A stretch of DNA of 40,969 nt from Sphingomonas sp. GTDB taxonomy: Bacteria > Pseudomonadota > Alphaproteobacteria > Sphingomonadales > Sphingomonadaceae. Within the stretch, counting starts at the first letter, position 1. Every line of letters begins with the position of its first letter. The notes beneath the pieces were generated by a model. That model worked only from the letters and a program-made list of their open reading frames with translations, searched no databases and had not been told where the DNA came from. The DNA lies in NCBI GenBank assembly GCA_030824725.1, contig JAPJRE010000001.1:1-40969 (forward strand), in the 5' to 3' direction. The position numbers and the translations under genes are program-made. This document shows, one piece after another, positions 1 through 40,969 of the stretch.

Positions 1-2040
1 CTCGTCGACCAGCACCACGTCGAGCGCGGGCACGTCGGCGTTCACCGGCACATGATATTCGGCGAGGTCGTGGTTGACGAGATGGCCGTCGCGCGGGTCG
101 AACACCAGCTCCTCGGTCAGCGCGCTGCCGATGCCCCACACCATGCCGCCCAGGCACTGCGAGGTCGCGGTCTTCGCGTTGAGCGCGCGGCCGAGCCCGA
201 AGGCGCCGGTCATGCGCCGCACCCGGGTCTCGCCGGTATAGGCGTTGACGCCGACCTCGACGAAGAAGGCGCCGTACATCGCGATGGCGAACTGCTCGTC
301 GATCCCGCCATTCTTGAAATGGCCGGTCTCGGTAAGGTCGGCCTCGAGCAGCTCGGTGAAGGGGATCCGCCGGTTGCCGGTGATCGCCTCGCCGTCCTTG
401 AGCGTGAGATCGGCTTCGTCGACGCCGAGCTGCTGTGCCAGCTGTTCGCGGATCGCCTCGCACGCGGCGAACACCGCCGATCCCGTCGACGCCGCACCCC
501 AGCTGCCGCCTGAGCCCGCACCCGGCGGATACCGCGTGTCGCCCAGCTGGACGAGCACCTTCTCCGGCGGCAGGCCCAGCATCTCGCCCGCGATCTGGCC
601 CAGCACCGTGTAGGTGCCGGTGCCGATGTCGGTCATGTCGCTCTCGACCACCGCGGTGCCGTCGGCGGCGAGCGTCACCTTGGCCTGCGCCTCGTTGAGG
701 TTATGGACGCGGCAGGCGGTCGCCATGCCGGTACCGATCCACCATTCGCCCTCGCGGCGCTGCAGCGGGCGGCGGTCGCTGCCGTCCCAGCCGAAGCGCT
801 CGGCGCCGATCCTGAGGCATTCCGCCAGCCGCCGCGAGCTGTAGGGCAGCCCTTCGCTCGGATGCTGCTCGGGGATGTTGCGCAGCCGCAGCTCGACCGG
901 ATCGATGCCGCTGGCGAGCGCCAGCTCGTCCATCGCCGCTTCGAGGCACTGCATGCCCACCGCCTCGCCCGGCGCACGGACCGAGCCGGCGGTCATCCGG
1001 TGAATGCGGGCGAGGTCGATGCGCAGCGTGCGGTGCGCGCCGCGATAGAGGAACTCGCTCGCCTGCGTCACCGGCTCGGCGAACTTCTCGCCCGGCAGGT
1101 TGGAGACCCAGGCCTCGTGCCCGAAGCCGTCCAGCCGCCCCTCGGCATCGGCGGCGAGGCGAATGCGCTGGCGCGTCTCGGAGCGGCGCATCACGCACTG
1201 GAACACTTGCTGGCGGCTCATCACCACCCGCACCGGCCGCCCGAGCTCGATTGCCGCCACCGCCGCCGCGGTCAGCTCCGCGCTGATGCCAAGCTTGGAT
1301 CCGAAGCCGCCGCCGACATAGGGGGAGATCAGCCGCACCTGCTCGGGCCGGAGGTCCAGCGCGTCAGCCAGTTCCTTCTGGTTGTATTTGAGCATCTGCA
1401 GGCTCGAATGGGCGGTGAGCGTGTTGCCGTCCCATTCGGCGATGCTGGCATGCGGCTCCATCGCAGCGCTGGCATGCCCCTCGGTGGTGTAGGTGACGTC
1501 GACCGCATGGACGGCGTCGCGCATCGCGGCATCGAGATTGCCCTGCTGCACCGGCTCGCCATAGGATTCATGCGCGGCATGACCGTCCTCCTGGGTCAGC
1601 GGCACCTTGGCGGGATCGTCGGCGCGATAGGCGATGCGCAGCCGCGTGGCGGCGTCGCGCGCCTGCTCGAAGGTCTCGGCGACGACAAGTGCTACCGGCT
1701 GGCCGTAGTAATCGACCTTGTGGATCTCGCGCACCGGCGACTTGCCCGCGCCGCCCTGCGCCGAGCGGGTGATCATCCGCGGATCGGCGATCACCGCCAG
1801 CACGCCCGGCATGGCGAGCACGGGCCCGGACTCGATCTCGACGACCTCGCCCCGGCTGATCGTCGAGAGGACCAGCACGCCCTCGGCGCAGTCGATCGGA
1901 TATTCGGCCGCATAGGGCGCGACGCCCGCCGTCTTGGCGCTGCCATCGGGCCGGTCGAGCGGGCGACCGATGATGCCCTGCGCCATCGCATCGAGCCGGT
2001 TGCGCTCATCCGGCTTGTCCATCGTGTACAGGCGAGTCAC
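1..2040 (-). CDS. paoC: Xanthine dehydrogenase family molybdopterin-binding subunit (PaoC/YagR-like), 3' end outside the window
   Basis: Read manually: GTG at 2040 overlaps the stop of the FAD subunit (GTGA) behind GAGG. N-terminus ...IIGRPLDRPDGSAKTAGVAPYAAEY, with GGGFGSK, MRAPGE and DIGTGTYT motifs. Not in the ORF track because there is no stop within the window. Confidence 0.85.
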   Translation of the reverse strand, partial: MTRLYTMDKPDERNRLDAMAQGIIGRPLDRPDGSAKTAGVAPYAAEYPIDCAEGVLVLSTISRGEVVEIESGPVLAMPGVLAVIADPRMITRSAQGGAGKSPVREIHKVDYYGQPVALVVAETFEQARDAATRLRIAYRADDPAKVPLTQEDGHAAHESYGEPVQQGNLDAAMRDAVHAVDVTYTTEGHASAAMEPHASIAEWDGNTLTAHSSLQMLKYNQKELADALDLRPEQVRLISPYVGGGFGSKLGISAELTAAAVAAIELGRPVRVVMSRQQVFQCVMRRSETRQRIRLAADAEGRLDGFGHEAWVSNLPGEKFAEPVTQASEFLYRGAHRTLRIDLARIHRMTAGSVRAPGEAVGMQCLEAAMDELALASGIDPVELRLRNIPEQHPSEGLPYSSRRLAECLRIGAERFGWDGSDRRPLQRREGEWWIGTGMATACRVHNLNEAQAKVTLAADGTAVVESDMTDIGTGTYTVLGQIAGEMLGLPPEKVLVQLGDTRYPPGAGSGGSWGAASTGSAVFAACEAIREQLAQQLGVDEADLTLKDGEAITGNRRIPFTELLEADLTETGHFKNGGIDEQFAIAMYGAFFVEVGVNAYTGETRVRRMTGAFGLGRALNAKTATSQCLGGMVWGIGSALTEELVFDPRDGHLVNHDLAEYHVPVNADVPALDVVLVDE

Positions 2041-3020
2041 AGCGTACCTCCCGTCGCTTCGCGCAGCACGGCCTTGAGCGTGCGGCGGGTGAGCGGAATC
2101 TTGAAATCGTTGCTGCCCTGCCCGCGGGCCTCGTCGAGCAGCAGCGCGGCGGCCTGGTCGAACAGCGCGTCGGAGGGCGCCTCGCCTTCGAGCAGCGCCT
2201 CGACGCGCGGGTCATGCCACGGCTTGTGCGCCAGCCCGCCAAAGGCGAGCCGCGCCTTGGCGATCACGCCGTCCTCGACCTGGAGCACCGCCGCCACCGA
2301 GACGAGCGCGAAGGCATAGGAGGCGCGGTCACGGACCTTTCGGTACAGTTGAGTCCCGCCCGAGGGTGCCGGCAGCACCACGCCGGTGATCACGTCGCCG
2401 GCTTCAAGGACATTGTCGCGCTCGGGCGTGTCGCCGGGCAGGCGATGGAACTCGCGCACCGGCACCATGCGCTTCTCGCCCTTCGCGTCGTGGATCTCGA
2501 CCGTGGCGTCCAGCGCGGAGAGCGCCACCGCCATGTCGCCCGGATAGGTGGCGATGCAGGCGTCGCTCGCGCCGAGGATGGCATGGATCCGGTTGAACCC
2601 GCCGATCGCAGCGCAGCCGGTGCCGGGTTCGCGCTTGTTGCACGCCTGGCTGAGGTCGTAGAAATAATAGCAGCGCGTCCGCTGGCAGAGATTGCCGCCG
2701 GTGGTCGCCTTGTTGCGCAGCTGGAAGGTGGCCCCTGCCAGAATCGCACGCGCCAGCACCGGATACTGGCCACGGATGCGCGGATCGGCCGCGCAGGCGC
2801 TGTTCGACACCAGCGCGCCGATATGCAGCCCCTCGCCATGCTCCACGATCCCGCCGAGCGGCAGGCGGTTGACGTCGACCAGCGCGCTGGGAGTCTCCAC
2901 CTCCAGCTTCATCAGGTCAAGCAGATTGGTGCCGCCGGCGATCGGCTTGGCGCCGTCGGCGACGAGCAGCTGGCCGGCTTCGCCCAGGCCATGCGCCCGC
3001 TGATAGTCGAAGGGTTTCAT
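2037..3020 (-). CDS. paoB: Xanthine dehydrogenase family FAD-binding subunit (PaoB/YagS-like)
   Basis: IAGGTNLLDLMK, LRNKATTGGNLCQRTRCYYF, the Cys insert CNKREPGTGC, and YRKVRDRASYAFALVSVAA. Confidence 0.9.
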   Translation of the reverse strand: MKPFDYQRAHGLGEAGQLLVADGAKPIAGGTNLLDLMKLEVETPSALVDVNRLPLGGIVEHGEGLHIGALVSNSACAADPRIRGQYPVLARAILAGATFQLRNKATTGGNLCQRTRCYYFYDLSQACNKREPGTGCAAIGGFNRIHAILGASDACIATYPGDMAVALSALDATVEIHDAKGEKRMVPVREFHRLPGDTPERDNVLEAGDVITGVVLPAPSGGTQLYRKVRDRASYAFALVSVAAVLQVEDGVIAKARLAFGGLAHKPWHDPRVEALLEGEAPSDALFDQAAALLLDEARGQGSNDFKIPLTRRTLKAVLREATGGTL

Positions 3021-3517
3021 GCCTGCGCCTCCGCCACTTCCGCAATCGCCGCGACGATGTTGGAGTACGCACCACAGCGGCAGAGATTGCCGCTCATCCG
3101 CTCGCGGATCTCTTCCTCGGAAAGCTTGGGGCTACCGGCGACATCGTCGCTGACATAGCTGGTCCAGCCCGCCGCGATCTCGTCGAGCATCGCCTTGGCC
3201 GAGCAGATCTGGCCCGGCGTGCAGTATCCGCACTGATAGCCGTCGTGCCGCACGAACGCCGTCTGGAGCGTGTGCGGCGCATCGGGCGTGCCGAGCCCCT
3301 CGATCGTGGTGACGCTGTCGCCGTCATGCATCACCGCAAGGGTGAGGCAGCTGTTGATCCGCTGGCCGTTGAGCAGCACCGTGCACGCGCCGCACTGGCC
3401 GTGATCGCACCCCTTCTTGGTGCCGGTGAGGCCGGCGTCGCGGCGGAGAAAATCGAGCAGACTGGTACGGGGATCGACGTCGAGCGCGTGTTCGACGCCG
3501 TTGATGGTGATGGGCAT
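3017..3517 (-). CDS. paoA: 2Fe-2S subunit of aldehyde oxidoreductase (PaoA/YagT-like), no Tat leader
   Basis: GTKKGCDHGQCGACTV, QCGYCTPGQ and GNLCRCGAY motifs; GGGAGG upstream; ATGA overlap with the next gene. Confidence 0.9.
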   Translation of the reverse strand: MPITINGVEHALDVDPRTSLLDFLRRDAGLTGTKKGCDHGQCGACTVLLNGQRINSCLTLAVMHDGDSVTTIEGLGTPDAPHTLQTAFVRHDGYQCGYCTPGQICSAKAMLDEIAAGWTSYVSDDVAGSPKLSEEEIRERMSGNLCRCGAYSNIVAAIAEVAEAQA

Positions 3518-3597
3518 GCGCGGCCTCCCTGGTCAGGGGGGCGAACGCGCAGGCGTCGGGATCGGTCCCGATCTGGGTTAACAAGAATGGGAGTCGG

Positions 3598-4539
3598 TCA
3601 GTGCCCCTTGCGCGGGAGCAGGTGGAGCAGCCCGGCGACGACCGCGCCGACGACCAGCCCAGCCACCGCCGAGCCCAGCGCATAGACCAGCCATGCGACC
3701 ACGCCGCCCAGCGCGCCCGTCGCCGCCCCGGCGACCTCGGACCAGTGATGCAGCGCATGCGGCACCGCGCCCACGCCGAATTCCTCCAGCCCGTGGAGCA
3801 GGATGCCGCCGCCGACCCAGGCCATCGCCGCGACGCCGATATGCGACAGCGCGGTGAGCAGCACCGGCATCGCCTGGACCAGCCCGCGCCCGAAGCCAGC
3901 CACTGCGCCCGTCGCCCTGCCGCGGCTCAAGTGCAGGCCGATATCGTCCATCTTCACGATCAGCGCGACCACGCCGTACACGCCGATGGTGATCGCGAAC
4001 GCAACCAGCACCAGCGCGCCTGCCCGCGTCACGAACGACATCTCGGCAGGCAGCTGTGCCAGCGCGATCACCATGATCTCGGCCGAGAGGATCAGATCGG
4101 TGCGAATCGCGCCAAGCACCTGGCGCTTCTCCAGCACTTTCGGATCGGTAATCGCAGCGACCTCGTCGCCATGGTGCTCGCCCTTCAGCGCCTCGAGAAT
4201 CTTCTCCGCCGCCTCGAAGCAGAGATAGGTGCCGCCCAGCATCAGGATCGGGGTCAGCGCCCAGGGGGCGAAGGCGCTGAGCAGCAGCGCCAGCGGCAGG
4301 ATCAGGAGCAGCTTGTTGGCGATCGAACCCAGCGCGATCTTGCCGATGATCGGCAATTCGCGATCGGGGGTGAGCCCGACGACATAGCGCGGCGTTACCG
4401 CGGTATCGTCGATCACCACGCCCGCCGCCTTGGCGCCGGCCCTGCCCGCAGCACCCGCCACGTCGTCCAGCGAGGATGCGGCAAGCTTCGCCAGCGCAGC
4501 GATATCGTCCAGCAATGCGACCAGGCCACCCGCCATCAT
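3598..4539 (-). CDS. DUF808 (YedI-like) inner membrane protein
   Basis: MAGGLVALLDDIA, KAAGVVIDDTAVTP, GAIRTDLILSAEIM and IVKMDDIG family motifs; hydrophobic helices. Confidence 0.85.
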   Translation of the reverse strand: MMAGGLVALLDDIAALAKLAASSLDDVAGAAGRAGAKAAGVVIDDTAVTPRYVVGLTPDRELPIIGKIALGSIANKLLLILPLALLLSAFAPWALTPILMLGGTYLCFEAAEKILEALKGEHHGDEVAAITDPKVLEKRQVLGAIRTDLILSAEIMVIALAQLPAEMSFVTRAGALVLVAFAITIGVYGVVALIVKMDDIGLHLSRGRATGAVAGFGRGLVQAMPVLLTALSHIGVAAMAWVGGGILLHGLEEFGVGAVPHALHHWSEVAGAATGALGGVVAWLVYALGSAVAGLVVGAVVAGLLHLLPRKGH

Positions 4540-4635
4540 TTCCCCCTTTGGTTTGCTCCCGGCTAGCGGAGATGAAGCGGAAATGCACGCAGGGCGCAGA
4601 GGCTCCGACGGAATTATCCCGGCCCGGCGCTGCGC

Positions 4636-5292
4636 TCAGGCGTGGTCGGTGCCGAAGGCCCGGTCGCCGGCATCGCCCAACCCCGGAAGAATGTAGCTCT
4701 GCGCATTGAGCACGGGGTCCAGCCCCGCCGTCCAGATCCGGACGTCCGGGTGCGCGACGCGCACGGCCGCCACGCCGGGCCGCGCGGCGAGCAGGCAGAC
4801 GAAGCGCAGGTCGCGGGCGCCCGCCGCCTTGAGCCGGTCGAGCGCCGCGATCGCGCTGTTGCCGGTCGCCAGCATCGGATCGACCATCAGGACCGGTCGG
4901 CTGGCGATGTCCGCGGGCGCGTTGAAATAATATTCGATCGCGGCAAGCGTCACGGGATCGCGATAGAGCCCGAGATGGGCGACCGCAGCCTCGGGCAGAA
5001 GATCGAGCAGGCCGTCGGCCATGGCCAGCCCCGCGCGCAGCACCGGCACGATCACCGGCGCCCCGCCGGCCAGCACGGGCGACTCCATCTCGGCAACCGG
5101 GGTGCGGATCGCAACCGGTGCGAGCGGCAAGTCGGCCAGCGCCGCCGCGCCGAGCAGCGCCGCCACGGCGCGGAGCTCGCGGCGGAAGCGCTCGGGCGGC
5201 GTATCCCGGTCGCGCAGCCGCGTCAGGCGATGCTGGACCAGCGGATGGGCGACGATCGTCAGCCCGGCGAGCACATGATCGGGTTCGGCCAT
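4636..5292 (-). CDS. upp: Uracil phosphoribosyltransferase
   Basis: HPLVQHRLTRLRD, PVLRAG, DPMLATGNS and YILPGLGDAGDR; start trimmed to ATG 5292. Confidence 0.93.
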   Translation of the reverse strand: MAEPDHVLAGLTIVAHPLVQHRLTRLRDRDTPPERFRRELRAVAALLGAAALADLPLAPVAIRTPVAEMESPVLAGGAPVIVPVLRAGLAMADGLLDLLPEAAVAHLGLYRDPVTLAAIEYYFNAPADIASRPVLMVDPMLATGNSAIAALDRLKAAGARDLRFVCLLAARPGVAAVRVAHPDVRIWTAGLDPVLNAQSYILPGLGDAGDRAFGTDHA

Positions 5293-5501
5293 GGTCGCGG
5301 TGGTGCGCGATGCACCAGCGGCATGCAAGTCGCGATGGCGCCCGCCGCCGCTTTCCGGCTGCGGCCCCGCGCCGGATATGTTACCGCTACCGTCACCGCT
5401 GGTGGCACGCGTTCACCCGCGGAATCCCGTCGACTCCGGTGCCATCGGAGCGGCGGCAACGAAGCGAAGCAGCCGCGCGACGCGGTGATGGAGGGAGAGC
5501 G

Positions 5502-6572
5502 ATGGGCAAGGGATTTTTCGTGGCGGCCGCCCTGGGGCTGGCAGGGTTCGCCCTCGGTCCGGCACTGGCGCAGGTGCAGACCCGGGTGCCGCCGGTTGTC
5601 GCCGGTGCGCGCCCCGTGACGGTGCAGCGGATCAAGGTCCATTCCCCGGCAATCGCAGGCAATCTGGAGGGCGAGAGCGCCGATCGCGACGTGATCGTCG
5701 TGTTGCCACCCGATTACGCCACCGCCCCCCGCAAGCGCTATCCGGTGGTCTATACGCTGCACGGCTATTCGATCGGCGTCGAGCAATGGATCAAGGAAAT
5801 TCATGTGCCCCAGGTCGTCGAGGGGGGCTTCGCGCTCGGTGCCAAGCCGGTGATCCTCGTGCTGCCGGACAGCAAGACGCTCCACAACGGCTCGATGTAT
5901 TCGAGCTCGCCCACCACGGGCGATTTCGAGCGGTTCGTCGCGCACGATCTCGTCGCCTATATCGACTCGCACTATCGCACGCTGGCGCGGCGCGAGAGCC
6001 GCGGGCTGGTCGGCCATTCGATGGGGGGATATGGCGCGAGCCGCATCGGCATGAAGCACGCCGATGTGTTCGGCGCGGTGTACATGATGAGCCCCTGCTG
6101 CCTCGCCGCGCGCGATAGCAGCCTGCTCGATGCAGCCGCGGTCGCGCAGATCGAGCAACTGCCGACGCGCGAGGCCGCGACCACCCTGCCCTGGGGCCTG
6201 CGGGCGACGCTCGCCGCGGCGGCGGCCTGGTCGCCCAATCCCAAGGCGCCCCCGCTCTATCTCGACCTGCCGATCAAGGACGGCAAGCAGCGCCCCGAGA
6301 TCCTGGCGAAATGGGCGGCGAACGCACCGCTCGCCTTTGTCGATCAACATGTCGGCGACCTGCGGCGCTATCGCGCGATCGCGATCGATGTCGGCGACAA
6401 GGACGGGCTACGCACCGATGCGCAGACGCTGCACGAGGTGCTGGACCGCTATGGCATCGCCAACAGCTTCACCATCTATCCCGGAGACCATACCAGCGCC
6501 GTGGCAGACCGGTTCCAGAACTATGTCCTGCCCTTCTTCAGCAGCAACCTGGCCTTTTCCAGCCAGCGCTGA
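5502..6572 (+). CDS. Secreted alpha/beta hydrolase (putative esterase family)
   Basis: GGAGGGAG upstream of ATG 5502; signal peptide ending ALA-Q; YPVVYTLHG, nucleophile elbow GHSMGG, and GDH. Confidence 0.85.
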   Translation: MGKGFFVAAALGLAGFALGPALAQVQTRVPPVVAGARPVTVQRIKVHSPAIAGNLEGESADRDVIVVLPPDYATAPRKRYPVVYTLHGYSIGVEQWIKEIHVPQVVEGGFALGAKPVILVLPDSKTLHNGSMYSSSPTTGDFERFVAHDLVAYIDSHYRTLARRESRGLVGHSMGGYGASRIGMKHADVFGAVYMMSPCCLAARDSSLLDAAAVAQIEQLPTREAATTLPWGLRATLAAAAAWSPNPKAPPLYLDLPIKDGKQRPEILAKWAANAPLAFVDQHVGDLRRYRAIAIDVGDKDGLRTDAQTLHEVLDRYGIANSFTIYPGDHTSAVADRFQNYVLPFFSSNLAFSSQR

Positions 6573-6775
6573 GGGCGGCGTCGCGCGGGGGATCGGAGCC
6601 GGTGGCGGATCGCGTCGCGGGCGGCGTCATGCCAGGTGGGTCGAACGGCTTCGCCCCCCTGGCCCCGCCATCCGTCCTCGCCCGGCAGTTGCTCGATCAT
6701 GTCGCCATCCTCCGCCGCCAGAACGCTGCAATGCGGCAAAGGTTGACGATGTTTTTACCATGATCCAGCAGAAGT

Positions 6776-7984
6776 TTATCCCGCTGCGGCGTTCGGCGTC
6801 CCTACAGCGGTGAGCAGATCGGGAATCTGCTTCGCAAAGGCGAAATAGCCTTTGCCGCAGTGCGGCCACGCCCGCTCGTCCCAGCGGCGGCGATGCTCGG
6901 CGAGCGGCAACTCTGATGTGCTTCGATAGGCATCCAGCGCATCGGCGACGGGGCCAACGGGCGCATAACCCGTCACCATCTGCGCACAGCCCTCCGCCCG
7001 CGCGATCGCGGCCGCAGCATCGAAATCGTCCACCCACGCCGCCGGCGCGTGCCAGTGGCTCGAAGCGCGCTGCAGACCGTCTGCGACTGCGGCAATGTCG
7101 GCAGCACCCCGGCAGTGGCTGCGACAGGCGACCACCCGGCGCACCGGCAAGCCAGCAAGCGCCGATTCCGTTTCCAGCGAGAGATCTTCGGGCGTCAGAA
7201 CGAGCAGGGTCGCCGCAGCGACATCGAGTGGAATTGGTTGCCGCAGGGCATTGCGCTCGACCACCGATGTTTCACGTGGAACAGCCGCGTGATCCGCTAG
7301 CCCCTGCGGATTGAACCGTCCCCCCGTTTGCGCCCGGATGCGCGCGGGATCGGCGAGATAAGCCTTTCCTGCCGTCTGCAGCCCGGCGACCCATCGCCAA
7401 GACAGCGTGTTGGACGCCGGATCCGCATCCACCAGATGCGCGAACATGAAGGCCGCACCCAGCTCCCACGGCAGCCCCAGCGTGAAGATCCAGATCGAGG
7501 CGAACTGCATCCGCGCCCAATTATGGAGATAGCCGGTCTCGCACAGCTCCCCCACCCAGGCGTCGAACGCGTCGATCCCGGTGCGCCCGGTCACCGCCGT
7601 CTGGTGGCCAGCGGGCAGGGTCGATGCCGCATAGCCATCGCAGGCCCGCTGCCAGTCGTGCCAGACGCCAGCATGCTGCTCCAGCCAGCCCTTCCAATAG
7701 GTCCGCCAGAACAATTCGCCGAGGAACTTCGCCGCAGCCTTGGGCCCATGCGCAGCGATGACAGCCCTTGCGACTTCTTCTTCGCTGATCAGCCGGCGCC
7801 GCAACGCCGCAGAGAGACGCGATACCGCCTGATGCTGCCCCGGACCGGCATCGAAATTGCGACGCTCGGCATAGGCGCGGCCCGCCTCGGGCAGGAAAGC
7901 CGCCAGCCGCGCGAGCGCAGCGCTCCGCGACAACGGGAAGTCGAACGACAAGGTCGGCCCACGGCCCGGTGCGGAGAGCAGCAT
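6776..7984 (-). CDS. Photolyase with inverted domain order (NewPHL-type)
   Basis: FAD-binding motifs lie in the N-terminal half (VSRLSAALRRRLI, ELFWRTYW, TGYLHNWARMQFAS, DADPASNTLSWRWVAG), followed by a truncated alpha/beta antenna-like domain; about 400 aa. Start could alternatively be TTG 7951. Confidence 0.8.
   Translation of the reverse strand: MLLSAPGRGPTLSFDFPLSRSAALARLAAFLPEAGRAYAERRNFDAGPGQHQAVSRLSAALRRRLISEEEVARAVIAAHGPKAAAKFLGELFWRTYWKGWLEQHAGVWHDWQRACDGYAASTLPAGHQTAVTGRTGIDAFDAWVGELCETGYLHNWARMQFASIWIFTLGLPWELGAAFMFAHLVDADPASNTLSWRWVAGLQTAGKAYLADPARIRAQTGGRFNPQGLADHAAVPRETSVVERNALRQPIPLDVAAATLLVLTPEDLSLETESALAGLPVRRVVACRSHCRGAADIAAVADGLQRASSHWHAPAAWVDDFDAAAAIARAEGCAQMVTGYAPVGPVADALDAYRSTSELPLAEHRRRWDERAWPHCGKGYFAFAKQIPDLLTAVGTPNAAAG
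7268..7283. promoter_or_regulatory. parS site (1 mismatch) inside the photolyase gene
   Basis: TGTTTCACGTGGAACA versus consensus TGTTTCACGTGAAACA. Confidence 0.85.
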
Positions 7985-8046
7985 GATGATATGCTGCCAC
8001 GCGATTCTACAGGGTCAAACCTGCCACTAGGGGCAGCGGAACCGGA

Positions 8047-8943
8047 TCAGATTCGCTCGCCGCTCAGCCGCTGGCAAAGCATGTCGAGCTGATCGAGCGT
8101 CGAATATTGCACCGACAGCGTGCCCCCCTTTTCTCCATGCGCGATGCGGATGTTGAGGCCGAGCACATCGCCAAGATGCCGTTCGAGCGCCGCGATGTCC
8201 GCATCGGGCTCGCCCCGGCTTTCCGCCGGCTTGCGCTTGGGCGCCGGCTTGGCCGTCCGCGCCAGCTTCTCGGTATCGCGGACGGACAGCCCCTTGGCGA
8301 CGACTTCCTGCGCCAGCTTCTCGGGGTCGGGCGCACCGATCAGCGCGCGGGCATGGCCCATCTCCAGCGAGCGATCGACCACCATCTCGCGTACCGCCAT
8401 CGGCAGGTCGAGCAGGCGCAGCAGATTGGCGATATGGCTGCGTGACTTGTGGACGATCTTGCCCAGTGCTTCCTGGGTATGGCCAAACTCGCGGATCAGC
8501 CGGGCATAGCCCTCGGCCTCTTCGATCGCATTGAGGTCCTGGCGCTGGATGTTCTCGATCAGCGCGATCTCGAGCGTCTCGGCATCGCTCAGCTCGCGAA
8601 CGATCACCGGCACTTCATGGAGCCGCGCCCGCTGCGCCGCCCGCCAGCGGCGCTCGCCGGCAACGATCTGGAAGCTTTGTCCGTGCGGTCGCACGAAGAT
8701 CGGCTGGATCAGCCCGCGGGTGCGGATCGACTCGGCCAGCGTATCCAGCGCCTCCTCGTCGAAATGGCGCCGCGGCTGGTTGGGATCGGCGACCAGCGAG
8801 CTGATCGGCAGCATCCGCACCCCCGAAGCGCTGGTGGGATTGCCCTTGATCGGCTCTTCAGGGAGGCTGTCGCCCAGCAACGCGGAAAGCCCGCGACCGA
8901 GACCGGGGCGGGGCTTGCGGGCGGCGGCGGGAGATTCGGTCAT
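8047..8943 (-). CDS. parB: Chromosome partitioning protein ParB
   Basis: GLGRGLSALL, PNQPRRHF, IVAGERRWRAA, IENIQRQDLNAIEEA and an HTH. Confidence 0.97.
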   Translation of the reverse strand: MTESPAAARKPRPGLGRGLSALLGDSLPEEPIKGNPTSASGVRMLPISSLVADPNQPRRHFDEEALDTLAESIRTRGLIQPIFVRPHGQSFQIVAGERRWRAAQRARLHEVPVIVRELSDAETLEIALIENIQRQDLNAIEEAEGYARLIREFGHTQEALGKIVHKSRSHIANLLRLLDLPMAVREMVVDRSLEMGHARALIGAPDPEKLAQEVVAKGLSVRDTEKLARTAKPAPKRKPAESRGEPDADIAALERHLGDVLGLNIRIAHGEKGGTLSVQYSTLDQLDMLCQRLSGERI

Positions 8944-9722
8944 GCGGCTTTCTGCAATTTGGGAAGGCGGTCGATCACTTCGCGGGCCAGGGCGATATAG
9001 GCTTCGGAACCAGCGCAGCGATGATCGTAGATCAGCGCGGGCACCCCGTGGCTCGGCGCTTCGGACAGGCGGACATTGCGCGGTATGACCGTGTCGAACA
9101 CCACCCTGCCCAGCACCGCGCGGACATCGTCCGACACCTGATCGGTGAGGCGGTTGCGGCGGTCATACATGGTCAGCGCGACGCCGAGGATCGACAGGCC
9201 TGGGTTGAACCGGCTGCGGATCCGCTCGACGGTGTTGAGCAGCTGGCTGAGCCCTTCCAGCGCGAAGAACTCGCACTGGAGCGGCACGAGCAACGCATGC
9301 GCCGCGACCATCGCATTGACCGTCAGCAGCCCTAGCGAGGGCGGGCAGTCGACCAGGATCACATCCCAGCGCTCGGCCTGGTGGCGCTTGATCGCTGCGT
9401 CCAGCCGGTGGGTGCGGGCATCGAACTCGATCAGCTCGATCTCGGCGCCGGAAAGATCCTGCGTCGCAGGCACCACGTCGAGGCCCGGCACGTTGGTGGG
9501 TACCGCCACGTCTTCCAGATCGGCGTCGGAGACGAGCAAGTCATAGCTCGAATGTTCGCGATCTCCGCGGCCGATGCCGAGCCCGGTCGAGGCATTGCCC
9601 TGCGGGTCGAAATCGATCAGCAGCACCCGCTTGCCGGTGGCGGCGAGGGCGGTGCCGACATTGATGGCGGTCGTGGTCTTGCCCACCCCGCCCTTCTGAT
9701 TGGCGATCGTGATGGTGATCAT
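8940..9722 (-). CDS. parA: Chromosome partitioning ATPase ParA
   Basis: NQKGGVGKTTT, DPQGNAST, DCPPSLG and IPRNVRLSEAPSHG; ATG 9722 overlaps the rsmG stop. Confidence 0.97.
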   Translation of the reverse strand: MITITIANQKGGVGKTTTAINVGTALAATGKRVLLIDFDPQGNASTGLGIGRGDREHSSYDLLVSDADLEDVAVPTNVPGLDVVPATQDLSGAEIELIEFDARTHRLDAAIKRHQAERWDVILVDCPPSLGLLTVNAMVAAHALLVPLQCEFFALEGLSQLLNTVERIRSRFNPGLSILGVALTMYDRRNRLTDQVSDDVRAVLGRVVFDTVIPRNVRLSEAPSHGVPALIYDHRCAGSEAYIALAREVIDRLPKLQKAA

Positions 9723-10342
9723 CTGGCGCCTATCTGTGTTGCGACCACGATGCCCGAGTCCGGCTGCGTGATGCTGGGTTCCACGTGAAACCGACCTTGC
9801 CATTTCGCGCGCGCGGCATCCACCTCCGATTGCGCACTCCGTCCCTTGGGCAGCAACCAGACTGTGGACGACTCGGTGCAGTGCACTGTGGATAACATCA
9901 GCGCGGACAATTCGGCGACCGCTCGGGCGGATACCACGGCCACGGGCCGATCCGGACGATAAGATTCCACCTTGCTGCCGATCACCGTCACGCGATCGCC
10001 GATGCCGAGCCGGTCGGCGGCATCGCGGAGGAACTGGACACGCTTGGTGCGCGGCTCGACCAGCACCACCTGGCGATCGGTGAGCAGCGCCACCACGATG
10101 CCGGGCAGCCCCGCGCCGCTGCCGACATCGAGCCATGGCCCCTCCCCGGCCGCTTCCGCCAGCGGCACCAGCTGGGCGGAGTCGGTGAGATGGCGGCCCC
10201 AGAGGCTGTCCAGGGTCGAGCGGGCGATCAGATTCTGGTGCTCCGCCTCTGCGACGAGGATGTCGCCGAACTTGGCAACCAGTGTTTCACGTGAAACACC
10301 GAAGCGATCCCGCACCCAGCTTCTGGCCTCGTCTTCGGTCAT
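9719..10342 (-). CDS. rsmG: 16S rRNA m7G527 methyltransferase RsmG (GidB)
   Basis: NLIA...[23 protein letters not shown] and LPKG; located between mnmG and parA. Confidence 0.95.
9777..9792. promoter_or_regulatory. parS site (degenerate) in the 3' end of rsmG
   Basis: GGTTCCACGTGAAACC. Confidence 0.75.
9863..9895 (-). promoter_or_regulatory. Two DnaA boxes inside rsmG
   Basis: TGTGGATAA at 9887-9895 is a perfect TTATCCACA on the minus strand; TGTGGACGA at 9863-9871 is identical to the oriC box at 19020-19028. Confidence 0.55.
10283..10298. promoter_or_regulatory. parS site (perfect consensus) in the 5' end of rsmG
   Basis: TGTTTCACGTGAAACA, extending to an 18-bp palindrome at 10282-10299. 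Confidence 0.95.
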
Positions 10343-12174
10343 GCCACGGCCTTTCGCGCGTGCAGGAGAATGGCGGAAAGTGCGGCGGGGGTGATGCCGC
10401 GGATGCGCGCCGCGGCACCCAGAGTCTCCGGCGCGGCGACGGTGAGGCGCTCGACCATCTCGTTCGACAAACCGGGGATCGCCGCATAGTCCATATCGAC
10501 CCGCAGCCGCACGGCATCGTTGGCGCGCAGCTGCGCGACCTCGGCATCCTGCCGCTCAAGATACGGTGCATAGCGCGCGTCCTCGACATATTCGGCGAGC
10601 AAGGCAGCATCCGTTTCGGGGACCGAATCCAGCACATGCTCAAGCGCGACGCCGGGAAAGCGCAGCCACTCCCGCGCCGGCCGCTTTGCGCCGTCCTGCG
10701 CCACGGGCGCGCCGCGCGTGGCAAGTTGATGCGCGGTGCGCTCGACGGCGAAGATCGCGTCGAGCTTCTCCCTGCCTTCCCGGCTACGGTCGAGCCGATC
10801 CTGCCGGTCGGAACCGAGAAGCCCCAGCGCCTCGCCGATCGGCCCCAGCCGTGTCTCGGCATTGTCCGCGCGCAGGCGAAGCCGAAACTCGGCACGGGCG
10901 GTGAGCATGCGATAGGGTTCGGTCACCCCCTGCAGCACCAGGTCGTCGATCATCACGCCGAGATAGGAGGTCGCACGATCGAGCACCAAGGGCGCGACAC
11001 CCAGCGCCAGTGCCGCCGCATTGGCGCCGGCGGCGAGCCCCTGCCCGCCTGCTTCCTCATAGCCGGTCGTGCCGTTGATCTGACCGGCGAAAAACAGGCC
11101 GGGGATCTGCGGCAGCGCCAGCGTGGATTCCAGCGCGCGCGGATCGATATAATCATATTCGACCGCATAGCCGGGCACGGTGATGACCGCCTGCTCCAGC
11201 CCCGGAATCGAGGCGATCATTGCCGCCTGCACGTCGACCGGCAGCGATGTGGAAAGCCCGTTGGGGTAGATCCAGTGATGATCAAGCGCCTCGGGCTCGA
11301 GGAACACCTGGTGCCCGTCGCGATCGCCGAAGCGATGCACCTTGTCCTCGATCGACGGGCAATAGCGCGGGCCCTGCGCCTCGATCGCACCGGTGAACAG
11401 CGGCGAGCGATCGAGCCCGCTGCGGATCGCGTCATGCGTCGCCTGGGTGGTGCGGGTGACGGCGCAGTGGAGCTGCGGCAGCGGGCGCGTCGCGTTCATC
11501 GGCGACATCGTCCAGGGCTCGGCATCGGAGGCCTGCTCTTCGGTGCGCGCCCAATCGATCGTGCGGCCGTCTAGCCGCGGCGGCGTGCCGGTCTTGAGCC
11601 GGCCCATCGGCAGCGCCAACTCGCGTAGCTGCGGAGCGAGGCGGAGCGCGGATGCCTCCCCTACCCGGCCGCCTTCGAACCGCTCCTCCCCGCGGAACAG
11701 CCGGCCGCCGAGAAAGGTGCCGGTGGCGAGCACGACGGCGGGGGCGGTGAGACTGGTGCCGTCGCGAAGCTGGACGCCGGCGATCCTTCCGCCTTCCAGC
11801 ACCAGTGCCTCCGCCTCACCCTCGACGAGCGTCAGATGGTCCTGTGCACGCAACATTGCCTGGATCGCGGCGGCGTAGCGCGTGCGATCCGCCTGCACGC
11901 GCGGCCCTTGCACTGCGGTGCCCTTGGAGCGGTTGAGCATGCGGTAATGGATGCCGGCGGCGTCTGCCGCGCGTGCCATCAGCCCGTCGAGCGCGTCGAT
12001 CTCGCGGACGAGATGGCCCTTGCCGAGGCCGCCGATCGCCGGATTGCACGACATCGCGCCGAGCTTTTCCAGATCGAAGCTGAGCAGCGCGGTCCGGGCA
12101 CCGCGGCGCGCGGCCGCAGCCGCTGCCTCGGTACCGGCATGGCCGCCGCCGATCACGATCACGTCGAATTGCAT
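10339..12174 (-). CDS. mnmG: tRNA uridine 5-carboxymethylaminomethyl modification enzyme MnmG (GidA)
   Basis: [40 protein letters not shown] and [12 protein letters not shown]; start trimmed to ATG 12174. Confidence 0.97.
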
Positions 12175-12236
12175 GGCACCGCTAAACGCCTTCGGCGCGC
12201 GCTTGTCCAGAGGGGTGCGGCGGAACGCTCCATCCG

Positions 12237-12252
12237 TGTTCCACGTGGAACA
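12237..12252. promoter_or_regulatory. parS site (symmetric variant) between mnmE and mnmG
   Basis: TGTTCCACGTGGAACA, a perfect palindrome extending to 18 bp (12236-12253). Confidence 0.88.
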
Positions 12253-12254
12253 CA

Positions 12255-13538
12255 TTATTTACCGATGCAGAACTTTCCGAACAGCGCATCGAGTACATCC
12301 TCGACACCAGCGCGTCCGGTAATCGCATCGAGCGCACGGCGGGCGGCGCGGAGCTCCTCGGCGAACAGCAGCGGGTCGTCGAGCAGCGACGCTCGCGCCA
12401 GCGCATCGGCAGCCGCGTTGCACCAGCTGCGTTGGCGAGCATTGAGCGCGACGAGATCGGGCGGTGGCAGCAGCTCGGACGCGGCGTCCGCCATGCGTCG
12501 CCAGAGCGTGTCGAGGCCTCTGCCCTCGCGCACCGACACGACCAGCTGGTCGGACTGCGCGGGCACGCGGCCCTCGGCATCGGCGCGGGCATGGACCCAC
12601 AAGGCGCAGGCGTGCGGCGGTGGCGGATCGTCGCCCAGCCACAGCAACAGATCGGCTTCGGCCAGCGCATCGCGGGCGCGTGCCACACCGATGGCTTCGA
12701 TCGGATCGTTGGTTTCCTCTGCGAGCCCGGCGGTGTCGATCAGCAGCCAGGCGATGCCTTCGCGGACCACGGGTATTTCGATGCGGTCGCGCGTCGTGCC
12801 GGCGATGGGCGACACGATCGCGGCGTCGCGCTCGGCCAGCGCGTTGAACAGGGTCGACTTGCCGGCATTGGGCGGGCCGCCCAGCGCGACGCGTAACCCG
12901 TCCCGCAGCCGCTCCACCGGCGGCCGCGCGGCCACCGCCGCGATGTCGGCACCCAGCGCCGCCGCGCCCGAGCGCAGCGCCGGCAGCGGGTCGGCGCCGG
13001 CGACATCGTCCTCGTCGCCATGATCGAGCTCGGCTTCGATGCGCGCGGCGAGCCCGAGCAGCCGGGTCGTCCAGTCCTCGGCGTGGCGCCGCACCGCCCC
13101 GCCCGCGCTGCGGATCGCGGCGCGGCGCTGCGCCTCGGTCTCGGCCATCAGCAGATCGCCCAGCCCCTCCGCCTCGCTCAGGTCCAGCCGGCCGTGGAGC
13201 AGCGCCCGCCGCGTGAACTCCCCTGCCTCGGCTGCGCGAAGTTCGGGAAGTTCTTCGAGCGCCGCCTCCACCGCGCGCACCACGGCGCGGCCACCATGCA
13301 GGTGCAGCTCGGCAAGATCCTCGCCGGTTGCCGATCGCGGCCCCGGGAAGCATAGCACCAATGCCTGGTCGAGCGGCTCGCCGGCCGCATTACGCAAGGT
13401 GCGCAGCACAGCATGCCGCGGTGCGGGGACGTTGCCCGCGAGCTGCTGCACCGCAGCGAAGGCCCGGGCACCGCTGATGCGCAGCACCGCGATCGCCGCG
13501 GGCGGCGCGCCACTCGAAACCGCGAAAATCGTGTCCAT
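12255..13538 (-). CDS. mnmE: tRNA modification GTPase MnmE (TrmE)
   Basis: [36 protein letters not shown] and C-terminal FCIGK. Confidence 0.97.
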
Positions 13539-13549
13539 GCGGGCCGTGG

Positions 13550-13786
13550 TCAGCTCCCCGGCTTCTTGGTCGCAGCGTCGAACATGCCGCGCCAGAAGTT
13601 CATCCCCGCCTCGCCCATCGGCGCCCAGCTGCGCATCATCTGCTCGAAGCCTTCGGGCGTGCCGTGATTCTCGATCGCCTTCACCATCAGTTGCACATAG
13701 CGATCATGCACCGGGGTAAGGTCGGGCAGTCCCATGGCGCGGCGCGCTTCTTCCGGCGTGCACTCGACTTCGACGTTGATCTTCAT
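13550..13786 (-). CDS. Small conserved protein, DUF6489-like
   Basis: MKINVEVECTPEEARRAMGLPD matches the recalled family signature; GAAGGG upstream; 11 bp before mnmE. Confidence 0.75.
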   Translation of the reverse strand: MKINVEVECTPEEARRAMGLPDLTPVHDRYVQLMVKAIENHGTPEGFEQMMRSWAPMGEAGMNFWRGMFDAATKKPGS

Positions 13787-13838
13787 GTGAACCCTTCCGC
13801 GCTTGAGCGCATCCCCGGCCGCCTGCTAGGCCATGGCC

Positions 13839-14318
13839 ATGTATGCGCGCGACCATGCCCTGATCGCAACGCCCATCGGCCCGATCCGGATCGAAGGCAA
13901 GGAGGGGTATCTGGAGCGCATCGCCATTGGCGCGGAGGGACCGACCTGCCATGGCAGTGTGCCCGCCGTCCGCACGGCGGCAGAGCAGCTCGAACAATGG
14001 TTCGCCGGCGAACGTCGCGATTTCGAAATAGCCCTGGCCCCGGCATGTTCCGCGCGGGGCGCATGCCTGCGGGAGGGGCTGATCGCTGTGCCGTTCGGAC
14101 AGACCATCAGCTATGGCGAACTTTCACGCGCGCTGGGTTCAAGCGCCCGTGCGATCGGTCAGCTATGCGCCCGCAATCCGTTTCCGCTCGTCGTGCCCTG
14201 CCACCGCGTGTTGAACCAGGGCGGCGGTCTCGGCGCCTATTCGGCCGGGCAAGGGCCGGTCACCAAATCCTGGCTGCTCGATCATGAGCGGCGCCTAACC
14301 GGAGACTATCTGCTATGA
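13839..14318 (+). CDS. ogt: Methylated-DNA-protein-cysteine methyltransferase
   Basis: VPFGQTISYGEL, RAIG and NPFPLVVPCHRV active site; start is 13833 or 13839. Confidence 0.92.
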   Translation: MYARDHALIATPIGPIRIEGKEGYLERIAIGAEGPTCHGSVPAVRTAAEQLEQWFAGERRDFEIALAPACSARGACLREGLIAVPFGQTISYGELSRALGSSARAIGQLCARNPFPLVVPCHRVLNQGGGLGAYSAGQGPVTKSWLLDHERRLTGDYLL

Positions 14319-15010
14319 GCACTCTGACGATCGACGCCCTGGACGAAACCGGCAGCTTCTCCGCCTATGTCGCGCGTCCCGAGAGAACTCCGCGCGCCGC
14401 GATCATCGTGATTCAGGAAATCTTCGGCGTCAACGCCGGCATCCGCCAGAAGTGCGAGGACTTCGCGCAAGCGGGCTATCTGGCGATCGCACCGGATCTG
14501 TTCTGGCGCCTTGAGCCCGGTATCGAGCTCGACGCCGATGTGCCGGAGCAATTCCAGCAGGCGCTCGACCTGTTCGGCAAGTTCGACCAGGACAAGGGCA
14601 TCGCCGACATCGAATCGACCATCCAGGTCGCGCGTGCTGAGCTCGGCGGCGGCAAGGTCGGCGCGGTGGGCTTCTGCCTTGGCGGCCGCCTCGCCTATAT
14701 GACCGCGGCACGAACCGACATCGATGCGAGCGTCGGCTATTATGCGGTGGGGATCGACGGGCTGCTCGACGAGAAGCACGCCATCGCCAAGCCACTGATG
14801 CTGCATATCCCGGTCGCCGACCATTTCGTTTCGCCTGAGGTACAGGCGAAGATGCACGAGGGTTTGGACGATCACCCCAAGGTCACGCTGTTCGACTATC
14901 CGGGCGAGGATCATGGCTTCGCCGCCGAGCTCGGCAAGCGCCGGTCGGAAGAGGCCGCGCAGCTCGCCGACAAGCGCACTGCGGAGTTCTTCGCCGCCAA
15001 CCTGGGCTGA
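14315..15010 (+). CDS. Dienelactone hydrolase family protein
   Basis: IQEIFGVN, GFCLGG, YPGEDHGF. Confidence 0.92.
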   Translation: MSTLTIDALDETGSFSAYVARPERTPRAAIIVIQEIFGVNAGIRQKCEDFAQAGYLAIAPDLFWRLEPGIELDADVPEQFQQALDLFGKFDQDKGIADIESTIQVARAELGGGKVGAVGFCLGGRLAYMTAARTDIDASVGYYAVGIDGLLDEKHAIAKPLMLHIPVADHFVSPEVQAKMHEGLDDHPKVTLFDYPGEDHGFAAELGKRRSEEAAQLADKRTAEFFAANLG

Positions 15011-15015
15011 GGCCT

Positions 15016-15055
15016 TGCCCACCCCTCCCTGCCGCGCAGGGAGGGGTCTTGGGCA
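15016..15055. repeat. REP-like GC-rich palindrome between convergent genes (possible bidirectional terminator)
   Basis: ACCCCTCCCTGC-cgc-GCAGGGAGGGGT (15021-15047) with outer TGCCC/GGGCA. Confidence 0.65.
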
Positions 15056-15775
15056 TCAGAATAAGCTGGTGATGCCCGCGGTGCCAGGCGTGCCCACCCA
15101 GCCTTCGTAGATCATCTTGCACGCGACGAAGACGATCACCGCCAGGCCGAAATAGGCGATCCAGCGGTGACGATCGATCAGCTTGGCGATCAAATTCGCC
15201 GCCAGCCCCATCAGCGCAACCGACAGCAGCAGACCGACGACCAGAATGCCCGGATGCTCGCGCGCGGCGCCGGCGACCGCCAGCACGTTGTCGAGGCTCA
15301 TCGAGACGTCCGCGACCGCAACCGCCCAGGCAGCCCCGGCAAAGCTGCGCGCCGAACGCACGCCCGAATGCTCGTCGCCCTCAATCTCCTCCGATCCGGC
15401 GCTCTCGCCGCCATGGCGAATCTCGCGCCAGAACTTCCAGCTGACCCAGAGCAGCAGCAGGCCGCCCGCGAAGATCAGCCCGACGATGCCCATGAGCCAG
15501 CTGACGATCAGCGCGAAAGCGATGCGCAGCACCAGCGCCGCGCCGATGCCGATCAGGATCACCTTCTTGCGCTGGTCCGCCGGCAGCCCCGCCGCCAGCG
15601 CGCCGACGACAATGGCATTGTCGCCCGCCAGCACCAGGTCGATCATGAGCACCGAGCCAAAGGCGGCGAGTGCCGCCGGATCGCCGAGGTTGGAGAAATC
15701 GGCGACGATATGCTGCCAGATATCGAGCGGAGAGCCGATACCGCCCGCGGCGGCGCTGAGAAGAAGATCGATCAT
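15056..15775 (-). CDS. TerC/YjbE family membrane protein
   Basis: IDLVLAGDNAIVVG, LRI and ADVSMSLDNVLAVAG. Confidence 0.9.
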   Translation of the reverse strand: MIDLLLSAAAGGIGSPLDIWQHIVADFSNLGDPAALAAFGSVLMIDLVLAGDNAIVVGALAAGLPADQRKKVILIGIGAALVLRIAFALIVSWLMGIVGLIFAGGLLLLWVSWKFWREIRHGGESAGSEEIEGDEHSGVRSARSFAGAAWAVAVADVSMSLDNVLAVAGAAREHPGILVVGLLLSVALMGLAANLIAKLIDRHRWIAYFGLAVIVFVACKMIYEGWVGTPGTAGITSLF

Positions 15776-15854
15776 GCCAAAAACCCTAGCGCCCTGATCG
15801 GCGTACGCAACGCCTACGCATGCCCGAGCCGAGACGTTCCATTGCCCCTAACGC

Positions 15855-15881
15855 AAAAAGGCCGGGCAGCACGGCCCGGCC
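15855..15881 (-). terminator. Intrinsic terminator after rho
   Basis: Minus strand GGCCGGGC-cgtgct-GCCCGGCC-TTTTT. Confidence 0.75.
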
Positions 15882-15911
15882 CCTCCGAAATAGCGGACGG
15901 AAACCCGTGCG

Positions 15912-17168
15912 TTACTGATTCATGCTGTCGAAGAAGTCCTCGTTGGTCTTCGAGTCCTTCATCTTGTCGAGCAGGAATTCCATCGCGTCGATCGTGCCCA
16001 TCTGCATCAGGATGCGGCGCAGCACCCACATCTTGGTGAGCTTGGCCTTCTCGACCAGCAGCTCTTCCTTGCGGGTGCCCGACTTGCCGACGTCGAGCGC
16101 CGGGAAGATGCGCTTGTCCGCCACCTTGCGGTCGAGGACGATTTCCGAGTTGCCGGTGCCCTTGAACTCTTCGAAGATCACTTCGTCCATGCGGCTGCCG
16201 GTATCGATCAGCGCGGTGGCGATGATCGAAAGCGAACCGCCTTCCTCGATGTTGCGGGCAGCACCGAAGAAGCGCTTCGGACGCTGCAGTGCGTTGGCGT
16301 CGACACCGCCGGTCAGCACCTTGCCCGAGCTCGGCACCACGGTGTTGTAGGCGCGACCGAGGCGGGTGATCGAGTCGAGCAGGATCACCACGTCCTTCTT
16401 GTGCTCGACCAGGCGCTTGGCCTTTTCGATCACCATTTCGGCGACCTGCACGTGGCGCGTGGCCGGCTCGTCGAAGGTCGAGCTGATCACTTCGCCCTTC
16501 ACCGAACGCTGCATGTCGGTGACTTCTTCCGGACGCTCGTCGATGAGCAGCACGATGAGGAAGACTTCGGGATGGTTGTCGGTGATCGCCTTGGCGATGT
16601 TCTGCAGCAGCACCGTCTTACCGACGCGCGGCGGCGCGACGATCAGCGCGCGCTGGCCCTTGCCCTGCGGTGCGACGATGTCGATCACGCGGGCCGACTT
16701 GTCCTTGACCGTCGGGTCGAGCGTGTCGAGGCGCAGCTTCTGCTCGGGATAGAGCGGGGTCAGATTGTCGAAGTTGACGCGGTGGCGCACCGCATCCGGA
16801 TCGTCGAAATTGACCTTCACCAGCTTGGTGAGCGCGAAATAGCGTTCGCCGTCCTTGGGGCCACGGATCTCGCCTTCGACCGTGTCGCCGGTGCGTAGGC
16901 CGAACTTCCGAACCTGATTGGGGCTCACATAGATGTCGTCGGGGCCGGCGAGGTAGTTCGCCTCGGGCGAGCGCAGGAAGCCGAAGCCGTCGGGCAGCAC
17001 TTCAATCGTGCCTTCGCCCATGATCTGGTCGCCCTGTTCGGCCTGGGCCTTGAGGATGGCGAAGAGCAGGTCCTGCTTGCGCAGCGTCGACGCGCTCTCG
17101 ACGCCCAGTGCCTCGGCCATGGTGACCAACTCGGCGGGGGCGGTTTTCTTGAGGTCCTTGAGATGCAT
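15912..17168 (-). CDS. rho: Transcription termination factor Rho
   Basis: [39 protein letters not shown] and FEEFKGTGN; 418 aa. Confidence 0.98.
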
Positions 17169-17270
17169 GGAAGGTCCGGAAATTCTAGGGGAGAGCGTCG
17201 ATCGGCGATGTGTACGCGCAGGAGTCGATGCTTGGAGGAAGGATGCACCGGGGTTCGGTACACGCTTACA

Positions 17271-17299
17271 AAATTAGGTAGCGGCTTCCCCCAAGTCAA
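17271..17299 (-). promoter_or_regulatory. Sigma70-type promoter of rho
   Basis: TTGACT (17299-17294), 17-nt spacer, TAATTT (17276-17271). Confidence 0.7.
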
Positions 17300-17337
17300 C
17301 TGCGATTCGGCGCAGATTTACCTCACCGAATCGCAGT
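17299..17337. repeat. 12-bp perfect inverted repeat between hemJ and the rho promoter
   Basis: ACTGCGATTCGG-N15-CCGAATCGCAGT; each arm contains a GANTC. Confidence 0.7.
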
Positions 17338-17342
17338 GATTC

Positions 17343-17795
17343 TCAGAAGGGTTTAACCTCGGCGAGAATGACGATGAGCACCAGCGCCAGCGCCGGTACC
17401 TCGTTGAGGAATCGCAGCGTCCGCGTGGCGATCGGCGCTTCACCCCGGGCTAGCTTCTTCCCATAGCCCACCGCCCAGCCATGATAGCCGCTGAGCAGCA
17501 CGACGAGCAGCAGCTTGGCGTGGAGCCAGCCGATTCCCGCCTGGCCGTCGAACAGCCCGATATTGGCGGAGAGCGCCAGCCCCAGCACCCAGACGATCAG
17601 CAGCGAAGGCGTCAGGATCATCCGCTTGAGCAGCGCCTCGCGCTTCGCCCAGGCCGCCGCCTCGGGCGTGCCGAGCGCGTCCTGGTGGTGGATCAGGTAG
17701 CGCGGAAACAGGAACAGTCCCGCCATCCAGAATATCACGAAGATGACGTGGAACGCCTTCACCCAGAGATAGGCACTGCCCAGCCAGCCGATCAT
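17343..17795 (-). CDS. hemJ: Protoporphyrinogen oxidase HemJ
   Basis: YLWVKAFHVIFVIFWMAGLFLFPRYLIHH, WLHAKL, RFLNEVP and C-terminal KPF; ATGA overlap with hemE. Confidence 0.92.
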   Translation of the reverse strand: MIGWLGSAYLWVKAFHVIFVIFWMAGLFLFPRYLIHHQDALGTPEAAAWAKREALLKRMILTPSLLIVWVLGLALSANIGLFDGQAGIGWLHAKLLLVVLLSGYHGWAVGYGKKLARGEAPIATRTLRFLNEVPALALVLIVILAEVKPF

Positions 17796-18823
17796 GCTGC
17801 CGTCCTCCGCACGCGGGCCAGCAGCTGCTCGACATGCGCGATCGGCGTGTCGGGCAGGATGCCATGGCCCAGGTTGAATACATGCGGTCGCTCCGGAAAC
17901 GCCGCGAGTATCCGGTAGACGGCGCTGTCCAGCACCGCGCCGCCGGTGATCAGCGCCAGCGGATCGAGATTGCCCTGCACCGGCAGCCCGTCCGGCAGCA
18001 CCGCGTTCGCCCATGCAGGGTCGACCGTCTCGTCGAGTCCGATCGCATCGACACCCGTTTCGCGGGCATAGGCGGCGAGCTTGCCCCCTGCCCCTTTCGG
18101 GAATCCAATCACGGGCACCAGATCCCGAACGGCGGCCACGATCCGCGCATTAGGGGCGATCACCCAGCGTTCGAACTGGGCGGGGCTGAGGCTGCCGGCC
18201 CAGCTGTCGAACAGCTGCACCGCCTCCACGCCCGCCTCGGCCTGGGCGCGCAGATAGGCGATGGTCTGGTCGGCGATGCGATCGACCAGCGCCTGCATCA
18301 GGCCCTCGTCGCGATAGGCAAGGCGCCGTGCCTCGGCCTGTTCGCGGCTGCCCTGCCCGGCGATCATGTACGTCGCCACGGTCCAGGGAGAGCCCGCAAA
18401 GCCCAGGAAGGTGGTCGAGGGGTCCAGTGCCGCCTTCACCCGGCGAATCGTGCCGTAGATGGGCTCCAGGACGCTGGAATCGGCATCGAAGCCGTCGAGG
18501 ACGTCCCGGGCGGTCACCGTCGGGGCGAGTCTCGGGCCTTCGCCGGTCTCGAACCACAGCTTCTGGCCGAGCGCCATCGGCACCACGAGGATGTCGGAAA
18601 AGAGGATCGCGCCGTCCATGCCGAAGCGGCGGATCGGCTGCAGCGTGATTTCGGCCGCCGCGTCGGAATCCATCGCGAGCGCGAGGAATCCCCCCTTCTC
18701 GGCACGGAGCGCACGATATTCGGGCAGGTATCGGCCGGCCTGGCGCATGAGCCAGACGGGCGGAACGGGCTGGCGAGTCCCTCGAAGGGTCGCGAGCAGC
18801 GGCTTGGATGCGCGAAGAGTCAG
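17792..18823 (-). CDS. hemE: Uroporphyrinogen decarboxylase (start uncertain; CTG at 18823 proposed)
   Basis: PVWLMRQAGRYLPEYR, AILFSDIL, GFAGSPWTVATY, QLFDSWAG and VFNLGHGI. Confidence 0.93.
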   Translation of the reverse strand: MTLRASKPLLATLRGTRQPVPPVWLMRQAGRYLPEYRALRAEKGGFLALAMDSDAAAEITLQPIRRFGMDGAILFSDILVVPMALGQKLWFETGEGPRLAPTVTARDVLDGFDADSSVLEPIYGTIRRVKAALDPSTTFLGFAGSPWTVATYMIAGQGSREQAEARRLAYRDEGLMQALVDRIADQTIAYLRAQAEAGVEAVQLFDSWAGSLSPAQFERWVIAPNARIVAAVRDLVPVIGFPKGAGGKLAAYARETGVDAIGLDETVDPAWANAVLPDGLPVQGNLDPLALITGGAVLDSAVYRILAAFPERPHVFNLGHGILPDTPIAHVEQLLARVRRTAA

Positions 18824-19125
18824 AGCCGGGATCCCACTACTAGAAGATTCGATTCTCAGGATGTTGGAGTCTGTTGGCCGGTGAAAGCCGGGGCTTATGG
18901 CGATGTGAGTCAGTTGCCAACAATTTGACTCCTGCCGCCATGCGGAATCGCACGGATTCGGAAAATCTGTCCACAAGACTCACAGGCTGTGCATGGAAAG
19001 CACAAGCTGGGGATGCGGCTGTGGACGAATCACCAGCTGAATCCCGGAATCGGGCGGGTTGGCCGGATGCCGCGGTTACGCTACCGCTTGTTCGCCATGT
19101 TATGCACAGATCGGTCCCCAGCCTG
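18824..19125. other. Chromosomal replication origin (oriC)
   Basis: The hemE/DUF299 intergenic position is typical of Alphaproteobacteria. DnaA-box-like 9-mers: CTGTCCACA 18967-18975, TGTGCATGG 18988-18996, TGGGGATGC 19008-19016, TGTGGACGA 19020-19028, TTATGCACA 19100-19108, CGGTCCCCA 19112-19120. Dense GANTC sites; flanking operons point away on both sides; parABS nearby. Confidence 0.85.
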
Positions 19126-19941
19126 ATGCGGTTGCACCTGCACCTGCTCTCGGACTCCACCGGCGAGACCCTGGAAAACATCGCCAAGGCGGCGCTGGCG
19201 CAGTTCGACGATGTCGAGCCGCTGCGCCATTTCTGGCCGATGGTGCGCAGCGAGGTGCATCTGGAACGCATCCTGCAGGAGATCGCGCAGAACCCCGGGC
19301 TGGTGATCTACACATTGGTCAATCGCGACATCCGCCGCATGCTCGAGACGCGCTGCCGCGCGCTGGGGCTCCCGGCGATCGCGCCGCTCGACCAGGTGAG
19401 CCATGCGCTGTCCAATCTGCTCGGCCAGGAAGCCAAGGCGCGGCCGGGCCGCCAGCACATGCTCGATGCCGCCTATTTTGCCCGCGTCGACGCGATCCAG
19501 TTCACCATCGCGCATGACGACGGAATCGGCTGGGAGGATTGGGAAGAAAGCGACATCCTGCTCGCCGGCGTGTCGCGTTCGTCGAAGACGCCGACCTCGA
19601 TCTATCTCGCCAATCGCGGTTACAAGGTCTCGAACATACCGATCGTGGTCGAGTCCCCGCCCCCGTCCAAGCTGTTCCAGCTCCAGCGGCCGCTGATCGT
19701 CGGGCTCACCACCAGCGCCGACCGGCTGGTGCAGATCCGCCGCAACCGGCTGCTCTCGCTCAACCAGGCGCCCGAGACCGACTATGTCGACCAGGAAGCG
19801 GTGCAGCGCGAGATCGCCTTTGCCCGCCGGATGTTCGCCGACAACGGCTGGCCGGTGATCGACGTCACCCGTCGCTCGATCGAGGAGACCGCGGCCGCGA
19901 TCATCCAGTTGTGCAACGACCGTGAAATGGACCGCCGATAA
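19126..19941 (+). CDS. ppsR: Pyruvate,water/phosphate dikinase regulatory protein (kinase/pyrophosphorylase, DUF299)
   Basis: MRLHLHLLSDSTGET, FTIAHDDG, GVSRSSKTPTSIYLA and DVTRRSIEETA; start trimmed to ATG 19126. Confidence 0.93.
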   Translation: MRLHLHLLSDSTGETLENIAKAALAQFDDVEPLRHFWPMVRSEVHLERILQEIAQNPGLVIYTLVNRDIRRMLETRCRALGLPAIAPLDQVSHALSNLLGQEAKARPGRQHMLDAAYFARVDAIQFTIAHDDGIGWEDWEESDILLAGVSRSSKTPTSIYLANRGYKVSNIPIVVESPPPSKLFQLQRPLIVGLTTSADRLVQIRRNRLLSLNQAPETDYVDQEAVQREIAFARRMFADNGWPVIDVTRRSIEETAAAIIQLCNDREMDRR

Positions 19942-20540
19942 TGCCGACTCTCGTCCTTGCCTCCCAGAGCGCCTCGCGCCGGGCGATGCTCGATGCCGCA
20001 GGCGTGGCGCACGAGGCGCTGCCGGCGCTGGTCGATGAGGCCAGCGCGAAGCAATCGTTGCTCGCCGAGGGCACGAGCCCGCGCGATCTCGCCGATGCGC
20101 TCGCCGAGCTGAAGGCGCTCAAGGTGTCGCGCATGGCTCCACAGGCGCTGGTGCTGGGCGGCGACTCGCTGGTCGCGCTCGACGATGGCAGCCTGCTCGA
20201 CAAGCCGGAGAGCCGGGAGCAGGCGCGCGATCATCTCCAGCGCATGTCGGGCAAGACCCACGACATCTACAGCGCGGCGGTGATCGCCGAGGGCGGCCGC
20301 CCGGTGTGGCGGCATGTCGATCGCGCGCGGCTCCACGTCCGCCCGCTGAGCGAGGCGTTCATCGAATCCTATCTCGATCTGGAATGGCCGGCGATCGCCG
20401 GATGCGTCGGCTGCTTCCGAATCGAGGGCCCCGGCGTGCAGCTGTTCAGTCGCACCGAGGGCAGCCATTTCACCATCCTCGGCATGCCGCTGCTGCCGAT
20501 TCTCGATTATCTGCGCACCCGGGGAGTGATGCCCAAGTGA
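19941..20540 (+). CDS. maf: Maf family nucleoside triphosphate pyrophosphatase
   Basis: LVLASQSASRRAML, KA, D..V, KP, and GCFRIEG...ILGMPL. Confidence 0.93.
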   Translation: MPTLVLASQSASRRAMLDAAGVAHEALPALVDEASAKQSLLAEGTSPRDLADALAELKALKVSRMAPQALVLGGDSLVALDDGSLLDKPESREQARDHLQRMSGKTHDIYSAAVIAEGGRPVWRHVDRARLHVRPLSEAFIESYLDLEWPAIAGCVGCFRIEGPGVQLFSRTEGSHFTILGMPLLPILDYLRTRGVMPK

Positions 20541-21346
20541 CTCGCTATGCCGAGGTGATCGGCGATCCGATCGCCCATTCCAAATCGCCGCTCATCCACA
20601 AGTTCTGGCTCGATGCGCTGGGGATCGAGGGTGATTATCGCCGCACCCATGTGCTGGGCGACGACCTCGCCGGCTATTTCGCCCGCGCCAGGGACGACGC
20701 CGACTGGCGCGGCTGCAACGTCACGATTCCGCACAAGCTGGCGGTGATGGACCTGGTCGGCGATCCCGGCGGCGTGCGCAGCACGATCGGCGCGATGAAC
20801 ACGGTGATTCGTGGGGAGGACGGCGCGCTGATCGGCACCAACACCGACGCCGGCGGCTTCTTCTCGCCGATTGCCGGGCTGGAGCTGGAAGGCCGCCATG
20901 CGGTCGTGGTCGGCGCCGGCGGTGGGGCCCGCGCGGTGCTGTTCGCCTTGTCTCGTGTGGGTATCGGCCGGGTTACGATCCTCAACCGCAACGTGCTCAA
21001 GGCAGCCGCCCTGCTTTCCAGCTTCGGGGTGAGGGGCGATGCGCTGCCGATCGGCGCGCCCCTGCCCGCGGCCGATCTGCTGGTGAATGCCAGCCCGCTC
21101 GGCATGGACGGCCAGCCGCCGCTCGACCTGGATCTCGATCCGCTGCCCGAACATGCGGTGGTCTACGATATCGTCTATGCCCCGCTCGAGACGCCGCTGC
21201 TCGCCCAGGCGCGCGATCGCGAGCTCGATACCGTGGACGGCCTCGAGATGCTGGTCGGCCAGGCCGCGCTCGCCTTCGAGCTCTTCTTCGGCGCCGAACC
21301 CCCGCGCGACCGCGACGAGGAACTGCGCACGCTGCTCACCGCATGA
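20537..21346 (+). CDS. aroE: Shikimate dehydrogenase
   Basis: VIGDPIAHSKSPLIH, NVTIPHK, GAMNT, NTD, GAGGGARA and DGLEMLVGQA; GTG start overlaps the maf stop. Confidence 0.95.
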   Translation: MTRYAEVIGDPIAHSKSPLIHKFWLDALGIEGDYRRTHVLGDDLAGYFARARDDADWRGCNVTIPHKLAVMDLVGDPGGVRSTIGAMNTVIRGEDGALIGTNTDAGGFFSPIAGLELEGRHAVVVGAGGGARAVLFALSRVGIGRVTILNRNVLKAAALLSSFGVRGDALPIGAPLPAADLLVNASPLGMDGQPPLDLDLDPLPEHAVVYDIVYAPLETPLLAQARDRELDTVDGLEMLVGQAALAFELFFGAEPPRDRDEELRTLLTA

Positions 21347-21948
21347 GCAGGCGGCCGATCGTGCTCGGGCTCACCGGCTCGATCGGCATGGGCAAGTCGA
21401 CCGTCGCGGCGATGTTCGCCGCCGACGGCGTGCCGGTGTTCGACGCCGATGCGACCGTCCACCAGCTCCAGGGCCCGAGCGGCGCGGCGGTCGCGGCGAT
21501 CGAAGCCGAGTTTCCCGATACGACCACCGAGCTCGGCGTGAATCGCACGCTGCTGCGGGAGGCGGTGATGGCCGACCCCACCGCCTTCGCCCGACTCGAG
21601 GCGATCCTGCACCCCGCCGTCGCCGAGGCGCGCGAGTCGTTCCTGGCCGCGCACGCCGATGCGCCGCTGGTCGTTCTTGACGTACCATTGCTGTTCGAGG
21701 CCGGCGGCTGGCGACATGTCGACAAGATCGCCGTCGTCTCCGCCTCCCCGGCGATTCAGCGCGAACGTGTCCTCGTCCGTCCCGGCATGACCGCGGAACG
21801 CTTCGACGCCATCCTCGCGCGGCAAATGCCGGACGCGGAGAAGCGCGCCCGCGCCGATTTCGTCATCCCCACGGGCGAAGGCCTGCAGGTTACGGAAGAT
21901 TGCGTACGGAACGTCATCGCTTGCCTCGCGCCGCCTGCGGGTGGATAA
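21343..21948 (+). CDS. coaE: Dephospho-CoA kinase
   Basis: LGLTGSIGMGKST, FDAD, LEAILHP and DVPLLFE. Confidence 0.95.
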   Translation: MSRRPIVLGLTGSIGMGKSTVAAMFAADGVPVFDADATVHQLQGPSGAAVAAIEAEFPDTTTELGVNRTLLREAVMADPTAFARLEAILHPAVAEARESFLAAHADAPLVVLDVPLLFEAGGWRHVDKIAVVSASPAIQRERVLVRPGMTAERFDAILARQMPDAEKRARADFVIPTGEGLQVTEDCVRNVIACLAPPAGG

Positions 21949-21955
21949 GCGCTCC

Positions 21956-22666
21956 ATGCGGGAAATCGTGTTTGACACCGAAACGACGGGACTCAGCTTC
22001 TCAGGCGGCGACCGCCTCGTCGAAATCGGCTGTGTCGAGCTGGTGAACCGGGTTGCCACCGGCAACCACTTCCACGCCTATATCAATCCGCAGCGCGCCA
22101 TGCCGGTGGAGGCGTTCAACGTCCACGGCCTGTCCGAGCGATTTCTTTCCGACAAGCCGGTGTTCGAGGATGTCGTCGAGGATCTGCTGGCGTTTATCGG
22201 CGACTCGCCGATGGTGGCGCACAATGCCGGGTTCGACTTCAGCTTCCTCAACGGCGAGCTCGGCCGCTGCAGCCGTCCCATCATCGACCTCAGTCGCATG
22301 GTCGACACGCTGGTGCTCGCGCGCACCCGGCATCCCGGTGCCAAGCACACGCTCGACGCGCTGTGCAGCCGCTACGGCATCGATCTCAGCGCGCGTACCC
22401 TGCACGGCGCGCTGCTCGACGCGCAGCTGCTGGCCCAGGTCTATGTCGAGCTGACCGGCGGCCGCCAGATCACGCTGGGCCTGGCGGAAGAAGTCCCGGT
22501 GATGCCCGAGACCGTCGTGGAGACGCCGAGCAGGGTACATATCCGGCCAGCGCGGCGGTTCACCGCGAGTGCGGTGGAACTTGAACGGCACGCAGCGTTT
22601 CTGAAGTCCCTGGACGAGCCGCTATGGGGTGTTCCCACAATCGACCCGGTTCCGGCGCAGCCCTAG
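21956..22666 (+). CDS. dnaQ: DNA polymerase III subunit epsilon
   Basis: MREIVFDTETTG, AHNAGFD and HGALLDA (DEDDh); clamp-binding-like GGRQITLGL. Confidence 0.95.
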   Translation: MREIVFDTETTGLSFSGGDRLVEIGCVELVNRVATGNHFHAYINPQRAMPVEAFNVHGLSERFLSDKPVFEDVVEDLLAFIGDSPMVAHNAGFDFSFLNGELGRCSRPIIDLSRMVDTLVLARTRHPGAKHTLDALCSRYGIDLSARTLHGALLDAQLLAQVYVELTGGRQITLGLAEEVPVMPETVVETPSRVHIRPARRFTASAVELERHAAFLKSLDEPLWGVPTIDPVPAQP

Positions 22667-22701
22667 GTCGCTCGTCCCTAATTGCGAAGTGGAGGTACAT
22701 T

Positions 22702-23301
22702 ATGGATATCCGGATCTCGGGGCATCAGGTCGATACGGGCGCAGCGCTCAAGACGCAGGTGACGGATCGGGTCCAGGGTATCGCCGACAAATATTTCTCC
22801 CGAGCCATCTCCTCGCAGATCACCTTCGGCAAGGGCCCGCACGACAACGGCTTCACCTGCGACATCGTGATGCACGTGACGCAAGGCCTGGTGCTCAAGG
22901 CGACCAACAGCGGCATGGAAGCGCATGGCGCATTCGACGGCGCGGCGGACCGGATCGACAAGCAGCTGCGACGCTATGTCCGACGCCTCAAGGATCGACG
23001 TCCGACCGAAGTGATCGCGCTGGCCGAGGGCGGCGCCTATGACAATGGTTTCGACAATGCCGGCTATACCCTGTTCCAGGAACCGGCTGCCGAGGAAGAA
23101 GTCGCCGATGCACCGCTGGTGATCGCGGAAACCCGCGTCGACGTGCCGGACGCCACGGTTTCGGACGCGGTGATGATGCTCGACTTGCGCAATACCAACG
23201 CATTGCTGTTCCGCAACAGCGGCACGGGCGCCTATAATATGGTCTATCGCCGTGGCGACGGAACGATTGGCTGGGTTGAGCCCAACCGCGCACCGGCGTA
23301 A
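22702..23301 (+). CDS. hpf: Ribosome hibernation promoting factor (long HPF)
   Basis: GGAGG SD; MDIRISGHQVDTG, KQLRRY and C-terminal NMVYRRGDGTIGWVEP. Confidence 0.93.
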   Translation: MDIRISGHQVDTGAALKTQVTDRVQGIADKYFSRAISSQITFGKGPHDNGFTCDIVMHVTQGLVLKATNSGMEAHGAFDGAADRIDKQLRRYVRRLKDRRPTEVIALAEGGAYDNGFDNAGYTLFQEPAAEEEVADAPLVIAETRVDVPDATVSDAVMMLDLRNTNALLFRNSGTGAYNMVYRRGDGTIGWVEPNRAPA

Positions 23302-23345
23302 GGCCGGCCTGCCCGACGGGCAGCACCGCTTCTTTGGAACGATTC

Positions 23346-23813
23346 ATGACTGATCTGAGCGATTTGCTCGTGCCGGAGGCGGTGCTCGCCGGCGTGACGG
23401 CGGGTAACAAGAAGGCGCTGTTCCAGCAGCTTGGTGCCAGTGCGGCGGCGACCTACGGGGTCGACGCCAAGCTGGTGGCCGAGCGGCTGGCCGAGCGCGA
23501 GCGGCTGGGCTCGACCGGCTTCGGCGGCGGCATTGCGATCCCGCATGCCCGGCTCGACGACTTGCCGCGCGTGTGCGGCCTATTCGCCCGGCTGGAGCAG
23601 CCGCTCGATTTCGGCGCGGTCGACGAGCTGCCGGTGGACCTGGTGTTCATGCTGCTCTCGCCGACCAATGCCGGCGCCGAGCATCTGAAGGCGCTCGCCT
23701 CGGTATCGCGGCGGCTGCGCGAGCGGCCCTTTGCCGAGAAGCTGCGCGGCGCGGGTTCGAAGGACGCGCTTTACGTGCTGCTCACCGGAGTCGAGGCGCG
23801 TGACGCCGCCTGA
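23346..23813 (+). CDS. ptsN: PTS EIIA-Ntr
   Basis: RERLGSTGFGGGIAIPHAR, PVDLVFMLLSP and HLKALA. Confidence 0.92.
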   Translation: MTDLSDLLVPEAVLAGVTAGNKKALFQQLGASAAATYGVDAKLVAERLAERERLGSTGFGGGIAIPHARLDDLPRVCGLFARLEQPLDFGAVDELPVDLVFMLLSPTNAGAEHLKALASVSRRLRERPFAEKLRGAGSKDALYVLLTGVEARDAA

Positions 23814-24267
23814 ATCGGCGCCGACCGGGGCCCAGGCGCATTACCGGGCGCTCGAATCGCTCTACGCCGCCGCCCCGATCAACCAGCTCTTCCCCTCGGT
23901 GCTCGAGATTCCCGAGGCGGGAATCGCGCGGATCCGCTTCGACGTGGACTCGCGCTATTTCCACGCCGCCGGGGCGACGCACGGCACCAGCTACTTCAAG
24001 ATGCTCGACGATGCCGCCTTCTATGCGGCGAACAGCCTGGTCACCGATCGCTTCCTGCTCACCACCGCCTTCAACCTGCTGCTGACCAGGCCGCTGCCTG
24101 AAGGGCCGGTGATCGCCGAGGGCCGCTGGGTGAGCGGCCAGCGCCGGGTGTTCGTCGCCGAGGCGCGGCTGATCGACGCGCAGGGCGAGGAAGCCGCGCG
24201 GGGCACAGGCACCTTCATGCGCTCGCGGATCGCGCTCGCCACCCTGCCCGGCTACCGCACCGCATGA
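23800..24267 (+). CDS. PaaI family thioesterase
   Basis: FHAAGATHGTSYFKMLDDAAFYAA hot-dog fold motif; GTG start at 23800. Confidence 0.85.
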   Translation: MTPPESAPTGAQAHYRALESLYAAAPINQLFPSVLEIPEAGIARIRFDVDSRYFHAAGATHGTSYFKMLDDAAFYAANSLVTDRFLLTTAFNLLLTRPLPEGPVIAEGRWVSGQRRVFVAEARLIDAQGEEAARGTGTFMRSRIALATLPGYRTA

Positions 24268-24605
24268 CCCCGCGCCTGACCAGCGCGATGCTGGTGAGCG
24301 CGCTCGTGCGGCGGGCCGATGCCGCCGGCGGATCGGCGATGGTGCTGGCCAGGGGCGACGCGACTTCGGGTGCGATCCTGCTGCTTCTCCTCGAGCGCGG
24401 CGCCAACCCGCGCTTCGTTGAAGGGGGGATCGGGCCCCATGGCGAACGTGCCCTGCTCCCCTCCGGCCCCAAGGCGCTGGCGGACGAGGCGGAGGCGAGC
24501 GCCTATTGGCGACGGCGGCGGGAGCGCGACGGCGATCTATGGGTCGTTGAACTGGATATCGCAGGCGGCGAACGGTTCGCCGCTGAAACGATGAACCTTT
24601 GTTGA
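24264..24605 (+). CDS. DUF1491 family protein
   Basis: RLTSAMLVSALVRR, RGDATSGAI and RRRERDGDLWVVELD; ATGA overlap. Confidence 0.85.
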   Translation: MTPRLTSAMLVSALVRRADAAGGSAMVLARGDATSGAILLLLLERGANPRFVEGGIGPHGERALLPSGPKALADEAEASAYWRRRRERDGDLWVVELDIAGGERFAAETMNLC

Positions 24606-24650
24606 CAGTCCCGCCCTCGCCCGCGAAAGGGTTCACCACGTTCATTCGCG

Positions 24651-24754
24651 TTGTGCCGTTCGGGGTGTGAAGTCGATCGGTTACGCAGTCGGGGGGTAAG
24701 TCCGACGGTCCAGTCTCCTCCGGAGCAGCGACCGATCGCACGCCAACCGCACAA
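24651..24754 (+). ncRNA. Candidate structured cis-regulatory RNA in the cell wall hydrolase leader (family not recognised)
   Basis: Nested pairings 24651-24660/24745-24754, 24664-24669/24739-24744, 24674-24682/24730-24738, 24688-24693/24701-24706 and 24715-24718/24722-24725. Confidence 0.55.
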
Positions 24755-24766
24755 TACAGATTTGAA

Positions 24767-25417
24767 ATGAAGTTTCTGCCACGGGCTGCGACTTTCGCAG
24801 CTGTGACTTTTTGCGCTGGCGCACTTGCGAATGCAGCCACGCTCAACCTGAGCCCGCTCCCGCAGCAGGAAGCGAAGACTCAGGCGACGGTGCAGCCCGC
24901 ACCGGCACAGGTTTCCAACGTCCTTGCTTCCCAGCAGGTTCCCGCGCCCCAGGCCGCGGTCGAGCAGCAGGGGGCCGATGCCGAGGACGATGCTCCCGAA
25001 TATGCCACCCTATCCGACGCGGTCGCCGCGCAGGAAGACATCGCCGCGCTCGAAGAGGATCGCGAGCTCCGCTGCCTCGCCACCGGCGTCTATTTCGAAG
25101 CCCGCAGCGAGCCGCTGTCGGGCCAGCTCGCGGTCGCCGACGTGATCCTCAACCGCAGCACCTCGGGCCGCTTTCCCGGTTCGGTCTGCTCGGTGGTGAC
25201 CCAGAAGGGCCAGTTCTCGTTCGTCCGCAAGGGCAAGCTGCCGACCCCCCCGGCCAACGCCCAGTGGCGCCGTGCGCTCGCCGTGGCACAGGTCGCCCGC
25301 AAGAATCTGTGGGAAAGCCCGGCCGGCGACGCGCTCTATTTCCATGCGCGCTACGTCAACGGCGCACAGGGCCGCGCCTCGGTCGCGACCGTGGGGAACC
25401 ACATCTTCTATCGCTGA
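24767..25417 (+). CDS. Cell wall hydrolase (SleB/Hydrolase_2 family)
   Basis: Signal peptide, Q/A/P-rich linker, CLATGVYFEARSEP, GQLAVA, CSVVTQKGQFSF, ALYFHA and GNHIFY. Confidence 0.92.
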   Translation: MKFLPRAATFAAVTFCAGALANAATLNLSPLPQQEAKTQATVQPAPAQVSNVLASQQVPAPQAAVEQQGADAEDDAPEYATLSDAVAAQEDIAALEEDRELRCLATGVYFEARSEPLSGQLAVADVILNRSTSGRFPGSVCSVVTQKGQFSFVRKGKLPTPPANAQWRRALAVAQVARKNLWESPAGDALYFHARYVNGAQGRASVATVGNHIFYR

Positions 25418-25440
25418 TCGGGAGTCTCCCGCTCGCGCTT

Positions 25441-25472
25441 GAAAAGCCGCCGAAGCGATTCGGCGGCTTTTC
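25441..25472. terminator. Intrinsic terminator after the cell wall hydrolase (symmetric)
   Basis: GAAAAGCCGCCGAA-gcga-TTCGGCGGCTTTTC, a perfect 14-bp stem. Confidence 0.88.
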
Positions 25473-25475
25473 TGT

Positions 25476-25490
25476 GTTCGTGGAATGTTC
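25476..25490 (+). promoter_or_regulatory. Alphaproteobacterial LexA (SOS) box
   Basis: GTTC-gtggaat-GTTC (GTTC-N7-GTTC) 12 bp before the mmcB ATG; a third GTTC at 25494-25497. Confidence 0.85.
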
Positions 25491-25502
25491 TATGTTCCGG
25501 CA

Positions 25503-26000
25503 ATGAACGCGCTCACGCCCCTGCCCCCTGCCCTGACCCCCGAAGCCGAAGCGCTGGTCGCTGCCGACGTCGTGCGCGGCGTGTGCCGGATGCTGCTGCG
25601 CCACGATTGCGTGGCGATCGGCGAAGTGCCGCTGGAGGGCGGTCGGCGGGTCGACCTGATGGCGCTGGATGCACGCGGCAACATCGTGATCGTCGAGATC
25701 AAGGTGTCGCGCGCCGACCTGCTCGGCGATGCGAAATGGCCGGAATATCTCGACCATTGCGATCGCTTCTTCTGGGCGGTGCCGCAGGGGTTCGACCTGC
25801 GCCCGCTCGACCAGCCGCATTTCCTGCCCGAGCGCACAGGGCTGATCGTCGCCGATCGCTATGATGCGGCGGTGGCGCGCGAGGCGGCGACGGTGCCGCT
25901 GGCGGCGGCCGCCCGCCGCAAGGCCACGCTCGCCTTCGCCCGCCGCGCGGGACGAAGGCTGTTGGGGATTCTCGATCCCGACGTCGCCGACGGGTTCTGA
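25503..26000 (+). CDS. mmcB: MmcB family DNA repair protein (PD-(D/E)XK fold)
   Basis: RGVCRML, EVPLEGGRRVDL, IVEIKVSRADLLGDAKWPEYLDHCDRFFWAV; upstream SOS box. Confidence 0.9.
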   Translation: MNALTPLPPALTPEAEALVAADVVRGVCRMLLRHDCVAIGEVPLEGGRRVDLMALDARGNIVIVEIKVSRADLLGDAKWPEYLDHCDRFFWAVPQGFDLRPLDQPHFLPERTGLIVADRYDAAVAREAATVPLAAAARRKATLAFARRAGRRLLGILDPDVADGF

Positions 26001-26007
26001 GCGCGGG

Positions 26008-26625
26008 TTAGAGCTTGGGGCCTGCCGCAGCGGCGGCGCGGCCGACCTTGGGGGCGTCGGCGAGCAGCTTGCCGATCGAGGGGTAGCGCGTTTCGCGCTT
26101 GGCATATTCGCGCGCCGAAAGGCCGCCGCCGAAATCGGCGCGATCGGGATCGGCACCGGCTTCCAGCAGCTTCTTCACCACTTCGGCGTCGTGCGCGAGC
26201 ACCGCGCGGATCAGCGGGGTGACGCCGCCATTGTTCGCCAGGTTGACATTCGCCTTCTTGGCGAGCAGCGCGTCGACGCCCGGCGTCCAGCCGAGTCCGG
26301 CGGCGAAGATCAGCGGCGTGTTGCCGTCGCGATCCTGGATGTTCACGTTGATGCCAGGCTGGTTGATCAGCACGGTGAGGTAGGTCGGGTCCTGCCGCTT
26401 GACGACGATGTGCAGCGCCGCCTCGCCGCTGCCATACGGATCCTTCACATTCACCATCGAGACGGCCTTGTCCCTCAGGAACTCGTTGACCTTGTTCCCG
26501 TCCTGCTTACGGATCGCGTCGAGGAACTGGATGCTCTCGCGCGGCTGGCCCATGCCCTGGGCGAGCGCCGGAAGCGGCAGGAGGAGAAGCGCCGCGGCGG
26601 CGGCAGAGGCGAGACGGAACGTCAT
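26008..26625 (-). CDS. Secreted ankyrin repeat protein
   Basis: Signal peptide ending ALA-Q; repeats GEAALHIV, GNTPLIFAA and GVTPLIRAV...LLEAGADPD. Confidence 0.88.
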   Translation of the reverse strand: MTFRLASAAAAALLLLPLPALAQGMGQPRESIQFLDAIRKQDGNKVNEFLRDKAVSMVNVKDPYGSGEAALHIVVKRQDPTYLTVLINQPGINVNIQDRDGNTPLIFAAGLGWTPGVDALLAKKANVNLANNGGVTPLIRAVLAHDAEVVKKLLEAGADPDRADFGGGLSAREYAKRETRYPSIGKLLADAPKVGRAAAAAGPKL

Positions 26626-26696
26626 TGCTGGATCGGTACCTTCGATACTGGCGACGGATGCGGCGACCCTCCTAGCAAAGACTGGTGGTGGTTACC

Positions 26697-27278
26697 ATGA
26701 ACTGGATGTTTCGCACGCTGATACCTTTCGCAATGCTGGCGCTTTCGGGCTGCGGGGCGGGCGGCGCCAGCGAGCCGCCGCTGGCAGGTGCGCGGATCGG
26801 CGGGCCGTTCACGCTGATCGATCAGAACGGCAAGACGGTCACCGATGCCGCCTTCGCGGGCAAATACCGCATCGTCTATTTCGGCTACACCTATTGCCCG
26901 GACGTGTGCCCGACCGACCTGACCAAGATCGGCGCGGCGCTACGCACGCTGGACAAGCAGGCGCCGCGCACCGCGCAGAAAATCGTGCCGCTGTTCATCA
27001 CGGTCGATCCCGAGCGCGACACGCCGGCGCAGCTCAAGCAATATGTCGGCAATTTCCATCATAGGCTGGTGGGCCTCACCGGCAAGCCGCAAGCGATCGC
27101 GCAGGTGGCAAAGACCTATGCCGTCGCCTATATGAAGCAGCCTACGCCATCGGGCTATCTGATGGGTCACACGGAGGTGGCCTATCTGATGGGGCCGGAC
27201 GGCAAGCCGATCACCAGCCTGCCGCTGGAAAAGGATCCCAAGGCGATCGTCGCCGAGCTTGAGCATTGGGTGCGTTGA
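26697..27278 (+). CDS. SCO family copper chaperone (lipoprotein)
   Basis: Lipobox LSGC, IGGPFTL, FGYTYCPDVCP, ITVDPERDT and a conserved His. Confidence 0.93.
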   Translation: MNWMFRTLIPFAMLALSGCGAGGASEPPLAGARIGGPFTLIDQNGKTVTDAAFAGKYRIVYFGYTYCPDVCPTDLTKIGAALRTLDKQAPRTAQKIVPLFITVDPERDTPAQLKQYVGNFHHRLVGLTGKPQAIAQVAKTYAVAYMKQPTPSGYLMGHTEVAYLMGPDGKPITSLPLEKDPKAIVAELEHWVR

Positions 27279-27709
27279 CCATCAGATTCTGGGAAGATCT
27301 GCCTTTGGAGGCCCTGGACCGCGCGCAGTGGGAAGCCCTGTGCGACGGCTGCGGCAAATGCTGCCTGCACAAGCTCGAGGACGAGGAGACCGGCGAGCTG
27401 TTCGCGACCAACGTCGCCTGCAAGCTGCTCGATCGCCGCATGGGGCTGTGCAAGGATTACAAGCACCGCCGCGCCTATGTGCCCGAATGCGTGCGGCTGA
27501 CGACGCGCAACGTCCGCGACATCGAGTGGCTGCCCACCACCTGCGCCTATCGCCTGCGCGCCAATGGCGAGAAGCTCCCCGACTGGCACTATCTCGTCTC
27601 GGGCGACCGCGAGGCCGTGCACCAGGCGGGGGAATCGACCCGGGGCTGGACCATCTCCGAGGACGATGCAGGGGATCTCGAACACCACATGACGGACCGC
27701 CGCCTTTGA
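27275..27709 (+). CDS. YcgN family cysteine-cluster protein
   Basis: WEALCDGCGKCCLHKL, TNVAC, C..Y..R..VPEC and WLPTTCAYR; TTGA overlap with SCO. Confidence 0.92.
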   Translation: MTIRFWEDLPLEALDRAQWEALCDGCGKCCLHKLEDEETGELFATNVACKLLDRRMGLCKDYKHRRAYVPECVRLTTRNVRDIEWLPTTCAYRLRANGEKLPDWHYLVSGDREAVHQAGESTRGWTISEDDAGDLEHHMTDRRL

Positions 27710-28377
27710 TCGAGGGGCTCGAAGTGATCCGCCATCCCCGCGCGCGGCGGATGCGGCTCGCGATCGATCCCCGCGACGGCAAGGTGCGGCTGACCATCCC
27801 GCCGCGCGCCTCGCTCGCCAAGGCAATGCAATGGGTGGGCGAGCAGCAGGTCTGGATCGACGCGCAGCGCGAGCGGTTGCCGGGGGGGCGGCCGTTCGTG
27901 CCGGGCGCGTGCGTGCCGTTCGGTGACGGCGAACTGACGATCGTGTGGCCGGTTGCTGGAGTACGCGGCGTGCGGCGCGAAGGCGAACAACTACTGTGCG
28001 GCGGGACCGAGGAAGGTCTCGGCCGCCGCGTCGACCGCTGGCTTCGCGCCGAGGCGCTGCGGGTGTTGAGCGACGAGACCGCGCACTATGCCGCGCTCGC
28101 CGGGGTGCGGGTCACCAAGGTGGCGATCAGCGATGCGCGAAGCCGCTGGGGAAGCTGCGCGTCGACGGGGGTGATCCGCTACAGCTGGCGGCTGATCCTG
28201 GCGCCGAGCGAAGTGCGCCGGGCGACGGTGGCGCATGAAGTCGCGCATCGCGTCCATATGAACCACGGCCCCGATTTCCACGCGTTGGTCGAGCAGCTCT
28301 ACGGCGCCGACCCTACGCCGCATCGGCACTGGCTGCGCAAACATGGTGCCGGCCTGCACTGGATCGGGCGGGAATAG
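27706..28377 (+). CDS. M48/YgjP (DUF45) family metallopeptidase-like protein
   Basis: RHPRARRMRL, SRWGSC and VAHEVAHRVHMNHGPDF (HEXXH); TTGA overlap with ycgN. Confidence 0.88.
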   Translation: MIEGLEVIRHPRARRMRLAIDPRDGKVRLTIPPRASLAKAMQWVGEQQVWIDAQRERLPGGRPFVPGACVPFGDGELTIVWPVAGVRGVRREGEQLLCGGTEEGLGRRVDRWLRAEALRVLSDETAHYAALAGVRVTKVAISDARSRWGSCASTGVIRYSWRLILAPSEVRRATVAHEVAHRVHMNHGPDFHALVEQLYGADPTPHRHWLRKHGAGLHWIGRE

Positions 28378-28392
28378 CGTCCCGCCTGCCAG

Positions 28393-28417
28393 TCCCCCTC
28401 CCGCCTGCGGGCGGGGA
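28393..28417. repeat. REP-like palindrome between convergent genes
   Basis: TCCCCCTCCCGCCTGCGGGCGGGGA; same core as the elements at 15021 and 40316. Confidence 0.55.
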
Positions 28418-28439
28418 GATTAGAGCAGTGCCCCGCCCC

Positions 28440-30587
28440 TCAATATTCGTCGTTGGGCCGCTGGCGATCCTGCGGCGCGGGCTGGCGCTGCGGTTGGCGG
28501 GGTTGCTGTTGCTGCGCCGGTGGGCGACCGGTCATCCGGTTGATCCAGTCGCGGTCGAGCCGCTCGCCCTGCTGCTGGACGGGCGCCGGGCGTCCCCCCT
28601 GCTGGACCGGCTCGGTGCCGTCCATGCCCTCGCTGTCCTGCGGCTCGGTTGGCACCTGCGGGGGTTGGGCGATCGGATTGCCGTCCGGATCGACCATCAT
28701 GCCATTGTCGGGCGCGCCATATGCGTCCTCGTCGGGCTCGAGCATGTTGTCCGGCGGGGTCAGCTCCGTCTCGAACTGCTCGACCGGCCGGTTGGCCACT
28801 GCCTGGATCATGAAGTCATGGAAGGCACGCGCCGGGGCGCGTCCACCCTGCAGGCCCGGCACCACCTTGGCATCGTCGCGGCCCATCCACACGCCGGTGG
28901 TGAGGCCGCTGGAGAAGCCGATGAACCAGCCGTCCTTATTCGAGCTGGTTGTGCCGGTCTTGCCCGCCACCGGGCGGCCGATCTGCGCGGCGCGACCGGT
29001 GCCGGTCGCCACCGCGGTTTGCATCAGGTCGATCATCTGCGCCGCGACATAGTTGGCGACCAGCACATGACTCGTGTCCACCTCGTGCTGGTAGATCACG
29101 CGGTTGTTGGCGGTCACGCGGGTGATGCCATAGGGCGTCACCGCCACGCCATTGTTGCCCACGGAGGCGAAAGCGCGGGTCATGTCGATCAGGCGGACGT
29201 TCGAGGTGCCGAGCACCATCGCGGGCTGGGTGTTGATCGGCGTGGTGATGCCGAAGCGCCTGGCCATGTCCGCCACGGTGGTGAAGCCCACTTCCTGGCC
29301 CAGCTTCGCTGCGATCGTGTTGACCGAATAGGCGAAAGCGGTGCGGATCGTGATCGGACCGCTGTTGCGGCGCGAATCGTTGCGCGGGGTCCAGCCGTCG
29401 ATCGTCACCGGCTCGTCGACCACCACATCGTCGGGCTTGTGCCCGGCTTCGAGCGCCGAGAGATAGACGAACAGCTTGAACGACGAACCCGGCTGGCGCT
29501 GCGCCTGGGTCGCGCGATTGTAGATCGAGGACACATAATCCTTGCCGCCCACCATCGCCCGTACCGCGCCGTCCCGTTCGATCGAGACGAGCGCACCCTG
29601 TGCCCCGTCCGGCGCATTGGCGCGGATCGCCTCGTCGGCGCTGCGCTGCATGTTGAGGTCGAGCGTCGTCCACACGTCGAGCGGCGCCTCGGTCTCGTCG
29701 ATCAGCGTCTCCAGCTGGGGCAGCGCCCAGTCGGTGAAGTAGCGGACGCTGTTCTGCTTGGGCTCGGGCGCCAGCTGCACGGCGTGCGGATCGGTGCTGT
29801 TGGCCTGGGCCTCGCTGATCTTGCCGGCATCGGCCATCAGCTTGAGCACCACCGTCGCGCGATCGACCGCGGCCTCGGCGTCGGCGGTGGGTGAATAATG
29901 CGACGGCGCCTTCACCAGGCCGGCGACGATCGCCGCCTCGCCCAGCGACAGGTTGGTCGCGGGATGGCCGAAGAACTTGCGGCTCGCCGCGTCGATGCCA
30001 TAGGCGCCGCCGCCGAAATAGACCTTGTTCAGGTAGAGCTCGAGAATCTCCTGCTTGCTGAACTTGCGCTCGAGCGCCAGCGCCAGGATCGCCTCGCGGA
30101 TCTTGCGGGTGACGCTGTACTTGTTGGACAGGAAGATCGTGCGCGCCACCTGCTGGGTGATGGTGGAGCCGCCCTGCAGGCGCCGGCCTTCGTCATGCAG
30201 TCGCTTGGCCACCCAGAAGATGCGCGCCACGCCGATCGGATCGACGCCCCAGTGCGATTCGAAGCGGCGATCCTCGGTCGCGATGATCGCGTCCTTCATC
30301 GCCTGCGGGATCTGGTCGTACTGGATCCACTCGCCATAGCTCGGCCCGAGCGAGACCAGCACCGTGCCGTCGACCGCGTGGACGCGGATCATCTGGCCAT
30401 TGGGCGAGGACTTCATCTGGTCGAAGCTGGGCAAGGTCGCCCGCGCCGAATAGACCGCAATCACCAGCGCGATGAAGGCGATCAGCGCCAACGCCACGCC
30501 GCTGATCAGCGACCAGAGGAAGAACTTCTTCCAGAAGGAGCCCCGGCGCCACCAGGGCGCAGCTGCGGTTTTCGATTTCACGGCCAT
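28440..30587 (-). CDS. Class A penicillin-binding protein (PBP1A family)
   Basis: N-terminal TM segment; transglycosylase motifs EDRRF, GGSTITQQ, RKIRE and YLNKVYFG; transpeptidase motifs SSFK, SVN and KTGT; Q/P-rich tail. Confidence 0.95.
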   Translation of the reverse strand: MAVKSKTAAAPWWRRGSFWKKFFLWSLISGVALALIAFIALVIAVYSARATLPSFDQMKSSPNGQMIRVHAVDGTVLVSLGPSYGEWIQYDQIPQAMKDAIIATEDRRFESHWGVDPIGVARIFWVAKRLHDEGRRLQGGSTITQQVARTIFLSNKYSVTRKIREAILALALERKFSKQEILELYLNKVYFGGGAYGIDAASRKFFGHPATNLSLGEAAIVAGLVKAPSHYSPTADAEAAVDRATVVLKLMADAGKISEAQANSTDPHAVQLAPEPKQNSVRYFTDWALPQLETLIDETEAPLDVWTTLDLNMQRSADEAIRANAPDGAQGALVSIERDGAVRAMVGGKDYVSSIYNRATQAQRQPGSSFKLFVYLSALEAGHKPDDVVVDEPVTIDGWTPRNDSRRNSGPITIRTAFAYSVNTIAAKLGQEVGFTTVADMARRFGITTPINTQPAMVLGTSNVRLIDMTRAFASVGNNGVAVTPYGITRVTANNRVIYQHEVDTSHVLVANYVAAQMIDLMQTAVATGTGRAAQIGRPVAGKTGTTSSNKDGWFIGFSSGLTTGVWMGRDDAKVVPGLQGGRAPARAFHDFMIQAVANRPVEQFETELTPPDNMLEPDEDAYGAPDNGMMVDPDGNPIAQPPQVPTEPQDSEGMDGTEPVQQGGRPAPVQQQGERLDRDWINRMTGRPPAQQQQPRQPQRQPAPQDRQRPNDEY

Positions 30588-30631
30588 GTACGGCGTGGTC
30601 GATTACAGGCTTGAGGGGCTTCCCACAAGGA

Positions 30632-31045
30632 TCAGGCGGCGGAAGCCCCAGCAGCGCGCGGCCGGAAATCGAGGCTGACCGAGTTCATGCAATAGCGCAG
30701 GCCCGTCGGCGGCGGCCCATCGGGGAAGACATGGCCGAGATGGCCGTCGCACCGCGCGCAACGCGCCTCGATCCGGCGCATGCCATGGCTGGTATCGGCA
30801 TGCTCGGTCACATGGTCGGGCGCCACCGGCTGGATGAAGCTGGGCCAGCCCGAGCCGGAATCATATTTGTCGATGCTGTCGAACAGTTCGAGCTGGCAAC
30901 CGGCGCAGCGATAGATGCCGTCGGCCTTGTTGTCGTTATAGTGCCCGGAAAACGCACGTTCGGTGCCCGCCTGGCGCAACACGTGGAACTGCTCGGGGGT
31001 GAGGCGCTTGCGCCATTCGGACTCGGAGAGATTCAGCTGTTCCAT
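30632..31045 (-). CDS. msrB: Peptide-methionine (R)-S-oxide reductase
   Basis: [24 protein letters not shown] and RYCMNS; two CxxC motifs. Confidence 0.96.
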
Positions 31046-31054
31046 AGACCCAGG

Positions 31055-31083
31055 ATGTGGGTCCGCGGTCCGGCTCCGTCAAT
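31055..31083 (-). promoter_or_regulatory. Putative RpoH-type promoter of msrB
   Basis: ATTGAC-N16-CCCACAT versus the alphaproteobacterial RpoH consensus CTTGAA-N15/16-CCTATAT. Confidence 0.45.
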
Positions 31084-31096
31084 CCGGTGAAGGCCC

Positions 31097-31597
31097 TCAA
31101 TCGGGGATGGTGATCCGCTGCACCACCGCACCGCTCTCGCGCAGCTGCGCCTTCAGCACCTCGGGCTTGGGGGCGTAGAGGAAGCCGAAGCTCACCGTGC
31201 CCTTGCGGGTGCGCACGGCGTGGTGGAGCCGGTGCGCCTGGACGATCCGCTTCATGTAGCTGGAGCGCGGGATGTAGCGGTGGCGGATCCGCTTGTGCAC
31301 GATCAGGTCGTGGAAGCCGAAATAGATCGCGCCGTACGCCGCGATCCCCGCCCCGATCCAGGTGAAGCCCGGCCACCAGCCGAGCTGCACGCCGCCGAGC
31401 AGCAGCACGAACGACGGCACCGCGAAGATCGCCGCATAGAGGTCGTTGAGCTCCCAATTGCCGGTGCGCGGACGGTGGTGGCTCTCGTGGAGGAACCAGC
31501 CGGGCCCGTGCATGATCCAGCGATGCGCGGCATAGGCGAACAGTTCCATGCCGAGCACGGTGGCGAGGAAGATCAGGACGGCGTTGAGCGGCGACAT
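31097..31597 (-). CDS. crtZ: Beta-carotene hydroxylase
   Basis: GMELFAYAAHRWIMHG, WFLHESHH, WELNDLY, YFGFHD and AHRLHH...VSFGF His boxes; start trimmed to ATG 31597. Confidence 0.92.
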   Translation of the reverse strand: MSPLNAVLIFLATVLGMELFAYAAHRWIMHGPGWFLHESHHRPRTGNWELNDLYAAIFAVPSFVLLLGGVQLGWWPGFTWIGAGIAAYGAIYFGFHDLIVHKRIRHRYIPRSSYMKRIVQAHRLHHAVRTRKGTVSFGFLYAPKPEVLKAQLRESGAVVQRITIPD

Positions 31598-31656
31598 GGC
31601 CCCCATGTAGGCGATCCCGCCGCGCCATTCCATTGACTTTGCCCAAAGAGGCAGGG

Positions 31657-32562
31657 TCACTCCTGGGGCATGTCCAGCAGATCCGCGCCCATCGCCGAGA
31701 TCAGCCAGTCGTGGAAGATCTGCACCGGCCGCAGCGTCAGCGCGCGGGGGCGGCAGACGAACCAGTAGCTGTAATGGCTCTCCACGGTCAGGTCGAACAG
31801 TTGCACCAGCCGCTCGTCGCGGGCGGACTGGTAGTGCGATTCGAGCATGAAGGCGACGCCGAGCCCCTGCGCGGCGGCTTCCAGCATCAGATTGCCCGAA
31901 TCGAACAGGTCGATCGCCGCCGGTTCGAGATCGGGATAGCCCGCCGCCATCCGCCAGGCGGTGAAGGTCTCGGGCATTTCGCGGTGAACCAGCGCGGTGA
32001 GCCGCGACAGGTCCATCGGGTCGCGCACCGGATTGGGCCCTTCGACCAGGCTGCGCGCGCCGATCACGTGGACTCGGTTGCGATCGAGCCGGCGCGAATA
32101 ATAGCCGGGGTCGATGTCGCGGGCGATGACGATCGCCGCGTCGAGCCCGTCGCCCAGCCGCGCCATGCCGTGGCTGCCGGTATCGACGTCGAGATGCAGC
32201 TCCGGGTGCCGCTTCTTGAGCTCGGGGAGGCGCGGCAGCAGCTGCTGCGTCGCATAGAGCGGCAGCACGCCGAGCCGGAGCCGCAGCAATTCGCTGCCGC
32301 TGGTCATCGTCTCGATCGCGTCGGTCATGGTGTCGAGCGCCGGCGCGATCAGGCTGAGCAGCCGGTCGCCGTCGTCGTTGAGCCGCAGCGACTGGTGCCG
32401 CCGCTCGAACAAGGGCTTGCCGATAAAGCGCTCGAGCGCCTGCACCCGCCGGCTGAGCGCGGGCGAGGACAGCGCCAGTTCCTCGGCGGCGGCCTTGATC
32501 GAGCCCAGGCGAGCGACCTGGACAAAGGCTTCGATCGCGGTGAGCGGCGGAAGGCGTCGCAT
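31657..32562 (-). CDS. LysR family transcriptional regulator (GcvA-like)
   Basis: MRRLPPLTAIEAFVQVARLGSIKAAAEELALSSPALSRRVQALE HTH; AAAQGLGVA; start trimmed to ATG 32562. Confidence 0.93.
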   Translation of the reverse strand: MRRLPPLTAIEAFVQVARLGSIKAAAEELALSSPALSRRVQALERFIGKPLFERRHQSLRLNDDGDRLLSLIAPALDTMTDAIETMTSGSELLRLRLGVLPLYATQQLLPRLPELKKRHPELHLDVDTGSHGMARLGDGLDAAIVIARDIDPGYYSRRLDRNRVHVIGARSLVEGPNPVRDPMDLSRLTALVHREMPETFTAWRMAAGYPDLEPAAIDLFDSGNLMLEAAAQGLGVAFMLESHYQSARDERLVQLFDLTVESHYSYWFVCRPRALTLRPVQIFHDWLISAMGADLLDMPQE

Positions 32563-32670
32563 CGATCCGTCTCTCTTCTTTGGTGCGGTGCAGCAATGGG
32601 TTTGTGCGAACGATACCCGTCCGCACAACCTCTTCCCGCTGGAGGGAATATCGCTCCGGACAATCGCGAT

Positions 32671-32712
32671 TGCAAGCCATGCATCTACGCGGTGTAATTT
32701 TCGCACTTGCAC
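32671..32712 (+). promoter_or_regulatory. Paired LysR T-N11-A boxes and -35 of the sRNA promoter
   Basis: TGCA-agcca-TGCA (32671-32683) and TGTA-atttt-CGCA (32693-32705), 22 bp apart, followed by TTGCAC (32707-32712). Confidence 0.6.
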
Positions 32713-32735
32713 AAAAACGTGCCGCACCGCACATA

Positions 32736-32805
32736 GGGGGTGCCTTTCAGGCATCCTCTCCTAAAACTTTCCAAGGCCGCCCTTTTTGAGGCGGCCCTTT
32801 TTTTT
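32736..32805 (+). ncRNA. Small RNA, SuhB/MmgR (alpha-r8)-like
   Basis: 5' hairpin GGGGGTGCCT-ttc-AGGCATCCTC; core ATCCTCTCCTAAAACTTT; terminator GGCCGCC-N8-GGCGGCC-C-T8. The architecture resembles the recalled suhB/mmgR family. Confidence 0.7.
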
Positions 32806-32854
32806 GCCTCCGCCGTTCTTAGCTTTCGGGCCTACCGCCACGAAGGAACCCAGA

Positions 32855-35140
32855 ATGGCCGATGACGAATCCCGCACCCGCCGCCTGCAGGTCGCCAATG
32901 CGCGGCCCGAGGACAGCGGCCGCGGACTGGCCCATATTCCGCGCAGCCTGATGGCCGCGCTCGGCATCACCGAGGGTGATGTGATCGAGATCGTCGGCAA
33001 GCGCAGCACCCCGGCGCGCGCCGTCCTCCCCTATTCCGAAGACGAAGGGCTGGAGCTGCTCCGCATCGACGGGCTCCAGCGTGCCAATGCCGGCGTCGGC
33101 TCGGGCGACTTCGTCGAGGTGCGCCGCGCCGATTCGAAGCCGGCGACGCGCGTGGTGTTCGGCCCGGCCCAGGCGAATCTGCGCCTGCGCGGCACCGGCG
33201 AGGCGCTGAAGCGCACTTTCTTCACGCGGCCGCTCACCTCCGGCGACACGATCGCCACCGTGGGGCACCAGCGCGCCGACGTGCCGCCCAACGTCCAGCA
33301 GTTCGTGCGGGCGCCCGCCTATGCGCTGCAGGAGATTCGCCTGACGGTGCTCTCCACCGTGCCCCGCGGCGTGGTGCATATCGACGAGAATACCGAGGTC
33401 GAGCTCCGCACCGAATATGAGGAGGCCTCAGAAAGCCGCCGCGCGGACGTGACCTATGACGATATCGGCGGCATGGCCGGCACGATCGACCAGCTGCGCG
33501 AGATGGTCGAGCTGCCGCTGCGCTACCCCGAGCTGTTCCAGCGCCTGGGCGTTGATCCGCCCAAGGGCGTGCTGCTCCATGGCCCGCCCGGCACCGGCAA
33601 GACGCGCCTCGCCCGTGCGGTCGCCAATGAGAGCGACGCCAGCTTCCATCTGATCAACGGGCCGGAGATCATGGGCTCGGCCTATGGCGAATCCGAGCAG
33701 CGGCTGCGCCAGGTGTTCGAGGAAGCGGCGAAGAACGCGCCCTCGATCGTGTTCATCGACGAGATCGATTCGATCGCGCCGAAGCGCGGCCAGGTGACCG
33801 GCGAGGCCGAGAAGCGCCTCGTCGCCCAGTTGCTCACGCTGATGGACGGGCTGGAGGCCCGCGCCAACATTGTCGTCATCGCCGCCACCAATCGCCCCGA
33901 GGCGATCGACGAGGCGTTGCGCCGTCCGGGCCGGTTCGATCGCGAGATCGTCGTCGGCGTCCCGGACGATCGCGGCCGCCGCGAAATCCTGGGCATCCAC
34001 ACCCGCGGCATGCCGCTGGGCGAGGATGTCGACCTGCCCGAGCTGGCGCGAACGACCTATGGCTTTGTCGGCGCCGATCTCGCCGCGCTCACCCGCGAGG
34101 CGGCGATCGAAGCCGTCCGCCGGATCATGCCGCGCCTCAATCTCGAGGAAGGCACGATTCCGCCCGAGGTGCTCGACACGCTGTCGGTCACCCGCGACGA
34201 TTTCCTGGAGGCGCTCAAGCGCGTCCAGCCTTCGGCGATGCGCGAAGTGATGGTGCAGGCGCCGACGGTCCGCTGGGAAGATGTCGGCGGGCTCGACGAC
34301 GCGCAGATGCGGCTCAAGGAAGGCGTCGAACTGCCGCTCAAGGATCCGGACGCGTTTCGGCGCCTGGGCATCCGGCCGGCCAAGGGCTTCCTGCTCTATG
34401 GCCCGCCGGGCACCGGCAAGACGCTGCTCGCCAAGGCGGTGGCGCGCGAGGCGGAGGCGAACTTCATCGCCACCAAGTCGAGCGACCTGCTCTCCAAATG
34501 GTATGGCGAGAGCGAGCAGCAGATCGCCCGGCTGTTCGCCCGCGCCCGCCAGGTGGCACCCTGCGTGATCTTCATCGACGAGTTCGACTCGCTGGTGCCG
34601 GCCCGGGGCGGTTCGATGGGCGAGCCGCAGGTGACCGAGCGGGTGGTCAACACCATCCTCGCCGAGATGGACGGGCTGGAGGAGCTCCAGTCGGTGGTGG
34701 TGATCGGCGCGACCAACCGGCCAAACCTGATCGACCCTGCCCTGCTTCGCCCCGGCCGCTTCGACGAGCTGGTCTATGTCGGCGTCCCCGACAAGGCCGG
34801 GCGCGAGCGGATCCTGCGCATCCAGACCGAGAAGATGCCGTTGGCATCGGACGTCGACCTGGGCTCGATCGCCGAGCAGACCCAGCGCTATACCGGCGCC
34901 GATCTGGAAGACGTGGTCCGCCGCGCCGGCTTGGTCGCGCTGCGCCAGTCGCTGGCGACCCGCGAAGTGACGATGGCACATTTCGAGGCAGCGCTGAAGG
35001 ACTCGCGGGCGACGGTTACGCCGGAGATGGAGAACGAGTATGAGGCGATGCAGGGCAGGCTGAAGCAGCAGGCCTCGTCGATCCAGCCGATCGGCTTCAT
35101 CGCGCCCGGCATGCTGGAAGGTCGCGGGCCGAAGGGCTAA
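32855..35140 (+). CDS. CDC48/p97/VAT family double AAA+ ATPase
   Basis: N-domain ([14 protein letters not shown]...[12 protein letters not shown]); two GPPGTGKT Walker A motifs, two IFIDE Walker B motifs and two RPGRFD; AAGGA SD before ATG 32855. Confidence 0.95.
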
Positions 35141-35154
35141 GCTGCCGCATCCAG

Positions 35155-35195
35155 GGCCGCCGACGACCAAGGCGTTGTCGGCGGCCTTTTCTTTT
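35155..35195 (+). terminator. Intrinsic terminator after the CDC48 gene
   Basis: GGCCGCCGACGAC-caaggc-GTTGTCGGCGGCC-TTTTCTTTT. Confidence 0.88.
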
Positions 35196-35206
35196 CAGCG
35201 AGCAGC

Positions 35207-35896
35207 ATGACCGATTCCAACCCGCTTCAATATTCCAACCGCCAATGGCTCTGGCCGGCGCTCGCCCTGCTGGGCCTGTCGCTGGCGGGACTTGCCGCAT
35301 TCCTCTGCCTGCGCTTCGCCAGCGGGTTCGCCTTCGATCCCGCGCTGCTGCTGGCCTTCCGCACGCCCGGCGACCTCGCGACGCCGATCGGCCCACCGTG
35401 GTTGCTCCAGTCGGCGATCGATATCAGCGCACTAGCCGGCTATACGGTGCTGTGGCTGGCGGGTGCGGCGACGCTGATCTTCCTGTTCGCGTTCGGCAAG
35501 CGCGCCGAGGCGCTGCTGCTCGGCGGATCGCTGATCGGCGCATCGATGATCAACGCGCTGCTCAAGCTGTTCCTGCAGCGCCCTCGCCCCGATGTGGTGC
35601 CGCATCTTGCGGAGGTGTCGAGCGCCAGCTTCCCCAGCGGCCATGCGATGATCTCGGCGGCCGTCTATCTTACCCTCGGCATCATGGTCGCGCAGACCCA
35701 GGCGAGCCGCTGGGCCCGGGCCTATATCCTGAGCTTTGCGGTGCTGCTGGTGCTGCTGATCGGCTGCAGTCGCGTCTTCCTCGGCGTCCACTGGCCGTCG
35801 GACGTGCTGGCCGGCTGGTGCTTCGGCGCGATCTGGGCGCTGTGCATGTTCGCGCTCAACGCGCGGCTGCACCGGCGCCAGGATTTCCGGCGCTAA
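35207..35896 (+). CDS. PAP2 family membrane phosphatase
   Basis: K...RPRP, SFPSGHA and SRVFLGVHWPSDVLAG. Confidence 0.93.
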   Translation: MTDSNPLQYSNRQWLWPALALLGLSLAGLAAFLCLRFASGFAFDPALLLAFRTPGDLATPIGPPWLLQSAIDISALAGYTVLWLAGAATLIFLFAFGKRAEALLLGGSLIGASMINALLKLFLQRPRPDVVPHLAEVSSASFPSGHAMISAAVYLTLGIMVAQTQASRWARAYILSFAVLLVLLIGCSRVFLGVHWPSDVLAGWCFGAIWALCMFALNARLHRRQDFRR

Positions 35897-35899
35897 GGC

Positions 35900-37351
35900 T
35901 CAGCCGTCCGAGGCCTGGGTCGTCCAGCCGAGCCGGGGAATGGTGATCGAGCGCTTGCCCGACAGGTCGACGCGGGTGACGAACAGCCCCTTGCTCTCGA
36001 TATACTGCATCAGCCGCCGCACGCGGCCGAGCGAGCTGGTGCCGTAGCTGGTCGCGATATCGGTATCGCTCGGGCACGGCAGTCCCTCGCGCGCCGCCTT
36101 GGCGACGAGCAGGAACGGCCCGAGCATGTCGTCGGGCAGCGCGCGTGCCGCTTCCAGCGCCTGCGCCCAGTCATCGTCGGGATCGCCGTGAATGCCCGCG
36201 CGCGCCGCCGATAACCGGCGGACGAATCCCGACAGATCCAGCGGTGGCCGGTTCAGCCCCACCATCCGGCAGCGCACCTGGAAATCCTGGTAGAGCACCG
36301 CGGGCGAGCGCAGCGTCGACTGTTCGTCCTCGACGATCGCGCGCAGCACGTCGGCGACGAGCCCGGCGACTTCCTCGGGATCGCGATCGGGTTCGATCTC
36401 CATCGGCGATGGCGCCGAACGGGCAAGCTGCTCGAGCACCGTTTCCGGCTGGGAATAGGCATGCGCGGGCGGTGGGGCCGGCGGCACCCATTCGGGCTCG
36501 GCGGGAGCGAGCAGCAGGTCCTTGATGTCCTCGGTCGGCGCCTGGGGCAGCGGGGTCAGCTTCGGCGACGAGCTGCGCGCGCTCGTTTCCACCGCGCCGA
36601 TGCGGATCGCGACCGGCCGCCGGGTGATCGCCGGGCCGAGGCCCAGGAAATGCCCGCGGGCCAAGTCGCGGATCGCTTCGGCCTGGCGGCGCTCCATGCC
36701 GAGCAGGTCGGCGGCGCGCTGCATGTCGATGTCGAGGAAGGTGCGGCCCATCAGGAAGTTGGAGGCTTCCGCCGCCACGTTCTTGGCGAGCTTGGCCAGC
36801 CGCTGCGTCGCGATCACGCCGGCGAGCCCACGCTTGCGGCCGCGGCACATCAGGTTGGTCATCGCCGACAGCGAGGCGCGGCGGACTTCCTCCGCGACTT
36901 CGCCGCCGCCGGCGGGCGCGAACAGCTGCGCCTCGTCGACGACGACGAGCGCCGGATACCAATGATCGCGCGGCGCATCGAACAGGCCGTTGAGGAAGGT
37001 CGCGGCACAGCGCATCTGCCCTTCCGCCTCCAGGCCTTCGAGGCTGAGCACCACCGAAGCGCGATGCTCGCGAATACGCGCGGCGAAGCGGGCGACGTCG
37101 CGCTCGCTATGGTCGACCGCCTCGATCGCGAGATGGCCGTAGCGATCCGAGAGGGTGACGAAATCGCCTTCGGGATCGATCACCACCTGCTGGACGTGGC
37201 CCGCGGACTGTTCGAGCAGGCGGCGGAGCAGGTGCGACTTGCCGGAGCCCGAATTGCCCTGGACGAGCAATCGGGTTGCAAGCAACTCCTCCAGATCGAC
37301 CGGCACGGGGCTGCCCGTGCCGTCGACGCCCATGTCCACGCTGACGGTCAT
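35900..37351 (-). CDS. HerA/FtsK-superfamily (DUF87-like) ATPase with a C-terminal putative winged helix
   Basis: QGNSGSGKS, VIDPEGDF, VVDEAQLFAP and RGRKRGLAGVIATQR; C-terminal CPSDTDIATSYGTSSLGRVRRLMQYIE. Confidence 0.85.
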   Translation of the reverse strand: MTVSVDMGVDGTGSPVPVDLEELLATRLLVQGNSGSGKSHLLRRLLEQSAGHVQQVVIDPEGDFVTLSDRYGHLAIEAVDHSERDVARFAARIREHRASVVLSLEGLEAEGQMRCAATFLNGLFDAPRDHWYPALVVVDEAQLFAPAGGGEVAEEVRRASLSAMTNLMCRGRKRGLAGVIATQRLAKLAKNVAAEASNFLMGRTFLDIDMQRAADLLGMERRQAEAIRDLARGHFLGLGPAITRRPVAIRIGAVETSARSSSPKLTPLPQAPTEDIKDLLLAPAEPEWVPPAPPPAHAYSQPETVLEQLARSAPSPMEIEPDRDPEEVAGLVADVLRAIVEDEQSTLRSPAVLYQDFQVRCRMVGLNRPPLDLSGFVRRLSAARAGIHGDPDDDWAQALEAARALPDDMLGPFLLVAKAAREGLPCPSDTDIATSYGTSSLGRVRRLMQYIESKGLFVTRVDLSGKRSITIPRLGWTTQASDG

Positions 37352-37426
37352 CCCGGCTGCTTTGCCGGATCATGGGGGGCAGCGGCAAGGGCTGCCGCCA
37401 CGAAAACTGTGGGTCTTCGTTTCGCT

Positions 37427-37939
37427 TCAGGCCGCGTCGGCGGCATTCAGGCGCTGGCGGCGGCGTTCGAGCGCCTGCATCGTCTTCTCGGCGAGGAGCG
37501 TGAGGCGCGCGGTATCCCGCTCGGTGAGCTGTGCGCGCGCGGTTCTGTCGATCACGCAGAGCGTGCCGATCCGCTTGCCGCTGGCGGTACGCAAGGGCGC
37601 GCCGGCATAAAAGCGGATATTGGGGTCGCCGGTGACCAGCGGGTTCTCCGAGAAGCGCGGATCGGCCTTGGCGTCGTTGACCACGAACACGTCCGGACCG
37701 CGGATCGCGTGGGTGCAGAAGGAGATCGAGCGCGGCGTCTCCTGCGGCTCCAGCCCGACGCGCGCCTTGAACCATTGCCGGTTCTCGTCGATCAGCGAAA
37801 TCAGCGCGATCGGAACGCCCAGCGCGGCGGCGGCTTCGCGCACGATCGTATCGAATTCGGCCTCGTTGGGCGTATCGAGCACGCCATAGCCCTTGAGCTC
37901 GGCGAGGCGGGCGGGTTCATCCGAGGGATCAAGCGGCAT
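37427..37939 (-). CDS. Stand-alone GAF domain protein
   Basis: EPARLAEL..YGVLDT..E.EFD, QWFKA, SFCTHAI, NPLVTGDPNIRFYAGAPL and GTLCVID; start at ATG 37939 behind AGGA. Confidence 0.85.
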   Translation of the reverse strand: MPLDPSDEPARLAELKGYGVLDTPNEAEFDTIVREAAAALGVPIALISLIDENRQWFKARVGLEPQETPRSISFCTHAIRGPDVFVVNDAKADPRFSENPLVTGDPNIRFYAGAPLRTASGKRIGTLCVIDRTARAQLTERDTARLTLLAEKTMQALERRRQRLNAADAA

Positions 37940-38048
37940 GCGATGTCTTCCTGCATTTGCGCCCCCCAGCACATTCGGTCTACTACCGAGCCACAAGTTA
38001 ACATTTGCTCGACAGTGCAAGCATGTGCCGGGCAGTCTGATGGCAGCC

Positions 38049-39818
38049 ATGCGTCCCGATCCCATTGAACATCTCCGCCGGGTTTTCGGCTATGACGCCT
38101 TTCGCGGCGTGCAGGGCGCGGTGGTCGACCGCGTCATGGCGGGGCAGCGCACGCTCGCGGTGATGCCCACCGGCGCGGGCAAGTCGCTGACCTATCAGCT
38201 GCCCTCGGTGATGCTGGAGGGGACCTGCGTCGTCGTCAGCCCGCTGATCGCGCTGATGCACGACCAGCTGCGCGCTGCCGAGGCGGTGGGCATCCGTGCC
38301 GCCACCCTTACCTCGGTCGACGACAATCGCGCCGAGACGATCGAGCGTTTCCGCGCCGGCCAGCTCGACCTGCTCTACATCGCGCCGGAGCGTGCCTCCG
38401 GCGAGGGCTTCCGCAACCTGCTGACCCAGGCCCCGCTCAGCCTGTTCGCGATCGACGAGGCGCATTGCGTTTCCGAATGGGGGCATGATTTCCGCCCCGA
38501 TTACCGGCTGCTCCGCCCGTTGCTCGATCGCTTCCCGGAGGTGCCGCGCCTCGCGCTGACCGCGACCGCCGACGCGCATACCCGCGCCGACATCCTCGAA
38601 CAGCTGGGGATTCCCGAAGAAGGGCTGATCGTCGCCGGCTTCGACCGGCCGAACATCCGCTACCATATCGCCCCGCGCGAGAACACGACGCGGCAGATCA
38701 TCGACGTGGTTTCGGAGAATCCCGGTCCCGGCATCGTCTATGCCCAGACCCGCAAGGGCGTGGAGCAGCTCGCCGAGAAGCTGGCGGCCGAGACCGGGCG
38801 GCCGGTGCTCCCCTATCATGCCGGGCTCGATCCCGAGGTGCGCCGCCGCAACCAGGCGCAGTTCGTCGCCAGCGAGGACATGGTGGTGGTCGCCACCGTC
38901 GCGTTCGGCATGGGCATCGACAAGCCCGACGTCCGTTTCGTCGCCCATGCCGGGCTGCCCAAGTCGATCGAGGCCTATTACCAGGAAACCGGCCGCGCCG
39001 GCCGCGACGGCGATCCCTCGGTCGCGCATCTCTTCTGGGGTGCCGACGATTTCGCTCGCGCCCGCCAGCGGATCGGCGAGGTCGAGCCCTCGCGCCAAGC
39101 GGGCGAGCGCACGCGGCTGACGGCACTCGGCGCGCTGGTCGAGACGGCGGGGTGCCGCCGCCGGATCCTGCTCAAGCATTTCGGCGAAGACGCGCCCGAG
39201 ACCTGCGGCAATTGCGACAATTGCCTGAATCCGCCCGCCGCGATCGACGTCAGCGTGACCGCGCAGAAATTCCTCTCGGCGGTATTCCGCACCGGCATGC
39301 TGTACGGCATCGGCTATATCGAGGGCATCCTCACCGGCGTCTCGACCGAGCGCAGCCTGATGAACGGGCACGAGAAGCTGTCGGTGTTCGGCATCGTCGA
39401 TGGGGACGAGGTGGCGATGCTCAAGCCGGTGTCGCGCGCGCTGCTGCTGCGCGATGCGCTGCGCACCAACGAGCATGGCGGGCTGGAGTTCGGCCCCGAG
39501 GCGCGGGCGATCCTGAAGGGCGAGGCGAAGCTGGAGCTGGTCCTGCCGCCCAAGCGCGAGCGGCGGCGCCGCGGGGCGAAGGGTTCGGTGCCCAATCCGG
39601 TCGGCAATCCGCTGTTCGAGGCGCTGCGGGCCAAGCGCCGCGAGATCGCGCAGGAGACGGGCCTTCCGCCCTATGTGATCTTCCATGATTCGGTGCTGCG
39701 CGACATGGCGATGGTGCGGCCGTCGTCGCTGGCGGAGATGGGGCAGCTCTCGGGCGTCGGCGCGCGCAAGCTCGATGCCTATGGGCAGGACTTTCTGAAC
39801 GTCCTTCGCCAGTTCTGA
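38049..39818 (+). CDS. recQ: DNA helicase RecQ
   Basis: MPTGAGKS, DEAHCVSEWGHDFRPDY, ATVAFGMGIDK, QETGRAGRDG, Zn-binding CGNCDNC and HRDC PPYVIFHD. Confidence 0.97.
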   Translation: MRPDPIEHLRRVFGYDAFRGVQGAVVDRVMAGQRTLAVMPTGAGKSLTYQLPSVMLEGTCVVVSPLIALMHDQLRAAEAVGIRAATLTSVDDNRAETIERFRAGQLDLLYIAPERASGEGFRNLLTQAPLSLFAIDEAHCVSEWGHDFRPDYRLLRPLLDRFPEVPRLALTATADAHTRADILEQLGIPEEGLIVAGFDRPNIRYHIAPRENTTRQIIDVVSENPGPGIVYAQTRKGVEQLAEKLAAETGRPVLPYHAGLDPEVRRRNQAQFVASEDMVVVATVAFGMGIDKPDVRFVAHAGLPKSIEAYYQETGRAGRDGDPSVAHLFWGADDFARARQRIGEVEPSRQAGERTRLTALGALVETAGCRRRILLKHFGEDAPETCGNCDNCLNPPAAIDVSVTAQKFLSAVFRTGMLYGIGYIEGILTGVSTERSLMNGHEKLSVFGIVDGDEVAMLKPVSRALLLRDALRTNEHGGLEFGPEARAILKGEAKLELVLPPKRERRRRGAKGSVPNPVGNPLFEALRAKRREIAQETGLPPYVIFHDSVLRDMAMVRPSSLAEMGQLSGVGARKLDAYGQDFLNVLRQF

Positions 39819-39882
39819 TCGGCTTTCTTGGGAGGACGCCCCGCGCTACAGCCTCGCGCTGGAATCAGAAGGAGGACCTGCC

Positions 39883-40308
39883 ATGCCGAACAAGATCGAC
39901 GACAGCATCTCGGTGGCCCCGCAGATCCGGCCGGAGGACGTGCCGGCGCTTGCCGCCGCCGGGTTCGTGCACATCATCAACAACCGCCCCGAAGGCGAGG
40001 AATTCGGCCAGCCAACCGGCGCGCAGATTGCCGAGGCCGCCGAGGCGGCAGGGCTCGGCTATACCGAGATTCCGGTGACCCCGGGCGGCTTCTCGATGGC
40101 GCAGGTCGAGGCGATGGCCGAGGCGCTGGGCTCGGTGGACGGGCCGGTGCTGGCCTATTGCCGCTCCGGCACCCGCTCCTGCAACCTCTGGGCGCTCGCC
40201 ACCGCCTACAAGGGCGGCGCGCCCGACGCGCTGGTCGCGAAGGGCGCAGGCGCGGGCTACGACCTGTCCGGCCTCCGCCCGGCGCTGGAGCAGCTGGCGG
40301 CGCGCTGA
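39883..40308 (+). CDS. TIGR01244/DUF442 family sulfur transferase
   Basis: AGGAGG SD; IINNRPEGE..GQP and PVLAYCRSGTRS. Confidence 0.9.
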   Translation: MPNKIDDSISVAPQIRPEDVPALAAAGFVHIINNRPEGEEFGQPTGAQIAEAAEAAGLGYTEIPVTPGGFSMAQVEAMAEALGSVDGPVLAYCRSGTRSCNLWALATAYKGGAPDALVAKGAGAGYDLSGLRPALEQLAAR

Positions 40309-40315
40309 GCCTTTA

Positions 40316-40430
40316 TCCCTCCTCCCGTTTGCGGGAGGGGATGGGGGAGGGTGCGACGTGGAGGTTCTTTCTGGAACGCCGGCGCTCGCTACCCTTACAC
40401 TCCCTCCCAGCATCAGGTGAACGGGAGGGT
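40316..40430. repeat. Degenerate bipartite intergenic palindromic repeat (REP/MITE-like)
   Basis: CCTCCCGTTTGCGGGAGG-GGATGGGGGAGGG ... CCCTCCC-N15-GGGAGGG. Confidence 0.6.
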
Positions 40431-40465
40431 ACGCCTGCTTCACGCGCGGCGCTTCCCCCACGCAC

Positions 40466-40497
40466 AAAAAATGGGCCGGTGGTTGCCCACCAGCCCA
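40466..40497 (-). terminator. Intrinsic terminator of amtB
   Basis: Minus strand TGGGCTGGTGG-GCAA-CCACCGGCCCA-TTTTTT, with a GNRA loop and a U-G wobble that pairs only on this strand. Confidence 0.88.
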
Positions 40498-40563
40498 GTT
40501 GTCCGCAGGAGGAACCTCGGTGGGGCGCTGCGGCAGGAGAGGATCCCGCAGCGCCCGAACTTG
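40466..40563 (-). ncRNA. Candidate 3'-UTR-derived sRNA of amtB with anti-SD loops
   Basis: 11-bp stem with loop GAUCCUCUCCUG, a second motif GUUCCUCCUGCGGAC, then the terminator. Confidence 0.5.
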
Positions 40564-40969
40564 TCAGTAGTTGTAGGCGCGCTCGCCATGCTCGTTGATG
40601 TCGAGCCCTTCGACTTCGACTTCCTTCGAGGGGCGGATGCCCATGGTGAGCTTCAGGCCGTAAAAGAGGATCGCCGAGACCGCGCCCGACCAGACGAGCG
40701 TGATGCCGACGGCCTTCGCCTGCACCAGCAGCTGGGTGGCGATGCTGTAGCTGGACGCGGCGACTGCCGGGAACTGGGTGTAGTCGATCACGCCCTGGCC
40801 GCCGAGCGCGGGGTCCGCAACGATCGCGGTGCCGAGCGCGCCGATGATGCCGCCGACGCAGTGGACGCCGAACACGTCGAGCGAGTCGTCATACTTGAGC
40901 GCCGGCTTGAGCGAAATCACCGCCCACACGCACACCACGCCGGCCACCGCGCCGAGCACGATCGAGCCG
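40564..40969 (-). CDS. amtB: Ammonium transporter, 3' part (5' end outside the window)
   Basis: YDDSLDVFGVHCVGGIIG and C-terminal EVEGLDINEHGERAY. Confidence 0.95.
   Translation of the reverse strand, partial: GSIVLGAVAGVVCVWAVISLKPALKYDDSLDVFGVHCVGGIIGALGTAIVADPALGGQGVIDYTQFPAVAASSYSIATQLLVQAKAVGITLVWSGAVSAILFYGLKLTMGIRPSKEVEVEGLDINEHGERAYNY

Follow-up and report, generated by a model that had tools for sequence, protein, structure and literature searches.

The window analyzed here comprises 40,969 nt of a Sphingomonas sp. genome (contig JAPJRE010000001.1), and all positions count from its first nucleotide. Between 22702 and 25417, it harbors hpf, ptsN, a thioesterase gene, a DUF1491 gene, and a gene encoding a SleB-like cell-wall hydrolase, in that order; an MmcB-like gene comes after the hydrolase gene (Table 1). 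The hydrolase matches the spore cortex-lytic enzyme structures 4f55 and 4fet in the PDB (E about 1e-12), aligns with them at a Glu that we take to be catalytic, and has an N terminus judged by eye to resemble a signal peptide. Its nearest named relatives are proteins of Sphingomonas species with 95 to 96% identity. This adjacency is uncommon elsewhere in the order: of 20 regions taken from beyond DUF1491 in its other families, only 1 has the hydrolase gene next. Downstream of the hydrolase gene lies a strong hairpin with an A run before it and a T run after it, likely a bidirectional terminator. Two further observations concern neighboring parts of the window: a GTTC-N7-GTTC sequence at 25476 to 25490, ahead of the MmcB-like gene, resembles the alphaproteobacterial LexA box, and the suhB/mmgR small RNA (RF00519) is found at 32735 to 32811 with 51.4 bits.

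Table 1. Features of the hydrolase locus and its leader, in window coordinates
Feature	Position	Strand	Remarks
DUF1491 gene	24264..24605	+	ORF; Pfam PF07372, E 3e-24; its stop codon overlaps the -35 hexamer
-35 hexamer TTGACA, inferred hydrolase promoter	24602..24607	+	Family TTGAC mostly 43 to 47 nt before P1
Weak -10-like element	24624..24630	+	5 of 7 matches to family consensus; spacer to -35 one base longer here
P1	24648..24686	+	Basal helix GCG/CGC, internal loop with conserved G, inner helix, terminal loop
Long stem of the initial annotation, alternative fold	24651..24754	+	Excludes P1/P2; extends 4 nt into the spacer; not covarying
Linker A between P1 and P2	24687..24687	+	In 115/115 sequences (part of the anchoring motif)
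P2	24688..24750	+	G-C pair, bulged A/U, CGG/CCG, purine-purine mismatch, covarying helix, variable apex
A/U-rich spacer, 16 nt, without Shine-Dalgarno sequence	24751..24766	+	15 to 18 nt in all 165 parsed loci
SleB-like cell-wall hydrolase gene (Hydrolase_2), 216 aa	24767..25417	+	Pfam PF07486, E 3e-23
Conserved coding-region hairpin	24785..24801	+	+19 to +35 from AUG; covarying
Likely intrinsic terminator hairpin, end of hydrolase transcript	25441..25472		Seen directly in the sequence; absent from the terminator scan listing

An initial annotation of this DNA had pointed to a TTGACA hexamer with a poor -10 element ahead of a hydrolase AUG that lacks a Shine-Dalgarno (SD) sequence. The hexamer and the SD-less AUG are present, and the -10 is poor by our analysis as well: a promoter scan of the leader called no promoter, and the element at the expected place matches the family -10-like consensus, which occupies offsets 21 to 27 from the -35, only in part. 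TTGAC is found at this place in 125 loci, and its TGA is the DUF1491 stop codon in only 71 of them; the element is thus not merely a stop codon. These features predict that transcription would start near 24637 to 24639, about 10 nt before the structured motif described below; taken together, the position of TTGAC, the -10-like consensus, and the limited coincidence with the stop codon argue that this motif probably fills the entire 5′ UTR of the hydrolase gene. RNA-library contigs from relatives span the leader and the ORF, beginning at 24650, 24632, and 24684, and were given no weight since such contigs reveal neither start, strand, nor level. In the Allosphingosinicella loci (L056–L070), a conserved block of about 18 bases lies just upstream of the promoter and is a possible regulator site.

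The initial annotation further proposed that the leader forms a 24-bp interrupted stem capped by a three-way junction. All of the complementary segments that it named are found in the sequence where it placed them, and the long stem is the minimum free energy (MFE) fold of this strain, where it beats a fold constrained to the conserved core by about 8 kcal/mol; predicted pair probabilities are 0.94 to 0.99 in the terminal segment, about 0.55 in GGUGUG, and 0.54 to 0.99 in the inner segment. The junction as drawn is not predicted: its first hairpin has a pair probability of about 0.03, and the structure as drawn has an energy of -40.0 kcal/mol versus -50.0 kcal/mol for the MFE fold. The folding z-score is -2.6 on a hand-picked segment (24648–24756) and +0.6 on 24602 to 24780; folding energy alone is weak evidence here, and the predicted outer stem lies modestly above chance. 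On a 24-sequence alignment (A3), the stem pairs in 51% of cells, a level that between 78 and 423 of 500 shuffles equal under the different measures used. Among 82 sequences of the genus, complementarity is 86% and 90% in the two outer segments, which show 0 and 12 two-sided cells, respectively; the inner segment pairs in 58%, and tree parsimony places 0 to 1 compensatory events at each of three pairs of the terminal stem. We therefore reject the stem as a conserved fold; a functional unit made of the stem and three-way junction is not supported. Of the 82 genus sequences, 23 have the conserved core in their MFE fold and 24 have the outer stem, with a median gap of 2.4 kcal/mol. A stem that pairs no better than shuffles and is about as frequent as the core in predicted folds is better read as a competing structure than as a conserved unit; it may form in part of the genus, possibly as an off state.

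What is conserved is a different fold consisting of two adjacent helices, P1 and P2, separated by a linker A. RNAalifold predicts this fold unaided from 24 diverse sequences, with both sides changed at 7 of 14 pairs. It pairs in 86.5% of cells of the 24-sequence alignment, a level matched by 0 to 1 of 500 shuffles, and slid controls give 25 to 49%. In 85 model-aligned matches, the fold pairs in 92.5% of cells, a figure from an alignment that leans to the model. For covariation statistics, 10 unanchored and 12 misanchored loci were dropped and the remainder was thinned to 113 sequences. By parsimony on the tree, four pairs of P2 underwent 21, 15, 11, and 9 two-sided events and one pair of P1 underwent 7; under a tree-aware null of our own, only two pairs reach E ≤0.05, and 8 of the top 12 pairs are pairs of the model. 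Pair B11:C-7 is G-U 22 times versus A-C once in the 113 sequences, which supports the plus-strand assignment of the initial annotation. In divergent members inspected by eye, the P1 basal helix is swapped for GAG/CUC, ACG/CGU, GCA/UGC, or GGU/ACC, and the base of P2 is compensated as CAG/CUG in three loci (L021, L055, and L122). Covariation in orthologs, a check that the initial annotation had suggested, is found for P1/P2 and not for the long stem. On these comparative grounds, we conclude that the leader before the hydrolase gene is a real folded RNA, conserved across the sphingomonad family.

Near-invariant bases cluster at the P1/P2 junction, in the bulge, and in the internal loop, a pattern partly selected by anchoring. 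The mismatch beyond the P2 base is G-A in most sequences and A-G in some, and a few divergent members carry one extra base before the linker. P2 varies in length from about 50 to 110 nt with a conserved core sequence, the spacing of the conserved blocks differs by tens of bases, and the alignment contains indels of all lengths. In this strain, the P2 apex contains the second small hairpin of the initial annotation (24715–24725); in long-P2 members (L010, L025, L026, L137, and L172), a small apical hairpin is common, with a recurring AACGC. Four related variants, all GNRA-like, account for the P1 terminal loop (24665–24670), which is conserved within the genus, in 81 of 82 sequences, and the closing stem of this loop covaries; a tertiary contact by it is possible. 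Pseudoknots that would join the 3′ end to either the internal or the terminal loop of P1 were considered and rejected, as they show no covariation. In predicted ensembles, the two core helices prevail together in only 14 of 113 homologs; the median cost is 4.5 kcal/mol, and this low predicted stability may reflect the energy model only.

To follow the motif across genomes, we used a covariance model (R1), which was limited to 24 mostly well-aligned sequences because P1 is misregistered in two MAFFT alignments (A1 and A2) and which under-scores long-P2 members. The hydrolase itself is matched in 199 of 201 family genomes, and 210 loci were examined (the 30 best, 100 more of the listed best matches, and 80 named loci). 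DUF1491 lies upstream in 154 of these, with the exact central motif in 132 of the 154. A relaxed motif combined with a pairing test is positive in 151 of 156 sphingomonad orthologous loci, namely the 154 with upstream DUF1491 and two more family loci; one locus that failed this test (L051) nevertheless scores 71.7 bits, and in the other four (L162, L192, L209, and L210) the motif is absent and appears lost. One of these four, L210, carries an SD-like run ahead of the start codon. Of 120 genus genomes, 118 have exactly one R1 match, and this genome has one copy of the motif. Parsing succeeded for 90 of 96 genus loci, and BLAST places 88 of these 90 ahead of the hydrolase. Among loci without upstream DUF1491, mostly from Allosphingosinicella, the motif is kept in 14 of 15 and so travels with the hydrolase. 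It consistently lies ahead of this one kind of gene and shares its strand. A metagenome scan blind to genes gave more than 119 pattern matches, of which 80 were examined; 13 of the 14 matches with at least 30 bits precede the hydrolase, and the ORF after the 14th is cut by the contig end. A metagenome match with 24.9 bits (L278) was rejected, since it lies inside a long open frame, and 51 pattern matches in viral contigs reach at best 20.4 bits, none before a hydrolase.

Beyond the orthologous loci, nothing was found at E <0.7 in 60 loci (20 post-DUF1491 regions and 21 hydrolase loci from other families, and 19 paralogs), and no motif at E <3 in 39 more distant hydrolase loci; several of the other-family hydrolase genes that have no motif show SD-like purine runs, as judged by eye. 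A class-wide R1 search found 0 matches in 150 other genomes and is weak evidence of absence, because R1 also missed a motif-bearing genome (G097). No Rfam 15 family matches the leader at the gathering threshold, whether the window, the region, or 12 homolog loci are compared, and at E up to 10 the region returns nothing but a chance miRNA model. The initial annotation had suggested a possibly undescribed cis-regulatory RNA for the hydrolase gene; the Rfam comparison, the homolog loci, and the genus genomes support a conserved RNA of this kind that no catalog lists, with a fold other than the one drawn.

The distance from the end of P2 to the AUG is 15 to 18 nt in 165 of 165 parsed loci and 16 to 17 nt in 158 of them. 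Our parser demanded a spacer of 15 to 18 nt; only 5 of 156 family loci failed it, and the range is therefore not an artifact. Strong pairing to the anti-SD is found in 4 of 113 family leaders and 0 of 90 genus leaders, versus 75 of the 161 genes of this genome that have unambiguous starts. Beyond the AUG, the hairpin at +19 retains its four core pairs in 71 to 75 of 75 genus sequences. It outperforms synonymous controls in 69 of the 75 sequences of the genus and in 89 of the 113 of the family, and 10 two-sided changes map to it on the genus tree; those on either side of pair +20/+34 are both amino acid replacements. The end of P2 and this hairpin thus place the AUG in an open window of about 34 nt, close to the footprint of the 30S subunit. 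The spacer tends to stay unpaired: compared with shuffled spacers, those of the family show more pairing in 53 of 113 sequences and less in 58 of 113, and the real spacer gives a lower MFE than shuffled spacers in 36 of 113 family and 37 of 82 genus sequences. By this measure no family-wide anti-aptamer was found, and a scan found no terminator within the leader. A competing fold is predicted in part of the genus. In Caulobacter, according to the accessible text of 10.1101/2022.10.10.510831, start-site accessibility governs SD-less initiation.

The leading models agree that the leader controls translation initiation, which we consider quite probable. Our preferred reading, to which we give about even odds, is that it forms an effector-responsive translational gate on the SleB-like hydrolase. 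The mRNA would begin about 10 nt before P1, and P1 and P2 fold side by side, as their covariation shows. Their junction, which takes in the last P2 pairs 16 to 17 nt before the SD-less AUG, would be the binding site for a small molecule or protein effector; a site there is favored because the invariant bases cluster at it and because the two helices dominate the predicted ensemble in so few homologs. The bound effector would stabilize P1/P2, a fold of marginal stability, so that the window stays open, and when the effector is absent the RNA would slip to competing folds, such as the long stem, that narrow the window. We favor such an ON switch by about 60:40 over a steric OFF mechanism, and the output in either case would be the dose of an exported, peptidoglycan-cleaving enzyme. 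A classic switch is at odds with spacers that show no selection for pairing to the leader, and since only one gene family is associated with the motif, gene context offers no clue to the ligand. An extension that we regard as rather speculative is that the structure replaces the SD: the junction would dock the 30S subunit 16 to 17 nt upstream of the start, the +19 hairpin would close the window, and a cell-wall or second-messenger signal would gate docking. Were this true, both the riboswitch class and its type of expression platform would be new.

The main rival to the gate is constitutive ribosome positioning, in which the junction would bind the 30S subunit or a ribosomal protein and define the start codon together with the +19 hairpin, while nothing is sensed. 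This model accounts for the geometry as well as the effector model does: the spacer length is fixed though the helices vary, the SD is depleted, the start is bracketed, the spacer tends to avoid pairing, and several motif-less hydrolase genes of other families have the purine runs noted above. We nonetheless hold it only tentatively, because a general initiation aid might spread, whereas the motif occurs as a single copy in one gene lineage, and because the invariant bulge and internal-loop bases fit an effector pocket equally well. A role in mRNA stability or processing (5′ protection, a nuclease or small RNA site) or in transcription pausing would suit a structure that starts about 10 nt from the predicted 5′ end and whose distance to the -35 is constant, but it leaves the fixed spacer, the SD depletion, and the +19 hairpin unexplained, and no terminator was found within the leader; we consider it unlikely. 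The near-equal energies of the two folds in the genus would also be expected of a physical sensor, in which temperature or ionic strength shifts P1/P2 against competing folds with no specific ligand. The accessible text of PMC4274413 reports that a SleB gene of S. wittichii is up under solute and matric stress; neither this gene nor Swit_3463 could be tied to the hydrolase ortholog of this locus. As the junction bases are invariant in sequence, there is no SD to melt, and the competing fold is not conserved family-wide, we judge this quite unlikely.

The remaining two explanations carry little weight. The model of the initial annotation, an aptamer formed by the three-way junction on its long stem and possibly binding a cyclic dinucleotide such as c-di-AMP, draws on the MFE fold of this strain and on the high complementarity of two of its three segments within the genus. 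The 0 and 12 two-sided cells of those segments, the weaker third segment, the shuffle-like pairing family-wide, the improbable junction hairpin, and the lack of an Rfam match, a comparison that it had itself suggested, make it very improbable. Its c-di-AMP analogy fares no better: diadenylate cyclase (PF02457) was detected in 0 of 61 family genomes, and a positive control was detected in 11 of 14. c-di-AMP is therefore an unlikely effector, and any ligand of this leader would be some other signal from the cell wall. Finally, short invariant blocks near the promoter and an upstream ATG in 90 of 113 leaders could suggest a DNA-level element with transcription-factor sites or a conserved small ORF. 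Compensatory changes and G-U wobbles on one strand, block spacing that varies by tens of bases, and indels of all lengths weigh against both, and by our estimate the upstream ATG count is about the chance expectation; such an element is scarcely credible.

Judged from sequence comparison, the leader apparently represents an undescribed cis-regulatory RNA family of sphingomonads with an unusual bracketed, SD-less start. The motif was not found in the accessible text of the motif-discovery literature, including PMC8632094, PMC11109978, PMC5737381, PMC2864571, and bioRxiv 10.64898/2026.10.21.760802, whose supplementary lists may hold it. Several orphan RNAs precede cell-wall genes without a known ligand, and here a family-wide RNA motif sits on a potentially lethal enzyme. 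The 16- to 17-nt spacer, the missing SD, and the +19 hairpin make a compact test case for the choice and regulation of SD-less starts in alphaproteobacteria, and the natural compensatory variants point to informative mutants.

With riboswitch classes, the leader shares a covarying structure, conserved junction, bulge, and loop bases, and association with one kind of gene; with SD-independent docking leaders, it shares a fixed distance to an SD-less start codon. RNA thermometers such as ROSE and fourU have an SD paired in a weak helix, whereas a strong SD is absent from 109 of 113 family leaders and no Rfam thermometer family matches. The c-di-AMP riboswitch has a large, multi-helix fold, which is absent from the sphingomonad leader, and its covariance model gives no match here. 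The accessible text of PMC9960051 describes this riboswitch (ydaO/yuaA) as controlling cell-wall enzymes in Actinobacteria, and the likeness to our leader lies in this kind of target. Closer in kind are the orphan candidates lysM-Actino, lysM-Prevotella, lysM-TM7, and M23, which precede cell-wall genes and for which the authors saw no c-di-AMP binding, as stated in the accessible text of PMC5737381. These are likewise conserved, structured 5′ leaders on peptidoglycan-degrading genes; as far as that text goes, they differ in the enzymes involved and, for the lysM motifs, in the phyla named. The odc1 motif, tested from Sphingomonas echinoides, is alphaproteobacterial and acts on translation initiation according to the accessible text of PMC8632094. 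It shares with the hydrolase leader the setting in an alphaproteobacterial 5′ leader and a role in initiation that is only proposed for the latter; odc1 differs in its pseudoknot, sequestered ribosome-binding site, UUG starts, conserved upstream ORF, and ornithine decarboxylase gene, features that do not appear to apply to the hydrolase leader. Structured initiation regions that work independently of an SD include the E. coli rpsA leader, the rpsO entrapment operator, and viral IRES elements that position the start, in each of which a structure at a set distance from the start codon acts at the small subunit. The sphingomonad leader resembles these by description, and it differs in serving an exported hydrolase and in having its start bracketed by a coding-region hairpin.
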